Notes under the pieces: generated by a model
Database searches by the model: none
Told to the model about the DNA's origin: nothing
Seen by the model: the letters and a program-made list of their open reading frames with translations, nothing else
Position numbers and translations under genes: made by a program
Source of the DNA: a bacterium
GTDB lineage: Bacteria; Patescibacteriota; Minisyncoccia; UBA6257; GWB1-50-10
Assembly: GCA_021814545.1 (NCBI GenBank)
Contig: JAKAID010000001.1
Span: forward strand, 41,590-105,589
Length of the DNA: 64,000 bases
Direction: 5' to 3'
In this document: positions 1 to 64,000 of the stretch, one piece after another
Layout: every line of letters starts with the position of its first letter
Position numbering within the stretch: the stretch's first letter is position 1

Positions 1-37
1 TAGTGTTTGTATTCGGTTTTGCTCGTTCCCATAACCC

Positions 38-334
38 ATGAAGGAGAGCCACGTGGCCAATACCCAGGTCGCGAAGTCCAGAATTTCCGAGTATCACAAA
101 TGGTACGTCGAGCCCTTCGACGCGCACACGAACGAAGTTGTTGCGCGCATGCTCGGCCGCGAGGAATGTGCGATGTCGTTCCGCGACGTCGACGGCGTTT
201 CCCGCGATGTCTGGAAGGTGGTTCCAGAGGAGCTCGTGAAGCTCAATCGAAGCTCTCGCCAGCTCGGGCTGAAGTTCGCGACGTTCATGTCCTACATGGA
301 TGGTCCGCTTCACCCCGTCACCCGGAGGCGTTAG
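38..334 (+). CDS. hypothetical protein (98 aa)
   Basis: Complete ORF preceded by an in-frame stop; AAGGAGAG RBS-like motif at 41-48 (alternative GTG start at 53); followed by a rho-independent terminator at 346-380. Confidence 0.4.
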   Translation: MKESHVANTQVAKSRISEYHKWYVEPFDAHTNEVVARMLGREECAMSFRDVDGVSRDVWKVVPEELVKLNRSSRQLGLKFATFMSYMDGPLHPVTRRR

Positions 335-345
335 CCTCCATCTTT

Positions 346-380
346 TGCCCCCGCGCTCATGCGGGGGTTTCGTTTTCTTC
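346..380 (+). terminator. rho-independent terminator
   Basis: Hairpin cccccgcgctcatgcggggg followed by tttcgttttcttc. Confidence 0.6.
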
Positions 381-421
381 TCGTTGCGGGCGGGTAGGAA
401 GACGGGTACACTACAGGTGAT

Positions 422-2128
422 ATGGCGAAGGAAGTCGACCTCATTAAGCAAAAACTACCCGTACTTGAGATGGTGCGTTCGTATGTGACGCTCACCCCCG
501 CGGGGAGGAGCTTTAAGGGGTTGTGTCCATTTCACCAGGAGAAGACGCCCTCGTTTATCGTGTCGCCGGACCGTGGAAGCTGGCACTGTTTTGGTTGCGG
601 GGAGGGCGGGGATATTTTCACGTTCGTGATGAAGTATGAGAACATGGAGTTCCCTGAGGCGCTAAGGTTCCTTGCCGAAAAGGCGGGGGTTCAGATACGC
701 GCGCTGAACCCGCAACATCAGCGGGAGTTCGGCGTGCTCTACGACATTAACGAGGCGGCGAAGGATTTCTATGCGGCGGCACTCGCGAAGCACGCACCCG
801 CGGTTGAATATGTGCGCTCGCGCGGGCTTGCCGATGCGACCGTAAAAGAATTCGCGCTTGGGTTCTCGCCGGGCGGCGAGGCGCTCACCCTCCACCTTAT
901 TAAGCAGGGCTTTGATGTGAACGATGCGGTGCGCGCGGGCCTTATTTATAAGACGGCGCGCAATCTCTACCGCGACCGATTTGAGGGGCGCATTATGTTC
1001 CCCATTTTCAACCAGGTGGGGAAGGTAGTCGCGTTCACCGGTCGCATTTTTGCTGCGCCAGGAGTGACGCCTCCGGACGATGCGCCAAAGTATGTGAACA
1101 GCCCCGAAACGCCGGTGTTCAACAAGTCGCGTGTGCTCTACGGATTGCACGCCTCGAAGCTCAACATCGCGCATGAGAAAACGGTCGTGGTCGTGGAGGG
1201 CCAGATGGATTTTTTGATGGCATATCAGAGCGGCGTGAAGAATGCGGTCGCGGTTTCCGGTACCGGATTCACCGAGCACCATTTGGAAAAATTGCGCCGC
1301 GTGGCGGATACGGTCGTTGCGAGTTTTGATAACGACGATGCGGGGCGGAAGGCGATGGAGCGGATGCTCGACATGTTGAACCGCTACGATTTCCATACGA
1401 AGGTCGTGAGCTTCGGGGAGTTCAAAGACCCTGCGGAGGCGCTCCAGCATGACCCTGATTATCTGCGGCGAGTTCTCGCCGAAGCGAAGCCGGCGTTCGC
1501 GTTTTTGTTCGATAAATATTTCAGTGCTGAAAAGGTGCGTTCTGATGTGGCGCTCAAAAAGCGCGTGGTGGTGCACCTCCTCACGCTCCTCAGCCACCTC
1601 AAGAGTCCGGTAGAGCGTGGAGAGTGGCTGCGTGCGCTCTCGGCCGCTTCCGGTGTGTCAGAGGCAGCGCTTCAGGAGCAGCTTGAGGCGCTCGTGGTAC
1701 CGCAGGAGAAAAAAGAGGAGGCGGAGCATGGGCCGGGCCCATTCGAGGAGAGCAGAGTGAGCCGTATCGCGAAACGGCTTCTTTCCGTCGCCTTTACAAA
1801 CGATGAACTTAAAGGTATTATTTTGAGCAATAAAGAATATATGCCTCGCGGGTTCGTGGATATCCTCGAACACCCCGAGGCGGAATCCGCAGGGATGCTC
1901 CAAATGCAATCTACCTATTTATTTGGGACCGCGGATATAAAAGAGGTGCGCGAAGAATGCGCGGAACTTCTCAAGCAACTCCAGCTTGAATATTTCAAGC
2001 GCGCGCAGGAAGGCGCCCGGGGCGAGATAAAAGAAGCGGAGCAGGCGGATGATGAGGAGAAACTTCGTGCGGCGATCGCGAAGTTCCAAGAATTTTCAAA
2101 AAAGATAAACGAACTCAAACTTCAATGA
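422..2128 (+). CDS. dnaG: DNA primase DnaG
   Basis: CHC2 zinc finger [30 protein letters not shown]; Toprim region [11 protein letters not shown] and DNDDAG. Confidence 0.9.
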
Positions 2129-3303
2129 AGAAAAAGAACCAGGCGAAGAAGGCGGCAAAGCCGAAGGCGGGCGCGGCTAACGCAAAGAAAATAAAGAAGG
2201 TACGGAAGCTTATCGAGGTGCCGGAAGAGTACCGCGAGCGGCTTGAGGAGCTTGTGAAGCGCGGTCGCGCGCGCGGTTTTGTGAACGATGCGGAAATTTT
2301 GAACTACTTCCCCGACATCGAGAAGAACCTCTCATTCCTTGAAGAGGTGTATGGCCGTTTGGAACAGGAGGGCATCAAGGTGCACGAAACGACCGCGCTT
2401 ATTAAGACCGTCGATACGGAGCGCGAGGAGGTTTCGGCAAAAGAATTGCAGGACGCTACGCGCATTGAGCACGACCTTCCCGATGCGGTGCAGATGTACC
2501 TGAAAGAAATCGGCAGGACGCCGCTTTTGACTTCAAAGGAAGAGAAGGAGCTTGCGCGCCGCATTGAGGCGGGCGATGAGATAGCACGCCAGAAGCTTAT
2601 CCAGGCGAACCTTCGCCTTGTGGTTTCTATCGCAAAACGGTATGTGAACCGCAGTCCGCACCTTTCCATCCTTGACCTTATTCAGGAGGGGAACATCGGC
2701 CTCTCGCGTGCGGTCGACAAATTCGACTATCGCCGCGGGTTCAAATTTTCGACGTACGCGACCTGGTGGATACGCCAGGCAGTGACCCGTGCGCTCGCGG
2801 ACTATTCGCGCACCATTCGCATTCCGGTCCACATGGTGGAGACGATTACCAAGTACACGCAGACGAAGCGCCGCCTGATGCAGGAGCTTGGGCGTGAACC
2901 ACTGCCCGAGGAGATAGCGACCGAAATGAACCTCGATGTCGAGAAGGTGCATTATATCCAGAAGATATCGCAGGAAGTCATTTCGCTTGAGACACCCATC
3001 GGCGATGATGACGAAGATTCGACGCTTTCCGATTTCATTAAAGACGAGACGAGCATGAGCCCGGACCAGCTCGCGAACGCGGCGCTGCTCCGCGACCAGA
3101 TACGCGAAGTGCTGACGGACCTTACCGAGCGCGAGCGGAAAATTCTCTCGATGCGCTTCGGACTCGAAGACAACATCCCCCACACGCTTGAGGAGGTGGG
3201 TAAGGTGTTTGGCGTTACGCGTGAACGCATCCGCCAGATCGAAGCGAAGGCACTCGATAAGATACGCAACCATAAAGACATCAAAAAGCTCGAGGGGTAT
3301 TAA
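2125..3303 (+). CDS. rpoD: RNA polymerase sigma-70 factor RpoD
   Basis: Region 2 [29 protein letters not shown]; region 4 [22 protein letters not shown]; 4-nt overlap with dnaG stop. Confidence 0.9.
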
Positions 3304-3383
3304 GCGGTTGACGCGGATGGAGATAAAAAGTATGGTAGGGCAAGTTCCCTGCCATATTTTTTATCCAAGAAAGGAAGGAATCC

Positions 3384-3746
3384 ATGCGTTCCCTCTGGGG
3401 CAGATGGGCTGAACTCGAGAGCAGGGCGGTCGCGGCAGAAAAAGAGCAGATGGGGCTTGTTGTCGAGTTCATCGAGAAGCATCGGAAGCAGTTTCCCACC
3501 GTCGTGGTGACATGGGAGATAGAATCGGGCGGCATCAAGGCCGAACCCATGCTCATCCTCGCACGCCTCTCGAAGAATATCGGTTTTACTGACCGCGCAT
3601 TCTTCCGCATCGTGAGGCCGGCTATCGCGAAGGCGCCCGCGCATGCGGTGAAGCTCGACAACCGCGAGGTGCGCGCGCTCATGCGCAACACCGATTTCGT
3701 GTCGGAGGTCGCGAGCCTCCAGGGCAGACTTCCCCTCACCGGATAA
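3384..3746 (+). CDS. hypothetical protein (120 aa)
   Basis: ORF downstream of rpoD followed by a strong terminator. Confidence 0.4.
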   Translation: MRSLWGRWAELESRAVAAEKEQMGLVVEFIEKHRKQFPTVVVTWEIESGGIKAEPMLILARLSKNIGFTDRAFFRIVRPAIAKAPAHAVKLDNREVRALMRNTDFVSEVASLQGRLPLTG

Positions 3747-3762
3747 CCCGTTCGTTCAATAA

Positions 3763-3790
3763 CCGCCGTATACCCCGGCGGTTTTTTTCT
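3763..3790 (+). terminator. rho-independent terminator
   Basis: ccgccgtataccccggcgg followed by T7. Confidence 0.75.
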
Positions 3791-3816
3791 GGAAAAAAGG
3801 CAGCGGGTGCGCTACA

Positions 3817-5601
3817 ATGCACAATACTATGGTTCGCGTGACCACGAACGAAATGCGCGAGAAGTTCCTTGCCTTTTTCAGGTCAAAAGGACATACGATA
3901 ATCCCGTCCGCTTCTCTTATTCCCGAAAATGACCCAACGGTGCTTTTCACGACCGCGGGCATGCACCCCCTGGTTCCGTATCTCCTTGGCGAAACACACC
4001 CGGGCGGCAAGCGCTTGGCGGACGTGCAAAAGTGCATCCGCACGGGCGATATTGACGAGGTGGGAGACGCAACACACCTCACTTTTTTTGAAATGCTTGG
4101 CAACTGGTCGCTCGGCGACTATTTCAAAAAAGAGGCTATCGAGTGGAGCTATGAATTTCTGACCTCGCCCGAGTGGCTGAACCTCGATAAGAACCGCCTC
4201 GCGGTATCGGTGTTCGCAGGCGACAGCGATGCGCCTTTTGATGATGAGGCGTTCGCGATATGGAGGCGGCTTGGTATTCCAGAACCGCGCATCGCAAAAC
4301 TGCCGAAAAAAAATAACTGGTGGGGGCCGGCAGGTGAGACGGGGCCGTGCGGTCCGGACACGGAGATTTTCTATTGGACAGGGGACCCGAATCAGGTGCC
4401 CACGGGCTTTAACGACGACCACCCGCTCTGGGTGGAGATTTGGAACAATGTTTTTATGCAGTACTTCAAGGATAAGGAGGGTAAGTTCACTCCCTTGAAG
4501 CAGAAAAATGTGGATACGGGGATGGGCCTTGAGCGCGTGACGGCGATTTTGAATAACACCGAGGTGTATTCGATTGATGTGTTCCAGCCCATCATTGCAC
4601 TCATCGAGAAGTTGTCAGGAAAGAAGTATGGCGAGAGCGATGAAGTAACGCGGGCGATGCGCATTATTGCCGACCACATTCGCGCGGCGACGTTTATCAT
4701 CGGCGACCCGCGCGGCATCGTGCCCTCAAATGTTGGTCAGGGGTATGTATTGCGCCGGCTCATCCGTCGTGCGGTGCGCTACGGCAAGCAGCTTGGCATT
4801 GCTGACTATTTCGCGGCACGCGTTGCTGAACAGGTTGTTGCGCAGTTCAAGACAGCGTATCCCGAGCTTGTGGCGAACCAGGGAAAAATAACGAGCGAGC
4901 TTGCGAATGAGGAAAAGAAGTTCAGCGTAGCGCTTGAGAAGGGCCTGCGTGAATTTTCAAAGCTGAAACAGATAGATGGCAAGGTTGCATTTGACCTCTA
5001 CCAGTCGTACGGCTTTCCCATCGAGCTCACGGTTGAGCTTGCACGCGAGCACGGCTTTTCGGTTGATATGAAGATGTTCGAAGAGGAGTTCAAAAAGCAT
5101 CAGGAACTCTCGCGCACGGCGTCCGCGGGCACTTTCAAAGGCGGCCTCGCGGATAATTCCGAGGTGGTGGTGAAATATCATACCGCCACACACCTGCTCC
5201 ATGAGGCGCTTCGTGAAGTGCTTGGAACTCATGTAGAACAAAAAGGGAGTAATATCACTGCCGAGCGCATGCGGTTCGATTTTTCGCACCCTGCGAAGCT
5301 CACATCCGACGAGGTAAAACGGGTTGAGGAAAAGGTGAATGAGGTTATCAAGCGCGACCTGCCTGCGCATTTTGAAATGCTTACGGTAGAAGAGGCAAAG
5401 GCGCGGGGCGCTATCGGGCTCTTTGAAGACAAGTACGCAAAACTCGGTAACAAGGTAAAAGTATATTTTATCGGCGACTATTCAAAAGAAATTTGCGGAG
5501 GGCCCCATGTGGGACATACGGGCGCTATTGGCACATTCAAAATTCAAAAAGAGGAGGCGGTTTCCGCAGGTGTGCGCAGGATTCGCGCAGTTATTTCATA
5601 A
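3817..5601 (+). CDS. alaS: alanyl-tRNA synthetase, compact form (594 aa) lacking the long C-terminal domain
   Basis: N-terminal class II catalytic core FLAFFRSKGHTIIPSASLIPENDPTVLFTTAGM; editing-domain HxxxH motif HTATHLLHEAL. Confidence 0.85.
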   Translation: MHNTMVRVTTNEMREKFLAFFRSKGHTIIPSASLIPENDPTVLFTTAGMHPLVPYLLGETHPGGKRLADVQKCIRTGDIDEVGDATHLTFFEMLGNWSLGDYFKKEAIEWSYEFLTSPEWLNLDKNRLAVSVFAGDSDAPFDDEAFAIWRRLGIPEPRIAKLPKKNNWWGPAGETGPCGPDTEIFYWTGDPNQVPTGFNDDHPLWVEIWNNVFMQYFKDKEGKFTPLKQKNVDTGMGLERVTAILNNTEVYSIDVFQPIIALIEKLSGKKYGESDEVTRAMRIIADHIRAATFIIGDPRGIVPSNVGQGYVLRRLIRRAVRYGKQLGIADYFAARVAEQVVAQFKTAYPELVANQGKITSELANEEKKFSVALEKGLREFSKLKQIDGKVAFDLYQSYGFPIELTVELAREHGFSVDMKMFEEEFKKHQELSRTASAGTFKGGLADNSEVVVKYHTATHLLHEALREVLGTHVEQKGSNITAERMRFDFSHPAKLTSDEVKRVEEKVNEVIKRDLPAHFEMLTVEEAKARGAIGLFEDKYAKLGNKVKVYFIGDYSKEICGGPHVGHTGAIGTFKIQKEEAVSAGVRRIRAVIS

Positions 5602-5633
5602 GTGAATAGCTCGGTTAAGGTATAATAAATTAA

Positions 5634-7361
5634 ATGGCTGACGAGCGTCGCGATATCGTATATTTTGGCCGTACCAATTTCCGCAATCAGGACCGGCTTT
5701 TTGGTATTCGCCGCCGTGATAGGAGGCAGCACATGTACGTGATAGGGCAGACCGGCACCGGCAAGTCCAACATGATACACAACATGATCATGCAGGACAT
5801 CGCGAACGGCGAGGGGGTATGCCTCGTGGACCCGCACGGCGAGAACGTGGAGGGTATTTTGCAAAAAATCCCCGAGGAGCGTCTGAACGACGTTGTCTAT
5901 TTCAATCCCGCCGATACGGAGTTCAATATCGGTTTCAACGTACTCGAAATTCCCGACCCGAAGTACAAGCACCTTGTCGCTTCGGGCCTTATGGGTATTT
6001 TTACAAAGATTTGGTCGGGGGTGTGGTCGGCGCGCATGGAGTACATCATGAACAATGCGATTTTGGCGCTCCTCGAAACCCCCGGCACCACACTCCTTGG
6101 CATCACCCGCCTTCTTGTCGACAAGGAGTACCGCAGGGAGATAGTGGCGAATATTAAAGACCCGGTCGTGAAGGCATTTTGGGTGAACGAGTACGAGGAG
6201 TGGAAGGAGCAGTTCAGGAATGAGGCTATCGCGCCCATCCAGAACAAGGTGGGCCAGTTCCTTTCGACACCGCTCGTACGCAATATCGTGGGTCAGTCGA
6301 AGAGCACCATTGATATCGCGGAAATCATGAACTCGGGGAAGATATTCCTGGTGAACGTGTCAAAGGGGCGCATTGGTGAAGACAACTCGGCGCTCCTTGG
6401 CGCCATGCTTATCACGAAAATCCAGCTTGCGGCGATGGAGCGCGTGCGCATCCCCGAAGAAGAGCGCATCGATTTCTATCTGTATGTCGACGAGTTCCAG
6501 AATTTTGCCACGGATTCGTTCGCGAATATTCTTTCCGAAGCGCGCAAATACTATTTGAACCTTATTCTCGCGCATCAGTACATTGGCCAGCTTGTGACGG
6601 ACGCCTCGACCAAGGTGCGCGATGCCGTATTCGGCAACGTAGGTACCATGGTAACGTTCCGCGTAGGCGCGACAGACGCCGCATTCTTGGAAAAAGAATT
6701 CGAACCAGAATTTGGCATTCAGGACATGGTGAATTTGCCGAACTATCACATTTATCTGAAGCTCCTCGTGGGTGGCGTGCGCAGCAGACCGTTCTCAGCG
6801 ACGACCCTGCCGCCGCTTGAACTTGCAGCGTCGGGCGATATCGCCGCGCGCGTTATCCAAAATTCCCGAAAGCGCTATGCACTGCCGAGCAGCGTGGTTG
6901 AGGAAGATATACAGAACTGGAGTAGTGCGGGGGCGAAACCAGAGAATGAGGCAGATTGTATGAATTGCGGAAAGCATGTGAAGCTTCCTTTTACGCCATC
7001 GCCTGGGCGGCCGGTATATTGCCCCGATTGTTATGCGAAAGTGAAGTCGGGCGAGATAAAGTCGGCGCGGGTGACCGAGCGTGAACGCAAGGGAGGGGAA
7101 GCCGAATATCTTGGGTCCGAACAGCCCATACAGCGGCCCGAACGTCCGCAGGGTGCACGCCAGGGTCCTGCGCGCCCCGCAAGGAAAGCAACTATCGTCC
7201 GCGAGGGTCATACCGCAAAAGAGGCGGAACGTCCCGCGATAAGTTTGCGCGAATTGAAGCCCGTAGTGCCAAAAGAAGAGAAGCCGCGCACGCAAGGGGC
7301 GCAAAACTTGAGCGAACTTCGAAGGTCGCTTGAAGAGGCGATAGGGAAATTGAAGAAATAA
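5634..7361 (+). CDS. VirD4/TraD/TraG-like type IV coupling-protein family P-loop ATPase with a C-terminal zinc ribbon and basic tail
   Basis: Walker A GQTGTGKSN; Walker B YLYVDEFQNF; C-terminal CMNCGKHV...YCPDCYAK followed by a K/R/E-rich tail. Confidence 0.5.
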   Translation: MADERRDIVYFGRTNFRNQDRLFGIRRRDRRQHMYVIGQTGTGKSNMIHNMIMQDIANGEGVCLVDPHGENVEGILQKIPEERLNDVVYFNPADTEFNIGFNVLEIPDPKYKHLVASGLMGIFTKIWSGVWSARMEYIMNNAILALLETPGTTLLGITRLLVDKEYRREIVANIKDPVVKAFWVNEYEEWKEQFRNEAIAPIQNKVGQFLSTPLVRNIVGQSKSTIDIAEIMNSGKIFLVNVSKGRIGEDNSALLGAMLITKIQLAAMERVRIPEEERIDFYLYVDEFQNFATDSFANILSEARKYYLNLILAHQYIGQLVTDASTKVRDAVFGNVGTMVTFRVGATDAAFLEKEFEPEFGIQDMVNLPNYHIYLKLLVGGVRSRPFSATTLPPLELAASGDIAARVIQNSRKRYALPSSVVEEDIQNWSSAGAKPENEADCMNCGKHVKLPFTPSPGRPVYCPDCYAKVKSGEIKSARVTERERKGGEAEYLGSEQPIQRPERPQGARQGPARPARKATIVREGHTAKEAERPAISLRELKPVVPKEEKPRTQGAQNLSELRRSLEEAIGKLKK

Positions 7362-7363
7362 AA

Positions 7364-7390
7364 AATCCCCCGAGCGGGGGATTTTTTATT
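7364..7390. terminator. bidirectional rho-independent terminator
   Basis: aaaaatcccccgagcgggggattttttatt between the convergent ATPase gene and efp. Confidence 0.75.
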
Positions 7391-7970
7391 AGCTCTTATC
7401 GACGCGCTCGACGTATTCGCCGGTCGTCGTGTTTACTTTGACAACATCTCCTTCGTTGATGAAGAGGGGAACATTCACATTTGCGCCCGACTCAAGCACT
7501 ACTGATTTCGTGCCGCCCTGCGCCGTGTTGCCCTTTATTGCGGGAGGAGCTTCTACAACTTTAAGGTCCATTTTTACGGGAAGTTCGATGTTCACGAACT
7601 TGTCGCCGTACTTGTATGATTTCACTTCCGTGCTCGGTTTCAGGAACTTCGCGGCATCGCCGAGGAGGTCGGTAGTAAGGGAGAAGCGGTTTTTCGGGTT
7701 TCCTTTTTCGTTAAACCAGTACTGGCCTTTGGTTTCATAGATGAATATCACCGGAAGCATATCAATTTCCGCCTCGCGGAAGTCTTCATTCTGGTGCGCG
7801 GCATATTCGAGCACTTTGCCCGTTAAAAGATTCTTAATTTTTAACTGTGCGACCGGCTTCCTCTGCTGCATGCGGATGAAGGCATATTCTTTCACCTCAT
7901 ACGGGTCTGGGTCGTCGTTCTTGGTGAATATGGTACCGATCTTCAATTCGTTATATGCGAGTTGTGCCAT
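7389..7970 (-). CDS. efp: elongation factor P
   Basis: 193 aa; C-terminal KFVNIELPVKMDLKVVEAPP...VPLFINEGDVVKVNTTTGEYVERV characteristic of EF-P. Confidence 0.9.
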   Translation of the reverse strand: MAQLAYNELKIGTIFTKNDDPDPYEVKEYAFIRMQQRKPVAQLKIKNLLTGKVLEYAAHQNEDFREAEIDMLPVIFIYETKGQYWFNEKGNPKNRFSLTTDLLGDAAKFLKPSTEVKSYKYGDKFVNIELPVKMDLKVVEAPPAIKGNTAQGGTKSVVLESGANVNVPLFINEGDVVKVNTTTGEYVERVDKS

Positions 7971-8011
7971 AGCAGGGGTTATTATACGGAAAATTTGAAA
8001 AAAGGCAACCG

Positions 8012-9211
8012 ATGCAATATGATTTCCCGTATCCTATGTCAAGGATGGCGATGAGAACAAAGGGGAGGGTATTCGTGGGGATGTCCGGCGGAGTGGATAG
8101 CTCCGTTGCGGCGTTTCTGTTGAGGCGCGCGGGGTATGACGTTACGGGTGTCTTTATCAAGTGCTACAACATCGACGGGTGTGCGGAGCGTGATGCAGAG
8201 GATGCGCGCCGGGTCGCGGGGCAGCTTGAGATTCCTTTCTATGTGTTCGATCTCGAGAAGGAGTATAAAAAGAAAGTGGTGCAATACATGATAGACGGAT
8301 ACAAGGCGGGCATTACGCCGAATCCGGACGTGATGTGCAACAAAGAGATAAAGTTCGGACTGTTTCTGAAACGCGCCTTGTCGCTTGGGGCTGACTATGT
8401 GGCAACGGGGCACTACGTGAAACTTATTAATTCGCTTCGCGCCCCCTCGGAGAGTGTCTCCGGGGCGACGCCCAAGTCTTACTCTCCTCGCGGGCGCGAA
8501 GCTTCTTCCCTTTCTCTCGCGATAGCAGAGGACAAGAATAAAGACCAGTCATACTTTTTGTGGACGCTTACGCAGAACGAGCTGCGGCACTGCCTCTTTC
8601 CGCTCGGAGAACTCACAAAACCGGAGGTGCGCGCCATTGCGAAGAAGGCAGGACTTGTGACCGCAGAAAAGAAAGATTCGCAGGGCATCTGCTTTTTAGG
8701 AATGGTGGATCTCAAAAGTTTTTTAAAAAAATACATCAAGACAAAGAAGGGAGAGGTGCTTTCGACCGAGGGCGAGGGTATCGGCGAGCATGATGGCGCG
8801 CAGTTCTACACGATAGGGCAGAGGCACGGGTTCCGATTAACGGCGCCCGTTAGAAAGGGCGCGCACGAAACGCAGCCGCACTATGTGGTGGGGAAGGACG
8901 TAAGACATAACACCATCACCGTTGCGGAAGGGAGCGCACATAACGCGCTCTTCAGAAAAACGCTTTTGCTCGCGAACGTGAATATCGTCACCCCAGTAAA
9001 GCAAACGGAGAAGGTCTTGGCACGCGTGCGCTATCGGCAGCCACTTTCGCCCGCAACGCTTGCTAAAAAAGGCGCGGGCGCAAAAACGCGCTATGTGCTT
9101 ACGTTTGCGAAGTCCCAAAAGTTCGTTGCGGAGGGGCAATCAGCTGTTTTCTACAAAAAGGGAGGGGGGCTGGTCGGGGGAGGTATTATCGTGTATAATG
9201 GTTTGGCATGA
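8012..9211 (+). CDS. mnmA: tRNA-specific 2-thiouridylase MnmA carrying a 23-codon in-frame insertion of a palindromic repeat (8434-8502)
   Basis: PP-loop VGMSGGVDSSVAA; GHY...NKDQSYFLW region; an extra ~23 aa (SLRAPSESVSGATPKSYSPRGRE) where E. coli MnmA has ~18 aa. Confidence 0.85.
   Translation: MQYDFPYPMSRMAMRTKGRVFVGMSGGVDSSVAAFLLRRAGYDVTGVFIKCYNIDGCAERDAEDARRVAGQLEIPFYVFDLEKEYKKKVVQYMIDGYKAGITPNPDVMCNKEIKFGLFLKRALSLGADYVATGHYVKLINSLRAPSESVSGATPKSYSPRGREASSLSLAIAEDKNKDQSYFLWTLTQNELRHCLFPLGELTKPEVRAIAKKAGLVTAEKKDSQGICFLGMVDLKSFLKKYIKTKKGEVLSTEGEGIGEHDGAQFYTIGQRHGFRLTAPVRKGAHETQPHYVVGKDVRHNTITVAEGSAHNALFRKTLLLANVNIVTPVKQTEKVLARVRYRQPLSPATLAKKGAGAKTRYVLTFAKSQKFVAEGQSAVFYKKGGGLVGGGIIVYNGLA
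8434..8502. repeat. family B palindromic element, copy B1, in frame within mnmA
   Basis: Outer inverted repeat gcttcgcgccc/gggcgcgaagc; inner stem ggagagt/actctcc; 29-nt core gtgtctccggggcgacgcccaagtcttac (8454-8482) identical to 18236-18264; 69 nt = 23 codons. Confidence 0.7.
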
Positions 9212-9768
9212 AAAAGATATTCGGAGTTATTGCCGTAATAGCTTTGTTTTTTGCGGTTTTCCCGTTCGCACGCGCGGAGTCGAAGGTGCCTGTTAAGGCG
9301 TCCGCAACCTCGAGTCAGCCCACGAAGTGGGATATTTTGAATTTGATGCAGCACGGCGCGCTCCAAGCGACCTCGTCCTATGAAGCGACGTTCACCGATG
9401 ATGAAATAAACGAATTTTTGAACCAGGAGCTTGCTCAGCACAAAATGACATGGTTCGTTGACCGTGCGGCGGTACAGTTCCACGCGGATTCGGCGGATAT
9501 CACGCTTCACGTATTGCGCCCCTTTGCGGGAGACTTAGCGGTGAACGTGGTGCCGCAGGTCGCGGATGGTGAGGCAAGCATGGTAATCAATTCATCGTGG
9601 TACGGGTATCTCCCGTGGCCCTCGTCATTCTTCGAGCGCGTAGGCGATTTCATTTTGAAAAAAAAGACGATAGACGATTGGTTTTCGATCGAGAATGGGA
9701 AGTGGGACGCGATAACGCTGAGCGATGGCTCGGTTACCGTGAAAGTAAGTGGAACGGGCGAGAAATAA
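9208..9768 (+). CDS. secreted hypothetical protein (signal peptide)
   Basis: N-terminal MKKIFGVIAVIALFFAVFPFARA; ATGA overlap with the mnmA stop; immediately upstream of comEC. Confidence 0.45.
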   Translation: MKKIFGVIAVIALFFAVFPFARAESKVPVKASATSSQPTKWDILNLMQHGALQATSSYEATFTDDEINEFLNQELAQHKMTWFVDRAAVQFHADSADITLHVLRPFAGDLAVNVVPQVADGEASMVINSSWYGYLPWPSSFFERVGDFILKKKTIDDWFSIENGKWDAITLSDGSVTVKVSGTGEK

Positions 9769-9771
9769 ATA

Positions 9772-11250
9772 GTGTGCGCTGAAATGCTGCCGTACGAATA
9801 CTTCTTCTACGGCGGCATCTTTTTTCTCTCGGGCGTGCTTGCGGCAAGTGCCGGCGTGGCGCCCCTTTTTGTTACCATAGGAACGCTTTTTACGTCTGCC
9901 GTGCTTTTTTTGGCGCACTTTTACGGCGTGCATCCTCGCGCTCGGCTTTTTGCGGCGTTAATCCTGCTCGTGGTGGCGGGCTCTTTTTATTATCGCGCGC
10001 ACGATGTGCGTTTTCGTGCGGAACGGATTCCTTTCGGACAGAAATTAGCGTTTACGGGCACGGTTGCGAGCGACCCCGTCGCGAGCAATGGCGAGCAACA
10101 GATGAAACTTTCCGTGACCTCGCCCTTCCGCGCGAGCATACTTCTCATCGCACGGGGTTACCCGCGGCTTGCGTACGGGGATGCAGTGCGCGGTGTGGGC
10201 GCGGTGCAGTCCGTAGGCACCACGAGTTATGCGCGGTATCTCGAGAAGGAGCTTGTGCGTGGCACGATGCGATATCCGAGTATTGCACCGATTGGAGAGC
10301 GGAGGGGCTCGCGCGTCGTTGCGGCACTTTATGCAATAAAGCATAGAATCATGGCAGCGTTCTCAAATGCGCTCCCGCCCGACGAAGCGGTGTTTTTAAG
10401 CGGGCTTACCATCGGTGCGCGCGGCGCATTTCCCGACGAGCTCAAAGATGCAATGAAACGCTCGGGTACCACGCACCTTGTGGCGCTCTCGGGCTATAAC
10501 ATCACCATTCTTGTTGCGGTCGTCTCGTGCATGCTCCTCTCCTTCCTTTCGCGAAGAGCGGCGTTTTTTGTGACCGTTCCCATTATTATCGCCTTCGTTA
10601 CGATGACGGGAGCCGAGGCCTCAGTGGTCCGTGCGGGCGTGATAGGGGTCCTGGCGCTCCTTGCACGCGAGGTGGGGAGGGCACACGATATGCGCAACGT
10701 TATTCTTGCGGCGGGCATTGTGATGGTGCTCGCGAATCCCAAAGTGCTCGCATTCGATATCGGCTTCCAGCTTTCTTTTCTTGCACTTCTCGGGCTTGTG
10801 TATGTAGGCCCCGCGCTTATGAATCTTTTTCATATCGAGGAAGGAGGCAAGGGGCCCCTCTCATGGAAAGAGGGGCTTATTACCGCGCTTGCGGCGCAGC
10901 TCGCGACTTTGCCGCTTCTTGTCGGGAGCTTCGGTGTATTTTCTCCCGTATCGCTCATTTCGAATATCGCCATTCTCGAATTCATCCCGCCCACGATGGG
11001 GCTTGGGTTTTCCGTCGCGCTCGCTTCGCTCGTGTCAGGGACCGTTTCGCTTTTCCTCGGGCTTCTTGCGCACGTGTTTCTGAGGCTCGAATTGTGGCTC
11101 ATCTACTTTTTTGCTCGCATTAGTTTTCCGCTGCATTTCAAGATGAGCGTGGTGCTTGGTGCCGTGTACTACCTCGCGCTCGGCGTTTTTGTGTGGCGGT
11201 ATACTAAGAACCATGGTGGAAGCGCTCTTCGCACTCGTCACGCGAAATAA
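9772..11250 (+). CDS. comEC: DNA internalization competence protein ComEC/Rec2, membrane competence domain only
   Basis: Multi-TM protein; ComEC motif GTTHLVALSGYNITILVAVV. Confidence 0.75.
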   Translation: MCAEMLPYEYFFYGGIFFLSGVLAASAGVAPLFVTIGTLFTSAVLFLAHFYGVHPRARLFAALILLVVAGSFYYRAHDVRFRAERIPFGQKLAFTGTVASDPVASNGEQQMKLSVTSPFRASILLIARGYPRLAYGDAVRGVGAVQSVGTTSYARYLEKELVRGTMRYPSIAPIGERRGSRVVAALYAIKHRIMAAFSNALPPDEAVFLSGLTIGARGAFPDELKDAMKRSGTTHLVALSGYNITILVAVVSCMLLSFLSRRAAFFVTVPIIIAFVTMTGAEASVVRAGVIGVLALLAREVGRAHDMRNVILAAGIVMVLANPKVLAFDIGFQLSFLALLGLVYVGPALMNLFHIEEGGKGPLSWKEGLITALAAQLATLPLLVGSFGVFSPVSLISNIAILEFIPPTMGLGFSVALASLVSGTVSLFLGLLAHVFLRLELWLIYFFARISFPLHFKMSVVLGAVYYLALGVFVWRYTKNHGGSALRTRHAK

Positions 11251-12094
11251 AAAGACGTTCATCATATTCGCAGGCGCCTTCATGGTGCTCGATGCTATGC
11301 TTTTTGGCTCTATCGCGCGTGCAGCGTACGCGCGCGATTCGCTCACGCTCAATTTTTTGAACGTGGGGCAGGGAGATGCGGAGCTTGTTGGGCTGCCGGG
11401 CGGCGCCACGCTTCTCATCGACGGCGGGCCGGCGCGCGGTAACGTGCTTCACGCGCTCGCGGAAGTGCTTCCCGTGACGCAACGCACTATCGACCTTGTG
11501 GCGCTCACGCATGCGCAAGCGGATCATTTTGCGGGGCTTATCGAGGTGCTTTCGCGGTATCGCGTGGGAGCGTTCCTGTGGACGGGGCGTGCGGGGACGG
11601 GAGTGGCGTATGAGGCGCTTATGCACGCGCTTCAGGAACACCACGTGCTGCTCGTCGTGCTTCGGCGGGGCGACGTTGTACGGAGTGGGAAAGGAATTGT
11701 TCGCGTGGTTTCTCCTGACGCGGCGCTTGCGGCGAGCAGAGACCTTAACGATACTTCACTTGTGCTTCAAGCGGAGTTTGCGAGCACTACCACGCTTTTT
11801 ACGGGCGATATCGGAAAAAGCGCAGAACGGAGTATCGCAAACGCACTTCGGGCGCCTGTCAGTATCTTAAAAGTGCCGCACCACGGCTCGAAGGGTTCGG
11901 TATCTGCGGCATTCACGGACGTGCTGCGGCCCGCGCTTGCGGTAGTTGAGGTGGGGAAGAATTCCTACGGACACCCTTCGCCCGAGGCGCTTGCCGACCT
12001 TGCGCGGGTTGGCGCGCGCGTATTCCGCACAGACGAGGATGGCACCATCACCGTGCGCATCGACGAGGCGGGGCGCGCGCATATTACAAAATAA
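11213..12094 (+). CDS. metallo-beta-lactamase fold protein, ComEC C-terminal domain-like, in +1 frame overlapping comEC 3' end
   Basis: LNVGQGDAELVGLPGGATLLIDGG and THAQADHFAGL MBL motifs; N-terminal TM segment; ORF track frame starts at 11156. Confidence 0.6.
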   Translation: MVEALFALVTRNKKTFIIFAGAFMVLDAMLFGSIARAAYARDSLTLNFLNVGQGDAELVGLPGGATLLIDGGPARGNVLHALAEVLPVTQRTIDLVALTHAQADHFAGLIEVLSRYRVGAFLWTGRAGTGVAYEALMHALQEHHVLLVVLRRGDVVRSGKGIVRVVSPDAALAASRDLNDTSLVLQAEFASTTTLFTGDIGKSAERSIANALRAPVSILKVPHHGSKGSVSAAFTDVLRPALAVVEVGKNSYGHPSPEALADLARVGARVFRTDEDGTITVRIDEAGRAHITK

Positions 12095-12140
12095 CGAACC
12101 CTTGGAAGCCAGAGGAAATGTGTGATATCATTTTTTTGCT

Positions 12141-13538
12141 ATGAGAACACTTACGCGGGATATCGGGGCGCACGAGGGGAAGGAGGTGACCCTAATGGGT
12201 TGGGTGGATGTGCGGCGCGACCACGGGAAGCTCATTTTTATCGATATCCGCGACTGGACCGGTTTGGCCCAGGTCGTGTTCATTCCGAAGAATAAAGAAC
12301 TCCACGAGAAGGCGAGCGAGCTTCGCTCCGAATGGGTCATCAAGCTTACCGGCACGGTGCAGCGTCGCCCCAAGGGACTTGAGAACCCGAAGATGGCGAG
12401 CGGCTCCTATGAGGTAACCGCAACCGGGCTTGAGGTGTCCGCGAAGGCCGTGACGCCGCCGCTTGATGTGAGCTCGAATGGGCTCGATATCAGCGAAGAG
12501 GTGCGCATGAAGTACCGCTATCTTGACCTCCGGCGTCCGCGCATGCAGAAGAACCTCCGCAACCGCGCAAGGGTGTTCCGGTTCATTCGCAACCATCTCG
12601 CGAGCAAGAATTTCGTCGAGATAGAGACCCCCATTCTTTCGAAATCGACACCGGAAGGTGCCCGCGACTTTTTAGTACCTTCGCGCATCCACGAGGGCAA
12701 GTTCTACGCCTTGCCGCAGTCGCCCCAGCAGTACAAGCAGCTTTTTATGGTTGCGGGGATGGATCGCTATTATCAGTTCGCGCGGTGCTTGCGCGATGAG
12801 GATTCGCGCGGTGATCGCCAGCCGGAATTTACGCAGCTCGATATGGAGATGAGCTTCGTGACTCGTGAGGATGTGATGGCGGTGAACGAGGAGCTTCTTA
12901 TAACGACAGTGAGGGAAATGTATCCGGAGAAGAAAATTCAGGAGATACCGTTCCCGCGCATTACCTATAAGGAGGCAATGGAAAAGTATGGCACGGACAG
13001 GCCTGACATTCGCAAGGACAAGAACGACCCGAACCTGCTCGCGTTCTGCTGGGTCATCGATTTCCCGTTTTTCGAAAAGACCGAGGAAGGCGGATGGACC
13101 TTCACTCACAACCCGTTCTCGGCACCGAAGCCGGAACACATGGAAGACCTTTTGGCGCAGCGCAACATTGCGAATATTTTGACGACGCAGTACGATATTG
13201 CGCTGAACGGTTTCGAAGTGGGCGGTGGGAGCATCCGTAACCATACCTCGGCGGGATTAAAGGCGGTCTTCAATATTATGGGGTTCGAAGATGAGCGCAT
13301 TATGCGCAATTTCGGACACATGCTCGAGGCGTTCGATTTCGGCGCGCCCCCGCATGGCGGTATCGCGTGGGGTATCGACCGCTTCATGATGCTTATGGAG
13401 GGCGAGGCGAACATTCGCGAGGTCATTGCCTTTCCGAAGACGGGCGACGGAAGCGACCTTATGATGGATGGCCCCTCAGAAGTATCGCCGGAGCAGCTGC
13501 GTGACCTGCATATCAAAATCGTAGAAAAGAAAAAATAA
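12141..13538 (+). CDS. aspS: aspartyl-tRNA synthetase, compact type without the GAD insertion
   Basis: N-terminal OB fold GWVDVRRDHGKLIFIDIRD; CLRDEDSRGDRQPEFTQLDMEMSF matches the AspRS motif 2 region; 465 aa. Confidence 0.8.
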   Translation: MRTLTRDIGAHEGKEVTLMGWVDVRRDHGKLIFIDIRDWTGLAQVVFIPKNKELHEKASELRSEWVIKLTGTVQRRPKGLENPKMASGSYEVTATGLEVSAKAVTPPLDVSSNGLDISEEVRMKYRYLDLRRPRMQKNLRNRARVFRFIRNHLASKNFVEIETPILSKSTPEGARDFLVPSRIHEGKFYALPQSPQQYKQLFMVAGMDRYYQFARCLRDEDSRGDRQPEFTQLDMEMSFVTREDVMAVNEELLITTVREMYPEKKIQEIPFPRITYKEAMEKYGTDRPDIRKDKNDPNLLAFCWVIDFPFFEKTEEGGWTFTHNPFSAPKPEHMEDLLAQRNIANILTTQYDIALNGFEVGGGSIRNHTSAGLKAVFNIMGFEDERIMRNFGHMLEAFDFGAPPHGGIAWGIDRFMMLMEGEANIREVIAFPKTGDGSDLMMDGPSEVSPEQLRDLHIKIVEKKK

Positions 13539-13540
13539 CT

Positions 13541-14146
13541 ATGGCACATCAAAAAGAACAGCGGACATTTGCGCTCATCAAGCCCGATGGCGTACAGAGG
13601 AGCCTTATCGGGGAAATTATCAGCCGTTTCGAGCGGACAGGTTTGAAGTTCGTTGCGTTTAAGTTTTTGGTACCGACGCGCGAGCAGTGCTTCGCGCATT
13701 ATGCGAAGGACGACGCGTGGTGTGTAAAAGTGGGCGAGCGCACCATCACAGGGAAGAAAGAGAAGGGGTTACCCGTTGAAAAATCCGCGCTTGAATACGG
13801 CAGGGACATTCTGGAGGGCAATGTGAGGTTTCTCACATCCGGCCCCGTGCTCGCGATGTGTCTTGAGGGCAATCAGGCGGTGGGTATCGTGAAGAAGTTG
13901 GTGGGAGGCACCGAGCCGCTCACATCCGACGTTGGCACCATCCGCGCAGACCTCACCATCGATTCATATGAGATCGCGAACGCCGATGACCGCTGTGTAC
14001 GCAACTTAATCCACTGCTCGGACGAGCCGAAGGAAGCGGAACGGGAATTGAAGATATGGTTTAAGGATGGGGAGCTTATTTCGTACCACCACATCAACGA
14101 GGTAACGCTCTACGATGTGGACCTCGGCCACATTCTTGGGAAGTAA
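13541..14146 (+). CDS. ndk: nucleoside diphosphate kinase (with internal insertion, 201 aa)
   Basis: TFALIKPDGVQRSLIGEIISRFERTGLK; NLIHCSD matches the NIIHGSD active-site region. Confidence 0.75.
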   Translation: MAHQKEQRTFALIKPDGVQRSLIGEIISRFERTGLKFVAFKFLVPTREQCFAHYAKDDAWCVKVGERTITGKKEKGLPVEKSALEYGRDILEGNVRFLTSGPVLAMCLEGNQAVGIVKKLVGGTEPLTSDVGTIRADLTIDSYEIANADDRCVRNLIHCSDEPKEAERELKIWFKDGELISYHHINEVTLYDVDLGHILGK

Positions 14147-14152
14147 CAAAGA

Positions 14153-14180
14153 AAACCCGCATTATATGCGGTTTTCTTTA
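14153..14180 (+). terminator. rho-independent terminator
   Basis: aaaacccgcattatatgcggttttcttt. Confidence 0.7.
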
Positions 14181-14502
14181 TGAGTATTATCCACTGTTTT
14201 GTTGTGCCGCGAATGCTATACTGTAATTGAATCCTGCTCTTAGATTTCGGCTCAAATGAATTCTACAGGGATTCCACATTGCGCAGTACCGCTGGTTCGT
14301 CCGGGGTTCCTGCGCAGAGGAAACCCACTTAGCTTCAAGCCGGAGAATTCACCAGAGCGGGATTCGTTTTTATTTACGAGCGCTGGCGTGAAGGGGAATG
14401 TTGTGGTTAAATCTAAGGCGGAGACGGGCTGTACGCGCTCCGCGCGTCATCCCATCGCTCGGACAAAATGAATACGAAGCGCATTCATTTTGCTCCTTCG
14501 CT

Positions 14503-14573
14503 CGGGCTGTAGTATACCGGTAGTACGCATGCATGGGGTGCATGTAGACCGGGTTCGATTCCCGGCAGCCCGA
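14503..14573 (+). tRNA. tRNA-Pro (anticodon GGG)
   Basis: Manual cloverleaf: acceptor CGGGCTG/CAGCCCG; D stem GTAT/GTAC; anticodon stem CATGC/GCATG with loop AUGGGGU (G37); T arm CCGGG-TTCGATT-CCCGG; discriminator A; no encoded CCA. Confidence 0.85.
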
Positions 14574-14589
14574 CAAAGAGTTAAGACGA

Positions 14590-14678
14590 CCGCAACAAAA
14601 AGACCTTCTTCAACCCGCTCACGCCCCGTAGGCGGGGCTGCGCTTCCGTTTAGGTTTCAGAAAATCTTTTTGTTGCGG
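14590..14678. repeat. family A palindromic element, copy A1
   Basis: Outer inverted repeat gcaacaaaaaga/tctttttgttgc; 5' box CAACCCGCTCACGCC; hairpin ccccgtaggcgggg; 3' box CTGCGCTTCCGTTTAGGTTTC. Confidence 0.65.
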
Positions 14679-14774
14679 ATACCGGTGGAAAGATTTTACG
14701 ATTTGCATTCGCGGGTATTTTTGTTAGCGTTATTGTAGAACTTGAACACATTATCGAGAAAGGAGGTCGGAGCG

Positions 14775-15401
14775 ATGAGGTATGTTACGGGAATTCCCGG
14801 ACAATTCGTGCTGTTTCCCAAGGAACCTGTCAGTTGTTCGCCCGAGCAGTTCTTCTCCGTGCTCCCCAAGCTTGGCGAAGAGCGCTTTGCGGTGACTGTG
14901 TGGTGCGAATCAGAGGCAGAGATAGAGGATTTCTTTTTCCGCGCCCTCATTTTCGGCGCGCGCATCCTCTCGCTCTACTTCGGCAGGAACCTTGCGCGCG
15001 CATTCGTGAAGTCTGGCGGGACGGGCAGATGCATGGCGTGCGGGAAGCCCTCGCGGCATTTCCGCGAATGCAGCTGCGGCACGTTCGAGTGGTGCGCCGC
15101 GTGCGAGGAAGCGGGCGTGCTGGTGTTCTGGAAGCGACTCGGCGACAAGGCGTCGCTTTCCGCGATTTACTGGGACCACGCGGACCACATGTGCGACCCC
15201 GAGTGTTGCGCGCGCGGTCATACGCTACCGCACGCTACCCGCACCGAGCTTGAGGCAATGGTGCCGAGGATCGAGACAGCCATCACCGACCTCGACGAAA
15301 AGAGCGTTGGAGGTTTCTCGGTTGCGGTGCGTGCGCGGACGCCCGGGGAGCGCGCGGAAGACCTCGCATGTCTTCTCGAAACGCATCACGTCACCGGATG
15401 A
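14775..15401 (+). CDS. cysteine-rich hypothetical protein
   Basis: AAGGAGG RBS before the ATG at 14775 (track ORF starts at 14742); many CxxC/CxC motifs (CMACGKPSRHFRECSCGTFEWCAACEE...CDPECCARGH). Confidence 0.5.
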   Translation: MRYVTGIPGQFVLFPKEPVSCSPEQFFSVLPKLGEERFAVTVWCESEAEIEDFFFRALIFGARILSLYFGRNLARAFVKSGGTGRCMACGKPSRHFRECSCGTFEWCAACEEAGVLVFWKRLGDKASLSAIYWDHADHMCDPECCARGHTLPHATRTELEAMVPRIETAITDLDEKSVGGFSVAVRARTPGERAEDLACLLETHHVTG

Positions 15402-15413
15402 ATTAAATGATAG

Positions 15414-15439
15414 CCGCCCCGTTTCCCACGGGGCTTTTT
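15414..15439 (+). terminator. rho-independent terminator
   Basis: gccccgtttcccacggggc followed by ttttt. Confidence 0.7.
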
Positions 15440-15542
15440 CTTGAGTTTGATTTTTTTTCTGATTTAGGAATAGTATGGCGATAGTATTCGGCACGGATAA
15501 AATCGTTCGTGGCGAACTTTCCAACTGAATAAGGAGGAGCAC

Positions 15543-16376
15543 ATGGCAAGGAAAACGTTCCGTGAAATGCTCGAGGATCGGTGGGGCAGGGAAAACTTCG
15601 TCTGCGTGGGGCTCGACCCGGTGTACGAAAAGCTTCCGAAGGCGGTGTGCGACCCCGGCAACATGGCGACCTCGATCATGAACTTCAACGCGCGCATCGT
15701 GGATGCCACGAAGGACCTTGTGTGCGCCTATAAGCCAAACAGCGCATTCTACGAGGCGCTCGGCAAGCTGGGCATGTACGCGCTCCGCGAGACCGTGGCG
15801 CACATCCGCGAAGCGGCGCCGGACGTGCCCGTCATCCTCGATGCGAAGCGCGGGGATATCGGCAACACGAACGAGGGGTATGTGCGTGCCGCGTTCGACT
15901 ACTTCGAGGCGGATGCCATTACCGTGAACCCCTACCTTGGCGCCGAGGCGCTCCAACCTTTTCTCGACAAGCGGGAGAAGGGTATCTTCGTGCTCTGCCG
16001 CACTTCGAACCCCGGTGCGGGCGAGCTCCAGGACCTGCAGATCGCCGAGGACCCGCTCTACCTCCACGTTGCGCGCCATGTGGCGCGGAAGTGGAACAAG
16101 TGGGGGAATTGCGCGCTCGTTGTGGGGGCGACCTGCCCGGACGAGCTCGCTGAGGTGCGGCGCGAGGTGGGTGACTTGCCCATTCTCATTCCCGGTATCG
16201 GAGCGCAAGGCGGGGAGCTTGAGAAGACGGTCCGCGCCGGTCGGGATTCGCGCCGCCGTGGGATGCTCGTGAACTCCTCGCGCGGCGTGCTCTATGCCTC
16301 GCGCGGCGAGGATTACGCCGCCGCCGCACGCCACGAGGTGGAGAAGCTTCGGAGCGCGGTGAACGCGTGCCGATAG
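15543..16376 (+). CDS. pyrF: orotidine 5'-phosphate decarboxylase (type 2)
   Basis: AAGGAGG RBS; DAKRGDIGNT active-site motif; VCVGLDP N-terminal motif. Confidence 0.85.
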   Translation: MARKTFREMLEDRWGRENFVCVGLDPVYEKLPKAVCDPGNMATSIMNFNARIVDATKDLVCAYKPNSAFYEALGKLGMYALRETVAHIREAAPDVPVILDAKRGDIGNTNEGYVRAAFDYFEADAITVNPYLGAEALQPFLDKREKGIFVLCRTSNPGAGELQDLQIAEDPLYLHVARHVARKWNKWGNCALVVGATCPDELAEVRREVGDLPILIPGIGAQGGELEKTVRAGRDSRRRGMLVNSSRGVLYASRGEDYAAAARHEVEKLRSAVNACR

Positions 16377-16390
16377 CTCGTGCGTATTAC

Positions 16391-16430
16391 AAAACCGCCT
16401 GTCCGGTTAGGGACAGGCGGTTTTTCTTTT
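16391..16430. terminator. bidirectional rho-independent terminator
   Basis: aaaaccgcctgtccggttagggacaggcggtttttctttt between convergent pyrF and rpmB. Confidence 0.75.
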
Positions 16431-16433
16431 GGG

Positions 16434-16622
16434 CTATTTCGCTCGGCTCAAGGTCTTCAAACACTTTACGCAGACATACGAGCGCTTGCCGGGAACCAAA
16501 AGGTTGGTCCATTGGAGATTCGCACGCTTTTTAGTCCACGTCGTGGGGTTGTGCTTACCGCGAAGGAGTTTTCGCGTGCCACCCATCTTTGCGCTTTTTT
16601 CACATCGCTCGCATTTCCTCAT
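16434..16622 (-). CDS. rpmB: 50S ribosomal protein L28
   Basis: 62 aa; CxxC N-terminus; KKRANLQW resembling KRRFNPNLQ and basic composition typical of L28. Confidence 0.55.
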   Translation of the reverse strand: MRKCERCEKSAKMGGTRKLLRGKHNPTTWTKKRANLQWTNLLVPGKRSYVCVKCLKTLSRAK

Positions 16623-16672
16623 AGTGAGAAGATTGTATCATTTTCCCCCGTATTGTAAAGGGGGGTTCATTC

Positions 16673-16769
16673 GCAGCCGCAAAACGAATTTCCCCTCAAC
16701 CCGCTCACGCTCCGTTAAAACGGAGCTTCGCTTCAGTTTGGGTTTCGGGGAAATTGTTTTGCTGGCTGC
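16673..16769. repeat. family A palindromic element, copy A2
   Basis: Outer inverted repeat gcagccgcaaaacgaatttcccc/ggggaaattgttttgctggctgc; 5' box CAACCCGCTCACGCT; hairpin ctccgttaaaacggag; 3' box CTTCGCTTCAGTTTGGGTTTC. Confidence 0.65.
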
Positions 16770-16800
16770 TCAATATCAGCGTTTAGGATAAACAGTGGAG

Positions 16801-17436
16801 TTAGCCGATGACCGTTTCCTTGTACGTTTTCTTGGAGAAATCGAATTCGTAGAAGATAAGCGCATCGCCACTGCCCACCTGGAGGATGAGCGTGTTGCGG
16901 TCTGTGCCGGGGGCGAAGTTTACACGGCCGGTGACCGAGCTCTTCGGCGGCATCGATTGGAAAAGGCCGTCCACACTCGCCGGAGGCACGTTGTCGCCCG
17001 TGAGGTTCACAATAGCGAAGAGCTGGCTCATATCAATGGCGGTATAGGAGCTTGCATTCGAGGTAAAGGCCTTTACCGCTACCTGGATTGTGCCGTCATC
17101 AAGTTTTGTGACGCTCTCCACCTCAATGGTGGTCGTCGCCTGCGGGGCGAGCTTGGGGCTTGAGCGCGCATCAAAAATGATGGCGGTTGGAATGGTGATG
17201 CCCGCAGAAGCAGTAGACGTGGCAGCGGGTGCGGCGCTTGGGGTTTCCGTCGCCGCGGGCGGCGTGGTTACGGCGGGGGCCGTGTTCTTTTGCAGCTGGA
17301 GCGAGAGTTCAAGGTTCTTTACCTCAGTCGAAAGCGAGGAGATTTTGTCGAACATGAGATAGAACCCGAACATAGTGCCCAAGACCACAATCAGAAGACC
17401 GATATAGACGAGCTTGTCATTTTCCATATAGTTCAA
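16801..17436 (-). CDS. membrane-anchored hypothetical protein with Thr/Pro/Ala-rich linker
   Basis: N-terminal TM LVYIGLLIVVLGTMFGFYLMF followed by a low-complexity linker and a beta-rich domain. Confidence 0.5.
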   Translation of the reverse strand: MNYMENDKLVYIGLLIVVLGTMFGFYLMFDKISSLSTEVKNLELSLQLQKNTAPAVTTPPAATETPSAAPAATSTASAGITIPTAIIFDARSSPKLAPQATTTIEVESVTKLDDGTIQVAVKAFTSNASSYTAIDMSQLFAIVNLTGDNVPPASVDGLFQSMPPKSSVTGRVNFAPGTDRNTLILQVGSGDALIFYEFDFSKKTYKETVIG

Positions 17437-17499
17437 TTATACCTTGTGCGAAGGTGAGGACGTGGGGACAACAGAGTGCTATAGTGGTAGACGAACGAA

Positions 17500-18120
17500 A
17501 TGGATATTACGCTTTTTATTTTTCAGCTCATCGTGCTTGTGTTCTCGGTCGTGGTACATGAGATATCGCATGGGTTTGTGGCGGAGCAATTGGGCGACCC
17601 GACCGCGCGGCGCGCAGGAAGGCTTACGCTGAATCCCGTGAATCACATCGACCCCGTAGGCTCGGTCATTTTGCCACTGCTTATGGCGATTGCGGGCGGT
17701 GTGGTGTTCGGGTGGGCAAAGCCGGTACCGGTCAATCCGCGTTACTTTAAAAACCCCGAGCGGGATTATGCGCTCGTTTCGGCGGCGGGACCCATAAGCA
17801 ATCTTACGCTCGCTGCCGCGTTCGCAATATTATTCCGCGCATTGCCCTTTGTTGTAGCGGGGGAGGCAGCCTCCGCATTGCAGAATTTTTTCAGCATCAT
17901 CGTCATTACGAACGTCTCGCTCGCGATCTTTAACCTTGTGCCCATTCCTCCGCTTGATGGCTCGGGGGTGCTCTTGGCGCTCCTGCCGCGCTCGGCAATG
18001 GGCGCGCGCATATTCCTTGAGCGGTACGGATTTATTATTTTCCTCGTGTTTGTCTTTTTCGGGCTCTCGTTCATTGGGCCCATCATAGAATTCGTCGCAC
18101 GAACGATGCTCGGAATGTAG
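17500..18120 (+). CDS. site-2 protease family (peptidase M50) zinc metalloprotease
   Basis: HEISHGFVAE HExxH motif inside a TM helix; multi-pass membrane protein. Confidence 0.75.
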   Translation: MDITLFIFQLIVLVFSVVVHEISHGFVAEQLGDPTARRAGRLTLNPVNHIDPVGSVILPLLMAIAGGVVFGWAKPVPVNPRYFKNPERDYALVSAAGPISNLTLAAAFAILFRALPFVVAGEAASALQNFFSIIVITNVSLAIFNLVPIPPLDGSGVLLALLPRSAMGARIFLERYGFIIFLVFVFFGLSFIGPIIEFVARTMLGM

Positions 18121-18156
18121 AGATTTTTTAAGTTTTTGTGCATTCAAAAATTGAAC

Positions 18157-18328
18157 GCAAACAAGAAGACCCCCTCGGAACCCGCTCACGCCATGCAGTC
18201 CCCGAAGCGCTCGCCCGACACTCTTGAGCTCGAGGGTGTCTCCGGGGCGACGCCCAAGTCTTACCCTCTCGCCAAGAGTGTCGGGGCTCGCTATGCGACT
18301 GTAGGTTTCGATAAGCCTTCTTATTTGC
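18157..18328. repeat. family A palindromic element, copy A3, containing nested family B copy B2
   Basis: Outer inverted repeat gcaaacaagaagacc/ccttcttatttgc; 5' box GAACCCGCTCACGCC; 3' box CTATGCGACTGTAGGTTTC; central hairpin replaced by the B element. Confidence 0.65.
18212..18287. repeat. family B palindromic element, copy B2 (nested in A3)
   Basis: Outer inverted repeat cgcccgacactcttg/caagagtgtcggggc; inner stem gagggt/accctc; identical 29-nt core at 18236-18264. Confidence 0.7.
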
Positions 18329-18395
18329 TCCTTGCCTCGAGGATACGGGGTTGACGTTTTTCTGTGTTGCCCCTATACTAATCCCTGTTTAACCG

Positions 18396-18809
18396 ATGCC
18401 GACCATTCGACAACTCATCAAGAACGGGCGCAAGACCAAAAAGGGCAAGGACAAGACTCCTGGCCTCGGTTATTATTTCAACTATTTACAGAATCGCCGC
18501 GTGAACTCGGCGTCGCCTTTCAAGCGCGGCGTGTGTCTCAAGGTGTTCACTACGACTCCAAAGAAGCCGAACTCGGCACTTCGCAAGGTGGCGCGTGTGC
18601 GTTTGACGAACGGCATGGAAGTCACCGCGTACATTCCGGGCGAGGGTCACAACCTCCAGGAACACTCGGTGGTGGTCATCCGCGGCGGCCGCGTGAAAGA
18701 CCTTCCCGGTGTCCGTTACCACATTGTGCGCGGGGTGCTCGATACGGCGGGTGTAGACCGCAATCAGCAGAGGTCCAAGTACGGTGCGAAGAAAAAGAAG
18801 AAGAGCTAA
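18396..18809 (+). CDS. rpsL: 30S ribosomal protein S12 (with ~13-aa insertion [13 protein letters not shown])
   Basis: [22 protein letters not shown]...[32 protein letters not shown]. Confidence 0.95.
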
Positions 18810-18812
18810 TCC

Positions 18813-19292
18813 ATGAGAAAACGCGGATATTACAAAAAGAGAGAGTTCGTTCCCGACACGAAGTACAACCGCACCGACATCGGCCGCTTCATCAATTACA
18901 TGATGGAAGATGGCAGGAAGGCGGCGGCAGAGCGCGTAGTGTATTCGGCACTTGAGTTCATCAAGAAGACCACGAAGGAGGACCCCATCAAGGTGTTCGA
19001 GAAGGCGATGGAGAACGCGAACCCGATGCTTGAAGTTGTTTCGAAGCGTATCGGTGGCGCGAACTACCAGATACCGCGCGAAGTGAGGCCGGAACGTCAG
19101 TTCTTCCTTGCGACCCACTGGATAATTACCGCAGCCCGCGGTAAGAAGGGCAAGCCGATGGGCGAGCGCCTCGCCGAGGAGTTTATCCTGGCGGCAAAGA
19201 ACGAAGGCAGCGCCATCAAGAAGAAGCAGGATACACATCGCATGGCGGAAGCCAACAGGGCATTTGCATCGCTCATACGAACGTCCTCGTAG
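18813..19292 (+). CDS. rpsG: 30S ribosomal protein S7
   Basis: 159 aa; str-operon position after rpsL; S7-like sequence. Confidence 0.9.
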   Translation: MRKRGYYKKREFVPDTKYNRTDIGRFINYMMEDGRKAAAERVVYSALEFIKKTTKEDPIKVFEKAMENANPMLEVVSKRIGGANYQIPREVRPERQFFLATHWIITAARGKKGKPMGERLAEEFILAAKNEGSAIKKKQDTHRMAEANRAFASLIRTSS

Positions 19293-19358
19293 AGTCGAAG
19301 CGGGTCGGCTCTCGAGGGAGAGCCGATTTTTTAAAAATACATTATTATTAATCAACGT

Positions 19359-21473
19359 ATGGCCAGGGAATATCCAATTGAAAAAGTTCGTGACATCGGT
19401 ATTATTGCGCACATCGACGCGGGAAAGACCACCGTATCGGAGCGCGTGCTTTTCTATACTGGCGTTTCGCATAAGATAGGCGAGGTGCATGAGGGCGAGA
19501 CCGTCATGGACTGGATGGACCAGGAGCGCGAGCGCGGTATTACGATTACCGCTGCGGCGACGACATGTTTCTGGACCCCGACCTATGTGCCGGCGGCAGA
19601 CAAGAAGGCATTCGAGCACCGCATCAACCTCATTGATACTCCGGGGCACATCGACTTCACCGTCGAGGTGAAGCGTTCACTTCGCGTGCTCGATGGCGCG
19701 GTCGTTGTATTCGACGGCGTGTCAGGCGTAGAGCCTCAGTCGGAAACGAACTGGCGTTATGCGGACGATTTTAACGTTCCTCGCCTCTGCTTTATCAATA
19801 AGTTGGACCGTATGGGCGCGAGCTTCGAGAACAGCTATAACTCTATTCTTGAGCGTCTCACTCCGAACGCGATTCCCGTGCAGTGGCCGATCGGTGCGGA
19901 AGAGCACTTCACTGGCATCGTCGACCTCTTGCAGAAGAAGGCATACGCATTCTCGGGCGAGAAGGGCGAGAAAATCGCCGAGATAGAAATCCCGGCGGAT
20001 TTGAAAGCGCTCGTAGACGAAAAGCATCACGTGCTCGTCGAGAAAATCTCCGAGACTGACGATGAGCTTCTTGCGAAGTACTTGGACGGCAAGATGCCGA
20101 CGCTTCCTGAATTGAAAAAAGCGCTTCGTGCGGCAACGTTGAAGGTGAAAATCGTGCCGGTGCTCTGCGGCTCGGCTTTGAAGAACAAGGGCGTGCAGCT
20201 CATGCTCGATGCGGTCATCGATTATTTGCCTTCGCCTATCGACCTTCCGCCGGTGAAAGGTATGAACCCCGTGACCCAGCAGGAGGAGGAGCGCCATCCG
20301 AAAGACGACGAGCCGCTCGCGGCACTCGCATTCAAGATCGCGACCGATCCTTTCGTAGGTTCGCTCACCTTTTTCCGCGTCTATTCGGGTACCTTGAAGC
20401 GCGGCAGCTATGTATTGAATTCGACGAAGGGCAAACAGGAGCGTATCGGCCGTATCGTGCGTATGCACGCGAACCATCGCGAAGAGGTGGAAGAAATTTA
20501 TGCGGGTGACCTTGGCGCCATTGTCGGTTTGAAAGACACGACGACCGCCGACAGCTTGGTGGACCCGGAGCATCCGCTCGTACTCGAGAGCATCACGTTC
20601 CCCGAGCCGGTTATTTCAATGCGTATTGAACCGAAGACGAAGGCTGACCAGGAAAAAATGGGCATCGCCTTGCACAAGCTCGCGGAGGAGGACCCCACCT
20701 TCAAGGTTGAGGGCGATGCAGAGACTGGCGAGACCATTATTTCTGGCATGGGCGAGCTCCAGCTCGAAGTGCTCGTGGAGCGCATGAAGCGCGAATTCAA
20801 AGTGGAGGCTAATGTGGGCCGCCCGCAGGTTGCGTACAAGGAAACCATCCGCGGCAAGGGTGACGCGGAAGGCAAGTATATTCGCCAGTCCGGCGGCAAG
20901 GGCCAGTACGGCCACGCGAAATTGAAGATAGAGCCGCTCGAGCGCGGCAAGGGCTTCGAGTTCGTCGATGAGATTAAGGGAGGCTCGGTGCCGAAAGAAT
21001 TTATTAAGCCTATCGAGAAGGGTGTGGAAGAGGCGGCAGCACGCGGCGTGGTCGCGGGCTATCCGGTCGTGGACCTCAGGGTTACACTCTACGACGGTTC
21101 GTTCCACGAAGTCGACTCGTCAGAGTTCGCCTTCAAGATCGCCGGTTCGATGGCGTTCCAGGAGGCGGTGCGGCAGGCGAAGCCGGTTGTCTTGGAACCT
21201 GTTATGAAGGTGCAGGTCATCGCGCCCGCGAACTTTTTGGGTGATATCACGGGCGACCTAAGCTCACGCCGCGCGAAAATCTCGGCGATGGGCGAGCGGG
21301 GGAACCTCCGCGTCATCGATGCGACGGTACCGCTTGCGGAAATGTTCGGCTATGTAACGAACCTCCGCTCGGCGACTCAGGGTCGCGGCAGTTTCAACAT
21401 GGAGTTCTCGCATTACGAAGAAGTGCCCAACAACGTGGCACAGACTATTATCGAGGGAAAGCAGAAGAAATAA
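19359..21473 (+). CDS. fusA: elongation factor G
   Basis: 704 aa; G domain [21 protein letters not shown]. Confidence 0.95.
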
Positions 21474-21503
21474 AGACCTCGCTCGGTGAATATAGTAGCA
21501 GGC

Positions 21504-21542
21504 AAATCCCGCCCCCTCGATCAAGGGGCGGGATTTGTTGAT
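21504..21542 (+). terminator. rho-independent terminator after fusA
   Basis: aaatcccgccccctcgatcaaggggcgggatttgttg. Confidence 0.7.
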
Positions 21543-21662
21543 TGTGTATAATAAAAGACGCACGCTAACTCTTGACATTTTTTGCTGCATACGCGAGAAT
21601 TAGCCTTGCTTTTAAAGAAACCTAACAGGTCGAAAAAATAAAACAAAAAGCAATACACACAC

Positions 21663-22862
21663 ATGGCAGAGAAAGAGAAATTCGTCCGTAATAAGCCTCA
21701 CGTGAACGTGGGTACGATCGGACACGTTGACCACGGAAAGACCACTCTTACCGCGGCAATGACGCACGTCCTTTTCATGAAGGGTCTTGCGAAGAAGGAG
21801 GAAGGGGTCGACAACATTGATAACGCACCGGAAGAGAAGGCGCGCGGTATTACTATTGCGCTCCATCACTCTGAGTACGAGTCGGAGAAGCGCCACTACG
21901 CGCACATCGATGCTCCGGGTCACGCGGATTACATCAAGAACATGATTACGGGTGCCGCTCAAATGGACGGCGCTATCCTCGTGGTTGCGGCAACGGATGG
22001 TCCGATGCCTCAGACGCGCGAGCACATCCTTTTGGCATACCAGGTCGGCGTGCCGAAGATTGTGGTCTTCTTGAACAAGTGCGATATGGTGGATGATCCG
22101 GATCTTATCGACCTCGTTGAGTCCGAGGTTCGCGAGCTCCTCAAAAAGTACAACTACGATGGCGACAACACGCCCATCATTCGCGGTTCAGCACTCAAAG
22201 CGCTCGAGGCGAAAACGGCCGATGACCCGGCGACGAAGCCGATCATGGATCTCGTCAAGGCACTTGATGAGTACATTCCCGACCCGCAGCGCCAGACCGA
22301 CAAACCGTTCCTTATGCCTATCGAGGATATCTTCTCGATCGAAGGCCGCGGCACCGTGGTTACCGGCAAGGCAGAGCGCGGCATTTTAAAGGTGAACGAG
22401 GAAATTGAAATCATTGGTTTGAAGCCGACGCAGAAGACGGTCGTGACCGGCATCGAAATGTTCCAGAAATTGCTCGATGAGGCGCAGGCCGGCGACAACG
22501 TGGGTATTCTTCTCCGTGGCTTGAAGAAGGAGGACGTGGAACGTGGCCAGGTTATTGCTAAGCCGGGTTCCGTTACTCCGCACACCGAGTTCGAGGCGGA
22601 GGTGTACGTGCTTTCCAAAGAGGAGGGCGGCCGCCACACTCCGTTCTTTAAGGGGTATAAGCCGCAGTTCTACATCCGCACGACTGATGTGACGGGTGAG
22701 GTGATACTTCCTGCAGGTGTTGAAATGGTTATGCCGGGCGATACGGTGAGCATCTCGGTGAAGCTCATTGCGCCGGTTGCACTCGAAGAGAAGCAGCGCT
22801 TCGCTATCCGCGAAGGTGGCAAGACCGTCGGCGCAGGTGCGGTAACGAAGATCATCAAGTAA
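21663..22862 (+). CDS. tuf: elongation factor Tu
   Basis: [22 protein letters not shown] motifs; 399 aa. Confidence 0.95.
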
Positions 22863-22865
22863 GGT

Positions 22866-23213
22866 TTGTTCCTGACGCCTATGGCAAAACGAGAAGAGCA
22901 ACTTCAAAAAGAAAAACTGCGCCTTCGCATCAAGTCTTATGATGCGAAGCTCATCGATAATTCGGTGAAGCAGATCGTCGAGGCGATCAAGCGGCAGGGT
23001 GGGGACGTAGTGGGCCCCATCCCGCTGCCGACCGAGTTCAAAAAGTACTCGGTAAATCGTTCGACCTTCGTGCACAAGAAGTCCGTTGACCAGTTCGAGC
23101 TTCGCGTGCATAAACGGCTCGTGGATATCATGAATCCTCAGCAGAAGATCATTGAGTCGCTCACTGATCTCAATTTGCCGGCGGGTGTCGATGTAGAAAT
23201 AAAGATGGGCTAA
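22866..23213 (+). CDS. rpsJ: 30S ribosomal protein S10
   Basis: RLRIKSYDAKLIDNSVKQIVE S10 signature; true start probably the internal Met near 22881. Confidence 0.9.
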   Translation: MFLTPMAKREEQLQKEKLRLRIKSYDAKLIDNSVKQIVEAIKRQGGDVVGPIPLPTEFKKYSVNRSTFVHKKSVDQFELRVHKRLVDIMNPQQKIIESLTDLNLPAGVDVEIKMG

Positions 23214-23330
23214 TCGCCCCGTGTGTATTGACTTTTTGACCGCTTGTACATTAAGATAGTTGAGGTTTAGCCAGATTTCATCTATTGAAAACGACAAGGC
23301 AAACCCTTGTTGTTTTCATAACTACGCCCT

Positions 23331-23762
23331 ATGGAAAAGGTTATCGCGAAAAAAATGAGAATGTCCCAGATATGGAAGAACGGTGTTGCCGTTCCTGTCA
23401 CCCCGCTTCTTTGTGAAAAGGGCGATGTTGACGCATTCCTCTCCGCTCTCAAGGAGGGGGAGATGGTGGCCGTTTCGGGCATCAGCCGTGGTAAGGGTTT
23501 CCAGGGCACAGTGAAGAGGCACGGTTTCCATGGCGGCCCGAGCTCGCACGGTCAGAAGGACCGTTTGCGCGCACCTGGTTCTTTGGGTCCCACGGCGCCC
23601 CAGCGCGTGCTTCCTGGCCGCAAAATGGCGGGGCACACAGGCAATGTGCGCGTGACCGTGAAGAATCTCATGGTCGCCGAAGTGAAACCGGCAGAAAAAA
23701 TGGTATTCGTGCGCGGTGCCGTTCCTGGCAATCGCAATGGCGCGATCGAGATAAGAAAATAA
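23331..23762 (+). CDS. rplC: 50S ribosomal protein L3 (reduced, 143 aa)
   Basis: KGKGFQGTVKRHGFHGGP...KMAGHTGNVRVTVKNL; roughly 65 aa of the usual middle region is absent. Confidence 0.85.
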   Translation: MEKVIAKKMRMSQIWKNGVAVPVTPLLCEKGDVDAFLSALKEGEMVAVSGISRGKGFQGTVKRHGFHGGPSSHGQKDRLRAPGSLGPTAPQRVLPGRKMAGHTGNVRVTVKNLMVAEVKPAEKMVFVRGAVPGNRNGAIEIRK

Positions 23763-23770
23763 ATTTCACC

Positions 23771-24394
23771 ATGACCACGGAACTCTACAACCAGGAGCAT
23801 AAGAAAGTCGGCACCGTTACGATGCCGGACGCGTTCTTTAATGCGGCATGGAATGCAGACTTGGTCCACCAGGTGGTCACGGCGTATGTGTCGAACCAGA
23901 GAAAGCCTTTGGCGCATACGAAGGGGCGCAGCGAGGTAAGTGGTGGTGGCAAGAAACCGTGGGCGCAGAAGCACACAGGCCGCGCAAGACACGGGTCTAT
24001 CCGTTCTCCGATCTGGAAGGGTGGTGGCGTGGCGCATGGTCCGGTTGCGGAGCGCAATTACACGAAGAAGATAAACAAGAAGATGAAGCGCGGCGCACTC
24101 GCATCCGTTCTTTCAAAGAAGATCGGCGAGCACCAAGTTTTCGTTATTGACTCGCTCGATTTCAAGGACCGCAAGACGAAACAGGTCGCAACGATGCTCG
24201 GACATTTCTTCGACAAGAAGCCAAACGTGCTGTTCGTGTCGGGCAAGGGCAACACCTCGCTTTTTGTGTCCGCGCGCAACATTCCGAACGTGGAGATAGT
24301 CCATGTAAACGAGCTTACTGTGGTGAACGGTCTTCGTCATAAGCACATTATTTTTGAAAAGGGCGCAGTAGAAGAGCTTGCCGCTGCAAAATAA
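23771..24394 (+). CDS. rplD: 50S ribosomal protein L4
   Basis: Order in the S10 operon; 207 aa basic protein. Confidence 0.85.
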   Translation: MTTELYNQEHKKVGTVTMPDAFFNAAWNADLVHQVVTAYVSNQRKPLAHTKGRSEVSGGGKKPWAQKHTGRARHGSIRSPIWKGGGVAHGPVAERNYTKKINKKMKRGALASVLSKKIGEHQVFVIDSLDFKDRKTKQVATMLGHFFDKKPNVLFVSGKGNTSLFVSARNIPNVEIVHVNELTVVNGLRHKHIIFEKGAVEELAAAK

Positions 24395-24399
24395 TCACC

Positions 24400-24771
24400 A
24401 TGAGCGTACTCGATGTATTAAAAAAGAAGGACGAGGGGAAGAAGGCAGCCCCGGCCGCGAAAGAGGCAGCAGCAACGCCGGCGCCTGTGCACGCGTCCGT
24501 GGTTCGCAACGTTATCAAGACTCCGCACGCAAGCGAGAAGGCGTATGGATTGCACGCGCAGAACCAGTACGTGTTCATCGTTGACCCTTCCGCGAATAAG
24601 ACGCTCGTGAAGGAAGAGGTACAGCGCCATTACCATGTAAAGGTGACGGATGTGAACATCGTGGTCCACAAAGGAAAGGTGAAAAACTTCCGCGGTCGGC
24701 CGACGAAGGCTTCCATTTCCAAAAAAGCTATTGTGACCCTCAAGGAGGGCGACAAGATAGAGATCGTATAA
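24400..24771 (+). CDS. rplW: 50S ribosomal protein L23
   Basis: Operon position; YVFIVDPSANKTLVKEEVQRHYHVKV L23-like. Confidence 0.85.
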   Translation: MSVLDVLKKKDEGKKAAPAAKEAAATPAPVHASVVRNVIKTPHASEKAYGLHAQNQYVFIVDPSANKTLVKEEVQRHYHVKVTDVNIVVHKGKVKNFRGRPTKASISKKAIVTLKEGDKIEIV

Positions 24772-24775
24772 ATTT

Positions 24776-25603
24776 ATGAAACAGTACAAACCGACAACGC
24801 AGTCGCGCAGGCACATGAGCGTAGTGGAGTACCGCAAGCTTTTGACACCCGGCGTCACGCGCTTGAAGTCTCTTACGAGCGGTCGCGGCAATTTTGCCGG
24901 ACGCAACTCGCAGGGTCGCATTACCATGCGCCATCAGGGCGGCGGTAATAAGAAAATCTACCGCGATGTCGATTTTGTGCAGAAAAAGTTTGGTGTGCCG
25001 GGCCGCGTGGAATCTATCGAGTATGACCCATATCGTACGGCATTCATCGCGCGCGTTTCCTATAAAGATGGCGACCGCCGCTATGTGTTGGCGCCGAAAG
25101 ATATGAAGGTGGGCGATGTCATCATCTCGTCCGAAGATTCGCTCTTCACACCGGGCAACCGCACGTCATTGAAGCGCATTCCGGTGGGTACCTTCGTGCA
25201 CAACGTTGAGATAACGCCGGGGAAGGGCGGACAGTTGGCGCGCTCCGCAGGTGCATCGGTCCAGGTGCTCGCGAATGAGGATGGTTACACGCATTTGAAG
25301 ATGCCGTCGGGCGAGGTTCGTAAAGTATTGTGGGATTGCTACGCGACCATCGGTCAGGTTTCGAACATCGAACATAACCTTGTGGTGAGCGGCAAGGCAG
25401 GCCGTTCCCGTTGGCTCGGTATTCGTCCGACTGTGCGCGGCAAGGTGATGAACCCGCGCGACCATCCGTACGGTGGTGGTGAGGGCCGCACGCAGCGTGG
25501 CACGAGGCGCCCGAAGACAAAGTGGGGCAAGATTACGGGAGGCCGCAAGACCCGCAACAAGAAGAAGTGGTCGAGTACGCTTATCGTTTCGCGCCGCAAG
25601 TAA
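24776..25603 (+). CDS. rplB: 50S ribosomal protein L2
   Basis: 275 aa; GRNSQGRITMRHQGGG L2 signature. Confidence 0.95.
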   Translation: MKQYKPTTQSRRHMSVVEYRKLLTPGVTRLKSLTSGRGNFAGRNSQGRITMRHQGGGNKKIYRDVDFVQKKFGVPGRVESIEYDPYRTAFIARVSYKDGDRRYVLAPKDMKVGDVIISSEDSLFTPGNRTSLKRIPVGTFVHNVEITPGKGGQLARSAGASVQVLANEDGYTHLKMPSGEVRKVLWDCYATIGQVSNIEHNLVVSGKAGRSRWLGIRPTVRGKVMNPRDHPYGGGEGRTQRGTRRPKTKWGKITGGRKTRNKKKWSSTLIVSRRK

Positions 25604-25661
25604 GACTTGTCTAAACGTCAGATTATCAGTATACTAATCACCGCTTTATCGAATTAATTTT

Positions 25662-25976
25662 ATGAGCCGTTCAATACGAAAAGGTCCTTGGGTGGATCCG
25701 AACTTAATAAAGAAAGTATCCCGCATGAAGCAGGGCGACCACACCGTCATAAAGACGTGGTCTCGTGATTCAGAGATCGCGCCGGAGATGGTGGGCTTTA
25801 CGTTCGGCATTCACAATGGCAAGGACTTTATCGAGGTAACGGTGGGCGAAGACATGATCGGACACCGGTTCGGCGAGTTCTCTCCGACCCGTAAGTTCAT
25901 CAAACACGGCGGCAAGATGCAGCGCGAGCTTGAGAAGCCCGCGGCCCCCGCAGCAGCACCGGCAGCAAAGAAATAA
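25662..25976 (+). CDS. rpsS: 30S ribosomal protein S19
   Basis: SRSIRKGPWVD...FGIHNGKDFIEVTVGEDMIGHRFGEF. Confidence 0.95.
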   Translation: MSRSIRKGPWVDPNLIKKVSRMKQGDHTVIKTWSRDSEIAPEMVGFTFGIHNGKDFIEVTVGEDMIGHRFGEFSPTRKFIKHGGKMQRELEKPAAPAAAPAAKK

Positions 25977-25985
25977 TACGAACCC

Positions 25986-26501
25986 ATGCAAACCGTTTCT
26001 GCACAACTTAAGTATCTCCGCGGCTCGCATAGAAAAGTGCGCTTGTTCGCGAGCGTGATAAAAGGTCTTTCTGCGAACGAGGCAGAGGCGCAGCTTTTGA
26101 TTTCGGCGAGCCGCTCGCGCGACGCGCTCATCCGTTTGCTCCGCAGCGCGGTAGCGAACGCGACGCACAATGCGAAGCTCGACCCGAAGACACTTTTTGT
26201 AAAAGAAGTGCGCGTGGACGGCGGTCCCATGCAGAAGCGTTGGACTCCGCGTGCTCGCGGCAGCGCCAGCAAGATAGAAAAGAAGACGAGCCATGTTACC
26301 ATCGTGCTCGGTGTTCGTGAATCGAAACCCATGAAGTATACCATCGTTCCGGCGAAGAAGACCGAAGCGAAGGAAGCGAAAAAGAAAACGACCGAAGATG
26401 CAAAGGTGAAACACGCGCACGAGGAGAAGGCGGGCGCGGAAAAGCCGAAAGAGAAGCGCTCCGGCGCGGGTCCGAAGATGTTCCAGAGAAAATCTATCTA
26501 A
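25986..26501 (+). CDS. rplV: 50S ribosomal protein L22 (with Lys/Glu-rich C-terminal extension)
   Basis: SAQLKYLRGSHRKVRLFASVIKGLSANEAEAQL L22-like. Confidence 0.9.
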   Translation: MQTVSAQLKYLRGSHRKVRLFASVIKGLSANEAEAQLLISASRSRDALIRLLRSAVANATHNAKLDPKTLFVKEVRVDGGPMQKRWTPRARGSASKIEKKTSHVTIVLGVRESKPMKYTIVPAKKTEAKEAKKKTTEDAKVKHAHEEKAGAEKPKEKRSGAGPKMFQRKSI

Positions 26502-26506
26502 ATTTT

Positions 26507-27184
26507 ATGGCACAGAAGATTAAACCGACAACGCTCCGCCTCGGCATCACCATTCCTTGGTCCAGCCGCTGGTTTTTAACCAAGAAATCGAAGTATTTTT
26601 TGGAAGAGGACCACATGATACGCGAGTTCGTCCGCGAGAAGATAAAAGAAGCAGGCATTGCCGGTCTTTTCATTGAACGCACGAGCGATGTGGTACGCGT
26701 GAATATCCGCGCTTCAAAGCCCGGTCTTATCATCGGCCGTGGCGGGAAGGGTATCGAGGAACTCCGCGAGCAATTGCTCCGCAAGATGAAGAAGCTCCGC
26801 GTGGCGAACAAGGTTCCCACGAGTGTTAATTTGAATCTTAATGTTGAAGAGTTGAAGCGTACGGAAATTTCTGCGGCGGTCGTTGGCCAGCAGATCGCTT
26901 CTGATATCGAGAAGCGTCAGCCGTATCGCAAGGTGATGAAGCGCGCGGTGGAGAGCGCAATGCAAAATCGCGACGTGAAGGGAGTGAAGGTAAAACTTTC
27001 CGGCCGTTTGAATGGCGCAGAGATATCGCGCACCGATTGGCTCGCGAAGGGCCGTATGCCGCTCCAGACGCTTCGTGCGAACATCGATTACGCAGAAACA
27101 ACTTCGTTCAACAGTTACGGAACGGTGGGCGTGAAAGTATGGATATACAAGGGCGAGGTTTTTGATAAAGAAGAAGGTAAATAA
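26507..27184 (+). CDS. rpsC: 30S ribosomal protein S3
   Basis: GQKIKPTTLRLGIT...KH domain; 225 aa. Confidence 0.95.
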   Translation: MAQKIKPTTLRLGITIPWSSRWFLTKKSKYFLEEDHMIREFVREKIKEAGIAGLFIERTSDVVRVNIRASKPGLIIGRGGKGIEELREQLLRKMKKLRVANKVPTSVNLNLNVEELKRTEISAAVVGQQIASDIEKRQPYRKVMKRAVESAMQNRDVKGVKVKLSGRLNGAEISRTDWLAKGRMPLQTLRANIDYAETTSFNSYGTVGVKVWIYKGEVFDKEEGK

Positions 27185-27189
27185 GCGCC

Positions 27190-27600
27190 ATGTTACAGCC
27201 GAAGAAACAAAAACACAGAAAACAGCAGAAGGGACGCTCGCGCGGGCGCCTCGTTGAAACGCGCGGTACGAAAGTTTCGTACGGCACGTACGGGCTCCAG
27301 GCCCTTGAGGCGGTATGGATGACCGCGAACCAGATCGAGGCAGGCAGAAAGACCATTGCGCACAGCATGAACCGCGAGGGCAGGCTTTGGATACGCATTT
27401 TCCCGGACAAGCCGGTCACGAAACTTCCCCCTGAGGTGACTCTCGGTGGTGGTAAGGGTGAGGTGGACCGCTATGTGTTTCCAGTGAAACCCGGCCGCGT
27501 GTTGTACGAGATCGATGGCGTGAGCCCCGAGGTCGCGAAGCGCGCGCTCACTATGGCGGGGCACAAGATGCCGGTGAAGACGAAGATTATTACCCGATAA
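27190..27600 (+). CDS. rplP: 50S ribosomal protein L16
   Basis: MLQPKKQKHRKQQKGR N-terminus; 136 aa. Confidence 0.95.
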   Translation: MLQPKKQKHRKQQKGRSRGRLVETRGTKVSYGTYGLQALEAVWMTANQIEAGRKTIAHSMNREGRLWIRIFPDKPVTKLPPEVTLGGGKGEVDRYVFPVKPGRVLYEIDGVSPEVAKRALTMAGHKMPVKTKIITR

Positions 27601-27601
27601 T

Positions 27602-27817
27602 ATGAAGAAAGGAGACTTGCTTACTATCAAAAAGAAACCGGTAGTGGAGATCGAGAAAGAGCTCCGCGAGCTTCGTGCGAAACTCGTGAGCTTGAAGTTC
27701 GACCTCGCTGCAGGCAAGGTGAAGAACATCCAGGAAGTGCACACTGTAAAGAAAAGCATCGCGCAGTTGCTTACCGTGCTTACGGAAAGGTCAAAAGAAG
27801 TCGCGGCCAGTAAATAA
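27602..27817 (+). CDS. rpmC: 50S ribosomal protein L29
   Basis: 71 aa coiled-coil protein at the conserved position after rplP. Confidence 0.85.
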
Positions 27818-27824
27818 TGTTGAT

Positions 27825-28052
27825 ATGAAGAAATTACAAGGAATAGTCGTGTCGGACAAGATGCAGAAGACCCGCGTTGTTGCGGTCGATCGCCAGAAGA
27901 AGCACCCCCGCTACGAGAAATATTACACCGTCACCGAGCGCTTCAAGGCGCATGACGAGAAGAACGAGTACAAGACGGGTGATACGGTGGTGATACAGGA
28001 ATCCCGTCCCATGTCTCGTGATAAGCGCTGGACAATTGTCGCAAAAGCGTAG
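27825..28052 (+). CDS. rpsQ: 30S ribosomal protein S17
   Basis: [31 protein letters not shown]17-like. Confidence 0.9.
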
Positions 28053-28085
28053 ATACTGGGAAAACGCAAAATTTAACCGAACCGA

Positions 28086-28451
28086 ATGATCCAAGAGCGT
28101 TCCATATTAAAGGTGGCCGATAACAGCGGAGCAAAGACCGTGCGCTGTTTCCGCGTGCTTGGCGGCAGCCGCAAGCGCTACGCGACTGTAGGCCAGATCA
28201 TTGTTGCTTCGGTGCAGGTGGCGGAGCCGAGGAAACAGGTGAAGAAGAAAGACGTGGTGCGCGCGCTTGTCGTACGTTCCCGTAACCCCATTCGCCGCGC
28301 CGATGGCTCTTACATCCGTTTTGATGATAATGCGGTGGTGTTGATCGATAAGGGAGAGCCGAAAGGCACCCGTATCTTCGGTCCTATCCCGCGCGAAATT
28401 AAAGAAAAGGGATACGACACTATAGCGTCCCTCGCAGAAGAACTCGTCTAA
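28086..28451 (+). CDS. rplN: 50S ribosomal protein L14
   Basis: [28 protein letters not shown]14 signature. Confidence 0.95.
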
Positions 28452-28469
28452 TCCACCAAGCCTTACCCC

Positions 28470-28775
28470 ATGAACATCAAGAAAGGAGATACAGTAAAAA
28501 TACTCATCGGAAAGGACAGTGGGAAGACCGGGAAGGTCTCGCGCGCTATTCCGAAAACGAACAAGGTGTTCGTGGAGGGTTTGAATTTGTATAAAAAGCA
28601 TGTGCGCGCAAAGCGTCAGGGGGAGAAGGGCGAAGTGATCTCACTTGCGCGCCCCATGAGCGCCTCGAACGTGGCCATTGTGTGTAGCCACTGCAACAAA
28701 CAGACGCGCATCGGTGCGCGCCGCGAAGGAGACAAAAAAGTCCGCATTTGTGCGAAGTGTGAGGCCGCTATTTAA
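28470..28775 (+). CDS. rplX: 50S ribosomal protein L24
   Basis: MNIKKGDTVKILIGKDSGKTGKV KOW motif. Confidence 0.9.
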   Translation: MNIKKGDTVKILIGKDSGKTGKVSRAIPKTNKVFVEGLNLYKKHVRAKRQGEKGEVISLARPMSASNVAIVCSHCNKQTRIGARREGDKKVRICAKCEAAI

Positions 28776-28780
28776 GTAAT

Positions 28781-29293
28781 ATGAAAAAAGAGACTAAGAA
28801 AATTTCATACGAGCGCAAAGACCTTTTGAAGGTCGTGGTGAACTGCGGCATTGGAAAACTTCGCGGCCAATCACAATTTGATGAGAAGGTGCTCCCCGAG
28901 ATAGAGAAGGAGCTTGCGGCCATCACCGGCCAGAAGCCGGCAGAGCGCGCGGCGACTAAATCCATTTCTACGTTCAAGATACGCGAGGGCGAGGTGGTTG
29001 GTTTGCAGGTCACGCTTCGCAAGCAGCGCATGATGGATTTCCTTGCGAAAGTGGTGAGTATTGTGCTCCCGCGCGTGAAGGACTTCCGCGGCTTAGAGCT
29101 TTCGAATGTTGACCATGACGGTAACCTGAACTTCGGGTTCCGTGAGCAAACCGTGTTCCCCGAAATAAACCCGGAGCGCTCGCGCGTTTCGTTCGGCGTG
29201 CAGGTAACGGTCGTTCCGCGCAATAAAGATCGCGAGGCGGCGATTGCGTTATATCGGTCGCTTGGGGTACCATTGAAACACTCTGAAAAGTAA
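28781..29293 (+). CDS. rplE: 50S ribosomal protein L5
   Basis: 170 aa; operon position. Confidence 0.9.
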
Positions 29294-29295
29294 TT

Positions 29296-29481
29296 ATGGC
29301 GAAAACATCTGTCATCGCGCGGTCAAAGAAGAAGCCGAAGTATTCAACCCGCATCGTGAGGCGTTGTTTCCGCTGCGGCAGGAAGCGCGGCTATATGAAC
29401 GATTTCAATCTCTGCAGGATCTGCTTTAGAGAGCTTGCGAGCCGCGGAGAAATTCCGGGAGTTAAGAAATCATCCTGGTAA
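29296..29481 (+). CDS. rpsN: 30S ribosomal protein S14 (zinc-binding type Z)
   Basis: 61 aa; [23 protein letters not shown]. Confidence 0.9.
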
Positions 29482-29491
29482 TCCAAGTGTT

Positions 29492-29863
29492 ATGTATATC
29501 GATTTATTGAACAAAATAAAGAACGCGGAGGCTGCCGAAAAGTATTTCTTGAAGACGAAATACTCGAAGATGGACAATGCGGTCGTAGAGATACTTGCGC
29601 GCTACGGATTCGTGAAGAGCTTCGAAGTGAAGGGCAAGTCCTACAAGAAGGTCATCGAGCTTGAACTTGATATGAAACGTCCTATTCGTGGCGTGAAGTT
29701 CTTGAGCAAGCCCTCGCTTCGCAAGTACGCAGGCTATGAGGAGTTCAGGCGTGTAAAGAGCGGCCACGGACTTCTTGTGGTGACGACCTCAAAGGGCGTG
29801 ATGTCCGGCGATGAGGCGAAGAAAGAAAAGGTTGGGGGTCAACTCCTTTTCCAGGTCTGGTAA
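29492..29863 (+). CDS. rpsH: 30S ribosomal protein S8
   Basis: Start taken at the Met of MYIDLLNKIKNAE after the S14 stop (track ORF begins 29435 overlapping S14). Confidence 0.85.
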   Translation: MYIDLLNKIKNAEAAEKYFLKTKYSKMDNAVVEILARYGFVKSFEVKGKSYKKVIELELDMKRPIRGVKFLSKPSLRKYAGYEEFRRVKSGHGLLVVTTSKGVMSGDEAKKEKVGGQLLFQVW

Positions 29864-29879
29864 GCATTTATTCAACTAT

Positions 29880-30434
29880 ATGTCGAAAGTAGGAAAAAAA
29901 CCGATACTTATCCCGAGCGGCATCACCGTAGAGGTTGATACGCACAACGTGACGGTGAAGGACGCGAAGCGTCAGCTTGCGATACCGCGTTTGCGCGGCA
30001 TCGAAGTCGCGGTGAAGGGAAGCGAGGTGGTGCTTGAGGCGGAGGCGACCTCGAAGCAGGTCCGTAGCAATTGGGGCACGCTTCGTTCGCTCATCCAGAA
30101 CGCTATCGTCGGTCTTACCAAAGGCTACGAGAAAACGCTTTTGCTTGAGGGCGTCGGTTACAAAATCGCAAAGGAAGGGAACAATCTTTCCTTGAGCCTT
30201 GGTTTTTCTCATCCGGTGAAGTTTGCCGCGCCCGAGCACATCGTGTTCGAGGTAGAGAAGAACACTATTTTGAAAATTAAGGGATTCGACAAGGGACTCG
30301 TCGGGCAGGTAGCGGCCGAAATCCGCTCCCTCAAGAAGCCGGAGCCGTACAAGGGCAAGGGCTTCCGTTATTCCGATGAGGTCATCCAGCGCAAGGCCGG
30401 CAAGAAAGCAGCAACGGGCGCAGGAGCAGCATAA
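29880..30434 (+). CDS. rplF: 50S ribosomal protein L6
   Basis: [20 protein letters not shown]6 N-terminus (track ORF begins 29811). Confidence 0.9.
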
Positions 30435-30439
30435 ACGAC

Positions 30440-30802
30440 TTGGAACCTATGAACACGCGAAAGAAATTAATGCAGGTACGCGGAAGGAGGGCGGCGCGCG
30501 TGCGCGCAACGGTGCGCGGCACGGCGGCGAGGCCTCGGCTTTCGGTATTCCGCAGCAATCGTTTTATGCTTGCGCAGCTTATCGATGACGTGGCAGGAAA
30601 GACGCTCGCTTCAGCAAATTCGAAGCAATTGAAGAAGAAGGATACGAAGACCGCAGGTGCGGCGTATGTGGGAAAGACCATCGCGGAGCGCGCGAAAGCT
30701 GCAGGTGTTACTGTAGTGGTGTTTGACCGCGGTTCCTACCGTTACCACGGCCGCGTAAGGGCGCTTGTCGAGGCGGCGCGCGAGGCAGGATTGAAGATAT
30801 AG
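30440..30802 (+). CDS. rplR: 50S ribosomal protein L18
   Basis: [21 protein letters not shown]18 signature. Confidence 0.9.
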
Positions 30803-30806
30803 ACCT

Positions 30807-31343
30807 ATGTTTAACCCAACTAACAAACCAGCAGGAGCACCGCATGCTCATGGAGCACATGGCGCGCCTCGCGGCCCGCGCAGGCCGTTCGTAAAGCGAG
30901 TAAGCGAGTTTAAGGAGCGTGTCATTGAAGTGCGTCGCGTGACGCGTGTCGTCGCGGGTGGTAAGCGTTTCAGCTTCCGTGCGACGGTCATTGTGGGCGA
31001 CATGAAGGGTCGCGTCGGCATCGGCGTGGCGAAAGGATTGGACTTTTCGGCAGCGGTGCAGAAGGCGCAGCGCCAGGCGGAGAGGAATGTTATCCGCGTC
31101 GAACTGAAAGACGGACGTACGGTGCCGTTCGAAGTTGAAGCGAAGTTCGATGCCGCGCGTGTGCGCATCAAGCCGGCGAAAAAGGGCCATGGTCTTATCG
31201 CAGGGGGTTCGCTCCGCACGGTGCTTGAACTTGTGGGTGTGAAAGATGTTTCCGCGAAGATACTTGGCCGCACGAAGAATAAGATCGCGAATGCGTGCGC
31301 GGGCATCGAAGCATTGAAGATGATCGGCGTAGCAAAGAAATAG
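30807..31343 (+). CDS. rpsE: 30S ribosomal protein S5
   Basis: VIEVRRVTRVVAGGKRFSFRATVIVGD S5 signature. Confidence 0.95.
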   Translation: MFNPTNKPAGAPHAHGAHGAPRGPRRPFVKRVSEFKERVIEVRRVTRVVAGGKRFSFRATVIVGDMKGRVGIGVAKGLDFSAAVQKAQRQAERNVIRVELKDGRTVPFEVEAKFDAARVRIKPAKKGHGLIAGGSLRTVLELVGVKDVSAKILGRTKNKIANACAGIEALKMIGVAKK

Positions 31344-31350
31344 AGAATAT

Positions 31351-31773
31351 ATGTTGCTCAACGAATTACAACCGAAGCATGCGATACGAAGGAAGCAGAA
31401 ACGCGTAGGCCGCGGAGGCAAGCGCGGAACGACTGCGGGACGCGGCCAGAAGGGTCAGCGTGCGCGTTCTGGTCACAGGATACGCCCGGCGGAGCGCGAT
31501 CTTTTGATTCGCATTCCGAAGCTGCGCGGTGTAAAGAACTTGCGCAAGAGCCCCGAGGCGGTGGTATTGAATGTCGGTGAGCTCTCGCGCGTTTTCCCTG
31601 CAGGCATTATTGATAAGAAGGTGCTCATGGAGCTCGGCATTATCCGTTCGGCAGCTGTGCGGGTGAAGATACTCGGTGCCGGCGAGACGAAGAAGGCATT
31701 CACTGTATCGGGTGTTGAACTTTCTGCCGAGGCGCGCAAGAAGATAGAGGCCGCCGGCGGTTCGATCAAATAA
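31351..31773 (+). CDS. rplO: 50S ribosomal protein L15 (directly follows S5; no L30 gene)
   Basis: MLLNELQPKHAIRRKQKRVGRGGKRGTTAGRGQKGQ. Confidence 0.9.
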   Translation: MLLNELQPKHAIRRKQKRVGRGGKRGTTAGRGQKGQRARSGHRIRPAERDLLIRIPKLRGVKNLRKSPEAVVLNVGELSRVFPAGIIDKKVLMELGIIRSAAVRVKILGAGETKKAFTVSGVELSAEARKKIEAAGGSIK

Positions 31774-31775
31774 CC

Positions 31776-33047
31776 ATGAACAAACTGCTCCTTATTTTTA
31801 AATCACCGGACCTTCGCAAAAAGGTTCTTATGGTGCTGGTTTGGCTTTTCGTGTTCCGTTTGTTCGCCGCCATCCCCATTCCCGGAATCGATGCATCGAA
31901 GCTTCAGCAGTTCCTGCAGTCGAACCAGCTGTTCGGCTTTTTGAACATTTTTTCGGGAGGCGGTCTTTCGCGCCTTTCCATTATGATGCTTGGCGTCGGT
32001 CCTTACATTACCGCCACTATCATCATGCAGCTCCTTACCATCATCTTTCCGAGCCTTAAGAAGGCATACTATGAAGAGGGTGCGGCGGGGCGCGCGAAGT
32101 TCAATCGTATTTCCCGTCTTATCGCGGTGCCGCTCGCCGCGCTTCAGGGCTATGGTTTTTTGAACCTCCTTGCGTCGCAGAACGTTATCGCGCATCTGCC
32201 GTTCTTCAGCCTCATTACGAATGTATTCATTATTACGGCGGGCGCCTTGTTCCTTATGTGGATAGGCGAAATCATTTCAGAGTATAAGATAGGCAACGGC
32301 GTATCGCTCATCATCTTTGCGGGTATCGTGAGTGCATTGCCGCAATCCATTGTGAGCGCGTTCGTTAACTACACGCCCGCCGTGCTTCCCACCTACATCG
32401 TGTTCACACTGCTCAGTATTCTCGTTATCGCGGCAGTCGTGTACGTGAACGAGGGTGAGCGGAAAATTCCCATTTCGTACGCGAAACAGGTGCGCGGCAC
32501 GAAGATGTACGGCGGCGCTTCGACCTATCTGCCGCTTAAGGTGAACCAGGCGGGTGTTATCCCCATCATTTTCGCCATTTCTATCTTGCTTTTCCCGCAG
32601 TTCATTGCGCAGGCTATTTCGGTCGTTTCACCGAGCGTTTCGCTCGCCATGAACGATTGGGTGACGAAGGTGTTCAACAATCAGCTTATCTACAGTATCA
32701 TTTATTTCTTCCTCGTTGTGGTCTTTACGTACTTCTACACTGCGGTGACCTTTGATCCGAAGGAAATCTCGAAGAATCTCCAGCAGAGCGGCGGCTTTAT
32801 TCCGGGCATTCGTCCTGGTCAGGCGACCGCGGATGTTATCGCAAAGACAGTGAACCGCACGACGCTTTTGGGCGCCATCTTCCTTGGATTCATCGCTATC
32901 CTGCCGAACATTACCCAGTATGTTACCGGTGTACAGGCGCTTCGCGTGGGTGGCACGGCGCTGCTCATCGTAGTCGCGGTAGCGCTTGAATCGATGAAGC
33001 AGATAGAATCGCAGCTCACGGTGCGCGAATACGAGAGCGCATACTAA
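31776..33047 (+). CDS. secY: preprotein translocase subunit SecY
   Basis: 423 aa; 10 TM helices; operon position. Confidence 0.95.
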   Translation: MNKLLLIFKSPDLRKKVLMVLVWLFVFRLFAAIPIPGIDASKLQQFLQSNQLFGFLNIFSGGGLSRLSIMMLGVGPYITATIIMQLLTIIFPSLKKAYYEEGAAGRAKFNRISRLIAVPLAALQGYGFLNLLASQNVIAHLPFFSLITNVFIITAGALFLMWIGEIISEYKIGNGVSLIIFAGIVSALPQSIVSAFVNYTPAVLPTYIVFTLLSILVIAAVVYVNEGERKIPISYAKQVRGTKMYGGASTYLPLKVNQAGVIPIIFAISILLFPQFIAQAISVVSPSVSLAMNDWVTKVFNNQLIYSIIYFFLVVVFTYFYTAVTFDPKEISKNLQQSGGFIPGIRPGQATADVIAKTVNRTTLLGAIFLGFIAILPNITQYVTGVQALRVGGTALLIVVAVALESMKQIESQLTVREYESAY

Positions 33048-33062
33048 GATTACGTATATCGT

Positions 33063-33092
33063 GCAAAATCCCGCCTTGGTGGCGGGATTTTT
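33063..33092 (+). terminator. rho-independent terminator after secY
   Basis: aaaatcccgccttggtggcgggatttttgc. Confidence 0.75.
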
Positions 33093-33114
33093 GCTATTGG
33101 CGTACAATTAGTGT

Positions 33115-33798
33115 ATGGCTAACGCGGTCATAATCTATGGGCCTCCAGGCTCAGGAAAGGGCACACAGGCCGAGCTTCTGGAGAGAAAATATGGCTACAT
33201 TCACTTCGATACCGGGCGTTTTATCGAAGGTCTTTTGAGGTCTCCGCAGGCGGAAACAGACCCCGTGCTCATGCGCGAGAAAAAGCTTTTCGATTCGGGT
33301 ATTCTCTGCACACCGTCATGGGTACTCTCGATAACGAAAGATGAAGCGACGCGTATTGCACGCTCAGGTTTCAGCATCGTATTCAGCGGTTCGCCGCGCA
33401 CGATGTACGAAGCGTTCGGCGATGAAAAGACCGGCGGCCTTCTTGCAACGCTCGTTGATATGTATAGGAAGGAGAATGTTTCCGTGGTGCAACTTGAGGT
33501 GCGCGACGAAACATCCATGAAGCGCAACAGCGGCAGGCTTGTGTGTTCGGTCTGCGGGCTGCCGAAGCTTGAGAGTGTGGCGCTGCCACATTGCCCTTTG
33601 TGTGCGGCTCCTATGCGCACGCGTTCGCTCGACAACCCCGAGGTCATCAAGGTTCGCCTGAAGGAGTATCGCGAACGAACCTATCCTATCGTAGAGGGGA
33701 TGAGAAAGGAGAATTTCAATATTATCACCGTTGATGGCGAGCCCCTGCCGTACAAAGTTTTTGAGAGTGTCACTAAAGGACTCAAGCTTACCAAATAA
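33115..33798 (+). CDS. adk: adenylate kinase (zinc lid type)
   Basis: IIYGPPGSGKGTQAE; lid CSVCG...CPLCAAP. Confidence 0.85.
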   Translation: MANAVIIYGPPGSGKGTQAELLERKYGYIHFDTGRFIEGLLRSPQAETDPVLMREKKLFDSGILCTPSWVLSITKDEATRIARSGFSIVFSGSPRTMYEAFGDEKTGGLLATLVDMYRKENVSVVQLEVRDETSMKRNSGRLVCSVCGLPKLESVALPHCPLCAAPMRTRSLDNPEVIKVRLKEYRERTYPIVEGMRKENFNIITVDGEPLPYKVFESVTKGLKLTK

Positions 33799-33800
33799 TT

Positions 33801-34562
33801 ATGGTGCGTTTAAAGGATACCAATGACATAAAACTCATGCGTGTTTCGGGCACTATTCTTGCTCGGACGCTCCGCGCGCTTGCCGCAATGGCGCAGGAGG
33901 GCGTAACGCTTTCTGCGCTCGATGCGCGCGCAAAGAAAATGATACGGGAGGCGGGGGCCGAGCCGACATTCTTGGGCTACACGCCCGAGGGCGCAGGAAA
34001 GGCATATCCTGCCGCTATTTGTGCTTCGGTTAACGAAACCATCGTGCATGGCATTCCAGGCAAGTACGCGCTGAAGGACGGCGATATTCTTTCAATAGAC
34101 CTCGGGGTGACCTATGAGGGGCGCATTACGGATGCGGCAGTCACAGTCGGCATCGGAAAGATTTCGGAGGAAGCCAAGGTGCTTATCTCCGTAACGAGGC
34201 GTGCGCTCGATGCGGCCATCAAGGAGTGCGTCTCCGGGAAGCACCTGGGCGACATCGGCTTTGCCGTCGAATCAGTCGCAAAAAAGGCGAAGCTCCATGT
34301 CATTCACGGCCTTACGGGTCACGGAGTCGGTTTCGAGCTTCATGAGGACCCGAGCGTGTATAATTATGGCACGCGTGGGGAGGGGATGAAGCTTGTGCCG
34401 GGATTGGTGCTCGCAATCGAGCCAATGTTCTCGACGGGGTCCGCATACGCTACCGTGAAGCGTGATGATAGTTTTGTGACCAAGGACGGGAGCTTGAGCG
34501 CGCATTTCGAGCACTCCGTGCTCATCACAGAATCGGGGCCCGAGGTTCTCACGAAAGAATAG
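33801..34562 (+). CDS. map: methionine aminopeptidase type I
   Basis: 253 aa; pita-bread fold residues HGIPG and D/H/E metal ligands. Confidence 0.85.
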   Translation: MVRLKDTNDIKLMRVSGTILARTLRALAAMAQEGVTLSALDARAKKMIREAGAEPTFLGYTPEGAGKAYPAAICASVNETIVHGIPGKYALKDGDILSIDLGVTYEGRITDAAVTVGIGKISEEAKVLISVTRRALDAAIKECVSGKHLGDIGFAVESVAKKAKLHVIHGLTGHGVGFELHEDPSVYNYGTRGEGMKLVPGLVLAIEPMFSTGSAYATVKRDDSFVTKDGSLSAHFEHSVLITESGPEVLTKE

Positions 34563-34566
34563 TCAT

Positions 34567-37065
34567 ATGGCATCATTTTTTGCGAAATTATTTCCGAATA
34601 AAACATTGAGGCGTCTTGAGGGCGCAGTAGCACAGGTGAGCGCGCTTGAAGACGAGGCGAAGGGGCTTACTGATACCGAATTGCGCGAGCATTCCAACGA
34701 ACTGAAGGCTGCGGTGAGGGGTGCCGAGAACCCTGAGGCGGCGCTTGATAGTTCGCTCGCCCGCGCCTTTTCTTACGTGCGTGAGGCAAGCCGCAGGAAG
34801 CTCGGCCAGCGCCATTACGATGTGCAGCTCATCGGCGGCATGGTGCTCCATGAAGGCAAGATCGCGGAGATGTTAACGGGTGAGGGGAAGACGCTCACCG
34901 CGACTTCAGCCGTGTATTTGAACGCGCTCCTCGGAAAGGGAGTGCATGTGGTTACCGTGAACGACTATCTCGCGCGCCGCGATGCGGTGTGGATGGGCCA
35001 GGTGTATAACGCGCTTGGACTTTCCGTTTCCTGTATCATTCACGATGCCGCGTATGAGTATGATCCCTCCTACGAATCAACCGAGCTCGACAGAGAGCGT
35101 GATGCGGTAGGGAGCTTCCACGTAGTGGAAAAATTCCTCCGCCCCATCACGCGCACACAGGCGTATGCGTGCGATATTACCTATGGCACGAACCATGAGT
35201 TCGGATTTGATTTTCTTCGCGACAATCTTGCGTTGCGGCTTTCGGAGTGCGTGCAACGAGGCCATTACTTTGCCATTATTGACGAGGTGGACAGTATTCT
35301 TATCGACGAGGCGCGCACGCCGCTCATTATCGCGGCGCCCGATACCGAGTCGAGCGAGTACTATAAGACGTTCGCGCACATCGCCGAGCGGCTTCAGCCC
35401 GAAGAGGACTATACCGTGGATGAAAAGTTACGGGTGGTTTCTGTTACTGATGCCGGCATTGAGAAGGTGGAGAAGGCGCTCAATATCGCGAATCTTTTCG
35501 CGCCCGAAAATGCGCGCCTTGTGCACTTCCTCCACGAGAGCGTGAAGGCGAAGGCGCTGTTCCATAAGGACAAGGAATATCTCGTGAAGAATGGAGAAAT
35601 TTATATCGTTGATGAATTCACTGGCCGCGTGCTTATGGGCCGCCGCTATTCGGGCGGACTCCACCAGGCCATCGAGGCGAAGGAGCACGTGCACGTGCAG
35701 CAGGAGAACCGCACCTACGCGCAGGTGACTATTCAGAATTATTTCAGGCTGTATAAGAAAATCGCAGGCATGACCGGCACCGCACAGACGTCCGCGGAAG
35801 AATTCCATAAGGTGTATAACCTTGATGTGGTGAGCATTCCGCCGAATAGACCCATGGTGAGGAGGGACATGCCCGACTTCATCTACAAAACGAAGGAAGC
35901 GAAATACCGTGCCATTGCGGAGGATGTGAAGGAGCGTCACGCGAAGGGGCAGCCGGTACTCATCGGCACCACATCCATCGCGAATAACGAAATCGTGTCG
36001 CAATACTTATCGAACGCACACATTCCGCACGAGGTATTGAACGCAAAGAACAATGACCGCGAGGGCGCCATTATCGCGCAGGCGGGAAGGTCTGGTGCGG
36101 TCACCGTTGCGACGAACATGGCGGGTAGGGGTGTCGATATCATTTTAGGCGGCAATCCAAAGAACGAGGAAGACGCGGCGAAGGTGCTCGCTGCAGGGGG
36201 CCTCCATGTCGTGGGGAGCGAGCGGCACGAGGCGCGCCGCATCGATAATCAGCTTCGCGGCAGGGCGGGCAGGCAGGGCGACATCGGCTCCTCGCGTTTC
36301 TTCCTTTCGCTCGAAGATGACCTCATGCGTATCTTCGGCGGCGATAAGATAAAAAGCCTCATGCAGGCGATGAAGTTCCCCGAGGACATCCCAATAGAAT
36401 CCGCGATGGTTTCACGTTCCGTGAATCAGGCGCAGCAAAAAGTGGAGGGTAACAACTTTGATATCAGAAAGCACTTGCTCGAGTATGATGACGTGCTCAA
36501 TAAGCAGCGTACTGCGCTCTACACAAAGCGCACTGGATATTTGAAGGCGGGCGAGCAGGGTGAGATACTCCCGCGCGTGCGCGAGGTTCTTACGCATTTC
36601 GTAGAACTTATGGAACGCGAAGCGGAGGCTCAGGAATACTCCGAAGAACGCGCGAAGATGACAAGGGAAGCGCGCGAGAAACTTGCGGTGATACCGGCGG
36701 AAGTCGATGCGGCGCATTCGGTCATTTTGGCACAGCACGTGGTGCGCATCTTGGATACACTTTGGGTGGACCACCTCGAATATCTTGATTCCCTTCGCGA
36801 GTCGGTGAATATCCGCGCGTATGGGCAGCATGACCCGCTCGTTGAATACCGCAGGGAAGCGCATGCGCTTTTCCAGCGCTTGCTTGTGAACTTCGAGCAG
36901 TACGTCTTCAATTCGATATTTCCTATGTTTGAGCTCGATGTTTCAAAGCTCGCGCCCCAGGCGCCCAAGTCCGCGACGAAGCCCGCGAATATCCCCAAGC
37001 TTGGCCGCAACGACCCCTGCTATTGCGGCAGCGGGAAGAAGTATAAGAACTGCCACGGGAAATAA
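34567..37065 (+). CDS. secA: preprotein translocase ATPase SecA (with C-terminal zinc-binding CYCGSGKKYKNCHGK)
   Basis: 832 aa; DEAD-like motifs; C-terminal Zn finger. Confidence 0.95.
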   Translation: MASFFAKLFPNKTLRRLEGAVAQVSALEDEAKGLTDTELREHSNELKAAVRGAENPEAALDSSLARAFSYVREASRRKLGQRHYDVQLIGGMVLHEGKIAEMLTGEGKTLTATSAVYLNALLGKGVHVVTVNDYLARRDAVWMGQVYNALGLSVSCIIHDAAYEYDPSYESTELDRERDAVGSFHVVEKFLRPITRTQAYACDITYGTNHEFGFDFLRDNLALRLSECVQRGHYFAIIDEVDSILIDEARTPLIIAAPDTESSEYYKTFAHIAERLQPEEDYTVDEKLRVVSVTDAGIEKVEKALNIANLFAPENARLVHFLHESVKAKALFHKDKEYLVKNGEIYIVDEFTGRVLMGRRYSGGLHQAIEAKEHVHVQQENRTYAQVTIQNYFRLYKKIAGMTGTAQTSAEEFHKVYNLDVVSIPPNRPMVRRDMPDFIYKTKEAKYRAIAEDVKERHAKGQPVLIGTTSIANNEIVSQYLSNAHIPHEVLNAKNNDREGAIIAQAGRSGAVTVATNMAGRGVDIILGGNPKNEEDAAKVLAAGGLHVVGSERHEARRIDNQLRGRAGRQGDIGSSRFFLSLEDDLMRIFGGDKIKSLMQAMKFPEDIPIESAMVSRSVNQAQQKVEGNNFDIRKHLLEYDDVLNKQRTALYTKRTGYLKAGEQGEILPRVREVLTHFVELMEREAEAQEYSEERAKMTREAREKLAVIPAEVDAAHSVILAQHVVRILDTLWVDHLEYLDSLRESVNIRAYGQHDPLVEYRREAHALFQRLLVNFEQYVFNSIFPMFELDVSKLAPQAPKSATKPANIPKLGRNDPCYCGSGKKYKNCHGK

Positions 37066-37086
37066 ACGCACGTAAAGAAAAACCCC

Positions 37087-37112
37087 GCATTGCGCGGGGC
37101 TGTTCGTACGAT
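37087..37112. terminator. bidirectional terminator hairpin
   Basis: aaaaaccccgcattgcgcggggctgtt; stronger T-run on the minus strand (for the gene at 37121-37459). Confidence 0.6.
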
Positions 37113-37120
37113 GTGTTGCA

Positions 37121-37459
37121 TCAGTGTCCGGCTGTTCCCGGACAGGTGACTATGTGTCCTTCGGAGCGGCCGTGAGCACAGGAGAGGTCGCCGGGGCAGT
37201 AGACCTGATGGGCGGAACTGTTGCCGTGAGAGCACAACACGCCCGGCAGCGAAGCCTCTCTCTCCTTGCTGCGGATCTGCCACACGGTGCCGCCGCCCTT
37301 GCCGCCGATGCAGGCGACTTGGCCGTAGAGCGCGGAGAGGCTCTGTGAAACGCCGCTTGTATCGAAGCGAATGCGTCTCGCAATCTCGGTTGTAGTCGCT
37401 CTTCCACCGAGGTCCTCGAGTGCCTTCAGTATGATGCGCTGTCGTCTCTTGATTCCCAT
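37121..37459 (-). CDS. small winged-helix/HTH domain protein with Cys/His-rich C-terminal tail
   Basis: N-terminal RQRIILKALEDLGGRATTTEIARRI HTH-like; C-terminal CSHGNSSAHQVYCPGDLSCAHGRSEGHIVTCPG; AAAGGAAC RBS. Confidence 0.5.
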   Translation of the reverse strand: MGIKRRQRIILKALEDLGGRATTTEIARRIRFDTSGVSQSLSALYGQVACIGGKGGGTVWQIRSKEREASLPGVLCSHGNSSAHQVYCPGDLSCAHGRSEGHIVTCPGTAGH

Positions 37460-37564
37460 GTCCGTTCCTTTCGGTTTCGGGGTATACAGAGGGGCTAAGT
37501 TGCTTGATTCAGCCTATAATAAACGGATTAGTTTTGTCTATCGGAGAGGTGGTATACTTATCGA

Positions 37565-37909
37565 ATGACAGGAAAATTTGAAATATATGCTACGACGCCC
37601 GACAAGGCGAAAAAGCTCGCGGAAGAATTGAAGAATCGGGGTGTTGAGAATGTCGAGGTAAAGAGCGAGCTTGAGGCATGGGCAAAGGAGCAGGAGCATA
37701 AGGTAGAGGAGGGCGGAGGAACGCCGGAGCTTCGCATCGCGTTCGAAATTGACCGCGCAAGATTGTATGCGGCGGCCGATCGTTATGATGAGGCGCTTGA
37801 AACGCTCGAGTGGGCGCGCTACGCCGCCCTACAGGAGGGGAGGCTCGAGCTTGCGGCGATGGTAGACGAGGAAATCAATTCGATAATCGGGCTCACGCCC
37901 ACTGAGTAA
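37565..37909 (+). CDS. hypothetical protein (114 aa)
   Basis: 6-nt gap to the downstream deaminase gene; probable operon. Confidence 0.45.
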   Translation: MTGKFEIYATTPDKAKKLAEELKNRGVENVEVKSELEAWAKEQEHKVEEGGGTPELRIAFEIDRARLYAAADRYDEALETLEWARYAALQEGRLELAAMVDEEINSIIGLTPTE

Positions 37910-37915
37910 TTTTTC

Positions 37916-38407
37916 GTGAAGCAGCTTCAGGGGCGGGAAGAAAAAGAGGCGGTACGATGGATGAATGAGGCCGCACGCATTGCGCGCAGCGCGCTTTGTC
38001 TTCGCTCAAAATGCGGCACGGTTATCGTAAACGGTGGGGAGGTAATAGGGGTCGGGTACAACGCTCCGCCGCTTGATGACCTTGCTCACCGGAGCTGCCT
38101 TGAGGAACCGGTTTTTGCGCGCAAACAAAAATATGACAGGACGTGCTGCATGCACGCTGAGTGGCGCGCTATTACCGACGCGCTGAAACGGAGCGGCGCA
38201 AAAATTGCCGGCGCAAAATTATATTTCATCCGTATTAATGACGAAGGGAATATACAGCGATCGGGGGAGCCGTATTGCACGGTATGCAGCAGGCTCGCAC
38301 TCGATGCAGGCATCGGACACTTCTTGCTCTGGCACGAAGACGGCATTGCCGAATACGAGACGGGCGAATATCACGCGCTCTCGCGCACGCATTTAAACGA
38401 GACTTAG
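37916..38407 (+). CDS. cytidine/deoxycytidylate deaminase family protein (dCMP deaminase/ComEB-like)
   Basis: Zinc-binding motifs CMHAEWRAI (HAE) and PYCTVCSRL (PCxxC). Confidence 0.65.
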   Translation: MKQLQGREEKEAVRWMNEAARIARSALCLRSKCGTVIVNGGEVIGVGYNAPPLDDLAHRSCLEEPVFARKQKYDRTCCMHAEWRAITDALKRSGAKIAGAKLYFIRINDEGNIQRSGEPYCTVCSRLALDAGIGHFLLWHEDGIAEYETGEYHALSRTHLNET

Positions 38408-39207
38408 GCGTGCGCTTTAAGATAGCCGACTTTCGTGAGCCAGTCGGCATTTTCCCACTCCCAGAGTTTTTTAGCCCCAAGGAATGCCTCGAAATCGTGT
38501 TCCCAATGAGGGAATTCTTTGAGTTCTACATGGCCCTGCATTGCGCTCCAGTCATGTTGGCATGAGCGCTGGGCGGGATTGCCCCAGTCCGTTTTTATCT
38601 GGCGTTTGCCGCCCTTGCTGCGCAGGCGCGCGCCGCAGTAGAGGCAGGATTGGTTTTGGTCGATGCGGAGTATCCAACGCGTTTCAAGTCCCTTCATCTC
38701 ATCTTTCATCGCGGCGAGGTAGGCAGCGGTCTGAAGGTTATAGTCGCGGTAGATTGATTGGGAGGTTTTGATGTCCAGGATGCCGAGCTTGCCGCCAATC
38801 ATTGCGATCGCATCGAGCGTGCCTGCGTAACGGTGCTCATGGTTCGCGAGGCGGCGCTCTACGAACTCCGGGTCAACGTGAATTTTATTTTGTTTGATGA
38901 AGTCTTTGAACGCCCACACTGATGCCTCTATCTGCGGTGGAACGGGAGCGGCACGATTTAAAAAAATATTTTCAACCGCCTCATGCACCATCGTGCCCTC
39001 GGTCGCGGATTGTTGTTTCATGCGTTCGCCCTCGGCGAAGCTCGACATCTTGCCGTAGAACCGATAAAGGGCCGGCTTTGCCTTTATTTCCAAAATACGC
39101 GTGACGCGCGGATACCAGGCGCCGTCCACCTCGTAGCCGCAGCTCTCCATAAAATCTTCTTTTGTTTTAAATTCGTCCATATAAAAGGAGTTAGGTGCGT
39201 TTATCAT
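38404..39207 (-). CDS. PD-(D/E)xK nuclease superfamily protein, RecB/Cas4-like, with four Cys
   Basis: GTLDAIAM...ILDIKTS (D...D-x-K) and QTAAYLAAM (QxxxY) motifs; Cys at the N-terminus (ESCGY) plus CLYC...RSC at the C-terminus. Confidence 0.55.
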   Translation of the reverse strand: MINAPNSFYMDEFKTKEDFMESCGYEVDGAWYPRVTRILEIKAKPALYRFYGKMSSFAEGERMKQQSATEGTMVHEAVENIFLNRAAPVPPQIEASVWAFKDFIKQNKIHVDPEFVERRLANHEHRYAGTLDAIAMIGGKLGILDIKTSQSIYRDYNLQTAAYLAAMKDEMKGLETRWILRIDQNQSCLYCGARLRSKGGKRQIKTDWGNPAQRSCQHDWSAMQGHVELKEFPHWEHDFEAFLGAKKLWEWENADWLTKVGYLKAHA

Positions 39208-39316
39208 ACCAGGGAGCGAGCCCAGACGGCAGATTGACCAAAGTTAGGGGGAGTGGTCAAAAACGATGCCGCGCGGGGCATATGCAGTGCAGGCAAAGCA
39301 AAAATAATTTTGTTCA

Positions 39317-39350
39317 CAAAAAAATATCGCACCTTCTTGCGCGATATTTT
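39317..39350. terminator. perfect 11-bp hairpin flanked by A/T runs (bidirectional terminator-like)
   Basis: aaaaaaatatcgcaccttcttgcgcgatattttt. Confidence 0.4.
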
Positions 39351-39544
39351 TGCGCGGGAGAAATATTTTGAGTGTTTAATAGGAATTTTCGCGAGCGTCA
39401 ACATCTATGAGTGCGCGAGAGGGAGGGGCAGGTTTCACGGGTTCTTTAAGGATTGTATATGTCGCACAATATATCTTTTGCGACAGTGCAATATGACTGC
39501 GTATCGCACAACGGCTCTCCGGGACGCTTACGAAAAATTGGTTG

Positions 39545-39943
39545 CTAAAGGTAGTTCACGAGCCAGCGGATTCCCTGCGCAATGAGTTCAAATAATTTTT
39601 GCGCAAGTGCTGCCACCCCATCGATAAACCCCGGCGCGTTCGCAAGGTTCACGTTCTCGTTGTACCACTGCACAATTCTCTGCACTACGTCGCTTACTGA
39701 GGTATAGCTTACGGAATGCGATCGCAAAAAATCGTTCATGTAGGGGCCGCTCGTTATGAGCTCATATTTAGGCAGTTTTTCCTGGAGCTTATTGCTTATA
39801 TCGGTGAGGAATGCCCAAGCGTCGTTCAATGGCCCGGGAATCGCGCTATACGCGCCATTTGAGGGGTTTTGGGCATATACCATACTCGCGCTTATTGTGG
39901 CGCCTATAATTGCGCTTATTGCGAATAAACGCACCCTTTTCAT
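39545..39943 (-). CDS. secreted hypothetical protein
   Basis: Signal peptide MKRVRLFAISAIIGATISASMVYAQ (track ORF extends to 40033). Confidence 0.5.
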   Translation of the reverse strand: MKRVRLFAISAIIGATISASMVYAQNPSNGAYSAIPGPLNDAWAFLTDISNKLQEKLPKYELITSGPYMNDFLRSHSVSYTSVSDVVQRIVQWYNENVNLANAPGFIDGVAALAQKLFELIAQGIRWLVNYL

Positions 39944-39959
39944 GCCTCTATTATACCAC

Positions 39960-41300
39960 TTATGAAGCTTTGCAGCCCGCATCGCGCATTTTGGGCACAT
40001 TATAAAGACTCGGAAGATAATATGCAGGGTCAATCGAAACGCCGACCGGTACCGTCCCCGCAGCGGGCGGCACTGCCTTGTATTGGACGCTCGGCGCCCA
40101 GAAGACGCTCAAGTGCAAATGCGGCCCGTAGGCATAACCAGTGTTGCCGAGATACCCTATTACGTCGCCGCGCTTAACAGTATCCCCTTCTTTCACTGCA
40201 ATTTTTGAAAGGTGCGCGTAGAGCGTCGTGAGGTTGTTGCTGTGCTGTATCAAAATGTGTTTGCCGTACTGGTAACGATTCCAGCGCGAGGTGCCCCGGT
40301 CATTGTTCCCGGTCTTTACCACTTTGCCATCATCGGCCGCAAGGACTGGCGTACCGATAGGTCCGCCGAAGTCTACGCCATTGTGGGATTTTGTGCGGTA
40401 GGCACGCGCAGCGAATCTGGTCGGGCCATAGCACTGCGTGATGTAGATATCGTCTACTGGGAACGAGAGTACGCCCGGACGCTTCAGTGGCAACAGGGTC
40501 GGGTCGAACGACTCGCGCAGCTTGTGCTCGATTTCTTCGATGACTGAGCTTATTTCCGCCTGTTTTTTATCAAGCTCGTCAAGTTGCTGCTGATAGTACT
40601 GCTCAACGTTCTTCGTCTGTTCAAGCAGACGCTGCTTTTCCGCTTTTTGTTCCTGCGTTATCTGCTGGAGATTCAGAAGGTCGCTCTTTTGAATTTCCTT
40701 TTTTGTCTTTGTTTTTTTATTCTGGTCTATCTTGTCCGTATAGTCTCCTTGCAGTTGCTGCAGGCTCACGATATTTTCGTTGAGCGATTTATTGAGCGTG
40801 GCGATGCTCTCGATGGCAGAAACGCTGTCGCTTAGCGACTCGCTGCGGAGAATGCGCTCAAAGAGCGTTTCGTTCTCGCGCTCCTGCAATTCGATGAATA
40901 GCTTTCCTATCGATTCTTTTTGGACCGCGATAGAGTTACGGATGTTGTCTATCTCATTGCTCAGTGAATCTATTTCGTAGTTCAGTTTTTCAATGTTCAC
41001 CGTATTCGATTTAATCGAAAGGTTCAGCTGATTGATATTGAGGTTGTATGTCTGTATCTCTTTGCTGATGCTGTCTTTCGAGCGCCCTACATCCTCAAGC
41101 GCCTTTTCAATGGGCGCGCGCTGCTCCTGAAGTTTTTGGAGCTCCACGCTTTTTTCCTCGATGTGTTTTTGGAGGTCGCTCATCGGTGTGCCCTGCACCG
41201 CCTGTGCAAGGAGCGCATTTTGCTGTGCGTGCACCGTCGCATCTCCGAAGAGCGCGACAAGAACGGCACACAGTATGACGAGTGCGGTAGTGCGGCGCAT
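39960..41300 (-). CDS. peptidase M23 family murein endopeptidase with N-terminal coiled coil (EnvC-like)
   Basis: Signal peptide; long coiled-coil region; M23 catalytic HxxxD/HxH region GVDFGGPIGTPV...GPHLHLSVFW. Confidence 0.75.
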   Translation of the reverse strand: MRRTTALVILCAVLVALFGDATVHAQQNALLAQAVQGTPMSDLQKHIEEKSVELQKLQEQRAPIEKALEDVGRSKDSISKEIQTYNLNINQLNLSIKSNTVNIEKLNYEIDSLSNEIDNIRNSIAVQKESIGKLFIELQERENETLFERILRSESLSDSVSAIESIATLNKSLNENIVSLQQLQGDYTDKIDQNKKTKTKKEIQKSDLLNLQQITQEQKAEKQRLLEQTKNVEQYYQQQLDELDKKQAEISSVIEEIEHKLRESFDPTLLPLKRPGVLSFPVDDIYITQCYGPTRFAARAYRTKSHNGVDFGGPIGTPVLAADDGKVVKTGNNDRGTSRWNRYQYGKHILIQHSNNLTTLYAHLSKIAVKEGDTVKRGDVIGYLGNTGYAYGPHLHLSVFWAPSVQYKAVPPAAGTVPVGVSIDPAYYLPSLYNVPKMRDAGCKAS

Positions 41301-41302
41301 GG

Positions 41303-42736
41303 TTATAATTCCGTTCTCAATTTTCCTATCGCTTCGCCGATGCGCGTGTCCGATTCCCGCTTTCCCAGCACGCGGAGCAGTTCAACGGGACCCGGCGACG
41401 CTTCCTGTCCAGAAAGAGCAACACGAAGCGGCCAGAGAACGTCGCCTCTCCCCTCTTCGTTCGCGTATTGCATAAGCGCCGCCTCCGTTCCTTCCGATGG
41501 GAAGGCGGAACCTTTGTCGCCCGCAAGGAGCGCACGCGCGTGTTCGAGACGCTCTGCGGTTTTTTCCGATGTTGCCTGTTTCCAGACGAGCATTGAGGGT
41601 TTGTAGTCCGCAAGCTCGAATATGAAGCCAACTTCTTTTCTGAAGTCCGCAAGATTTTTCATGCGGTCCTTTACGAGCGCGATGGCGCGCGTGAGCCTTT
41701 CTCTGTCCCCTGCCCAATGCTCAGGAACGAAAGACGCGAGGTGTTCCGCGAGCGCCTTCTCATCCATTGCACGAATGTGCATGGAGTTCATCCAATCCAG
41801 TTTTTCTGGGTTGTAGATAGCGCCCGCTTTTTGCACGCGTTTTATCGAGAATGCCTCTACCATTTCGGGCACGGTGAGCACCTCGCGGTTATCGGTCGGG
41901 TGCCACCCCAAAAGCACAAGGAAATTGAGGAGCGCGCTCGGTAGGTAGCCCTGACTGCGGTAGTCATTTATGGAATTCGTGAGGAAGCGCTTCGAGAGTT
42001 TCTTTTTATCCGGACCAAGGATGAGCGGCAGGTGCGCATAACGCGGCGTGGGAAGACCGAGTGCTTCCTGGAGCATCATTTGTTTTGGCGTATTCGAGAG
42101 GTGTTCCTCGCCGCGAATGACGTGGGTAATGCCCATGTCCGCATCGTCCACGACCGATGCAAAGTTATACAGCGGTTCGCGCATGCCTTTTGCGATGATG
42201 ATGTCGCCGAAGAGTCCCGTGTTGAACTCCACCTTGCCTCGTATCATATCGGTGAACGCGACTGTTTTCTCCGCCATTTTGAAGCGGACGACTCCGGGGT
42301 TCGCGCGGAGTTTTTCTGCTGCCGCTGCGGGTGAGAGCGCGCGGCACTTGCCGCTATACTTGGGAACGAGGCCCTGCGAGAGTTGTGCCTCGTATTCTGC
42401 CTCGAGTTCTTCCGTAGAGCAGAAACAAAAATAAACACGTTTCTCCTCAAAGAGTTTCTTTAACGTGCGTTCATAGATATCGAGCCGTTCGCTCTGGCGT
42501 ACGATAGGCTCGTCGCTTGCGAGCCCGAGCCACTCGAGGTTTTTTAACACATCTTCCTCGAAGCGCTTCTCCGAGCGCTGCTTGTCGGTATCTTCGATGC
42601 GGACAATGAATTTTCCTCCCTCGTGACGGGCAAAAAGCCAGTTAAAAAGGGCCGTTCGTACCCCGCCAATATGCAAAAAACCGGTTGGCGAGGGCGCAAA
42701 ACGTACTCTGACCTCCATGGCCAAAGTATACCCCAA
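41303..42736 (-). CDS. gltX: glutamyl-tRNA synthetase
   Basis: HIGH motif PSPTGFLHIGG; KLSKR; 477 aa. Confidence 0.85.
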   Translation of the reverse strand: MGYTLAMEVRVRFAPSPTGFLHIGGVRTALFNWLFARHEGGKFIVRIEDTDKQRSEKRFEEDVLKNLEWLGLASDEPIVRQSERLDIYERTLKKLFEEKRVYFCFCSTEELEAEYEAQLSQGLVPKYSGKCRALSPAAAAEKLRANPGVVRFKMAEKTVAFTDMIRGKVEFNTGLFGDIIIAKGMREPLYNFASVVDDADMGITHVIRGEEHLSNTPKQMMLQEALGLPTPRYAHLPLILGPDKKKLSKRFLTNSINDYRSQGYLPSALLNFLVLLGWHPTDNREVLTVPEMVEAFSIKRVQKAGAIYNPEKLDWMNSMHIRAMDEKALAEHLASFVPEHWAGDRERLTRAIALVKDRMKNLADFRKEVGFIFELADYKPSMLVWKQATSEKTAERLEHARALLAGDKGSAFPSEGTEAALMQYANEEGRGDVLWPLRVALSGQEASPGPVELLRVLGKRESDTRIGEAIGKLRTEL

Positions 42737-42752
42737 AATGCAGGATTAGTCA

Positions 42753-43877
42753 CTATTTTACCGCACTTAAAATCTCGAGCGCGATGTCTTTCGCTGCATT
42801 TGGTTTAAAGAATGCTTGTGCTGCCGCGCGTACCTTTTCGCGGGCAACGCTATCTTTCATCATTGTCGCAATAAGCGAAAGTACGAGATGTGGCGTGAAG
42901 TTCGTCTCCTCTACCACCTGCGCCGCGCCTGTTGCGGCATATGCATACGCGTTCGCTCTTTGGTGGTCCTGTGCGGCATCGCTCAAAGGAATAAGGATGG
43001 CCGGCTTCCCTGCGGCCGCTATTTCGAAAATGGCGCCCGAGCCTGCGCGTGAGATGATAACGTCCGCTGCGTCAAAGAGCGCCTTCATCTGGTCGGCGGA
43101 GAGGTACCCGTACGCGCGGTACTGTTCACGGAGCTTCTCATCAAGTCCGCTCGTGCCGGTGTGCGCGAGCACCTGCGCGTTCGGGAGATTCTCCATGCCG
43201 GTTTGGTGTGCAATCTGGAGCGCAGGAAGGAATTGGTCGAGATTATCAATAATGAATGCGTTTATGCGGGTCGAGCCCTGCGAACCGCCGAGCACGAGCA
43301 CGAGCGGTTTTTCGGGGTCGAACTGGAACGCTTGCTTTGTAAGTTTTTGGTCGCTGCCGCGTGCGGAGAATATCGAACGCACTGGGTTGCCCACCACCCT
43401 CGTTTTTCCTTTCGGGAAATATTGCTCCGCATCTTTGAACGCGAGGAGTATTTTCGCTGCGGATTTTGCGGCAATCGTATTGGTGAGCCCGGGCACCGCA
43501 TCAGATTCGTGTATAACGACCGGAATGCCGTACCACTTCGCCGCGATAACGACCGGAAGCGCGCCGGGGCCGCCTTTCGAGAAGATAACATTCGGCATTT
43601 CCGAATACAGTTTTATGAGCGCCTCAAGCACGCTCCAGCCGAATTTGGGAATGTCGATGAGGTTTTGGAATGAGGCGTAGCGGCGCAGCTTGCTTGAAGT
43701 GATGGGGTATATCGTGATGGCGCGACGTTCAAACTCATTCATGAGCGCGTGTTCCGGACCGAAGTAAGAAAGGCGCATGTCGGGACCCGCAGTTTCGCGG
43801 AGTGCGTCAGCGACCGCAAGAAGCGGATACAAGTGTCCGCCCGTCCCCCCGCCTGCAAGTGCAATACGAATATCCAT
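42753..43877 (-). CDS. murG: undecaprenyldiphospho-muramoylpentapeptide beta-N-acetylglucosaminyltransferase MurG
   Basis: N-terminus GGGTGGHLYPLLAVA; GT28 architecture; dcw cluster context. Confidence 0.85.
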   Translation of the reverse strand: MDIRIALAGGGTGGHLYPLLAVADALRETAGPDMRLSYFGPEHALMNEFERRAITIYPITSSKLRRYASFQNLIDIPKFGWSVLEALIKLYSEMPNVIFSKGGPGALPVVIAAKWYGIPVVIHESDAVPGLTNTIAAKSAAKILLAFKDAEQYFPKGKTRVVGNPVRSIFSARGSDQKLTKQAFQFDPEKPLVLVLGGSQGSTRINAFIIDNLDQFLPALQIAHQTGMENLPNAQVLAHTGTSGLDEKLREQYRAYGYLSADQMKALFDAADVIISRAGSGAIFEIAAAGKPAILIPLSDAAQDHQRANAYAYAATGAAQVVEETNFTPHLVLSLIATMMKDSVAREKVRAAAQAFFKPNAAKDIALEILSAVK

Positions 43878-45007
43878 TATGCGCGTCTATATTTTGATAT
43901 GTTAGCAATGATGCCGCACATGGTCAAAAACACCGCAATGGAGGTGCCGCCGTAACTCACGAATGGCAGCGGTACGCCGGTCATCGGAATAACGCCCGAG
44001 ATAGCACCAATGTTCACGAATGCTTGGAGCCCGAAAAGCGATATGAAACTTGTCGCGAGGTAGCGCCCGAAATTGTCCGGTGATTTTCTCGCTATCTTTA
44101 GTCCGCGCCAGAGGAACGCAAGGAAGAATACGAGGAACGTAATGGCGCCCACGAAACCAAGTTCGCTCGCGATGACCGCAAAGACGGAATCTCCCATCGG
44201 TTCCGGAAGATAGAATTTTGCGGTTGAATTGCCGAAGCCTGCCCCGAAGAGGCCGCCGGAGCCTATCGCGATCTGCGACTGGTTAATGTGATATCCCTTA
44301 CCTGAGGGGTCCGTACTTGCGTTCAAAAAAGTATTTACGCGGTCGATGCGGTACGAAGACGAAGCGAACGGGTTGAAAATGAAAAGTATGACGAGGCCGA
44401 GACACGCAGCAAGAATGAGTGCCGCAACGAACCGTATGTTCGCGCCGGACGTGAAGTACACCAGGAGCGAGGTAAGAAAAATAAGGCCGGCGGTAGAGGT
44501 CGCGGGTTGCATCAGGAGCAGGAGCACCACAAGCCCCACCAGTATCGTGAAGGGCGCCAACCCTCCCCAAAAACTTTTCCCGCGCTGTTGCCCTTTCGCT
44601 ATCCATGCGGAGAGGTATATGAAAAACGCGAGTTTCATGAATTCGCCCGGCTGGAACGAGAATGAGCCGAGGTTTACCCAGCGGTCGGCACCTTTTGCGT
44701 GCTGCACGAGCGGCGTGAATACAAGGAGCAGTGCGATGATGCCCAGCACGAGGATGAGCGGCGCCCACTTCTCCCAGTTGCGGTAATACACGAAGTAACC
44801 GATGAAAAAGCCGATGATTCCCGGCAGGATGCCGTTCAGAAGCTGGTGCTTCAGATAATACATGCTGTCATTGAAGCGCGTTTTAGAAAGCTCGGAGGAT
44901 GCGCTCGTGAGCATCACAAGGCCGAACACGAGGAGTGCCACCAAAAAACCGATGAAGACCATGTCGGCGGCCGCACTGCGGGGTGTTACGCGTTTTAAAA
45001 ATCCCAT
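43877..45007 (-). CDS. ftsW: SEDS family cell-division protein FtsW
   Basis: Polytopic membrane protein; IGSGGLFGAGFGNS...DSVFAVIASELGFVGA; adjacent to murG. Confidence 0.8.
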   Translation of the reverse strand: MGFLKRVTPRSAAADMVFIGFLVALLVFGLVMLTSASSELSKTRFNDSMYYLKHQLLNGILPGIIGFFIGYFVYYRNWEKWAPLILVLGIIALLLVFTPLVQHAKGADRWVNLGSFSFQPGEFMKLAFFIYLSAWIAKGQQRGKSFWGGLAPFTILVGLVVLLLLMQPATSTAGLIFLTSLLVYFTSGANIRFVAALILAACLGLVILFIFNPFASSSYRIDRVNTFLNASTDPSGKGYHINQSQIAIGSGGLFGAGFGNSTAKFYLPEPMGDSVFAVIASELGFVGAITFLVFFLAFLWRGLKIARKSPDNFGRYLATSFISLFGLQAFVNIGAISGVIPMTGVPLPFVSYGGTSIAVFLTMCGIIANISKYRRA

Positions 45008-45008
45008 A

Positions 45009-46508
45009 TTACTTCGCTCGTGTGATAATGGTTCCCTGGAGCGCTTTTGCGAATATGTTATTTTTCAGCACATGCGCGCCGTTCACGAACACATGGACGG
45101 GGCGGAAGTTCTCATGGACCGCGATGTCCGCAAAATACCCTTCCTTTATCTTTCCGCGCTTTGCGATGCCGTATTTTTTCGCGGGGAGCGCGGTCGCCTT
45201 CTCTACCGCGCGCTCCATAGTGATGGTCGTTGAGGCAGACGCGAGCTTCAGCAAGGCCGGATAGGTGTCGGTGCTCGGCGAATATTTGAATTCGCGCTTG
45301 CCGAAACTTGCACTGTTCGTCGCGATGAGCGAATTGGGGTGCGCGATGAATGTACTGAGTACTTTTTCGTCTACCACCTTTGCGGAGATAGTGGCGCGAA
45401 GCCCCGTAATGTCCATAATTTTCAAAAACGCTGCCTCGTAAGTGAGGCCGGCGCGCGTGCCGAATTCGCGAACGGAGCGCCCCTCGAGAAATTTGAGTGA
45501 TGCGTGCGGGATATGCGCCACGATACAATCACGGGGCGCGGTCGCCCTGAGGTGCGCCACGAGCCGTTCGCGCGCGTGCGGCGCTTTCATGTTCGCATGC
45601 ATCGCCGCAAGGTCATTTTCGCGGAACCATTCAGGAAGCAATTCATAGACGAGCATTGTTGTCGTGAGGAACGGGTTCACATCGAAATGCACATGAAGCT
45701 TTGCAGATGCCTTTTCTATGATGCCCGCCGCTTCTTCGTAGAGCGTGCGGTGCGCCTTGAGTGGCTGGAGGTGCAGTATTTCCACGTTCGCATGCGTTTC
45801 GGTCGCGAGCATCATCGCTTCGTCCACCGCCGCGAGGAGCTCGCTGCCGGTGTTGCGCAGGTGCATCGCGAAAATGCCGCGCTGTGCCGCGACCGTGTGC
45901 GCAAGCGCGCGGAGCTCGTGGAAAGGCGTACGCGATGCGTGCGTGTATTCAAGTCCGGTCGAGAGGCCGAGTGCGCCTTCCTTGAGCGAGCGCGTTACTA
46001 TCGCGTCCATGCTTTGGAGCTCGGACTCGGAGAGGTCGCGGAACGCGTCGCGGGTGAATACCCGGCGAAGCGTGGTGTGGCCTATGAGTGTGCCGAAATT
46101 AATGCCAAGGCCGCGCCTCTTCATCATTGCGAGAAATTCTTTTACGCTCGTCCAGTTCACATTCGTATGGAGCTCGCTCCCCCATTCGCGCACAGCGCGG
46201 AGCGACCCGTCAAGGAGCGGCGCCAGCGATACCCCGCAATTTCCGCCTATCGCGGTCGTGATGCCCTGACGGATAAAATCTTCCTGGTAGGGTTCGTAAA
46301 AAAGCGAAAGATAATGATCGGCGTGAGTGTTTATATCAATGAAGCCCGGGGTTACTATGGCGCCCGTTGCGTCGATGACCTCGTCCGCGTGCGCACGCGA
46401 GAGCGTACCGCATTTTGCGATGCGATTTCCTCGTATCAAAATGTCCTTTTTTGCGGGAACGTTTCCCGTTCCGTCGTAAACGAGACCGTTCTTAATAAGC
46501 GTGGTCAT
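45009..46508 (-). CDS. amidohydrolase family protein (D-aminoacylase/N-acyl-D-amino-acid deacylase-like) at the position normally held by murD
   Basis: Metal-binding PGFIDINTHADHY; 499 aa. Confidence 0.6.
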   Translation of the reverse strand: MTTLIKNGLVYDGTGNVPAKKDILIRGNRIAKCGTLSRAHADEVIDATGAIVTPGFIDINTHADHYLSLFYEPYQEDFIRQGITTAIGGNCGVSLAPLLDGSLRAVREWGSELHTNVNWTSVKEFLAMMKRRGLGINFGTLIGHTTLRRVFTRDAFRDLSESELQSMDAIVTRSLKEGALGLSTGLEYTHASRTPFHELRALAHTVAAQRGIFAMHLRNTGSELLAAVDEAMMLATETHANVEILHLQPLKAHRTLYEEAAGIIEKASAKLHVHFDVNPFLTTTMLVYELLPEWFRENDLAAMHANMKAPHARERLVAHLRATAPRDCIVAHIPHASLKFLEGRSVREFGTRAGLTYEAAFLKIMDITGLRATISAKVVDEKVLSTFIAHPNSLIATNSASFGKREFKYSPSTDTYPALLKLASASTTITMERAVEKATALPAKKYGIAKRGKIKEGYFADIAVHENFRPVHVFVNGAHVLKNNIFAKALQGTIITRAK

Positions 46509-46548
46509 TTCCTCTTTTTATTTTAGCACGTTGCGTGCTTCGGGGTAC

Positions 46549-47595
46549 CTATAGAAAGCGCGAGAGGAAGAAGAGCGCGAGGCCGAGGGTCGTCGTTACG
46601 ATGGTCACTATCCAGAAGCGCATCGTTATCTGGCTTTCGGGCCAACCGAGCGCCTCAAAGTGGTGATGGATGGGCGTCGAGAGGAACACCTTTCGTTTGA
46701 AGAACTTTTTACTCGCCATCTGGATGATGACCGTGATGGATTCGAATATCATGATGGATGCAAAGAATGGAAGGAAGAGCGCGGTGTTCGTGAGCATTAC
46801 CATCACGCCGAGCGTGATGCCGAGCGACATTGAACCCGTATCCCCCATGAAAAATTTGGCGGGGTAAATATTGAACCAAAGGAACGCAAGGAGTGCACCC
46901 AAAATGACCGTGTTCATCGCGGCGAGGTCAAAGCGGTGCGTGGCGAACGAAATTATCGCAAGCGCGCCGAATGCAAAAAAGAGCGTGCCTGCCGCAAGGC
47001 CGTCCAAGCCGTCCGTTTCGTTCGTGGAGAATGCGGTCGCGATAAGAATGAACATGAAGAACGGAATGTAGGTCCACCCCATCGACACATTCCCGTAGAA
47101 CGGAACGTAGAGCACGTCCCAGCCAAGGCGGTAGTAGAACCACCAGGCGCCTACGGCGGAAAGAAGCGTATAAAGGCCGAGTTTTTGTTTGATGCTCAAC
47201 CCCCCGCCGTGCGGCCCCTTCCCCATGATGCCGAAGATGTCGTCCATAAGGCCCACGATGGCCGCAAAAAAGAGCGAGGCGAGCGGGAGGTAGGTTTCTG
47301 CGCGGCTCACGAAATTAAAATAATTCGCGAACCCATCGAACATTTTCTGAAGTATAAAAAAGATGAGCGCGAGGCCTACCACCGTTCCCCAGATGATGAT
47401 GCCGCCCATGGTCGGTGTATCCGCCTTTTTCTTATGGAATTGGTAAAAAACCGGCGCGCTTGTTTCATCGCGAATATTCGTTTTTTTCACATTGAAAAAA
47501 CGCAGCAAGCGCACTATGAACGGCGTGGCGATGAGCGCTACAACGAAGGCGAGCGCGAAAAGGATGAGAATGCGAATGGCTTCGAATTGTATCAT
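46549..47595 (-). CDS. mraY: phospho-N-acetylmuramoyl-pentapeptide transferase MraY
   Basis: NETDGLDGLAAG signature; polytopic membrane protein. Confidence 0.9.
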   Translation of the reverse strand: MIQFEAIRILILFALAFVVALIATPFIVRLLRFFNVKKTNIRDETSAPVFYQFHKKKADTPTMGGIIIWGTVVGLALIFFILQKMFDGFANYFNFVSRAETYLPLASLFFAAIVGLMDDIFGIMGKGPHGGGLSIKQKLGLYTLLSAVGAWWFYYRLGWDVLYVPFYGNVSMGWTYIPFFMFILIATAFSTNETDGLDGLAAGTLFFAFGALAIISFATHRFDLAAMNTVILGALLAFLWFNIYPAKFFMGDTGSMSLGITLGVMVMLTNTALFLPFFASIMIFESITVIIQMASKKFFKRKVFLSTPIHHHFEALGWPESQITMRFWIVTIVTTTLGLALFFLSRFL

Positions 47596-47601
47596 GGGTT
47601 A

Positions 47602-48540
47602 TTAGTTGAACACGTACGCATCGCGGACCCAGTTCAAGAGCTTCGTGATGATTTCCTGGCGATTATTGCTCCCGAGCATGATGAACGCAAGGCGTTCGTT
47701 GCCGAAATTGAAGAACGCGAGCAGATTTTGCCGCGCCTCGGGCGAGGTGCCTGTTTTGCCGCCAAGAAACCGCGAGTCGGTCACGAAACTGTCTATATTA
47801 TACACCGTCCGGCTGTGTGAGTCGTTCACCGGCTGTACGAGATAGCTTTGCAGGCGGGTCCACTCGATGATGTCAGGGTGGTGCACTACGAGATATTTCG
47901 CGAGCTTCACGAGGTCGTTCGCGGTCGAACGGTTGTTGCCCGAAAGGCCCGACGCATCTTCCATCGTGGTCTGGGTCATGCCGATAAGTTCCAGTTTCTT
48001 TTTGAGGAGCTTTTGGAATTCGGCGCGGCCGCCCGCGTATTCTTCGAACGCCGTTGCGGCGCGATTCGAAGAAGTGAGGAGCATTATTTTCGTGAGATCC
48101 TCCGCGGAATACACCTCTCCGCTCTTTAAGTCACCCGCAAGCCCCTCGGTTTGCAGCGCAACTTCGGTGATGGGAATGTGTTTTGAAAAGCCGATGTCTT
48201 CGGCGACCACGGTTGCGGTAACAAGCTTAGAAATGGACGCGATGGGCCACTGTTTGTACGTTTGATAATTAAAAAACGGAAATTGCGAATCGAGCGATTG
48301 TATCATTACCGCTTCTGCGTCCACCTGGGGGTCGAGCACCTCCCATTTCCTTTGCGGATAGCGGTGAAGGCTCTGCTGTTGCGCGATCGAAGAAACGGCG
48401 CCCGACTCCGTTGAAACTACGGTCGCAATATCAGCCGTACGGTTCGCGGCAGAAGGGCTCGAATGGTTATAGGCAAGGGTGATGGCGACCGAGCTTACGA
48501 TAAGGAAGGCAAGGATAAAGGTTTGAACGCGGATGGTCAT
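47602..48540 (-). CDS. D-alanyl-D-alanine carboxypeptidase (serine peptidase S11)
   Basis: SISK (SxxK), SSN and KTG motifs; signal/TM N-terminus. Confidence 0.7.
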   Translation of the reverse strand: MTIRVQTFILAFLIVSSVAITLAYNHSSPSAANRTADIATVVSTESGAVSSIAQQQSLHRYPQRKWEVLDPQVDAEAVMIQSLDSQFPFFNYQTYKQWPIASISKLVTATVVAEDIGFSKHIPITEVALQTEGLAGDLKSGEVYSAEDLTKIMLLTSSNRAATAFEEYAGGRAEFQKLLKKKLELIGMTQTTMEDASGLSGNNRSTANDLVKLAKYLVVHHPDIIEWTRLQSYLVQPVNDSHSRTVYNIDSFVTDSRFLGGKTGTSPEARQNLLAFFNFGNERLAFIMLGSNNRQEIITKLLNWVRDAYVFN

Positions 48541-48544
48541 GGGT

Positions 48545-49156
48545 TTAGGCGAGGTCAGGCTCTGCGGGCGGGACGGGCACCGTGGGTGCGGGCGCGGGGG
48601 CCTGGAGCTGTTCTTCGAACTGGCGCAATTTTTCCCGGTACGTTTCGTATTCAGGAAGGTCTTTTAACGATGCAAGCCCCATATGCTTCAAAAATTGTTC
48701 GGTCACCCGATAGCGGAAGGACATGCCCTTTTCATCGCAGCGCTCCACAAGGCCGCGCATTACGAGTGCGCGGAGAGTGAAGCTTCCGTTCACGCCGCGT
48801 ACGTAGTCTACTGTGGCGCGCGGCACGGGCCCGAGGTACGCAATGAGCGAGAGCGTTTCGAGCGCCGCGGGAGTAAGCGCTTCCCGGAATTCATCTTTTA
48901 CTATTGCTTCGCCTATCGCATGGTGTTCTGCTTTTGTGACGAGCTGGACCCTTTCTTCCTTACGGAGGAGCATGAGGCCGCGTGCGGGGTTTCCCGCGAG
49001 TTCCGTTTCCCATGTGGTAAGCGCCGTTGCGCACGCCTCGGGGGTCGTGCCGAGGAGTGATGCCATTTTTTTGAGCCCGAGCGGCTCGCCAAAATAGAAG
49101 AGTAGGGCTTCGATGCGTGCAGTAAGGTTCGGTTGGAGATTTGTTTCGTCGCTCAT
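48545..49156 (-). CDS. scpB: segregation and condensation protein B
   Basis: RIEALLFYFGEPLGLKKMASLLG winged-helix ScpB signature. Confidence 0.75.
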   Translation of the reverse strand: MSDETNLQPNLTARIEALLFYFGEPLGLKKMASLLGTTPEACATALTTWETELAGNPARGLMLLRKEERVQLVTKAEHHAIGEAIVKDEFREALTPAALETLSLIAYLGPVPRATVDYVRGVNGSFTLRALVMRGLVERCDEKGMSFRYRVTEQFLKHMGLASLKDLPEYETYREKLRQFEEQLQAPAPAPTVPVPPAEPDLA

Positions 49157-49935
49157 GGCTTCGGTTCTTGGTTATTGTATTCGGCACCTTCCGATTTCGC
49201 AATCGTTATTTCACCAAAATGCCCCGACTGCTCCACGTCCGCAAGCTGCTGGCGGATAAGGTGGAGCACGGCAAGAAAGAGCACCACTATTTCCCCCCTG
49301 CTTCCCTTGCCGCCATGGAGGTTCGAGAAGGTCGTCGGTGCGCCCGTGATGAGGCGCGAGGCTATCTCTTGTATCTTCGCGCGGAGATTCACTATCTGAT
49401 TTTTCACTGTCGCCTTCGGTTTGAAGAGCTGCTCCAAGGTACCCACAAGCTTCATTGCGGATGCGTGGAGTGCCGCCGCACCTACTGCGGAGGGCGGATA
49501 AAAGAGCGGTTCGTGCGTGCCCATAAATTCGCGGGCAAACATCTGCGGCGTCTCGCTCCACTTTGCCTTCACATGTTCCTGTGTTTTCTTGAGCTCCTGG
49601 TAGAGCTTCAGGCGATGCTCAAGGTCGCGTATCTCCCCTTCTTCTTCAGGGCTTAGGGTAAGCGACGGAAGAAGCGATTTCGATTTGATAAGGAGGAGGC
49701 GCGAGGCGACCACAAGGAAATCCGCGAGGAGCTCGGGCGGCGCGTTGTAGAGCGGCATATCCTCAGCTGCACCCTCTTCGAGCGCGAGCTTGAATTGGTC
49801 GAGATAGGAGAGGAAATCGTTCGTAACCTCGGCGATGCTCACGCGCGAAACTTCGAGCCGCTTCTCTTCGATGAGCGAGAGGAGTTTGTCGAGCGGCCCC
49901 TTGAAGTATTCGAAATTAAGTTCGTATGCGGGCAT
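49153..49935 (-). CDS. scpA: segregation and condensation protein A
   Basis: LNFEYFKGPLDKLLSLIEEKRLEVSRVSIAEVTNDFLSYL (track ORF extends to 49995). Confidence 0.75.
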   Translation of the reverse strand: MPAYELNFEYFKGPLDKLLSLIEEKRLEVSRVSIAEVTNDFLSYLDQFKLALEEGAAEDMPLYNAPPELLADFLVVASRLLLIKSKSLLPSLTLSPEEEGEIRDLEHRLKLYQELKKTQEHVKAKWSETPQMFAREFMGTHEPLFYPPSAVGAAALHASAMKLVGTLEQLFKPKATVKNQIVNLRAKIQEIASRLITGAPTTFSNLHGGKGSRGEIVVLFLAVLHLIRQQLADVEQSGHFGEITIAKSEGAEYNNQEPKP

Positions 49936-50000
49936 AGAAAAAGCGCGCAATGCGTATGTGATTATTATTGTACGCACCGCGCGCCTAAACCGCAATTCGC

Positions 50001-50996
50001 CTACCCGTGGCGGATAACCATCACGTCACCGTCTTTCACTGCATAATCCTTCCCTTCGAGGCGGAGCTTCCCCTTTTGTTTTGCCTGGCTCCAGCCGCCC
50101 GCCGCAACGAGGTCATCGTATCCCACCACTTCAGCGCGGATGAACGATTTTTCAAAATCAGTGTGGATAGTGCCCGCCGCCTGTGGCGCCTTCCATCCGC
50201 GTTCGATGGTCCACGCGCGCGTTTCGTCCTCGCCGGTCGTAAAGAAGCTCGCAAGGCCGAGTATTTCGTATGCTTTCTTGATGAGCTCGTCGATATTTCC
50301 CGCTTCCGCGAGGTTCATTACCACGTAACCCCCCTTCATTTCGGCTATCTTCTCCTTGAGCGCCTCTGACACGTCTTCGGGTGCGCCGTTCAAAAGGAAT
50401 ATTTGTTCTTTTGCGGTCAAAAGATTCAGTTCGCGCACGATGGATTCGTTTTTGTGGGCACGCGCACCTACTCCCTTCTCAAGCTCTTCTTTAATTGCCT
50501 TCAATATGCCCGCATCGTGCATGGCGGCCTTGTCGCCGGAACGCGCCTCCTTCTCCGCCTTGTCGAGCCGCTTCGTTACCGTTTCAAGGTCTTTGAAGAC
50601 AAGCTCGGCATTAATGATATCGAGGTCGCGCACGGGGTCCGCGGAGCCTTCCACGTGGATAATGTCGCCGCTCGTAAAACAGCGAAGCACCTGTACAATG
50701 GCCTTGCATTCGCGGATGTGCGAAAGGAACTGGTTGCCGAGGCCCTCGCCCTCGTGTGCGCCCTTCACAAGGCCCGCGATGTCGTAGAACTCAACGACCG
50801 CAGGAACGGTTTTTTTTGATTTCGAAAGCTTGGTAAGTACCGCGAGGCGTTCATCAGGAACGGGAACGATACCGACATTGGGGTCGATGGTTGCGAAGGG
50901 GTAGTTTGCTATCAAAATCTCCTGTTTTGTGAGGAGCTTGAAAAGCGTTGATTTACCGACGTTCGGAAGGCCCACGATGCCGATAGAAAGTTTCAT
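50001..50996 (-). CDS. ychF: ribosome-binding ATPase YchF
   Basis: GIVGLPNVGKSTLF...ATIDPNVG; C-terminal TGS-like region. Confidence 0.85.
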   Translation of the reverse strand: MKLSIGIVGLPNVGKSTLFKLLTKQEILIANYPFATIDPNVGIVPVPDERLAVLTKLSKSKKTVPAVVEFYDIAGLVKGAHEGEGLGNQFLSHIRECKAIVQVLRCFTSGDIIHVEGSADPVRDLDIINAELVFKDLETVTKRLDKAEKEARSGDKAAMHDAGILKAIKEELEKGVGARAHKNESIVRELNLLTAKEQIFLLNGAPEDVSEALKEKIAEMKGGYVVMNLAEAGNIDELIKKAYEILGLASFFTTGEDETRAWTIERGWKAPQAAGTIHTDFEKSFIRAEVVGYDDLVAAGGWSQAKQKGKLRLEGKDYAVKDGDVMVIRHG

Positions 50997-51030
50997 AAAT
51001 GTGTAGCTGAATACTACTTAACTTTTCCTA

Positions 51031-51354
51031 TCAGAGCAATTGGCGCACCTCGGCGATGACTTCTTTGGGTATGGGGTCGCGCGCGGGGCTTTTGCCCGGG
51101 TAGCGCCACGCGGTTATCACTTTTATCTTCCCCTTATCAAGTTTGTACATCACCCACATTTCGTGCTGGCCCTTCACGCCCGTTGGCTGCATCGCGGCGA
51201 TGGTGTGTTCGGCAACGCCTTCCTCCACGCGCGCGGGCGAGCGAATGATGCGGCGAATGCGCCCCTCGCCTATTCCATAGTGGAGCATTTTCCCCCACAC
51301 ATGGCTTGTCCAGGCGTAGGTCGCGTCGTTTTTCGGGGGTTTGAGTCCGGGCAT
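51031..51354 (-). CDS. hypothetical protein (107 aa)
   Basis: ORF between ychF and the PEBP gene; no recognisable motif. Confidence 0.4.
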   Translation of the reverse strand: MPGLKPPKNDATYAWTSHVWGKMLHYGIGEGRIRRIIRSPARVEEGVAEHTIAAMQPTGVKGQHEMWVMYKLDKGKIKVITAWRYPGKSPARDPIPKEVIAEVRQLL

Positions 51355-51357
51355 CAG

Positions 51358-51924
51358 TTACCTTCCGTAGAGTCCCATAATGCTCGCATGCGCCACAATG
51401 TGCTGTTCCATCGCGCGGAGCAATTCTTCTTTTGTCGCGCCTACCGGCAAATCAAGTTTCGCGTCGAGCGCGTAGAGCGTGAACACATAGCGGTGTGCGG
51501 GCTTCCCTACGGGCGGGCAAGGGCCGCCATATTTCGGCTTGCCCCAGCTGTTCGCCCCCTGCATCGCCTCTCCTGGCACGTTGTCTTCCGAAATATATTG
51601 CGTGTCGGGCGCGATGTTCCACATAAGCCAATGGTCGAAGGGTACGCCGCGCGAGGCATCGGGGTCGTCCATGATAAGCGCGAGGCTTGCCGTGTTCGCC
51701 GGTACATTCCGAACCTCAAGCAGCGGGCTTACATCCTCGCCATCACAGGTGTATTTCGAAGGGATTTTGTCCCCCTCCTTGAACGCTGAAGTTTTTAGTC
51801 TGAATGGTTCCATGAAGGTTTGGCTCGGCTGTGCGGGCTCTTTTATCGTGGTCGCGGGGCGCCAAAAAATGAAGATGGCAAGAATGATGAGCGCAATTCC
51901 GAGTACGGTCGCCGCACGCTTCAT
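51358..51924 (-). CDS. YbhB/YbcL (PEBP/Raf kinase inhibitor-like) family protein with N-terminal membrane anchor
   Basis: DDPDA...FDHWLMWNIAP...GPCPPVGKPAHRYVFTLYALD (track ORF extends to 52086). Confidence 0.7.
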   Translation of the reverse strand: MKRAATVLGIALIILAIFIFWRPATTIKEPAQPSQTFMEPFRLKTSAFKEGDKIPSKYTCDGEDVSPLLEVRNVPANTASLALIMDDPDASRGVPFDHWLMWNIAPDTQYISEDNVPGEAMQGANSWGKPKYGGPCPPVGKPAHRYVFTLYALDAKLDLPVGATKEELLRAMEQHIVAHASIMGLYGR

Positions 51925-52118
51925 TTTCTCTATAATAGCATATAGATACCACCTCCTATTGAATCCTTGCCCACCAAGTTTTAAAATTTTCGGCTCCGAC
52001 ACGGCGAAAAATTTCTCTCCAGAGTGCCGCTCTGCCTCGCAATTTTTCACCGCATCTCGCTCGAAAATTTTAAGACTTTTAGGCAAAACTCAATAGGAGG
52101 TGGTATAATTTTTCTCAT

Positions 52119-53222
52119 ATGTCGCGTGCGCTCTACCGCAAATATCGCCCCTCGATCTTCGAGGACCTGCTCGGACAGGAGCTCACCGCACGCATTTTAC
52201 GCGAGGCGGCGCGTCAGGATAAACTTGCGCACGCGTATTTGTTCGCGGGGCCGCGGGGTACCGGGAAAACGACGACCGCGCGCCTCATCGCGAAAATTGC
52301 GAATTGCGAAACGCGTGTTGCGGACAAGAAATTTTCCATAAAGGGAGAGCCGTGCAACAAGTGCCGGGCGTGCACGGAAATCGATGAGGGGCGCAACCTC
52401 GATGTCATTGAAATAGATGCGGCGTCCACCCGCGGCATCGACGACATTCGCGACCTCAAGGAGAACGTGCGCGTGGCGCCCGCCTCTGGCCGCTACAAAG
52501 TGTTTATTATCGACGAGGCGCACCAGCTCACGAAAGACGCGTGGAACGCGCTTTTGAAAACGCTCGAGGAGCCCCCCGCGTACGTCATTTTGATATTAGC
52601 AACAACGGAATCAGACAAGGTGCCGGCGACTATCGTTTCGCGTACCCAGCAGTTCCACTTCAAGCACGTACCGCTCGAAACGCTCGTGGGCAAGCTTTCG
52701 ATGATAGCGAAGCAGGAACATATCGATGTGGCGCCCGATGCATTAGAGCTCGTCGCCTCCTCCGCCGAGGGCAGCTTCCGCGATGCGGAGTCGCTCCTGG
52801 GCCAGCTCGTCACCTTCGGGGGCGGGAAAATTACTTTGAAAGATGTGGAGCAGATGGTCGGGAAGGTGGGCTTCGACAAACTCGATGCATTCGCGGGAAT
52901 GCTTTTAGAAAATAACGTGGCGCAGGCGCTCGAGGCGCTCACCTCTATTTACGATGGCGGATACAACGTGGTGCAGTTCACAAAAGACCTCATCCACTAC
53001 CTACGCCGCGCGGCGGTGCTCTGCTATAACCCTGAAATGAAAGCGTTCTTTAGGCGTGAACTTATGGCTGACCACGTGGAGAAGCTCGAGGGGCATGCGA
53101 AGAAGTTCCAGGATAAGCACATCGCGCTTTTGAAATCGCTTATCGCTGCCCATGGCCAGATGCGCTACAGCCAGTTTCCTATTATTCCGTTAGAAGTGGC
53201 TATCATCGAAGGTTTGAAATAG
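52119..53222 (+). CDS. dnaX: DNA polymerase III subunit gamma/tau, short form
   Basis: YRKYRPSIFEDLLGQE; GPRGTGKTTTARL; zinc module CETRVADKKFSIKGEPCNKCRAC. Confidence 0.85.
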   Translation: MSRALYRKYRPSIFEDLLGQELTARILREAARQDKLAHAYLFAGPRGTGKTTTARLIAKIANCETRVADKKFSIKGEPCNKCRACTEIDEGRNLDVIEIDAASTRGIDDIRDLKENVRVAPASGRYKVFIIDEAHQLTKDAWNALLKTLEEPPAYVILILATTESDKVPATIVSRTQQFHFKHVPLETLVGKLSMIAKQEHIDVAPDALELVASSAEGSFRDAESLLGQLVTFGGGKITLKDVEQMVGKVGFDKLDAFAGMLLENNVAQALEALTSIYDGGYNVVQFTKDLIHYLRRAAVLCYNPEMKAFFRRELMADHVEKLEGHAKKFQDKHIALLKSLIAAHGQMRYSQFPIIPLEVAIIEGLK

Positions 53223-53243
53223 GTCGCGTGGTAGAATAAAAGC

Positions 53244-53726
53244 ATGGATAAAAAGAACATTTGGGTTCTTGCGGGGGGCGCGGTCGTGCTCCTCGCGCTT
53301 GGGTTTTTTGTCGGCAAGTCGTTCGGCGGACCTTCGGCCGAATATGCAGCACCGGCCACCTCGACCGAGCAGGTTTCTGGTGGGCCTGCCGCTCCTGCGG
53401 CTCCTGTGCCCTCTGCGCCCGCGCCAAAGCCTTCGGGCACTGGCACCACACTCTCACGCGATGCGGCGTATAAGTACTATTCAGGGAAGCAGCTCTACAC
53501 GAAGCTCCTTGATTGCGTGGGGTACCCCATGAACTTCATTTTCAAGGTGGGTACGAAGTTCATGGTGGAGAATGGCTCCACGCTTCCCGCGGCATTCACG
53601 GTGCGCGACCAGTCGTTCATCATTCCTGGGAAAGGATTCGTGGTCATCACCGCAACCCAGTCAGGCGTGTATGATGCGATGTGCAACGGTGCTATTTCGT
53701 TGAAACTCCAGGTGAGCCCGCAATAG
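53244..53726 (+). CDS. membrane-anchored hypothetical protein with Pro/Ala-rich linker
   Basis: TM IWVLAGGAVVLLALGFFVG followed by a PAAPAAPVPSAPAPKP linker. Confidence 0.45.
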   Translation: MDKKNIWVLAGGAVVLLALGFFVGKSFGGPSAEYAAPATSTEQVSGGPAAPAAPVPSAPAPKPSGTGTTLSRDAAYKYYSGKQLYTKLLDCVGYPMNFIFKVGTKFMVENGSTLPAAFTVRDQSFIIPGKGFVVITATQSGVYDAMCNGAISLKLQVSPQ

Positions 53727-53744
53727 GCTCCAAGAAAAACAGAG

Positions 53745-53778
53745 AAAATAAAAAGCCCCGAATCTCGGGGCTTTGCAG
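53745..53778. terminator. bidirectional rho-independent terminator
   Basis: aaaaagccccgaatctcggggctttgcagtt between convergent genes. Confidence 0.7.
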
Positions 53779-54363
53779 TTACTCATCGACCTTCGGGAAC
53801 CTCTTTTCCCACTCGCCGGGCTTGTAGGTCCTCGCGGTCACGTTGAAGGCGGCGGCCATGAAATTGCCGTGCGCGCTGAAGACGAGCTCTCGCTTGTATT
53901 TCACGTTCACCCAGCAGGAGCCGTTCGAGGCGACGGTCTGCGTGGCGCCGAAGGTGGCGAAGAAGTGCTTGTCCCGAAAGCGCATGACGAGGTGCGTGCT
54001 CATGGGGCCGCTTTCCTTCTGGACTATCTCGCCGCCCCTGTCGACGAACACCATTACGGCATTCGCGAGGGCGTTGAGATGCTCCCTCCTCTTCTTCGCC
54101 TTCAGCGCTGCAGGCAGACCCTTCCGCGCTTCCTCCACGGCCGCGTCGCACGCCTTCTTGAACTCGGCTTGCGCGGTCTTCTTGTTCGGCATCCCGAGCG
54201 TGAAGTTTAGGTGAGCTTCGCGCACTTCCGCGGTCGGCACCGGAATCTCTACCTGGCGCTTGTTCTCGATCACTACGTCCTTCTCGAGCGATATCTGAAA
54301 TTCGCCCACATACAGCGACAGTCCTTGCAGAGACATCCGTTTTCCTCCCCTGTAATTAGCCAA
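53779..54363 (-). CDS. hypothetical protein (about 185 aa; probable start at internal Met MSLQGL near 54336)
   Basis: ORF adjacent to the tRNA-Gln region; no recognisable motif. Confidence 0.4.
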   Translation of the reverse strand: MANYRGGKRMSLQGLSLYVGEFQISLEKDVVIENKRQVEIPVPTAEVREAHLNFTLGMPNKKTAQAEFKKACDAAVEEARKGLPAALKAKKRREHLNALANAVMVFVDRGGEIVQKESGPMSTHLVMRFRDKHFFATFGATQTVASNGSCWVNVKYKRELVFSAHGNFMAAAFNVTARTYKPGEWEKRFPKVDE

Positions 54364-54428
54364 CGTACTGCTCGAAAGCTAACAGGAAGAGCGGTGGAGG
54401 TCAACAAGAAGTTTGATAATATTATTTC

Positions 54429-54794
54429 ATGGCCAACAAAAGCATCGAGCGCCACGATTGGCGCGCGCAGACGTTATCGCGGATCCGCGTTCTCATCAAA
54501 CAAGCCGACCCGGTGATGACCGAAGAGGTGAGGTGGAAAAAACCTTCGAATCCCGCCGGAATTCCCGTCTGGTCTCACGAGGGGATGGTGTGCACGGGAG
54601 AAACATATAAGAACCATCTGCGGCCCACCTTCGCGAAAGGAACCGCCCTCAAAAAATCAACAACTCTTTTTAATGCATTCCGCGCCATCATCATCCACGA
54701 AGGTGACAAAATTGATGGGACAGCTTTCAAGAAGCTCATCCGTGCGGCGGTAGCGCTCAACCGCGCGAGTAAACAAAAACTGAAATCTCGATAG
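54429..54794 (+). CDS. small hypothetical protein, possibly DUF1801/YdhG-like
   Basis: 121 aa; weak resemblance to YdhG-family proteins. Confidence 0.35.
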   Translation: MANKSIERHDWRAQTLSRIRVLIKQADPVMTEEVRWKKPSNPAGIPVWSHEGMVCTGETYKNHLRPTFAKGTALKKSTTLFNAFRAIIIHEGDKIDGTAFKKLIRAAVALNRASKQKLKSR

Positions 54795-54840
54795 GTGCGG
54801 TAGTGCGTCGTGCGCCAAACAAAACGCCCATATTTGTTGG

Positions 54841-54862
54841 CTGGGGGACAGGGTAATCGAAC
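54841..54862 (-). repeat. degenerate duplicate of the tRNA-Gln 3' end plus 3' flank (att-like direct repeat)
   Basis: atatttgttggctgggggacagggtaatcgaac (54832-54862) versus atatttgctgggggacagggattcgaac (55008-55036). Confidence 0.5.
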
Positions 54863-55016
54863 AAATTAACTCGCTCAAAGCGGTTAATTTCACGAACCCA
54901 GCGGTTCGTGTGCTCCGCAACGGTGAAACTCCCGTTTCCCCGACCCCCTTCCCGTTCGAATCCCTGTAAGCAAATACAAAATCAGCATACCACGACGGTA
55001 TGCAATTTTATATTTG

Positions 55017-55087
55017 CTGGGGGACAGGGATTCGAACCCCGATTCACGGCTTCAAAGGCCGCTGTCCTACCATTAGACGATCCCCCA
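55017..55087 (-). tRNA. tRNA-Gln (anticodon UUG)
   Basis: Reverse complement TGGGGGATCGTCTAATGGTAGGACAGCGGCCTTTGAAGCCGTGAATCGGGGTTCGAATCCCTGTCCCCCAG; anticodon loop CUUUGAA; 3-bp D stem as in bacterial tRNA-Gln. Confidence 0.85.
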
Positions 55088-55108
55088 AGTGCTTATAGTT
55101 TATGCAAT

Positions 55109-56182
55109 TCACTCCAATTTTTCCAGTCGGACGCCGATGAGGCGGATTGCCTTCCGTTTCGGATTTTCGCGCGCATCGAAGAATGGCATCAGGAGTTTTA
55201 ACGCTTCGAACTGAAGTGTTGGGAGTGCGGTACTTGGTTCGCCAAGCGTTGCGGCGCGGCTCTTTGTTGTGAAGTCAGAGAAGCGCACGGTTATCGCGAT
55301 GGTGCGGAAGGTTTTGAAGCCGTGTTTTACGAACCGTCTGTGAACTTTGGCACATAGGGCGTTGAGTCTCTCAAACACAAAGCTCGCATCGCGCGAATCT
55401 TTTTCGAATGTTTCCTGCTCGCCGAGCGACTTCGCTTCCCACTCCTCAACAAGGGGCGTTTCGTCCTTCCCGCGGAGGCGCGAGTAGAGCGCGCTGCCCC
55501 ACTTGCCCATAAGCTCCGAGAGCTCATCGCGCGAGAAGCGCTTCATTTCCTTAATAGTGTGAATGCCCAACTTATTGAATTTCTGTTCGGTTTTCGGGCC
55601 CACGCCGGGAATTGTGCGGATGGAGAGCGGCTCAAGGAAGCTTTCTGCATCTTCCTCACGCACCACGGTAAGGCCATCGGGTTTTTGCCTGTCGGAGGCG
55701 ATTTTTGCAATGAGTTTGTTCGGCCCCAGCCCCGCCGAGGCTGTGAGGCGTTCTTTCTTTTGAATCTCTTTTTTTATCTTTTTGCAGAGCGCGATAGCTT
55801 TGGCATAAGAGCCCGTGAAGGAAAGGTCGATATATGCCTCGTCGACACTCGCCTCCTCGACGTGCTCTGCGTGCGCGTGGAGAATTGCCATAATGCGGCG
55901 CGAGACCTCGCCATACTTGCGCATACTCCCAATCATAAAAACAACCGGAGGCAGGCCCTTTTGTTTCGCCTCTTCCGAGAGGCGCCAGGCAGTTGAGACG
56001 GGGAGCGCAGAGCGAATGCCATAGGCGCGCGCCTTATAGTTCGCGGTCGAGACGACTCCTCTACCCTTGCCCTCTTTGGGGTCGGCACCCACCACAAGCG
56101 GCAGACCGCGCACGCGTGGGTTGTCGCGCTCTTCTATCGCCGCGAAGAAGGCATCCATATCTATGTGCGCGATGATACGCAT
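55109..56182 (-). CDS. dinB: DNA polymerase IV (Y-family)
   Basis: MRIIAHIDMDAFFAAIEERDNP...LPLVVG; HhH region (track ORF extends to 56221). Confidence 0.85.
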   Translation of the reverse strand: MRIIAHIDMDAFFAAIEERDNPRVRGLPLVVGADPKEGKGRGVVSTANYKARAYGIRSALPVSTAWRLSEEAKQKGLPPVVFMIGSMRKYGEVSRRIMAILHAHAEHVEEASVDEAYIDLSFTGSYAKAIALCKKIKKEIQKKERLTASAGLGPNKLIAKIASDRQKPDGLTVVREEDAESFLEPLSIRTIPGVGPKTEQKFNKLGIHTIKEMKRFSRDELSELMGKWGSALYSRLRGKDETPLVEEWEAKSLGEQETFEKDSRDASFVFERLNALCAKVHRRFVKHGFKTFRTIAITVRFSDFTTKSRAATLGEPSTALPTLQFEALKLLMPFFDARENPKRKAIRLIGVRLEKLE

Positions 56183-56238
56183 GTTCCTATGAGTAGAATA
56201 TACCCCAAAACAAAAGCCCATGCGCGAAGCATGGGGTA

Positions 56239-56793
56239 TTACGGAGAAGGCAGGAGCCTCGGAAGCAGGAGCGTGCAGAGCAGGCTGAATGCGGCGTCCG
56301 CGCTCGTGTATGTCGTATCAAGCACGATGTCGAAGTGCCGGTCGTCGAGGTAGTCCTCAATGCCGTAGAGGACGCGGTAACGCACCCTCTCCTGCCCCGT
56401 GCGGAGGCTCGAGAGCATAAGCATCTCTTCGAGCGGCTTCCCGCTGTTTTCGGGGCGCAGGAGTTGCCGCCGCGCTCCTTCCTCAGGGGAAACCGCGACT
56501 TTCACGTTTACCGTGCGGAAGTTGCACCGCAGGAACGGCGCGATGCGCCCTTCGGCAACGAGGCAGTCGCGCGCGCACATCTCGAGCTCCATGTGTGTAT
56601 CGACGCTCTTTTCGAGTTCGGGGTCTTCTTTCAGCTGTGCGTAAAATGCTTCTATCGACATACCGCGCGCTACGGCCATCTTGCGGAACATACCACCCGC
56701 GTAGAGATGGCCGTAGTTCAGCACCGCCGCGAGGCGTTTACAAAGCGTCGTTTTTCCGGAGCCTGCATTACCGCTTACGCGAACGACCGCCAT
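56239..56793 (-). CDS. cmk: cytidylate kinase, archaeal/short type
   Basis: GGAGG RBS before the ATG at 56793; P-loop GNAGSGKTT; C-terminal YGIEDYLDDRHFDIVLDTT; the track's longer ORF to 57261 is a spurious 5' extension. Confidence 0.55.
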   Translation of the reverse strand: MAVVRVSGNAGSGKTTLCKRLAAVLNYGHLYAGGMFRKMAVARGMSIEAFYAQLKEDPELEKSVDTHMELEMCARDCLVAEGRIAPFLRCNFRTVNVKVAVSPEEGARRQLLRPENSGKPLEEMLMLSSLRTGQERVRYRVLYGIEDYLDDRHFDIVLDTTYTSADAAFSLLCTLLLPRLLPSP

Positions 56794-56923
56794 CTCCCCT
56801 CCTTCCTTTCGTGAAATTACTGTGCTTACTATACACCAATTTTTGCGTGCGGCGAGAATTGACTTTGCATGAAAAACGTGCGATGCTATGGTCAGTTCGT
56901 TAACCCCTCTTGAGGAGGAACGC

Positions 56924-57526
56924 ATGAGTAGCATCTCGAAATATGCCGCGATGACTCTGCCCCGCATGCAGCAGGTGTGGGACAAGCTCGGCGGCGACGA
57001 AGGCGTGAAGAAGTTCCTTGCCGGCGAGACGAATGTGGTTTCGATGGAGGACCACTTCCCGCCGTGGAACGTGGTCATGCTCGGCACGCACAAGAGCGCG
57101 AGCGAGTTGAAGCTCGCCCTGCTCGAGTCCGGGTGTGATGCGAGTGACGCCGAGGCACTGCTCGACCACCCCGACTTCGTCTTCTCGGCTGCGCCCGCGC
57201 GGATGTATCTTGCGCGCGCGTCGGTCGGGTCGCTCGGATTCCGCGACGGTGCGACGTACAAGGAGATTTGCGACCGCGCCAGCCTCTTCGGTCTCCGGCT
57301 TTGCCCCGCCGAGGTCGGTCCCGCACTCCGGCTCCACTACGTGGAGCAGCCCGAGGGCGAGTGGCTCGACATCGCGATGGAGCCGCTGAAGGACAAGGAA
57401 GGGTTCTTCCACGTCTTCGCAGTCATGAAGCACAGCGGCATGATGCGGCTTCAGGCGCACAACGGCGCTCCGGACCACCGCTGCGGCCCCACGATGTGCT
57501 TCGTGTTCTACAAGGGAATGGTGTAA
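56924..57526 (+). CDS. hypothetical protein (200 aa)
   Basis: GAGGAGG RBS 6 nt before the ATG at 56924; followed by a terminator. Confidence 0.5.
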   Translation: MSSISKYAAMTLPRMQQVWDKLGGDEGVKKFLAGETNVVSMEDHFPPWNVVMLGTHKSASELKLALLESGCDASDAEALLDHPDFVFSAAPARMYLARASVGSLGFRDGATYKEICDRASLFGLRLCPAEVGPALRLHYVEQPEGEWLDIAMEPLKDKEGFFHVFAVMKHSGMMRLQAHNGAPDHRCGPTMCFVFYKGMV

Positions 57527-57534
57527 GGGTATAA

Positions 57535-57563
57535 GGCCCCGCTATGCAATGCGGGGCTTTTTG
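57535..57563 (+). terminator. rho-independent terminator
   Basis: ggccccgctatgcaatgcggggctttttg. Confidence 0.75.
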
Positions 57564-57611
57564 TATAATAAGAGTATAAAGGTCGTTCAACGGACAATTA
57601 TCCAAAGAACA

Positions 57612-57788
57612 ATGGCCAAGGCAAAAGCAAAGAAAAAGCACGCCGCGCCAAAAAAGAGCGCGGAGCCTAAGCTTCAGAGCACGGCAACGTTTGAATCAAC
57701 GAACTGCGCGTGTGCGGACGGCATTTGCGAATGCGAAACGTGCGTGTGCAAATGCGTGAATGGCAAGTGCGAATGCGTGTGCGGTTAA
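57612..57788 (+). CDS. metallothionein-like small Cys-rich protein (58 aa)
   Basis: Lys/Ala-rich N-terminus followed by CACADGICECETCVCKCVNGKCECVCG; terminator immediately downstream. Confidence 0.5.
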   Translation: MAKAKAKKKHAAPKKSAEPKLQSTATFESTNCACADGICECETCVCKCVNGKCECVCG

Positions 57789-57790
57789 CA

Positions 57791-57820
57791 CAAAACCGCC
57801 CCTCATGGGCGGTTTTTTAT
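57791..57820. terminator. rho-independent terminator (bidirectional)
   Basis: aaaaccgcccctcatgggcggttttttatt. Confidence 0.75.
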
Positions 57821-57826
57821 TTCGCG

Positions 57827-57976
57827 CTATTTGTGCGCGTGATGCGAAAACGATTTCGCCAAATAGTATGGCCAGATAAAGATGGCAAGTACGCTCGTCC
57901 AAAAATCGAGGCGAAGGTAGCCGATCGTGAAAAGCCAGCCGATGAACCAGATTGACCCCATAATGTCGTTGTTCAT
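57827..57976 (-). CDS. possible small hydrophobic membrane protein (49 aa, unlisted ORF)
   Basis: Minus-strand ATG near 57976 encoding MNNDIMGSIWFIGWLFTIGYLRLDFWTSVLAIFIWPYYLAKSFSHHAHK; coordinates approximate to +/-1. Confidence 0.3.
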   Translation of the reverse strand: MNNDIMGSIWFIGWLFTIGYLRLDFWTSVLAIFIWPYYLAKSFSHHAHK

Positions 57977-58080
57977 AATCCAGGTAAATTCCCCCGACCT
58001 TTGTTCAATTTATTATAACAAAATACACCCGCCAGTTGTGCTTGGAATCGGGTGTATTTCGCAATTATCCTACAGAATCG

Positions 58081-58635
58081 TTACTGAGCTGAGATGGCCG
58101 ACCTGTATGCGCTGTTCGCTGCTTCGACCGCAGACCGATACGCATCATTCGCCGCCTTTACTGCCGCGCGGTATGCGTCGTTCGCTGCGCCTCGCTCCGT
58201 GCCCGAGTTGTCGGTTTTTGCCTTTTCAAGCGCTGCCCCATGGGCCGTTTTTGCTGCCGCGATGGCTGCGCTGCGAGTCCCTCGTGCGCTATCTATCGCC
58301 GCCTTTCTCGTTGCCTGCGCCTGCTCTCGCTTCTGCTTCGCAGCATCCCAAGTCGCTTTGCGTGCGGCCTGTGCGTCCCCTACCGCAGCCTTATAGGCCG
58401 CATTTGCCGTGGACACCGCCTGCTTGAATGCATCTTGTGCTGCTTTTACTGCTGCATCGCGGGTCTCGCGTGCCGCTTCAACCGCCGCCTTCCTATCAGA
58501 TTGAGCCTTTTGAATGGCTTCCTGATATGCGGTCGGTGTCGCGGGGGCTGACGTTGCCGTGCTCGTTGTTTGCGCGAATGCAACGGACGAGCCGATGAGC
58601 GATACTGCCGCCATGCCGATTAATATTTTTTTCAT
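58081..58635 (-). CDS. secreted alanine-rich repeat protein
   Basis: Signal peptide MKKILIGMAAVSLIGSSVAFA followed by repetitive AAxxAxxAY helical repeats. Confidence 0.55.
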   Translation of the reverse strand: MKKILIGMAAVSLIGSSVAFAQTTSTATSAPATPTAYQEAIQKAQSDRKAAVEAARETRDAAVKAAQDAFKQAVSTANAAYKAAVGDAQAARKATWDAAKQKREQAQATRKAAIDSARGTRSAAIAAAKTAHGAALEKAKTDNSGTERGAANDAYRAAVKAANDAYRSAVEAANSAYRSAISAQ

Positions 58636-58716
58636 GAAATGAAATATTAGATTATTCGACCTTTCCCCAACTATAAGTTGATACGCGAGAAGCGCCCCTT
58701 TTATTTCAGCGGAACC

Positions 58717-59183
58717 TTACACGATCTGATAATACACCTCACGGAGCCCCTTGATATCGAGCGTGAGCCAGCGCGCCCAGGTGATTTTTACTTTGAACAT
58801 CGAAAAATTGACGCCGAGCATATTGAAGAAGGGGCCATAGAACAGGGCCTGCAGCATCGCGTCTTTTGTGAGATTGTTCACGAATTCGTTCTGTTTCTCC
58901 TGGCCGCTTATCATTTCCGCCGTGCCCTCCATTTGCATGGTCGATGGGCCAAGCTCAGTACCGATGACAATGGAGACGTTCGGGTTCTTTGCGATGTTCC
59001 CGACCTTGCGGGTGTCCGCGCGGGTTACGAAGCAGAGGTTGAAGTTCTCATCGATAAAGTAGAGAAGGAGCGCTGACTCCGGTTTCCCCTCCGGCGAAAC
59101 GGTTGAAATGACCGCGAGCTTGTGCTTTTGAGGAATTTGAATGCCTCCTCCCTTACTTCCGCACTCGCCATTTCTGTTTTCAT
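58717..59183 (-). pseudogene. pyridoxamine 5'-phosphate oxidase-like (FMN-binding split barrel) gene with a 1-nt frameshift near 59124
   Basis: Frame A reads MKTEMASAEVREEAFKFLKS then stops; frame C continues HKLAVISTVSPEGKPESALLLYFIDENFNLCFVTRADTRKVGNIAKNPNVSIVIG...; length 467 nt (not a multiple of 3). Confidence 0.55.
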
Positions 59184-59283
59184 GGCCTTATTTTATCATA
59201 TTGGACCTCACGCGGTTCCTTGACAGAGAGTTCTATTTGTTTTGTTACTTGACATCAATGACCTATTGTGCTACACTTTTTTC

Positions 59284-59553
59284 ATGAACTTCGACAGAAT
59301 GCCGCGCAAGCCGCTTAGCAAGGAAGAGCTCGCTGCGTCGCGAGAAACCGACATGCGCGCTGCCTCGTACGAGGCGCAAAAAGAGCAGGAAGAGAAGAAG
59401 GAAGTAATGGAAAAGCGCGAGCGGGAGCCCGAGGTCGAATTCACGGCCAAGGACATCGAGGAAGCGGAAACGCCCGCAAGAGGCACCGCGCCCACAAAGA
59501 AGCCTTCGTGGAAACACGAAGAGAAGGAGTTTAGCCCGGAAGAGCTTCAGTAG
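59284..59553 (+). CDS. small acidic hypothetical protein
   Basis: MNFDRMPRKPLSKEEL...; Glu/Lys-rich (track ORF begins 59242). Confidence 0.4.
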   Translation: MNFDRMPRKPLSKEELAASRETDMRAASYEAQKEQEEKKEVMEKREREPEVEFTAKDIEEAETPARGTAPTKKPSWKHEEKEFSPEELQ

Positions 59554-59557
59554 CACA

Positions 59558-59590
59558 TGCGCCTGTCCCAAAAGGGACAGGCGTTTTTCA
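59558..59590 (+). terminator. rho-independent terminator
   Basis: gcgcctgtcccaaaagggacaggcgtttttca. Confidence 0.75.
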
Positions 59591-59620
59591 TTCCTGAAAT
59601 GCTACAGTAAAAGAAGGCAT

Positions 59621-62149
59621 ATGGAGTATAATTTTGCGGCAGTTTCCGTTGCAGAACTTTTTAACATTTTAGGTACCCGGCCGGAGGGGCTTCATGAGCG
59701 CGCGGTAGAGCGGCGGCTTCGCAAATACGGGAAAAACGAGCTCGCCGTAGGGCGCGAGGCACATGTGCTCATCGATCTCCTCACCCGCCTCGCCAGCCCC
59801 CTCATTATTCTCCTCATTGTTATTGCGCTTTTCGCGTATTTTTTTGGCGATAGAGTGAGCGCTCTTGTGGTGAGTGCCATGATAGTCATGAGTGTGGGGC
59901 TTTCGTTTTTTCAGGAGCGGCGCGCGAAGCGAGCGGCGCGGCAATTAGGAGAGATCGTGCAGACCATGTGCATGGTTATGCGCGACGGCGTGCGGAAAGA
60001 GGTTCCCTTACGCGATATCGTACCCGGCGATGTGGTGGTGCTCTCCGCGGGCGACGTGTTGCCCGGCGATGTGCGCATTATCGAGAGCAAGAATTTATTC
60101 GTGAATCAGTCGGTGCTTACCGGCGAATCCTTCCCTGCCGAGAAACATACAGCTCCTGTTCCGCATAGCGAAGCGCTCACTCCGCATACGCCGGACATGG
60201 CATTCATGGGAACTTCGGTTATGAGCGGCGAAGGGTTGGGTGTTGTTGTGGCAACGGGGCGGTACACCGAATTTGGCCTTATTGCACAAAAACTTGCCGA
60301 GGAGAAGGCGGTGACCGCGTTCGACCGTCAGATAAACGAGTTCGTGCGCGCCATGATAGTCATGATAATCGCGGTGGCTGTCGCGATAATAGGCATTCGC
60401 TTGTTGAAGCACGAGGACCTCGTGGAGTCGCTTTTCTTTGCGCTCGCGCTCGCCGTACAGATAACGCCGGAAACCCTTCCGGTTATCATCACGCTGAACC
60501 TTTCTCGCGGCGCGCTCGCCATGGCGAAGAAAAAAGTGGTGGTAAAACGCCTGAATGCCATCCAAAATTTAGGTGCAATGGATGTGCTTTGTACCGATAA
60601 AACGGGTACGCTCACCATGAATGAGGTTATTTTGGAGCGCCACGTGGACGTGAGCGGCAAGGACGACGAAAGCGTGTTCATATACGGATATATCAATAGC
60701 TACTATCAGACCGGCATACGGAATCTTTTGAATGGCGCCATCTTGAAGCATAAACGTGAGGATTTGCACGCCTACACGAAGGTTGATGAGGTCCCCTTTG
60801 ATTTCGAACGGAAGATAAACTCGGTCGCAGTGAAGCGCGACAATGACCTTGTCTTCATCGCGGTCGGCGCGCCGGAAGAAATTATGAAGCGGTGCGTGAA
60901 TTATTACGAGCATGGCGGCGCGCACCCGTTCGACGGCGCTGCCGCCGCACGGATGGTGCGCGTACACAGCGCCTTGAGCGGCGAAGGGTTTCGCGTGCTC
61001 GCGGTCGCCTATCGCCACATCGAAGAGAAAAAAGCGTACGGCGTAGCGGATGAATCATCACTCACGCTCAAGGGTTTCATGGCGTTCCTTGACCCGCCGA
61101 AACCAACCGCGCGCGAAGCGGTGCGTGCGATAGAGAATGCGGGAGTAACGTTCAAGGTTATTACCGGCGACAATGAGCTTGTTACGAAAAAAATATGCAT
61201 CGACCTTGGTATTCCTGCCGATGTCATGCTCGAAGGAAGTCAACTCGAAACTATGAACGATGCGGAGCTTGCGCGGCATGTCGAGCATACGAGCATTTTT
61301 GCGCGGGTTACTCCGAAGCAGAAAGAGCGCATCGTACGTGCGCTTATCGCCCGCGGGCATACCGTGGGGTATTTGGGCGACGGTATTAACGATGCGCTCT
61401 CGCTTCGCGCTGCCGACGTCGGCATTTCGGTCAATAATGCGGTCGACGTTGCGAAAGAGTCCGCGGGTATCGTGCTGCTCGAGAAAGACCTCGATGTACT
61501 TATGGACGGCGTGCGTGAAGGGCGGAAGGTGTACGGCAATTTCGTGAAGTATATCCGCATGACGAGCATGGTGAACGTGGGGTATATGCTCACCACGTTA
61601 TTTTCGAGCGTGTTCCTCCCCTTTCTGCCGATGGCGCCCGTGCAGATGCTTCTCAATAACTACCTCTACGAAATTGGGCAAACGGGTATTCCCGGCGATA
61701 ACGTGGATAAGGAGTACATCGCGCGCCCGAAAACATGGCACATTCGCTCCATACTGCTCTTCATGGTGACCTTGGGGCCACTCGCATCATTCTTCGACCT
61801 CATAATGTTCTGCGCGCTTTGGTGGGTGCTTGGCGCAGGAATGAACGAGCAGCTGTTCCAGACGGGCTGGTTCCTTGAAGCAACGCTTGCGCAGATGCTT
61901 CTCATTTTTGTGATACGCACGCGGAAGCTCCCCTTTGTCGAGAGTAGGCCGAGCAAACTCCTTTTCGGTCTTTCGTTTGTCATCCTTATTTTTGTGTTCG
62001 CGCTTCCCTTTACGCCACTCGCGGCATCATTCCGCCTTGTGCCTATGTCGCTTCTGTACTATCCGCTTGCCGTAGGCGTTGTGGGCGCGTATCTTGCGAC
62101 CGTCTGGTACGCGAAGAATTGGTTTATTCAGCGCATTACGGGAAGCTAA
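59621..62149 (+). CDS. mgtA: magnesium-translocating P-type ATPase
   Basis: DKTGTLT phosphorylation site; GDGINDALSL; 842 aa; MgtA-like N-terminus. Confidence 0.85.
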   Translation: MEYNFAAVSVAELFNILGTRPEGLHERAVERRLRKYGKNELAVGREAHVLIDLLTRLASPLIILLIVIALFAYFFGDRVSALVVSAMIVMSVGLSFFQERRAKRAARQLGEIVQTMCMVMRDGVRKEVPLRDIVPGDVVVLSAGDVLPGDVRIIESKNLFVNQSVLTGESFPAEKHTAPVPHSEALTPHTPDMAFMGTSVMSGEGLGVVVATGRYTEFGLIAQKLAEEKAVTAFDRQINEFVRAMIVMIIAVAVAIIGIRLLKHEDLVESLFFALALAVQITPETLPVIITLNLSRGALAMAKKKVVVKRLNAIQNLGAMDVLCTDKTGTLTMNEVILERHVDVSGKDDESVFIYGYINSYYQTGIRNLLNGAILKHKREDLHAYTKVDEVPFDFERKINSVAVKRDNDLVFIAVGAPEEIMKRCVNYYEHGGAHPFDGAAAARMVRVHSALSGEGFRVLAVAYRHIEEKKAYGVADESSLTLKGFMAFLDPPKPTAREAVRAIENAGVTFKVITGDNELVTKKICIDLGIPADVMLEGSQLETMNDAELARHVEHTSIFARVTPKQKERIVRALIARGHTVGYLGDGINDALSLRAADVGISVNNAVDVAKESAGIVLLEKDLDVLMDGVREGRKVYGNFVKYIRMTSMVNVGYMLTTLFSSVFLPFLPMAPVQMLLNNYLYEIGQTGIPGDNVDKEYIARPKTWHIRSILLFMVTLGPLASFFDLIMFCALWWVLGAGMNEQLFQTGWFLEATLAQMLLIFVIRTRKLPFVESRPSKLLFGLSFVILIFVFALPFTPLAASFRLVPMSLLYYPLAVGVVGAYLATVWYAKNWFIQRITGS

Positions 62150-63091
62150 CTATTGCCACGGGAATGAGCGGCCGAAATGCCCCCAGGCTGCGGTGTTCGC
62201 CCATTTGATGCTTCCAAGATCGAGGAATGCGTAGATACCCCGCGTTGAGAGGTCGTATTTTCCCACAAGAGATTCTTCTTTGCCATCGATATGTGCGACC
62301 GCCATCACCGGGTCTCGTTTGCCTATTGCGTATGCGAGCGACACTTTCACTTCATTTGCTTTGCGTGATTTGAGAAGGTCAACCGCGAGTTTGCGCGCCG
62401 CATACGCGCCGCTGCGGTCAACTTTCGTGTAGTCTTTGCCCGAGAAGGAGCCGCCGCCTATGCCCACCTGTGGCCCGTAGTTGTCGATGACTATCTTCCT
62501 GCCTGAAAGGCCGGTATCCGAGTCAAAACCACCGAGCGTCCATTCGCCTGCCGGGTTGATACTATATTCGTCCGCGTGAACATTTTTTCGGACCAGTCGC
62601 TCCAGATCGGCAGTTTTTGCGTTCTGAAAACTTGCGACGACCGCGCGCACCGTATCACCCTCGAGCGTAACTTGCGTTTTCCCGTCATAGGGGTATACCG
62701 CAAAAATAGTTTTGCAGAGGTCGCGCGCGAGCACGTACTCCTTCGGAAGGAATTCCGGCGTTTCGCGCGTGGCATAGCCCACCATAATGCCCTGGTCGCC
62801 TGCGCCTCCCGTATCCACGCCGCGCGCGATGAACGGACTCTGCTTCTCTACGTACGAACGGACCTGGAAATCACGCCCTACGATGTCCTGCACCACTTTT
62901 TGGATATCAACTTGCGCCTTGCTTGTTACCTCGCCCGAAATGAATATCCTGCGATGGCCGCCCATCACTTCTATCGCTACCCTGCTCCCCTTATCTTTGC
63001 GCATGAACGCATCGAGGACCGAATCTGCGAGGAAATCGCATATCTTGTCCGGATGTTTCGGCGAAACGAACTCGCATGTTCTTGTGTTCAT
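62150..63091 (-). CDS. metK: S-adenosylmethionine synthetase (compact, 313 aa)
   Basis: HPDKICDFLADSVLDA; GAGDQGIMVGYA; GGGSFSGKDYTKVDRSGAYAAR; the track's longer ORF to 63778 is a spurious extension through the riboswitch. Confidence 0.85.
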   Translation of the reverse strand: MNTRTCEFVSPKHPDKICDFLADSVLDAFMRKDKGSRVAIEVMGGHRRIFISGEVTSKAQVDIQKVVQDIVGRDFQVRSYVEKQSPFIARGVDTGGAGDQGIMVGYATRETPEFLPKEYVLARDLCKTIFAVYPYDGKTQVTLEGDTVRAVVASFQNAKTADLERLVRKNVHADEYSINPAGEWTLGGFDSDTGLSGRKIVIDNYGPQVGIGGGSFSGKDYTKVDRSGAYAARKLAVDLLKSRKANEVKVSLAYAIGKRDPVMAVAHIDGKEESLVGKYDLSTRGIYAFLDLGSIKWANTAAWGHFGRSFPWQ

Positions 63092-63109
63092 AGGTGTTTT
63101 ATTGCAATC

Positions 63110-63265
63110 GAATATAAAAAGAAATTCCTCTCTGAAATGAGAGGAAGCTGTGTGTCGACCTTTATCTTCCCCTGTTCCAGGGTTGGATGGAGCACCTTCT
63201 TTGAGTTCCCAAAGGGTTGCTGGGTGGATCACGGAGCCAATTCTCTCCCCACCGCTCTTCATAAG
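63110..63265 (-). ncRNA. SAM-I (S-box) riboswitch with terminator expression platform, in the metK leader
   Basis: RNA sense CUUAUGAAGAGCGGUGGGGAGAGAAUUGGCUCCGUGAUCCACCCAGCAACC...GGUGCUCCAUCCAACCCUGGAACAGGGGAAGAUAAAG; P1 CUUAU/AUAAG; terminator GCUUCCUCUCAUUUCAGAGAGGAAUUUCUUUUU. Confidence 0.75.
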
Positions 63266-63282
63266 TATTCGATTGTACGAGC

Positions 63283-63311
63283 AGTATATCACACGAAGTT
63301 TCGTGATACAA
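63283..63311 (-). promoter_or_regulatory. putative sigma-70 promoter for the metK leader
   Basis: Minus strand TTGTAT, 17-nt spacer, TATACT, about 10 nt upstream of the riboswitch P1. Confidence 0.4.
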
Positions 63312-63319
63312 TCATTTCC

Positions 63320-64000
63320 ATGAAACGTGTTGTGGTGGTTGGGGGCGGTTCCGGTACGTTTAATGTGCTCAAGGGCTTGAAGCATTATCCTGTCGCCATT
63401 ACTGCGATAGTCACGGCATTCGACAGCGGCGGGAGTTCCGGACTCCTCCGAGACGAGTTCGGCACGCTGCCGCCGGGCGACGTGCGCCGGTGTCTTGTCG
63501 CGCTCGCACCCGAGGGCGAAGATACTACGCTCCGCGACCTTTTCTCGTTCCGTTTCAAAAAAGACAGTTCGCTTCAGGGGCATAATTTTGGCAATTTGTT
63601 TCTCCAGGCGCTTATTGAAACCTCTGGTGGCGAACTTGAGGCGATACGCCGCGCCGCGCGGCTTCTCAATATCAAGGGCGCGGTGCTTCCCGTCTCGACC
63701 GACCGCGCGCACCTCTGCGCGGAACTTGAAGATGGCGCCGTTATCAAGGGCGAGACGAATATCGATATTCCGAAGCATGACGGCGCATTGAAGATAACGC
63801 GCGTATTCCTTGAACCCGCCGCATCGCTTTGCGACGATGCACGGCGCGTGTTGCAGGAAGCGGACCTCATTATTTTCGGACCCGGCGACCTCTACTCCTC
63901 CATTATTCCGAACACACTGGTACGTGGGTTTGGCGAAGCAGTGAAGAAAAGTCGCGCAAAAACGTGTTTTGTAATGAACGCGATGACCAAGTGGGGCGAA
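63320..64000 (+). CDS. yvcK: YvcK/UPF0052 (CofD-like, gluconeogenesis factor) family protein, 3' end beyond window
   Basis: MKRVVVVGGGSGTFNVLKGLKHYPVAITAIVTAFDSGGSSGLLRDEFGTLPPGDVRRCLVAL; open to the window end; not in the ORF track. Confidence 0.75.
   Translation, partial: MKRVVVVGGGSGTFNVLKGLKHYPVAITAIVTAFDSGGSSGLLRDEFGTLPPGDVRRCLVALAPEGEDTTLRDLFSFRFKKDSSLQGHNFGNLFLQALIETSGGELEAIRRAARLLNIKGAVLPVSTDRAHLCAELEDGAVIKGETNIDIPKHDGALKITRVFLEPAASLCDDARRVLQEADLIIFGPGDLYSSIIPNTLVRGFGEAVKKSRAKTCFVMNAMTKWGE

Follow-up and report, generated by a model that had tools for sequence, protein, structure and literature searches.

The locus and the domains of its ATPase

The window, as we call the whole 64-kb stretch of DNA analyzed here, carries at 5634..7361 on its plus strand a gene for a T4CP-like ATPase (ATG start, 575 residues and a stop codon), which is the long member of a pair of paralogues and is referred to below as L. 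More than 8,000 homologues of L are found in the databases, so the gene is real; the best 120 of them are 60–78% identical to it and cover ~100% of its length. The public annotation begins at M34 (nt 5733) and misses 33 residues; since these N-terminal residues are conserved, we place the start at 5634 rather than at 5733.

The gene is surrounded by housekeeping genes. Upstream lies alaS (3817-5601, plus strand; Pfam), preceded by a terminator (3761-3783) and a promoter-like site (3790-3818, plus strand). The gap between alaS and L is 32 bp and contains no good terminator; the short gap and the promoter-like site suggest that the two genes are probably co-transcribed as an alaS–L operon. Downstream, efp (7389-7970, minus strand) converges with L, and the two genes have in common a bidirectional intrinsic terminator (7357..7390), built of a 15-bp stem between A and T runs (AATAAAAAATCCCCCGAGCGGGGGATTTTTTATT), which closes the L transcript ahead of mnmA and comEC. 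comEC, recognized in Pfam by its Competence domain, and a metallo-beta-lactamase gene that is separate from it but overlaps it occupy 9772..12094 on the plus strand; comEC begins ~2.4 kb past the L stop codon, and the intervening DNA holds the terminator, efp on the minus strand, mnmA and a signal-peptide ORF. Relaxase, VirB4, pilus and other conjugation genes are absent from the 64-kb window, from 4.4 kb upstream of it and from 12 kb downstream of it. These flanks carry housekeeping genes, one gene with a HEPN_RiboL-PSP domain and a few family-less ORFs.

The product of L opens with a β-hairpin (residues 8–26; 5655..5711, plus strand, as are all features of the gene given below), which is encoded 5′ of the P-loop and has AF2 strands at residues 8–16 and 19–26. 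Residues F11, R17, L22, F23 and G24 of the hairpin are invariant in 50 orthologues, and in the AF2 model this two-stranded element is too small for a HerA HAS-barrel. The conserved core spans residues 4–432 in a representative search, and Pfam and Foldseek delineate within it a T4CP core (residues 28–432; 5715..6929) made of a nucleotide-binding domain and an inserted all-α domain. Both Walker motifs can be read directly from the sequence and are intact: Walker A, GQTGTGKSN (residues 38–46; 5745..5771), with G38, G41, G43 and K44 invariant in the 50 orthologues, and Walker B, YLYVDEFQNF (residues 282–291; 6477..6506), with D286, E287, F288, Q289, N290 and F291 invariant in the same set and the motif also retained in S, the short paralogue. 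Between core strands at residues 87–90 and 237–241, AF2 predicts an AAD-like insert of eight helices (~residues 105–235; 5946..6338), with the helices at residues 109–233 and a pLDDT of 64–92 in this region, which falls inside the Pfam TrwB_AAD_bind alignment. With the P-loop domain, the inserted all-α domain and the Walker motifs all kept, the core is predicted to be catalytically intact.

A CxxC-x17-CxxC treble-clef zinc ribbon follows the core (residues 439–471; 6948..7046) and is recognized above cut-off by Pfam PF23477 (43.2 bits vs. 27) and NCBIfam TIGR04272 (41 bits vs. 36). All four of its cysteines (C442-x2-C445-x17-C463-x2-C466) are invariant in the 50 orthologues, as are F453, P455, G458, R459 and Y462. 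Zinc binding has been proven experimentally for this ribbon family in small proteins of Methanosarcina mazei (PMC12704099) and is predicted for L from its membership in the family. The C-terminus is a disordered, mixed-charge tail (7047..7358; AF2), with a net charge of +10 and a composition of 11% K, 13% R and 15% E over residues 468–575, in which pLDDT stays below 50 over residues 482–557 and a terminal amphipathic helix is predicted at residues 559–574 (7308-7355). Short motifs conserved among orthologue tails include SLSEL and LRxALKEAL; a third, DLAxLGIEFE, is degenerate in this L. There is no transmembrane (TM) segment in L, the maximum of its 19-residue hydropathy profile being 1.27 against a threshold of 1.6. 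The AF2 model as a whole is of moderate quality (pLDDT 70, pTM 0.63).

The original prediction for 5634-7361 had been made from the letters of the DNA, and its overall picture is confirmed: the gene itself, intact Walker A and Walker B motifs, a C-terminal CxxC...CxxC ribbon, a housekeeping context between alaS and efp in which conjugation genes are missing, and comEC at a distance of ~2.4 kb. Its description of the tail as basic is right as to the positive net charge and needs correcting as to composition, which is of mixed charge and not simply basic.

Family placement and distribution

Three Pfam coupling-protein families match L above cut-off, namely TrwB_AAD_bind over residues 28–350 (53.5 bits vs. 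20.5), T4SS-DNA_transf (26.5 bits vs. 20.1) and TraG-D_C (26 bits vs. 22). The top Foldseek match of the L model is TrwB (E 7e-11, target-normalised TM-score ~0.6), followed by Cag-β and DotL, with HerA (target-normalised TM-score 0.46–0.48) and DndH-C lower in the ranking than the T4CPs; TrwB was also the only match when the orthologue profile was compared with PDB sequences. L is well under all of the NCBIfam equivalog cut-offs for TraD or VirD4, for example those of SXT_TraD (46 vs. 366 bits), conju_CD1115 (37 vs. 250 bits) and TraD_Ftype (28 vs. 521 bits). Placement with HerA, FtsK or VirB4 was rejected: apart from a short DUF87 match (31.9 bits, confined to the P-loop region at residues 31–107), matches to these families are sub-cut-off and at the level of the P-loop (FtsK PF01580, 18.1 bits vs. 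24 over residues 32–53 only; NCBIfam HerA, 15.9 bits vs. 970), and the fold ranking favors T4CPs. The VirD4/TraD-like coupling ATPase first proposed is thus supported by both profiles and folds, and neither kind of search yielded the firm HerA or defence assignment that had been named as the result that would speak against it.

L is widely distributed. Thousands of orthologues are found on Paceibacteria chromosomes, 6,627 clusters (50% identity level) reach E ≤ 1e-30, and relatives are present in at least 588 species genomes. The best 80 loci bear Patescibacteria-type or uninformative MAG labels, with one exception labelled Nanoarchaeota. A set of 2.9 million viral contigs yielded only 3 relatives, and GC content is flat along the window (0.52–0.58). 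L is a chromosomal core gene, inherited vertically, and, judging by the ~200 alignment columns that are invariant across 50 orthologues, it is under strong purifying selection. Its core-gene neighbors and the near absence of viral copies agree with the earlier description of an orphan outside any conjugative element.

Orphan T4CPs in Patescibacteria are already known. A recent survey counts in its main text 5,713 T4CP homologues in 2,918 of 3,035 Patescibacteria genomes (~96%), or about two per genome, only 148 of which lie near virB4; VirB4 is present in 2,417 of the genomes, as against 2,918 for the T4CP-like proteins (Quinonero-Coronel et al. 2025, PMC12102498). According to the same text, these T4CPs are mostly found away from T4SS and without relaxases, the T4CP of Southlakia is non-essential and its T4SS essential, and exaptation of the T4CPs encoded far from virB4 is raised by the authors as an option. 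L and these far-from-virB4 T4CPs, as that text describes them, are almost certainly the same gene set.

Conserved gene associations and competing functions

The 84 loci most similar to the target, which are phylogenetically non-independent, were compared with one another. In 40 of the 84, L and S occur together on the same strand, in either gene order, and 12 of the pairs are directly adjacent (gaps of −38 to 129 bp). The two proteins are 44% identical, with Walker motifs intact in both; they are distinct, ancient paralogues, and the L/S pair is nearly universal in Patescibacteria. S or a member of a ~575-aa family lies within 10 kb of L in 33 of 43 loci with full flanks, across all context classes. 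The ~575-aa family occurs in tandem arrays in relatives and comprises zinc-ribbon/β-solenoid proteins with no structural homologue in the PDB. It has the ribbon of L: among 1,269 ORFs, an HMM of this ribbon has matches in 81 L sequences and in 41 of the 111 members of the ~575-aa family, and in nothing else.

The third association is with a membrane protein, c22. Some family members are 900–1,100 aa long, and their N-terminal extensions are homologues of the entire c22 protein (E down to 5e-49); L-like cores are present in 55 of 61 such N-terminally extended proteins. As a gene of its own, c22 turns up close to L in 10 of the 57 relatives whose upstream flank is long enough, and in Paceibacteria, where it is separate, it usually stands beside S and c31, a small TM protein. 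Six-frame tblastn and HMM searches of the window detected no second T4CP, VirB4, S, c22, c31 or ~575-aa family member, and S, c22, c31 and the ~575-aa family were not found within 10 kb of L in the 12 loci of the window's own sub-clade; these genes are therefore assumed to be elsewhere in the source genome. Gene order around L varies between lineages, from alaS-L-efp in the window to dnaK-L-...-S-dnaJ in others. One other clade has, 3′ of L, a gene for a surface protein that contains lamin-tail and PKD domains and whose link to DNA is conjectural. The other recurrent neighbors were considered as T4SS parts and discarded, all being housekeeping genes (ABC transporter, PepA, GDH, Nramp, RsmE, methyltransferase, SecDF, DnaK/DnaJ, CutA and TrmD), and neither relaxase nor VirB4 was found among the recurrent, clustered gene families annotated in the 84 loci.

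To the published survey, the present analysis adds three points: the two T4CP copies are distinct ancient paralogues, of which L is anchor-less and ends in a zinc-ribbon tail; the membrane domain that Paceibacteria encode apart forms one protein with the L core in other lineages; and a very large family of novel structure, having the same ribbon, is associated with L. The word ‘zinc’ is absent from the main text of that survey, in which we found no description of the L/S paralogues, of a split or fused c22 domain or of the ~575-aa family (PMC12102498).

The associations of L with S, c22 and the ~575-aa ribbon family are better supported than a link to comEC. Within 8 kb downstream of L, comEC is found in only 20 of 54 loci. 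These 20 all belong to a single set of context classes, and among the 37 loci of two other classes there is none with comEC so placed. Housekeeping genes (efp, mnmA, trmD) intervene between the two, as inherited gene order predicts, and the proximity of comEC is inherited synteny in one clade. In the window, L is not co-transcribed with comEC, because the bidirectional terminator and the convergent efp stand between them. The link to DNA uptake that the original prediction drew from the nearness of comEC is not upheld by these observations.

DNA is nonetheless a possible substrate of L. TrwB is established as a DNA-dependent ATPase, and T4CP cores in general are such enzymes, which would suit a motor that pulls incoming ssDNA through ComEC in a ComFA-like role, gripping it with the zinc ribbon and the basic tail, whose net charge is +10. 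In 26 of the 84 loci, several with only trmD in between, comEC and its metallo-beta-lactamase partner follow L in the same orientation, and Tn-seq in Southlakia found com genes and the T4CP both dispensable. The lamin-tail/PKD surface protein 3′ of L in one clade would fit as well if its putative link to DNA holds. The conserved com set of CPR is given as ComEC, DprA and ComFC, with ComFA not named (PMC10633639). We consider this uptake function unlikely: besides the terminator, the convergent efp and the class-restricted synteny, dprA, comFC, comEA and pilus genes never recur beside L in the 84 loci, and it is to c22, rather than to ComEC, that the ATPase core is found fused.

Distinctly unlikely, in our judgment, is that L works as a free cytoplasmic translocase or remodeller of nucleic acids in RNA handling, repair or chromosome segregation, in the manner of FtsK or HerA and with no membrane partner or channel. 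Its solubility, its extreme conservation, its place in core operons (alaS-L-efp and dnaK-L-...-S-dnaJ), a zinc ribbon and charged tail typical of nucleic-acid binders, and the greater frequency of T4CP-like genes than of VirB4 would all be in keeping with such a role. Against it, many CPR lineages have the same core joined to a membrane domain in one protein, the nearest relatives outside CPR are conjugative T4CPs, no NurA-like nuclease or recombinase recurs nearby, and the FtsK and HerA profiles reach no further than sub-cut-off matches at the P-loop.

A HerA-type or MADS-type anti-phage defence ATPase is very improbable. The PADLOC mad8 model does match residues 31–374 of L (45.9 bits), to which the DUF87 match and the lower-ranking HerA and DndH-C folds can be added; the HerA matches themselves are weak, however, the HAS-barrel is missing, DUF87 is confined to the P-loop region, and no defence partner (Sir2, NurA, a methyltransferase or a nuclease) accompanies L in the window or among the annotated gene families of the 84 loci. 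Universal conservation and vertical inheritance are also unlike defence islands. Membership of MADS was rejected on the same neighborhood evidence, the neighbors being all housekeeping genes and the methyltransferase/nuclease module being absent.

Homology to conjugative T4CPs and plasmid relatives of up to 39% identity might suggest that L was left behind by an integrated conjugative or mobilisable element, or is carried by one. Such an origin is effectively refuted by the lack of an integrase, relaxase, VirB4 or repeat boundary, by flat GC, by core-gene synteny kept across genera, by strong purifying selection on the sequence, and by the 3 relatives in 2.9 million viral contigs.

A proposed split coupling protein and known systems

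The reading that we favor, with moderate confidence, is that a T4CP of the monoderm type was split in two and that L is its motor half, which is now brought to the membrane in trans and docks cargo with its tail. The ancestor would have been a single protein in which an N-terminal membrane domain of family c22 preceded the ATPase. A c22–ATPase fusion persists in many CPR lineages, and the same architecture appears to be found in actinobacterial conjugative T4CPs. Once separated, L would most likely form an ATP-driven ring by analogy with TrwB, and c22 and/or S would bring it to the membrane in trans, as TraI does for TraJ in pIP501; gene fusion and linkage suggest that L contacts c22 or S. The zinc ribbon and tail may serve to dock cargo or adaptors, much as the tails at the C-termini of TraD and DotL do; candidate cargo is nucleic acid or the co-located ~575-aa zinc-ribbon/β-solenoid proteins. 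By homology, those Patescibacteria that have a VirB4-type T4SS, which in them comes without a relaxase, would use it as the exit channel. This link between L and the T4SS is weak, because genomes with T4CPs (2,918) outnumber those with VirB4 (2,417), adjacency is rare and the Southlakia T4CP is non-essential.

A bolder extension, which is rather doubtful at present, is that L, S, c22 and c31 constitute a VirB4-independent translocation machine of Patescibacteria with the ancient tandem copies of the ~575-aa family as its dedicated clients, or else an inner-membrane DNA-import motor of CPR. If true, the translocation machine would be new, would occur throughout Patescibacteria and would descend from a coupling protein of conjugation. 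A large part of bacterial diversity belongs to the Patescibacteria, which are epibionts and whose genomes are minimal; genes kept universally and under strong constraint in such organisms are likely to be central to their lifestyle. The remark that these T4CPs may be exapted can now be turned into testable hypotheses on partners, localization and cargo, and Saccharibacteria have become genetically tractable. Should the cargo be DNA or host-directed proteins, the system would bear on nucleotide acquisition or on host manipulation by Patescibacteria.

Among known systems, ComFA, the DNA-uptake ATPase of Firmicutes, may be a functional analogue of L at most: both are ATPases whose zinc site has four cysteines, and both would act near ComEC. 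ComFA is a DEAD-box helicase, whereas L has the T4CP fold of the FtsK/HerA/T4CP superfamily, and L has no operon link with comEC in the window.

With TrwB of R388 (PDB 1E9R/1E9S), Cag-β and DotL, L has in common the P-loop nucleotide-binding domain and the inserted all-α domain. VirD4/TrwB-type T4CPs possess an N-terminal TM domain; L has none, its Walker A motif starting at residue 38. They are linked to VirB4 and/or relaxase genes and reside on plasmids or ICEs, whereas L is unlinked to either gene in the window and its flanks and sits on the chromosome among core genes. The C-terminus of L, a zinc ribbon followed by a charged disordered tail, is also unlike that of VirD4/TrwB-type T4CPs.

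A further group is that of the monoderm (MPF-FATA) T4CPs, exemplified by a plasmid T4CP of Embleya sp. (WP_331738717.1), in which a long N-terminal TM domain precedes the ATPase, as in the CPR c22–ATPase fusions. The core of the Embleya protein is 34% identical to L over ~80% of the query, and the protein aligns with a c22–ATPase profile over 714 columns, N-terminal domain included, with an hhalign E-value dominated by the ATPase part. Only this combined profile aligned with the N-terminal domain, which the c22 HMM alone does not match. The Embleya gene belongs to a PrgI / ATPase / relaxase / NlpC-P60 cluster, with PrgI- and VirB4-like genes on one side and the relaxase on the other; L, in contrast, has neither the N-terminal domain nor PrgI, VirB4 or relaxase neighbors. 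Another plasmid, from Sulfitobacter, carries an orphan T4CP copy beside transposases.

T4CPs that lack a TM domain and have separate membrane partners are a recognized class (class iii), represented by TraJ and TraI of pIP501 (PMC7431656). The TraJ/TraI pair is encoded within a conjugative T4SS operon with a relaxase, whereas L has no such setting and c22 is not found in the window; L also differs in having a second ATPase paralogue and a zinc-ribbon tail. Like TraJ, L is a soluble coupling ATPase, and it may be paired with a separately encoded membrane anchor, for which c22 is the candidate.

The gene and the fold of its product

The ORF at 5634–7361 on the forward strand starts with ATG and encodes a 575-aa ATPase, L, the long paralogue of a family resembling VirD4/TrwB-type coupling proteins (T4CPs). 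L is a real gene, since a word-indexed search returned at least 8,000 homologues, the best 120 of which align over essentially the full length at 60–78% identity. The Walker A (GQTGTGKSN, aa 38–46), Walker B (YLYVDEFQNF, aa 282–291) and paired CxxC motifs named in the original prediction are all found in the 575-aa translation, the cysteines forming a ribbon, C442-x2-C445-x17-C463-x2-C466. Fifty aligned orthologues share about 200 invariant columns, among them those of the P-loop, the DEFQNF box, all four cysteines and residues 11–33. The public call (GCA_027349205.1) comprises 542 aa and begins at M34 (nt 5733), leaving out 33 residues (5634–5732) which make up the N-terminal hairpin and, in orthologues, are conserved or invariant (F11, R17, L22–G24, R27, D29–H33). 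The invariance of residues 11–33 indicates that 5634 is the true start and that the public call is truncated.

L exceeds the Pfam cut-offs for TrwB_AAD_bind (53.5 bits against 20.5, aa 28–350), T4SS-DNA_transf (26.5 against 20.1), TraG-D_C (26 against 22) and the treble-clef zinc finger PF23477 (43.2 against 27), and scores under that for FtsK_SpoIIIE. The sole NCBIfam model it passes is the CxxC-x17-CxxC domain; for the equivalogs TraD, VirD4-like, TrbC, CedD and HerA it lies far under every threshold. The AF2 model (pLDDT 70, pTM 0.63) predicts a short N-terminal hairpin, a RecA-like core holding an eight-helix insert (aa 109–233), the small ribbon (aa 439–471), a disordered stretch (aa 482–557) and a terminal helix. 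Foldseek placed TrwB at the top (E 7e-11, target-normalised TM-score ~0.6), Cag-beta and DotL next, and HerA (0.46–0.48) and DndH-C lower; TrwB is also the sole solved structure matching L by sequence or orthologue profile. No 19-residue window of L comes near transmembrane hydropathy. By Pfam matches, fold ranking and hydropathy, L is a T4CP-fold ATPase in which NBD and AAD are present and the TMD is absent, which bears out the coupling-protein assignment first proposed.

The ribbon belongs to a domain family that binds zinc experimentally in small proteins of Methanosarcina mazei (PMC12704099). The tail beyond it ranges from 33 to 393 aa among orthologues and carries short motifs: DLAxLGIEFE, ~32 residues past the ribbon in 67 of 84 L proteins (the window protein has a degenerate copy), SLSEL, and a terminal helix, LRxALKEAL. 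Described initially as basic, the window tail does have a net charge of +10, but its composition is of mixed charge (K 11%, R 13%, E 15%). Motifs and model together show L as catalytically intact and anchor-less, with a predicted zinc ribbon and a motif-bearing tail predicted to be disordered.

Genomic setting and alternative roles

Upstream of L lie dnaG (422–2128), rpoD (2125–3303), a 120-aa ORF (3384–3746) and alaS (3817–5601). A terminator (3761–3783) and a promoter-like site precede alaS, and only 32 bp separate alaS from L, so the two are probably co-transcribed. The alaS product has only 594 aa, with a catalytic core, a second additional domain and no domain matched past aa 589. Typical bacterial AlaRS has a long C-terminal region, which the window enzyme appears to lack. 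Downstream are efp (7389–7970, minus strand, convergent with L), mnmA (8012–9211), a signal-peptide ORF (9208–9768), the comEC Competence gene (9772–11250), an MBL gene (11156–12094) and, from 12141, a class II aminoacyl-tRNA synthetase gene followed by ndk. The remaining window holds an S12-S7-fusA-tuf-S10 ribosomal block, secY, adk, map, secA, mur and ftsW genes, gltX, scpA, ychF, dnaX, dinB, a P-type ATPase gene and metK. VirB4, relaxase and pilus genes are absent among the called window genes with a family match and from the 4.4 kb upstream on the source contig (GCA_027349205.1), and the housekeeping context without relaxase or VirB4 claimed at the outset holds over both. The sole defence-like or toxin-like gene seen around the region encodes a HEPN_RiboL-PSP domain, ~3 kb before the window start (L091:556–1233, source-contig flank).

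The proximity of comEC had suggested a part in DNA uptake. In 26 of 84 related loci comEC and its MBL partner follow L on its own strand, sometimes with trmD alone between. After correction for available flank and duplicate loci, comEC is near L in 20 of 54, and in 0 of the 37 loci whose context class is LTD-protein or dnaK. A strong bidirectional terminator (7357–7390) and the convergent efp separate the two in the window, so L cannot be co-transcribed with comEC. Because the intervening genes are housekeeping genes, the synteny looks like inherited gene order. We consider L unlikely to be a ComEC-coupled DNA import motor. ComEC, DprA and ComFC are conserved in CPR genomes (PMC10633639; PMC6744442), and in Southlakia comEC deletion abolishes transformation and leaves growth unaffected; the Southlakia T4CP was likewise non-essential. 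Published work neither supports nor excludes a comEC link of L.

The ComEC Competence and metallo-beta-lactamase domains are encoded by two overlapping genes, not fused. The 186-aa signal-peptide protein has no family match; its gene overlaps the mnmA stop, ends 3 nt before comEC and keeps this position in 9 related loci. Given this conserved position, the protein is a possible extracytoplasmic competence component that has gone unrecognised.

Action as a free cytoplasmic nucleic-acid motor is quite unlikely. A role as a defence ATPase, the placement that would have overturned the original prediction, could draw on a PADLOC mad8 match (45.9 bits) and weak HerA matches, but the Pfam DUF87/HerA match is confined to the P-loop region (aa 31–107), the NCBIfam HerA score is far too low and HerA ranks under TrwB by fold; L is rejected as a HerA or defence protein, a role we consider very improbable. 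A mobile-element remnant is scarcely credible: GC content is flat along the window, only 3 relatives occur among 2.9 million viral contigs, and L is shown to be a core gene, inherited vertically, in a probable housekeeping operon.

An exhaustive search with one representative per 50% cluster found relatives in 23,937 clusters at E ≤ 1e-3 and 6,627 at E ≤ 1e-30, with a conserved core spanning aa 4–432 of L. At least 588 loci in species-representative genomes match two invariant L peptides; the best 80 are labelled Jorgensen-, Wolfe-, Lipton-, Nomura- and Kaiserbacteria, Paceibacterota, Minisyncoccia, 'uncultured Candidatus Saccharibacteria', plain 'bacterium' and, once, Nanoarchaeota. Phage genomes gave weak matches (≤ 29% identity) and plasmids relatives of up to 39%. 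The closest non-CPR relative (39%), on a Sulfitobacter plasmid (NZ_CP081110.1, 9001–10188), is a 395-aa stand-alone T4CP-like protein without an N-terminal domain, adjoining transposases; that plasmid is typed non-mobilizable, as are 477 of the 642 plasmids with matches.

A second paralogue and recurrent neighbours

The ATPase cluster has 124 members in the 84 loci, and 40 loci hold a second, shorter same-strand paralogue, S (~440–510 aa), in a set of the most similar, phylogenetically non-independent loci with simple ORF calling and clustering. L and S share 44% identity, against 71–75% within either type; both keep the Walker motifs. Of the 84 L proteins, 80 carry the ribbon, which all 40 S proteins lack. 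The order is S-L in 24 pairs and L-S in 13, and 12 pairs are directly adjacent (gaps −38 to 129 bp).

In 40 of the 84 loci an uncharacterised ~575-aa Cys-rich family, c1_575, forms tandem arrays that reach six copies and lie next to the two ATPase paralogues or, often, between them (L016:5173–6975 and L016:6987–8774; six copies in L003:945–9681). Identity within arrays (38%) equals that between genomes, so the paralogues are ancient. Searched against 1,269 ORFs, the L-ribbon HMM matched only L (81) and c1_575 (41 of 111), the matched members carrying two ribbon copies each. This Patescibacteria family has more than 6,000 homologues, all annotated hypothetical, with no match in Pfam or NCBIfam and a confident AF2 model (pTM 0.83) that has no PDB neighbour.

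One recurrent block runs secD-secF, a sigma-r4/HARE-HTH protein, c22, c31, S, L and efp. Both c22 (465 aa, N-terminal TM; L015:6385–7800) and c31 (177 aa, TM; L015:8018–8551) are uncharacterised and lie upstream of S; an R-x4-H motif in c31 resembles that of HEPN domains. Another recurrent order is dnaK, L, at least one c1_575 gene, S and dnaJ. The T4CP pair, with or without c1_575, interrupts the chaperone operon in this unusual way on the same strand in L061, L065, L068–L075, L081, L083 and L084, with a 173-aa gene upstream of dnaK on the opposite strand. In 17 of 68 loci the next gene after L codes for a surface protein (L059:12342–13778, L042:2203–3669) that has a signal peptide, contains two lamin-tail domains and one PKD domain, and is anchored by a C-terminal TM segment; comEC is not nearby in any of the 17.

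S or c1_575 lies no more than 10 kb from L in 33 of the 43 loci flanked by 8 kb or more on each side, a pattern seen in all four context classes. The exception is the sub-clade to which the window belongs (12 loci that have efp and comEC), and S, c22, c31 and c1_575 are all absent from the 64-kb window. The remaining recurrent neighbours are housekeeping genes, and no VirB4, VirB6 or PrgI homologue occurs among the annotated recurrent families of the 84 loci.

Origin of the family and relation to known systems

The whole length of c22 is homologous to the ~400-aa N-terminal extensions found in 900–1,100-aa family members, proteins of other CPR lineages in which c22 and the ATPase are fused (E down to 5e-49). 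The cores are L-like in 55 of 61 extended representatives, a sample biased towards such sequences because L was the query. An actinobacterial T4CP of 812 aa, encoded on an Embleya plasmid, shares 34% identity with L and 28% with S in its C-terminal part. PrgI-family and ATP-binding genes stand to one side of its gene, and a replication-relaxation gene with an NlpC/P60 hydrolase gene to the other, an arrangement that resembles a monoderm conjugation cluster. A profile of c22 and the fusions aligns to this T4CP over 714 columns, N-terminal domain included, the score coming mostly from the ATPase; the c22 HMM alone has no match in that N-terminal domain. The simplest reading of these alignments is descent from a monoderm T4CP in which a membrane N-domain preceded the ATPase. 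This ancestor would then have been duplicated in CPR lineages, and Paceibacteria would have split off the N-domain as c22, L keeping the more conservative core, losing the anchor and gaining the ribbon.

We favour, with moderate confidence, a split monoderm-type T4CP with L as its detached motor half, the interactions of L being read from fusion and linkage. L would form an ATP-driven ring that c22 and/or S would bring to the membrane, and its ribbon and tail would dock cargo or adaptors. Candidate cargoes are nucleic acid or the ribbon-sharing ~575-aa proteins; the exit channel might be a relaxase-less VirB4 T4SS, or there may be none.

A recent survey (Quinonero-Coronel et al. 2025, PMC12102498) counts 5,713 VirD4-type T4CP homologues, spread over 2,918 of 3,035 Patescibacteria genomes. 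Just 148 of them lie near virB4, a gene that itself occurs in 2,417 genomes, relaxases turned up in only 103, and the authors allow for exaptation of the T4CP. The ~2 copies per genome match the L and S pair; 'zinc' is absent from the main text, and in the sections covered we found neither the two kinds of paralogue nor the relationship to c22 nor the c1_575 family described. As orphan T4CPs of Patescibacteria are already published, L does not define a new system, and the value of the finding lies in concrete, testable partners. T4CPs without a TMD that work with a separate membrane protein are a recognised class, exemplified by TraJ and TraI of pIP501 (PMC7431656), and L likewise has no TMD.

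Follow-up and report, generated by a model that had tools for sequence, protein, structure and literature searches.

The insert of 23 codons in the mnmA gene of the window (the whole stretch of 64,000 nt analysed here) is a copy of an undescribed family of repeats of about 85 nt, termed A-type, which, in the explanation that we consider probable, has a role at the level of the mRNA, docking at the tip of its hairpin, and in-frame copies that are translated. The A-type family is previously undescribed, and its behaviour is analogous to that of the Rickettsia palindromic elements (RPEs) and of REP sequences. The mnmA insert is old and widely shared, rather than unique to the window genome, and the family ranges across Parcubacteria/Paceibacteria within Patescibacteria. 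The window has two copies, the first of which lies inside mnmA:

8012–9211, + strand: ORF of mnmA, tRNA 2-thiouridine(34) synthase (Pfam tRNA_Me_trans domains; homologs named MnmA)
8426–8510, + strand: A-type element copy 1, a full 85-position match to the covariance model, in frame in mnmA (76.4 bits, E 2.8e-20; family alignments)
8434–8502, + strand: 69-nt hairpin, the insert itself (outer stem gcttcgcgccc/gggcgcgaagc, inner stem ggagagt/actctcc)
8454–8482, + strand: 29-nt core (family-invariant apical loop and mini-hairpin GGGC-GAC-GCCC), translated in mnmA as VSGATPKSY

The probable start of mnmA is at 8051, giving a product of 386 residues that is identical to P0001 and is matched by the MnmA structures 9hlv, 2hma, and 2der in the PDB with E values of about 1e-78 to 1e-86. 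At the insert, the window product has about 22–23 residues more than the solved MnmA structures, whose sequences are gapped there, and many Patescibacteria MnmA orthologs likewise lack these residues. The preliminary description had proposed an in-frame insertion of 69 nt, or 23 codons, and this is what we find: the ORF from 8012 to 9211 runs across the element uninterrupted by stops. The insert peptide, SLRAPSESVSGATPKSYSPRGRE, is coded by the 69-nt hairpin plus bases 1 and 2 of the serine codon at 8432–8434, and its final codon is 8498–8500. The nested palindrome, too, has the arms first described, the outer ones at 8434–8444 and 8492–8502; the RNA of 8425–8510 folds at −44.9 kcal/mol (z = −6.1), with none of 200 shuffled sequences equally stable, and no T-run follows the hairpin. 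In the AlphaFold2 model of the 386-residue product, which is otherwise confident (mean pLDDT 88.3), residues 131–147, between the β-strands 124–128 and 153–157, are the sole internal segment with pLDDT below 50. The insert is predicted from this model to be a disordered (low-confidence) turn joining two β-strands.

The second copy lies upstream of rpsL:

18206–18294, + strand: A-type element copy 2, intergenic (66.6 bits, E 2.4e-17)
18236–18264, + strand: 29-nt core of copy 2 (repeat family D6), flanked by the inner stem gagggt/accctc
18170–18320, + strand: outer hairpin scaffold around copy 2 (arms GGAACCCGCTCACGCC ... GTAGGTTTCGA; repeat family D12)

As first reported, the 29-mer GTGTCTCCGGGGCGACGCCCAAGTCTTAC is exact at 8454–8482 and 18236–18264, both on the + strand; the window holds no third match, even allowing three mismatches, and there are 0 matches in 100 shuffles. 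On one side of copy 2 is a membrane-protein ORF (17500–18120) and on the other an rpsL promoter-like site (18351–18379) followed by rpsL itself (from 18396). The copy is indeed intergenic, to which we add that it is nested in the larger hairpin scaffold of 18170–18320, forming the tip of a long hairpin of −72.5 kcal/mol (z = −5.2); it is not called as a terminator, and a T-run is absent. Relative to copy 1, an A-to-G change in its inner stem is compensated by T to C, exactly as had been noted. The outer arms of the two copies had been called unrelated, and this we have to correct: both fit the family consensus GCC-RRR-YA-YYYYY-GC, from one another differing mainly by compensated transitions. 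The idea of a hypervariable middle stem, either made at insertion or supplied by a pre-existing hairpin, was rejected because the stem fits a degenerate consensus and varies mainly by transitions.

Two further hairpin families are related to these structures. The arms of the scaffold at 18170–18320 match family B hairpins at 14587–14681 and 16673–16769; family B was sought in the related loci and is present only in the window, where one of its hairpins is antisense to its neighbours. The family C scaffold has the tip strands CUCCGG and CCAAGUCUUAC in common with A-type, with a mini-hairpin that covaries, and a search of 924 kb for a pairing partner complementary to the loop found only related hairpins of this family. 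Hairpins nested in hairpins are seen at window copy 2 and at two other loci, L034 (5789–5908) and L011 (5468–5570). The suggestion that the element inserts into pre-existing hairpins fails for mnmA, where the whole hairpin is the insert; hairpins nested in others are seen elsewhere (window copy 2 and L034).

That the two copies belong to a dispersed palindromic repeat family is amply borne out. The exact 23-nt core occurs 69 times, at 63 loci in 25 species-level Patescibacteria assemblies, the 805-kb chromosome OY970216.1 alone having 14 exact-core copies; in the sequence examined, 71 exact-core copies were analysed as the family, 55 of them intergenic and 16 inside ORFs. The covariance model gives 80 A-type matches in 517 kb. 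Every host is a MAG of Patescibacteria. The core is identical across lineages ranked by NCBI as separate candidate phyla, an apparent invariance that is inflated because most copies were found by the exact 23-mer. The bias is partly corrected by an mnmA set selected at the protein level and by the model scan, and the copies ascertained independently comprise 11 exact and five variant or decayed ones. Three findings that could have gone against the preliminary description went in its favour: further copies exist, close orthologs lack the insert, and the core is in 25 assemblies. Rfam 15 returned only two tRNAs and a SAM riboswitch for the window at the gathering threshold, two chance-level matches of 12 bits for the region 18100–18400 at E up to 10, and only tRNAs and rRNA for four related loci; searches of a literature library by topic and by literal sequence gave nothing relevant to such an element in Patescibacteria, in accord with the earlier remark on it.

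Four of the OY970216.1 copies (L017, L034, L035, and L050) have a common stem, CAGGTACTCCTTCC, and unrelated flanks, showing at least one recent duplication of the A-type element to unrelated loci. From these four near-identical copies at unrelated loci of one genome we infer that the element is mobile. The case is built on one near-identical subfamily, since the analysis turned up neither a transposase nor a target-site duplication, nor close strains that differ as an empty/filled pair; the flanks of the four recent copies have no consistent direct repeat. Viral contigs, phage records, and plasmid records contain no copy. The GCTCGC found at both ends of the element was considered as a target-site duplication and rejected, being a product of the conserved UC/UC mismatch that recurs in the upper stem. 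An rve-type IS transposase, of a family other than RAYT, lies upstream of one copy (L024).

The A-type unit extends from about AGCTCGCC to GGCTCGCT and is built, from base to tip, of a basal stem, a 2 × 2 U/C–U/C internal loop, a stem of ~15 bp, a second UC/UC loop, an inner stem of 5–6 bp, and an asymmetric apical loop (GUCUCC ... AAGUCUU) closing on the mini-hairpin GGGC-GAC-GCCC. All 71 copies fold into long hairpins. The covarying stems proposed earlier are clearly seen in the gap-free alignment of 50 copies, in which 91.4% of cells are paired, compared with 32–43% when the partners are slid; double-change cells number 330 against 64–86 in the slid controls, and the observed values were reached in 0 of 500 shuffles. 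The stems change by compensated substitutions, while the tip of 23–29 nt is invariant, even at synonymous positions of mnmA: in 11 mnmA genes (the window gene and ten chosen by protein similarity only), third-codon-position diversity is 0.02 across the nine core codons, compared with 0.61 in the TGHYV codons and 0.45 in the NKDQSYF codons, the conserved stretches on either side. Identical cores beside saturated flanking synonymous sites are seen in orthologous copies (mnmA site 1 across lineages; L003, L008, and L021). The conserved UC/UC mismatches stay unrepaired and are not turned into perfect pairs. In the sense orientation C·A/A·C mismatches outnumber G·U (57 to 22), and the complementary strand is the more stable fold in 59 of the 71 copies; this asymmetry of mismatches and strand stability is not predicted by simple selection on sense-strand RNA.

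The placement of the family is equally distinctive, in that the intergenic copies face the same way as the gene upstream and adjoin its stop codon. In 30 of the 55 intergenic copies, a co-oriented open frame of 150 aa or more ends 24–37 nt before the core, compared with only two of the 55 in the mirror orientation. The 5′ ends align as (A)GCTCGCC, and upstream are stop codons of all three kinds, then purines. Stop-codon readthrough and SECIS-like recoding were rejected, as neither the stop codon nor the phase is fixed: all three of each occur. Among the genes that the copies follow are dnaE, topA, uvrB, rplK, RNase J, and further housekeeping genes, spaced by tens of kb; the host genes look rich in genome-maintenance functions. 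The replichore bias expected of HUH single-strand transposition is not seen, with eight of 14 copies co-oriented with the GC skew. Orientation is the one observation from which we infer that the element has a role at the RNA level.

The 16 copies inside ORFs are in frame and free of stops, and two in-gene copies are antisense. The hosts of in-frame copies, catalogued from DNA loci only, are:

mnmA, site 1: 10 loci
mnmA, site 2: L002, L092, and L147
uvrC: L004 and L045 (sense), L052 (antisense)
recG: L015
rarA: L060

The same DNA is read in different frames and on the opposite strand in UvrC, RecG, and RarA. When four other frames of the element were translated and used to search proteins, 51 candidates came up, of which none scored, by a method ill-suited to motifs of 25 aa. 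The insert is present in 25 of the 120 closest MnmA homologs, with VSGATPKSY conserved, and a short E. coli-like loop in 40, which agrees with the expectation that the segment is lineage-restricted. Its occurrence is patchy, a neighbour-joining tree requiring 19 or more changes of state, and the element is dispensable in mnmA, since it has been lost or has decayed in L151, L152, and L154. The mnmA loop, of 24 to 94 residues between the same two motifs, is a natural hotspot of insertion. Every mnmA copy seen has an insert whose length is a multiple of three and an open frame. One site in the element is TAC in 11/11 mnmA copies; in the intergenic copies it is TAG in 47/55 and TAC in six. The covarying inner-stem pair at this site is C–G in 38 and G–C in 12 of 50 copies and is never unpaired.

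In the explanation that we consider probable, the element would be transcribed as part of the mRNA. Gene-end copies would form a stable 3′-end hairpin, either terminating transcription themselves or standing between the stop codon and a separate terminator, and the invariant tip would be the docking site of a conserved trans-acting factor, which may be an RNA-binding or processing protein or an enzyme that copies the element. Where copies came to lie in frame in tolerant loops of MnmA, UvrC, RecG, and RarA, they would simply be translated, as RPEs are; the mnmA frame would have required TAG to become TAC, and a C-to-G change in the opposite arm would keep the inner stem paired. Like intrinsic (Rho-independent) terminators, A-type elements are GC-rich hairpins at gene ends, and about a third have a T-run directly after them (four or more T within 8 nt of the stem in 12 of 39 gene-end copies). 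Unlike terminators, most copies lack the T-run, some being followed by a separate terminator-like hairpin (a second simple hairpin is downstream of about 10–12 of 54), and a shared invariant loop is no property of terminators. A more ambitious version is possible, and we hold it tentatively: the tip (CUCCGG-hairpin-CCAAGUCUUAC), common to at least two scaffolds (A and C), may be a new Patescibacteria RNA motif that docks a conserved protein controlling how a set of housekeeping and genome-maintenance mRNAs form their 3′ ends, how stable they are, or how they decay in coupling with translation. The terminating ribosome would touch this motif, which would be dual-coded in mnmA, uvrC, recG, and rarA, the 23 residues being a by-product of an RNA element retained in the coding sequence.

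It is unlikely, in our judgement, that the element is instead entirely selfish, a palindromic repeat of the MITE/REP/RPE kind that does nothing for its host, its hairpin and core kept for a transposase or by gene conversion or quasi-palindrome template switching, and its position after stop codons being that of least harm in a streamlined genome. Multiple dispersed copies, one recently expanded subfamily, hairpins nested in hairpins (L034, L011, and window copy 2), patchy presence in mnmA, copies that decay or are deleted (L151, L154), and several in-gene copies in either orientation are all as one would expect of such a repeat; intramolecular template switching at quasi-palindromes is, moreover, an established source of apparently compensatory changes without selection. 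Neutral relics should decay, however, yet orthologous cores stay identical beside saturated synonymous flanks, the UC/UC mismatches are not “corrected,” and avoidance of harm alone would not be expected to give the 30-to-2 orientation bias at stop codons; nor was a transposase or a target-site duplication seen, or a copy in the viral, phage, and plasmid collections.

The known repeats of this kind resemble the A-type element to different degrees. The RPEs (RPE-1 to RPE-8), to which the preliminary description had likened it, are likewise dispersed palindromic repeats found between genes and in frame within conserved genes, and in both systems the translated segment occupies a loop at the protein surface and leaves the host protein intact. 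RPEs are about 100–150 nt long, and the A-type element, at about 85 nt, is shorter; the host phylum is a different one, A-type belonging to Patescibacteria, the sequences are apparently unrelated, and we do not know a tip invariant across deep lineages or a fixed-orientation adjacency to stop codons as RPE features. The likeness holds for behaviour (intergenic and in frame) and is behavioural only: it is an analogy rather than membership. REP/BIME sequences with their RAYT (Y1 HUH) transposases (Enterobacteria, Pseudomonas) are also short, imperfect, multi-copy palindromes with conserved mismatches, mostly in 3′ untranslated regions and oriented with transcription, and REPs have been proposed as stabilisers of mRNA 3′ ends or as terminators. 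The A-type element differs in having no GTAG or CGTC head, in being longer than a REP (20–40 nt), in occurring in frame inside genes, in the absence of an identified RAYT (8-kb loci examined), and in a sequence conserved across NCBI-separate candidate phyla, where that of REPs is conserved only within species. Bacterial MITEs such as Correia (CREE) and ERIC resemble the A-type element in size, are transcribed together with neighbouring genes, and form hairpins affecting mRNA processing or termination. They have terminal inverted repeats and target-site duplications (TA for Correia); the A-type arms are inverted repeats, but no duplication is seen, and the most conserved part is the loop rather than the termini.

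Still less probable is a functional form that is DNA: a single-stranded or cruciform hairpin, possibly of the bottom strand, read by a recombinase, a replication or repair factor, or the uptake machinery, as are attC sites or uptake sequences. The complementary strand is the better folded in 59 of 71 copies, a sense C·A is a G·T on the bottom strand, and the UC/UC loops are tandem G·A there. Integron attC sites lie just after cassette stops in fixed orientation, with conserved structure and variable sequence; they have in common with A-type an imperfect palindrome right after the ORF stop, structure conserved over sequence, conserved unpaired bases, and a bottom strand that folds better. Neisseria uptake sequences are reported with a richness in genome-maintenance host genes similar to the look of the hosts here, and comEC lies two genes downstream of mnmA. 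Against a DNA form, the A-type alignment has no R″ (RYYYAAC) or R′ (GTTRRRY) boxes, cassette arrays and an adjacent integrase are likewise missing, the genes that the copies follow are scattered housekeeping ones at intervals of tens of kb, and, unlike attC, the element has a conserved loop sequence. At about one copy per 50 kb, the element is much too sparse to serve as an uptake signal, its strand tracks the local gene rather than the replichore, and purine loading of sense strands could cause the mismatch asymmetry.

The remaining readings fare much worse. It is very improbable that selection on MnmA function favours the 23 residues as a protein module, the DNA repeat being incidental; VSGATPKSY is conserved in the 25 homologs, but the synonymous positions are invariant, UvrC, RecG, and RarA have the same DNA in different frames and on the opposite strand, 55 of 71 copies are intergenic, and many close orthologs lack the segment, which is predicted to be disordered. 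We give hardly any credence to removal of the insert before or during translation, be it as a mini-intron, an RNase-excised intervening sequence, or a bypass element as in Magnusiomyces mitochondria: a very stable hairpin within a coding region might suggest it, but every mnmA copy seen is stop-free with a length that is a multiple of three, the frame-specific TAG-to-TAC change with its matching partner (11/11) is needed only if the insert is translated, and Rfam gives no ribozyme or intron family match. A chance repeat or an assembly artefact is refuted by the shuffled sequences, by the exact core in 25 species-level assemblies from unrelated studies, and by 11 contigs of the assembly collection that code for an identical MnmA.

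Genomes of Patescibacteria are very small and hold little non-coding DNA, and to our knowledge almost nothing is known of their RNA biology and mobile DNA. The A-type repeat is either selfish DNA that reshapes proteins as RPEs do or a handle on a new RNA–protein system of Patescibacteria. Its covariance model can mark gene ends and can flag “extra” protein segments that derive from the repeat, as distinct from functional domains, and the mnmA loop, being a natural insertion hotspot, is suited to studying how hairpin DNA enters genes.

The 29-mer GTGTCTCCGGGGCGACGCCCAAGTCTTAC is found exactly at 8454-8482 and at 18236-18264, both on the + strand; no third match exists in the window with up to three mismatches allowed, and none arose in 100 shuffles. 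Each occurrence forms the tip of a hairpin:

8434-8502, + strand: copy 1, a nested palindrome of 69 nt; fold -44.9 kcal/mol, z = -6.1
18236-18264 (29-mer at the tip), + strand: copy 2, a hairpin longer than copy 1; -72.5 kcal/mol, z = -5.2

The mnmA ORF (8012..9211) stays open across copy 1, free of stop codons, and copy 2 is flanked on one side by a membrane-protein ORF and on the other by a sigma-70-like promoter upstream of rpsL. The identical 29-mer in mnmA and in an intergenic copy, as put forward in the preliminary description, is thus real, and so is its compensatory inner stem, with GAGAGT/ACTCTC in one copy and GAGGGT/ACCCTC in the other, a paired change. The outer arms, which had been called unrelated, are homologous, because both fit a family-wide middle-stem consensus in which variation is mostly of the transition type.

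Further copies of the core had been sought as a check and were found in number: the exact 23-nt core TCTCCGGGGCGACGCCCAAGTCT occurs at 63 loci in 25 species-level assemblies, every one a Patescibacteria MAG, labelled Wolfebacteria, Jorgensenbacteria, Brennerbacteria, Nomurabacteria, Paceibacterota or Minisyncoccia, plus three Saccharibacteria labels that we judge unreliable. Since the core is present in so many assemblies and 11 contigs of the assembly collection (GCA_027349205.1 among them) encode an MnmA identical to that of the window, an assembly artefact is excluded. Fourteen copies lie on one complete 805-kb chromosome (OY970216.1) and 11 in another MAG. A covariance model of this A-type element (R1) scored highly in the window only at the two known copies (76.4 and 66.6 bits), and in 517 kb of related loci it recovered 80 copies, just 2 of which are neither exact-core nor mnmA inserts. 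The core was absent from IMG/VR viral contigs, GenBank phages and PLSDB plasmids; Rfam 15 holds no matching family, and a literature search found neither the sequence nor any account of such elements in Patescibacteria, in keeping with the initial impression that none had been described there.

The long-hairpin fold is present in 71/71 aligned copies. The shared order is (A)GCTCGCC, about 11 variable nt, CGCTC-AGGCT and GTCTCCGGGGCGACGCCCAAGTCTT, followed by AGCCT-TCGCG, the complementary ~11 nt and GGCTCGC(T), with two conserved 2x2 U/C-U/C internal loops, the upper of which is unpaired in 52/56 copies. That the stems covary is clear from a gap-free alignment of 50 copies and a 28-pair structure, compared with controls in which partners were slid by 1-3 columns: 91.4% of cells pair (32-43% in the controls), 330 cells carry double changes (64-86 in the controls), and covariation as high as that observed arose in 0/500 shuffles. 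Far from being random, the middle stem fits one consensus (GCC-RRR-YA-YYYYY-GC), and most of its variation consists of C-G to U-A transitions; the A-type copies therefore have a single common ancestor, from which they diverged under a pairing constraint. In sense orientation, C.A/A.C mismatches outnumber G.U pairs (57 to 22 over all 71 copies), and the reverse-complement strand, on which the UC/UC loops become tandem G.A, gives the more stable fold in 59/71. Purine loading of sense strands could explain both observations, as could a role of the bottom strand.

Four copies on OY970216.1 (loci L017, L034, L035 and L050) have a near-identical middle stem within unrelated flanks, and the extent common to them, from about GCTCGYC to GCCTCGCT, defines the A-type unit. 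Neither a transposase nor a consistent target duplication was found for A-type copies. Hairpins also nest within hairpins: L034 (5789-5908) carries an extra small hairpin within the A-type apical loop with CAAG on either side, a possible target duplication of 4 nt; L011 (5468-5570) carries a similar one in the same loop; and window copy 2 itself sits within a scaffold of a second family, B, whose members (TCAACCCGCTCACGC … GC-TTC-GTTT-RGGTTTC, with a variable outer stem) are:

14587-14681: family B hairpin
16673-16769: family B hairpin
18170-18320: family B scaffold around copy 2

Besides the one around copy 2, one follows tRNA-Pro and another has a minus-strand gene on either side; folding gave z-scores of -3.2 and -8.9. 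The design, UC-A-stem … stem-U-UC, is common to the A-type, and among 144 sequences compared the family B core occurs in the window only. A third family, C (GAAAAAGTG-TGCG-CTCCGG-mini-hairpin-CCAAGTCTTACC-CACTTTTTC), is found in related genomes:

L004, ~4255-4339: family C copy
L014, ~3122-3206: family C copy
L031, ~4809: family C copy
L035, 7188-7276: family C copy
L039, 1446-1534 (= L095, 1765-1853): family C copy

Its mini-hairpin stem covaries (GGGC/GCCC, GGCC/GGCC, GGCC/GGTC), and its tip strands are those of family A, so the conserved object is the apical internal loop, borne by more than one scaffold.

Most intergenic copies stand at gene ends. In 30/55, the stop codon of a co-oriented open frame (150 aa or longer) ends 24-37 nt before the core, where the hairpin has its base; the mirror orientation gives only 2/55 by the same criterion. 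Stop-codon recoding is rejected, since all three stop codons (TAA, TAG, TGA) occur, in every phase. On OY970216.1 the strand of the element matches the neighbouring gene, not the GC-skew replichore (8/14). Runs of T4+ directly follow 12/39 copies, and about 10-12/54 have a second, simple terminator-like hairpin downstream. Together with the adjacent stop codons, this places the intergenic element, as far as the sequences tell, in the 3' untranslated region, as a putative terminator or just upstream of one. Among the host genes, Pfam confirms uvrB, nth, rplK, topA, RNase J, dnaE and an IS transposase; others, such as recG, rpoD, a release factor, tsaD, murF, ftsX and pilB, were recognised by eye only. 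Genome-maintenance hosts seem over-represented among the exact-core loci (L001-L063), a post-hoc impression: uvrC, recG and rarA contain copies, and recG, uvrB, nth, topA, dnaE and a gene for a UvrD-like helicase are each followed immediately by one.

Two other window elements may be listed here:

7349-7398: AT-rich perfect hairpin (AAUAAAAAAUCCCCCGC/UCGGGGGAUUUUUUAUU), overlapping the convergent 3' ends of a TraG/VirD4-like gene (ends 7361) and efp (minus strand, ends 7389)
63159-63267, - strand: SAM riboswitch (S-box), 54.6 bits, exceeding the Rfam gathering score

The first looks like a bidirectional terminator and matches R1 weakly on both strands.

Inside mnmA the element is under a double demand. 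The common intergenic form TCT TAG CCT would be a stop codon in the mnmA frame; TAC replaces TAG in 11/11 mnmA copies (among intergenic ones, TAG 47 and TAC 6), and the opposite stem base changes in step, the pair being C-G in 38, G-C in 12 and unpaired in 0 of the 50 aligned copies. As translation alone needs the change to TAC and pairing is preserved, this speaks for an insert that ribosomes translate and that is also maintained as a hairpin. An unbiased comparison of 11 mnmA genes including that of the window, with DNA fetched for proteins picked on protein similarity alone, gave a pairwise third-codon-position diversity of 0.02 over nine core codons; the motifs on either side, TGHYV and NKDQSYF, which are just as conserved at the peptide level, gave 0.61 and 0.45. 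The DNA of the core itself is thus constrained. In related mnmA genes the A-type copy is decaying (L151), has a compensated tip variant, GGGGC-TA-GCCCC (L152), or is an apparent internal-deletion remnant (L154), states which show that the element is dispensable there.

The insert is lineage-restricted, as expected. The GHYV-to-NKDQSYF segment was compared in the 120 closest MnmA homologs and is short and E. coli-like in 40, A-type ((S/G)VSGATPKSY) in 25 and some other longer sequence in 55; relatives at 71-72% identity are without the A-type insert, and its presence is patchy, with at least 19 changes of state on a rough neighbour-joining tree. In 80 metagenomic mnmA loci chosen independently of the element (L064-L143), this loop ranges from 24 to 94 residues, many other inserts fold strongly (down to -93 kcal/mol), and several unrelated ones contain peptide-level palindromes, e.g. 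…FPISNFQF…IENSLKIENYKL…. Inserts that form hairpins thus have a general hotspot in this turn. A second A-type site lies in the C-terminal domain, directly before V-ARVRYRQP:

L147, 776-859 and 1345-1429: both mnmA sites
L092, 3500-3584: second mnmA site
L002, 88-172: second mnmA site

In L147 (protein P0013) both sites of one gene are filled (776-859 and 1345-1429). The AlphaFold2 model of the window MnmA (386 aa, mean pLDDT 88.3) has a sole internal segment with pLDDT below 50, residues 131-147, between beta-strands 124-128 and 153-157, and solved MnmA sequences have a 22-23-residue gap at the insert point; the insert is therefore predicted to form a disordered loop in the turn that links the two strands, consistent with the loop position first proposed. 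Synteny around mnmA is kept (window 5634-11250, L144-L154): a TraG/VirD4-like coupling protein with a C-terminal zinc ribbon, efp on the opposite strand, mnmA, a 186-aa protein without a Pfam match, and comEC.

In-frame insertion extends to other proteins, at positions between conserved motifs. UvrC has a single site before RIEGYDISN where an 81-nt A-type element is in frame in both orientations, in frames other than that of MnmA: sense in two lineages (L004 and L045, …LSPGRRPSLS…) and antisense in one (L052, …RLGRRPGD…), which implies in-situ inversion or independent insertion. The RecG copy, which is antisense, separates helicase motifs II and III; that of a RarA-like AAA ATPase uses a third sense frame, directly before Walker B. 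The likeness to Rickettsia palindromic elements (RPEs) first drawn thus stands for behaviour, i.e. in-frame insertion into surface loops of proteins, as an analogy: all hosts being Patescibacteria MAGs, the A-type cannot count as a sequence member of the RPE families. Like REPs, it is an imperfect palindrome in the 3'-UTR oriented with transcription, but it is without their GTAG/CGTC head; it has neither the R boxes nor the cassettes of attC sites, and, as regards MITEs, no target duplication was seen.

Functionally, we tentatively propose that the A-type might work as a 3'-end hairpin whose tip serves for docking; our account as a whole, descriptive and functional parts together, we consider reasonably probable. 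The description itself we hold with high confidence: the A-type is very probably a repeat family that spreads by copying, with hairpin and tip kept by selection, transcribed where it stands at gene ends, and translated wherever it falls in frame in tolerant loops.

Follow-up and report, generated by a model that had tools for sequence, protein, structure and literature searches.

Gene structure of the comEC locus

The comEC locus lies at positions 9772 to 12094 of the window, by which we mean the whole 64,000-nt stretch of DNA analyzed, and comprises two overlapping genes on the forward strand. The first (ORF1) encodes the membrane channel part of ComEC, and the second (ORF2) encodes its metallo-β-lactamase (MBL) part. 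The features of the locus are as follows.

9784..11250, + strand: comEC N-terminal gene (ORF1), putative OB fold/DUF4131 plus Competence transmembrane channel; 488 aa from ATG 9784
9868..10278, + strand: putative OB fold/DUF4131 region, ORF1 residues 33-169 (numbering from GTG 9772)
10405..11196, + strand: Competence (PF03772) channel domain, ORF1 residues 212-475
11200..11205, + strand: -10-like hexamer TATACT, 7 nt upstream of the ORF2 ATG, within ORF1 codons (R)-Y-T-(K)
11213..11250, + strand: 38-nt overlap, seen in three-frame display, of the ORF1 basic cytoplasmic tail (..HGGSALRTRHAK*) and the ORF2 N-terminal helix (MVEALFALVTRN), the latter in the +1 frame
11213..12094, + strand: comEC C-terminal gene (ORF2), predicted membrane-anchored ComEC-type MBL nuclease, 293 aa; P0001 is 100% identical
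11252..11320, + strand: single predicted transmembrane helix/signal anchor of ORF2, residues 14-36, preceded by R11, K13, and K14
11510..11527, + strand: metal-binding motif H100-A-Q102-A-D104-H105, corresponding to H598-x-D600-x-D602-H603 of Moorella glycerini ComEC

ORF1 has an alternative start at GTG 9772, which would yield 492 aa; the database form (P0121), which is 100% identical, begins at ATG 9784 and has 488 aa. The ORF2 frame is +1 relative to ORF1, opens with TTG 11156, contains ATG 11213, and ends at 12094. The overlap with ORF1 is thus 38 nt when counted from the ATG and 95 nt when counted from the TTG. Sequence comparison identifies ATG 11213 as the true start of ORF2, because the exact 293-aa protein is present in the database and the N termini of homologues align to that methionine. 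The N-terminal motif M-x-[DE]-x-[LI]-F..H-K-x-K is kept as a protein N terminus among these homologues. Both proteins have already been deposited in public databases as the products of two genes.

A preliminary description of this DNA had reported a ComEC split into a membrane ORF and an overlapping +1-frame MBL ORF with a transmembrane segment of its own. Its coordinates and its 38- and 95-nt overlaps match ours, and ORF2 does contain a single hydrophobic segment (residues 14-36; Kyte-Doolittle value of 2.14), which an AlphaFold2 model presents as a helix spanning residues 13-40. The positive-inside rule (R11, K13, and K14 precede the segment), together with the fact that the ComEC MBL domain is periplasmic (PMC13539106), suggests that the N terminus of ORF2 faces the inside of the cell and the MBL domain the outside.

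Domain content and catalytic residues

ORF1 matches the Competence profile PF03772 at residues 212-475 (E value of 6.7e-41; 140.9 bits versus a cutoff of 23), covering profile positions 1-265 of 270. PF13567 (DUF4131/OB) matches residues 33-169 with an E value of 3.6e-07 and 30.5 bits, slightly under its cutoff of 31.6, and is carried by most close ORF1 homologues. In ORF2, Pfam Lactamase_B was found with an E value of 7.9e-11, and the protein corresponds to positions 410-663 of the ComEC_Rec2 profile TIGR00361 (E value of 1.7e-29). The E values of these domains are far past the level expected by chance. Scored one at a time against TIGR00361, whose equivalog cutoff is 190 bits, the two ORFs fall short at 65.5 and 102.5 bits, and the three domains that ComEC/Rec2 joins in one polypeptide are distributed here over two ORFs in different frames.

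Structural comparisons gave the same module order. In alignments to the full-length ComEC structure 30bt_A, ORF1 (residues 134-476) covers positions 144-489 and ORF2 (residues 41-286) covers positions 532-789 (E value of 1.4e-28 for ORF2), with a further ORF2 match to 9ic4 (E value of 2.1e-28). Because these matches cover 30bt_A residues 144-489 and 532-789, the two proteins together span one ComEC. The AlphaFold2 model of ORF2 (pLDDT of 91.2) has as its best Foldseek match 9IC4, a ComEC MBL domain (E value of 1.9e-23). The break point falls in the cytoplasmic loop preceding the last transmembrane helix of ComEC; since the fission lies in this loop, each half should be able to enter the membrane on its own.

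The catalytic residues H100, D104, H105, D199, H223, H224, and S226 are all retained in ORF2. Six of the seven residues mutagenized in a study of ComEC (PMC12455585) are conserved, and the seventh, D600, is replaced by Q102. This third motif position is naturally D, H, Q, or E in fused and split forms alike, while H, D, and H of the motif are invariant. ORF2 is thus predicted to be a ComEC-type MBL nuclease with its metal- and DNA-binding residues intact.

Conservation of the split in other assemblies and among relatives

The 2,323-nt region 9772..12094 is identical in three assemblies, the NCBI metagenome-assembled genome GCA_027349205.1 and Logan assemblies of two sequencing runs, and the exact ORF2 protein is present on 13 contigs. 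These data bear on a frameshift error, which the preliminary description had raised as a possible cause of the split. With the frames offset by +1, a single-base change within 11147-11250 would join them, as expected if a sequencing or assembly indel had artificially broken a one-piece comEC. Identical DNA in three assemblies rules out such an error as the cause, and hundreds of diverged homologues are equally split, with varying overlap lengths and frames; we assign this explanation a practically negligible probability.

The best 120 ORF1 homologues (426-524 aa) contain the DUF4131 and Competence domains only, with an MBL domain in none of the 120, and 119 of the best 120 ORF2 homologues are stand-alone MBL proteins of 277-316 aa. 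Where sources are named among these best homologues, they are mostly Jorgensenbacteria, Paceibacterota, Brennerbacteria, Wolfebacteria, or the Patescibacteria group. An exhaustive search with ORF2 returned proteins of ≤320 aa for 134 of the best 150 representatives and of ≥700 aa for 7 of them.

Genomic context was then compared across 80 genome loci plus the sister contigs, with flanks of up to 4 kb on each side (a few contigs end sooner). The competence and MBL genes were adjacent or overlapping in 34 pairs, lay 0.2 to 3 kb apart on the same strand in 14, and were fused in 18 (Chloroflexi, Actinomycetota, and Gemmatimonadota). Seventeen MBL loci had no competence gene within up to 4 kb on each side, and no opposite-strand competence gene was found in these loci either. 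All Patescibacteria-type loci in this set were unfused. The unfused pairs are in the +1, the -1, or the same frame, with overlaps of 4 to 44 nt or gaps of 1 nt to 3 kb, or are unlinked. A neighbor-joining tree built on the MBL domain places the unfused Patescibacteria-type sequences in a clade that contains none of the fused forms; most close relatives beyond this clade are fused. Within Patescibacteria, the split looks ancestral in the loci sampled.

The premise of the preliminary description that ComEC is canonically one polypeptide thus does not hold for this lineage. The same description had treated the presence of the split in sister lineages as the outcome that would make it ordinary. 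Sister lineages (55-61% identity) are indeed split, with overlaps of 11 and 20 nt between comEC-N and the MBL gene, and because they share the split, the arrangement is an ordinary one for Patescibacteria. The gene order mnmA, orf186, comEC-N, MBL gene, aspS, and ndk is common to the window and the sister lineages. We considered orf186 (9208..9768) as a general ComEC partner and rejected it, since an iterative search of all fetched loci recovered it in two sister lineages only. An Rfam scan of the window gave no match in or near the comEC locus.

Pseudogene and programmed frameshifting explanations

Pseudogenization, also put forward in the preliminary description, would mean that a recent frameshift mutation has left comEC a decaying pseudogene. 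Competence genes are lost in reduced genomes, and the break is of the frameshift type. Yet both ORFs are full length compared with their homologues, the Competence profile is matched almost end to end, and every catalytic residue listed above is present in ORF2. The conserved N terminus and start signal of ORF2 are likewise not those of a gene in decay, and the split predates the divergence of many CPR classes. We reject a pseudogene on the strength of these complete domains and retained active-site residues and regard this explanation as extremely improbable.

In programmed +1 ribosomal frameshifting, for example at the AAA-TAA-A stop context of ORF1, a fused ComEC would be made beside or instead of the two proteins. 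A +1 shift at AAA-TAA would yield ...TRHAK-KKTFIIF..., in which the transmembrane helix would follow a loop of plausible topology, and the overlap is +1 here and in many relatives. However, the ORF1 stop contexts vary (AAA TAA A, AGA TAA G, GTT TGA T, and ACT TGA G), and no conserved shift site was found at the ORF1 stop when the window and three relatives were compared. The frame and overlap length also differ among relatives, some of which have gapped or unlinked genes. The proposed shift would come only after ORF2 residues 1-12, a stretch that homologues keep as a protein N terminus. A Shine-Dalgarno-like stimulator is absent, such motifs being scarce genome-wide, and the locus thus has neither of the elements of a prfB-type site, a conserved shift site and a stimulator at the frame junction across homologues. 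The frameshifting proposed in the preliminary description is not supported on these grounds, and the chance that it operates here is very slight.

These data strongly support the remaining proposal of that description, a genuine two-gene arrangement: the same split occurs across Patescibacteria-type loci, and the DNA is identical in three assemblies. The locus very likely encodes a functional two-gene ComEC, consisting of a channel gene and a separately anchored MBL nuclease.

Start signal and expression of ORF2

A -10-like hexamer is located 5 to 10 nt before the ATG in 14 of 66 genes in the window, ORF2 included, versus 0.8 expected. Shine-Dalgarno motifs are almost absent (3 of 51 genes, versus a background of 16%). 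For ORF2, the -10-like element lies 7 nt before ATG 11213, and no Shine-Dalgarno motif was found for this start; the gene thus has the features of a leaderless gene. No -35 element was found upstream of ORF2, and a promoter and terminator scan between the ORFs flagged nothing, TATACT included, with counts not above those of shuffled sequences. This generic scan requires a -35 element and therefore misses -10-only signals. In all seven close lineages, the hexamer is found 6 to 10 nt upstream of the MBL start. In one of them (L091), the comEC-N and MBL genes are 298 nt apart and the hexamer is in noncoding DNA. ORF2 is thus predicted to have its own promoter (TATACT, 11200-11205), probably giving a leaderless mRNA.

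In most sisters, the hexamer shares its bases with conserved codons of ORF1 (R-Y-T-K), and only L091 separates the signal from the coding constraint. Part of the hexamer conservation could therefore reflect constraint on ORF1 coding.

Judged from motif enrichment, leaderless mRNA appears to be the usual mode of expression in this genome. Leaderless genes with a -10 box approximately 6 to 10 nt upstream of the start codon occur in Actinobacteria and Deinococcus. The genes described here resemble them in having a TATAAT-like hexamer at a fixed short distance and few Shine-Dalgarno motifs; ORF2 differs in that its hexamer lies inside an upstream coding sequence. A literature search on leaderless genes in Patescibacteria returned nothing relevant. 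The scarcity of Shine-Dalgarno motifs and the -10 boxes near start codons suggest leaderless mRNAs in this lineage, which bears on gene calling.

Translational coupling, another option of the preliminary description, would leave the two-gene structure in place and have ORF2 translated mainly by coupling or reinitiation on the ORF1 transcript rather than from its own promoter. Start/stop overlaps are frequent among adjacent pairs, 4-nt overlaps included, and neither a terminator nor a full -35/-10 promoter lies between the ORFs, as coupling would predict. On the other hand, ribosomes reinitiating at the ORF2 start would have to move back 38 nt from the ORF1 stop, a long distance for this process; the start lacks a Shine-Dalgarno motif, and the two genes are distant or unlinked in other lineages. 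The hexamer keeps its genome-typical spacing in the close lineages, even where the genes are well separated. Coupling is a possible but doubtful main route; initiation from the -10-like element 7 nt before the ORF2 ATG agrees better with the data. If ORF2 has its own promoter, internal initiation or coupling on a read-through ORF1 transcript may still add to its expression.

Relation to known ComEC systems

According to Méheust et al. (2019, Nat Commun, PMC6744442), nearly all CPR genomes encode a Competence-domain protein without a fused MBL domain. Unfused ComEC as the normal CPR/Patescibacteria state is thus already known, and the locus described here conforms to it: a channel without an MBL domain, Patescibacteria relatives, and a separate, anchored MBL gene of ~290 aa that usually adjoins the channel gene. 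Their passage on the unfused protein does not mention what we document here: the MBL half is retained as a gene of its own, with a predicted membrane anchor and in many cases overlapping the channel gene. Our ComEC-focused literature search found no paper on a separate MBL gene, and the absence of fusion in CPR was found only in Méheust et al.

Compared with one-piece ComEC/Rec2 (TIGR00361; Bacillus subtilis ComEC; the Moorella/Neomoorella structures 9IC4 and 30bt), ORF1 plus ORF2 has the same order of modules (a putative OB fold, Competence channel, and transmembrane helix plus MBL nuclease), and ORF2 keeps the H..DH, D, HH, and S catalytic residues. It differs in consisting of two polypeptides, in having Q at the position equivalent to D600, and in falling short of the equivalog cutoff. 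ComEC variants without an active MBL domain, with another nuclease in its place, have been described in Streptococcus pneumoniae (with EndA) and for Helicobacter pylori ComEC (PMC12455585). There, as here, the channel and the strand-degrading nuclease are on separate polypeptides, but that nuclease is unrelated (EndA) or unknown in those species, whereas ORF2 is the orthologous ComEC MBL domain, detached.

For annotation, a Patescibacteria ComEC that seemingly lacks a nuclease, or that is overlapped by a +1 MBL ORF, is no reason to call a frameshift or a pseudogene, and a neighboring "MBL fold metallo-hydrolase" in Patescibacteria is best annotated as the ComEC nuclease half.

Proposed function of the two proteins

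In the model that we favor, ORF1 would supply the DNA channel together with the OB fold, and its last transmembrane helix would be followed by a basic tail in the cytoplasm. ORF2 would be translated separately from ATG 11213, most likely from a leaderless mRNA initiated at its own -10 element, with its N-terminal helix as membrane anchor and the MBL nuclease outside the cell membrane. By analogy with the C-terminal domain of one-piece ComEC, ORF2 would be expected to bind ORF1 noncovalently and to degrade the nontranslocated strand. Moorella ComEC nuclease is more active with the OB fold on the same chain (PMC12455585), and the split arrangement might therefore be less efficient. The natural split offers a means to ask whether the nuclease needs a covalent tie to the channel and OB fold.

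Alternatively, ORF2 might have given up its partnership with the ComEC channel and act at the surface as an MBL hydrolase or DNase in its own right, for example to scavenge nucleotides. The 17 loci with no competence gene in the flanks examined, the 14 with the genes separated, and the probable promoter of ORF2 are consistent with such a role; CPR bacteria, which do not synthesize nucleotides, are believed to scavenge DNA (PMC6744442). However, the closest sequence and structure matches of ORF2 are to the ComEC C-terminal domain, 34 of 65 unfused loci have the MBL gene next to the competence gene or overlapping it, and gene order is conserved in the sister lineages. We consider independence from the channel rather unlikely and retain the two-part ComEC as the preferred interpretation.

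More tentatively, the fission may be ancient, selected, and Patescibacteria-wide, uncoupling synthesis of the nuclease, through a leaderless promoter of its own, from that of the channel; the nuclease could then act in trans with the channel or as a free-standing scavenging DNase. [quoted passage not shown] The arrangement is relevant to bacteria thought to depend on imported DNA, at least one of which is naturally transformable: in a cultured Saccharibacterium, deletion of comEC abolishes transformation (PMC10633639).

Division of the predicted ComEC modules between two overlapping genes

The channel half of the DNA-uptake protein ComEC and its metallo-beta-lactamase (MBL) nuclease half occupy separate reading frames in the window.

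9772 (GTG; ATG at 9784) to 11250, + strand: ORF1 (comEC-N)
TTG 11156 and ATG 11213 to 12094, + strand: ORF2 (MBL gene), +1 frame relative to ORF1

Counted from the ORF2 ATG, the overlap is 38 nt. ORF1 contains the Pfam Competence domain (residues 212 to 475, E = 6.7e-41); its match to the DUF4131/OB fold (residues 33 to 169) is borderline. ORF2 contains Lactamase_B, matches positions 410 to 663 of ComEC_Rec2 profile TIGR00361 (E = 1.7e-29), and has a single hydrophobic segment (residues 14 to 36), so that the layout given in the preliminary description, with a +1-frame ORF2 bearing its own TM segment, is seen in the sequence. ATG 11213 is the true ORF2 start, because the 293-aa product has an exact database counterpart (P0001) and homologue N termini align there; the motif M-x-[DE]-x-[LI]-F...H-K-x-K, aligned on the start Met, is common to ORF2 homologues.

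Solved structures were used for comparison. ORF1 residues 134 to 476 aligned to residues 144 to 489 of full-length ComEC chain 30bt_A, and ORF2 residues 41 to 286 aligned to residues 532 to 789 of the same chain (E = 1.4e-28); a second ORF2 match, at E = 2.1e-28, was to 9IC4, the nuclease domain in isolated form. Between them, the two ORFs cover one ComEC. The stretch left unaligned between the halves comprises the basic tail of ORF1 and the N-terminal helices of ORF2. The last hydrophobic segment of ORF1 spans residues 456 to 476, with an R/K-rich end shortly after, and R11, K13, and K14 lie near the ORF2 start, followed by a transmembrane helix. Because basic residues flank it, the break would sit in a cytoplasmic loop according to the positive-inside rule, consistent with an MBL domain on the outer side of the membrane; the cryo-EM structure of ComEC shows the same placement, the domain being suspended from a flexible linker (PMC13539106). 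The AlphaFold2 model of ORF2 (pLDDT 91.2) has helices at residues 2 to 11 and 13 to 40 followed by an MBL fold, and its top structural match was 9IC4 (E = 1.9e-23, TM 0.83).

NCBI MAG GCA_027349205.1 (contig DAIEMZ010000006.1) and the Logan assemblies of SRR13299515 and SRR13240876 match the window exactly over 9772 to 12094 (2323 nt), and 13 contigs carry the exact ORF2 protein. Since separate assemblies hold the same DNA, assembly or sequencing error is rejected as the cause of the split, and with it the frameshift error suggested in the preliminary description; pseudogenisation, also suggested there, is rejected on the full-length halves and conserved catalytic residues. Of the options listed there, two true genes is the right one, given intact halves, a shared split, and identical DNA in assemblies. 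The observation of a split ComEC is real.

Catalytic residues of ORF2

Mutagenesis of Moorella glycerini ComEC covered H598, D600, D602, H603, D700, H725, and S728, with D600A the mildest mutant in vitro (~5-fold rate loss) (PMC12455585). From this set of seven, ORF2 retains H100, D104, H105, D199, H223, and S226, and Q102 replaces D600. The D600-equivalent position is D, H, Q, or E in fused and split relatives alike; the remaining tested positions are invariant or nearly so among them. Because six of the seven tested residues are kept and the D600 position is mild in effect and naturally variable, the ORF2 nuclease looks active.

Distribution of the split

All 120 best ORF1 homologues were 426 to 524 aa long with DUF4131 and Competence domains only, and 119 of the 120 best ORF2 homologues were stand-alone MBL proteins of 277 to 316 aa, whose named sources were mostly Jorgensenbacteria, Paceibacterota, Brennerbacteria, Wolfebacteria, and Patescibacteria group. 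When 1.84 billion representatives were searched exhaustively, 51,202 matched; among the best 150, 134 were ≤320 aa and only 7 were ≥700 aa. An MBL alignment was also run against genomes sampled at one per species; 80 loci were fetched, and each was scored with profiles of both ComEC halves.

Table. Locus states in the 83-sequence tree set (fetched loci, window, and sister contigs).
Adjacent or overlapping comEC-N/MBL pair: 34 sequences
Halves on same strand, 0.2 to 3 kb apart: 14 sequences
MBL gene alone, with up to 4 kb of flanking DNA per side (less at a few contig ends) free of competence genes on both strands: 17 sequences
Fused ComEC: 18 sequences

Adjacent pairs overlapped by 4 to 44 nt, in the +1 or -1 frame, or were separated by small gaps. 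A neighbour-joining tree built on the MBL domain placed the fused genes in groups labelled Chloroflexi (Anaerolineae, Dehalococcoidia), Actinomycetota, and Gemmatimonadota. Six of the 65 non-fused sequences lay in these fused-containing groups (loci L017, L024, L050, L065, L082, and one other adjacent pair); the others, including the window, formed one clade with zero fused members. Comparison of related genomes, a check proposed in the preliminary description, found the split in sister lineages: in the closest (55 to 61% identity) the genes run mnmA, orf186, comEC-N, MBL gene, aspS, ndk, as in the window, and the comEC halves are likewise split, overlapping by 11 and 20 nt. Because the split is common to sister lineages and the phylum, and a passage of Méheust et al. 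already reports the lack of ComEC fusion, the finding is ordinary.

Several loci merit separate mention. L017 and L024 (Dehalococcoidia MAGs) lie in an otherwise fused Chloroflexi clade of the tree, next to fused L051, and look like independent splits; L017 has a 4-nt ATGA overlap with a GGAGG-like motif upstream. A close relative, L087 (protein P0117 on a Logan SRR29366192 contig), reads through the Competence-MBL junction in one frame (fused) but loses the frame within the Competence domain, near profile position 340; either the halves re-fused and a new break arose, or this single 2.8-kb contig is misassembled. Ten stand-alone MBL genes (L009, L010, L011, L022, L025, L026, L042, L044, L048, and L052) are monophyletic, with no competence gene nearby on either strand in the surrounding DNA covered, and may represent paralogues instead of the only nuclease half of ComEC. 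Loci titled Gammaproteobacteria or Saccharibacteria (L019, L029, L030, L062, L080, and many "uncultured Candidatus Saccharibacteria" TPA_asm entries) sit inside the Patescibacteria-type MBL clade, in conflict with their titles; taxonomic labelling in these third-party assemblies seems unreliable.

Expression of ORF2

Programmed frameshifting, another alternative in the preliminary description, was rejected, and a frameshifting origin of a fused product is not supported: ORF1 stop contexts vary in close relatives (AAA TAA A, AGA TAA G, GTT TGA T, ACT TGA G), frames and overlaps are variable, many lineages have gaps or unlinked genes, and the part of ORF2 that precedes the ORF1 stop is conserved as a protein N terminus.

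Shine-Dalgarno motifs are hardly used by this genome (3 of 51 genes in the window versus 16% background). A -10-like hexamer (TATAAT match at ≥5/6 positions, ending 5 to 10 nt upstream of the first ATG) precedes 14 of 66 candidate genes, against 0.8 expected; random positions gave 1.2% and internal in-frame ATGs 4/348 (1.1%). Frequent forms are GGTATAAT or GGTATACT, and hexamer-bearing starts include 5634, 9208, 11213, 12141, 16801(-), 37565, 41303(-), 52119, and 53244. ORF2 has ggTATACTaagaaccATG, with the hexamer at 11200 to 11205. A hexamer lies 6 to 10 nt before the MBL start in 7/7 close lineages examined, and in locus L091, where the comEC halves are 298 nt apart, it lies in non-coding DNA. 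From this enrichment and its presence in close lineages, we infer that the MBL gene has a putative -10 promoter of its own within the ORF1 3′ end and that its mRNA would be leaderless and translated as such. A generic promoter scan requiring a -35 element found none between ORF1 and ORF2. Coupling on a read-through transcript possibly contributes to ORF2 translation.

Shine-Dalgarno scarcity and -10 hexamers extend across the whole window, which suggests that leaderless mRNAs may be widespread in this Patescibacteria lineage; no description of such a pattern in Patescibacteria was found in the literature searched. What retains interest is that a detached nuclease, probably with a leaderless promoter of its own, has been kept throughout the phylum.

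Comparison with known systems

The ORF1/ORF2 pair is a member of the unfused CPR (Patescibacteria) ComEC type. All ComEC modules are present, and the pair is predicted to act as ComEC does; it differs from one-piece ComEC in not being a single polypeptide, and neither ORF reaches the TIGR00361 cutoff. The case is unlike S. pneumoniae (EndA) and H. pylori in that the orthologous ComEC domain itself serves as the separate nuclease. In vitro, having the OB fold on the same chain raises the activity of the Moorella nuclease (PMC12455585), so the split form must presumably rely on non-covalent assembly. Public annotations already record two genes, the second mostly as "MBL fold metallo-hydrolase" (NCBI) or "competence protein ComEC" (JGI). 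Pimentel and Zhang (2018) classified domain profiles of Competence-domain proteins, and the passages of that paper searched do not mention detached MBL genes; our literature search found no paper describing a detached, membrane-anchored MBL gene.

Neighbouring features

An Rfam scan of the window returned a SAM riboswitch and two tRNA genes only. These and two nearby protein genes are as follows.

63159 to 63267, - strand: SAM riboswitch (54.6 bits)
14503 to 14573, + strand: tRNA gene
55017 to 55087, - strand: tRNA gene
9208 to 9768, + strand: orf186 (186 aa; signal-peptide-like N terminus)
about 5634 to 7361, + strand: VirD4/TrwB-like coupling-protein gene

orf186, which had no Pfam match, has a 4-nt overlap with the mnmA stop and terminates 3 nt short of the comEC-N GTG; its conservation at this place in the gene order is limited to two sister lineages, L084 and L086, without a counterpart in more distant comEC loci. 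The VirD4/TrwB-like gene, 2.4 kb upstream of comEC, has TrwB_AAD_bind and TraG-D_C matches on the identical contig L001 and may be part of the type IV secretion system of Patescibacteria that PMC12102498 discusses.
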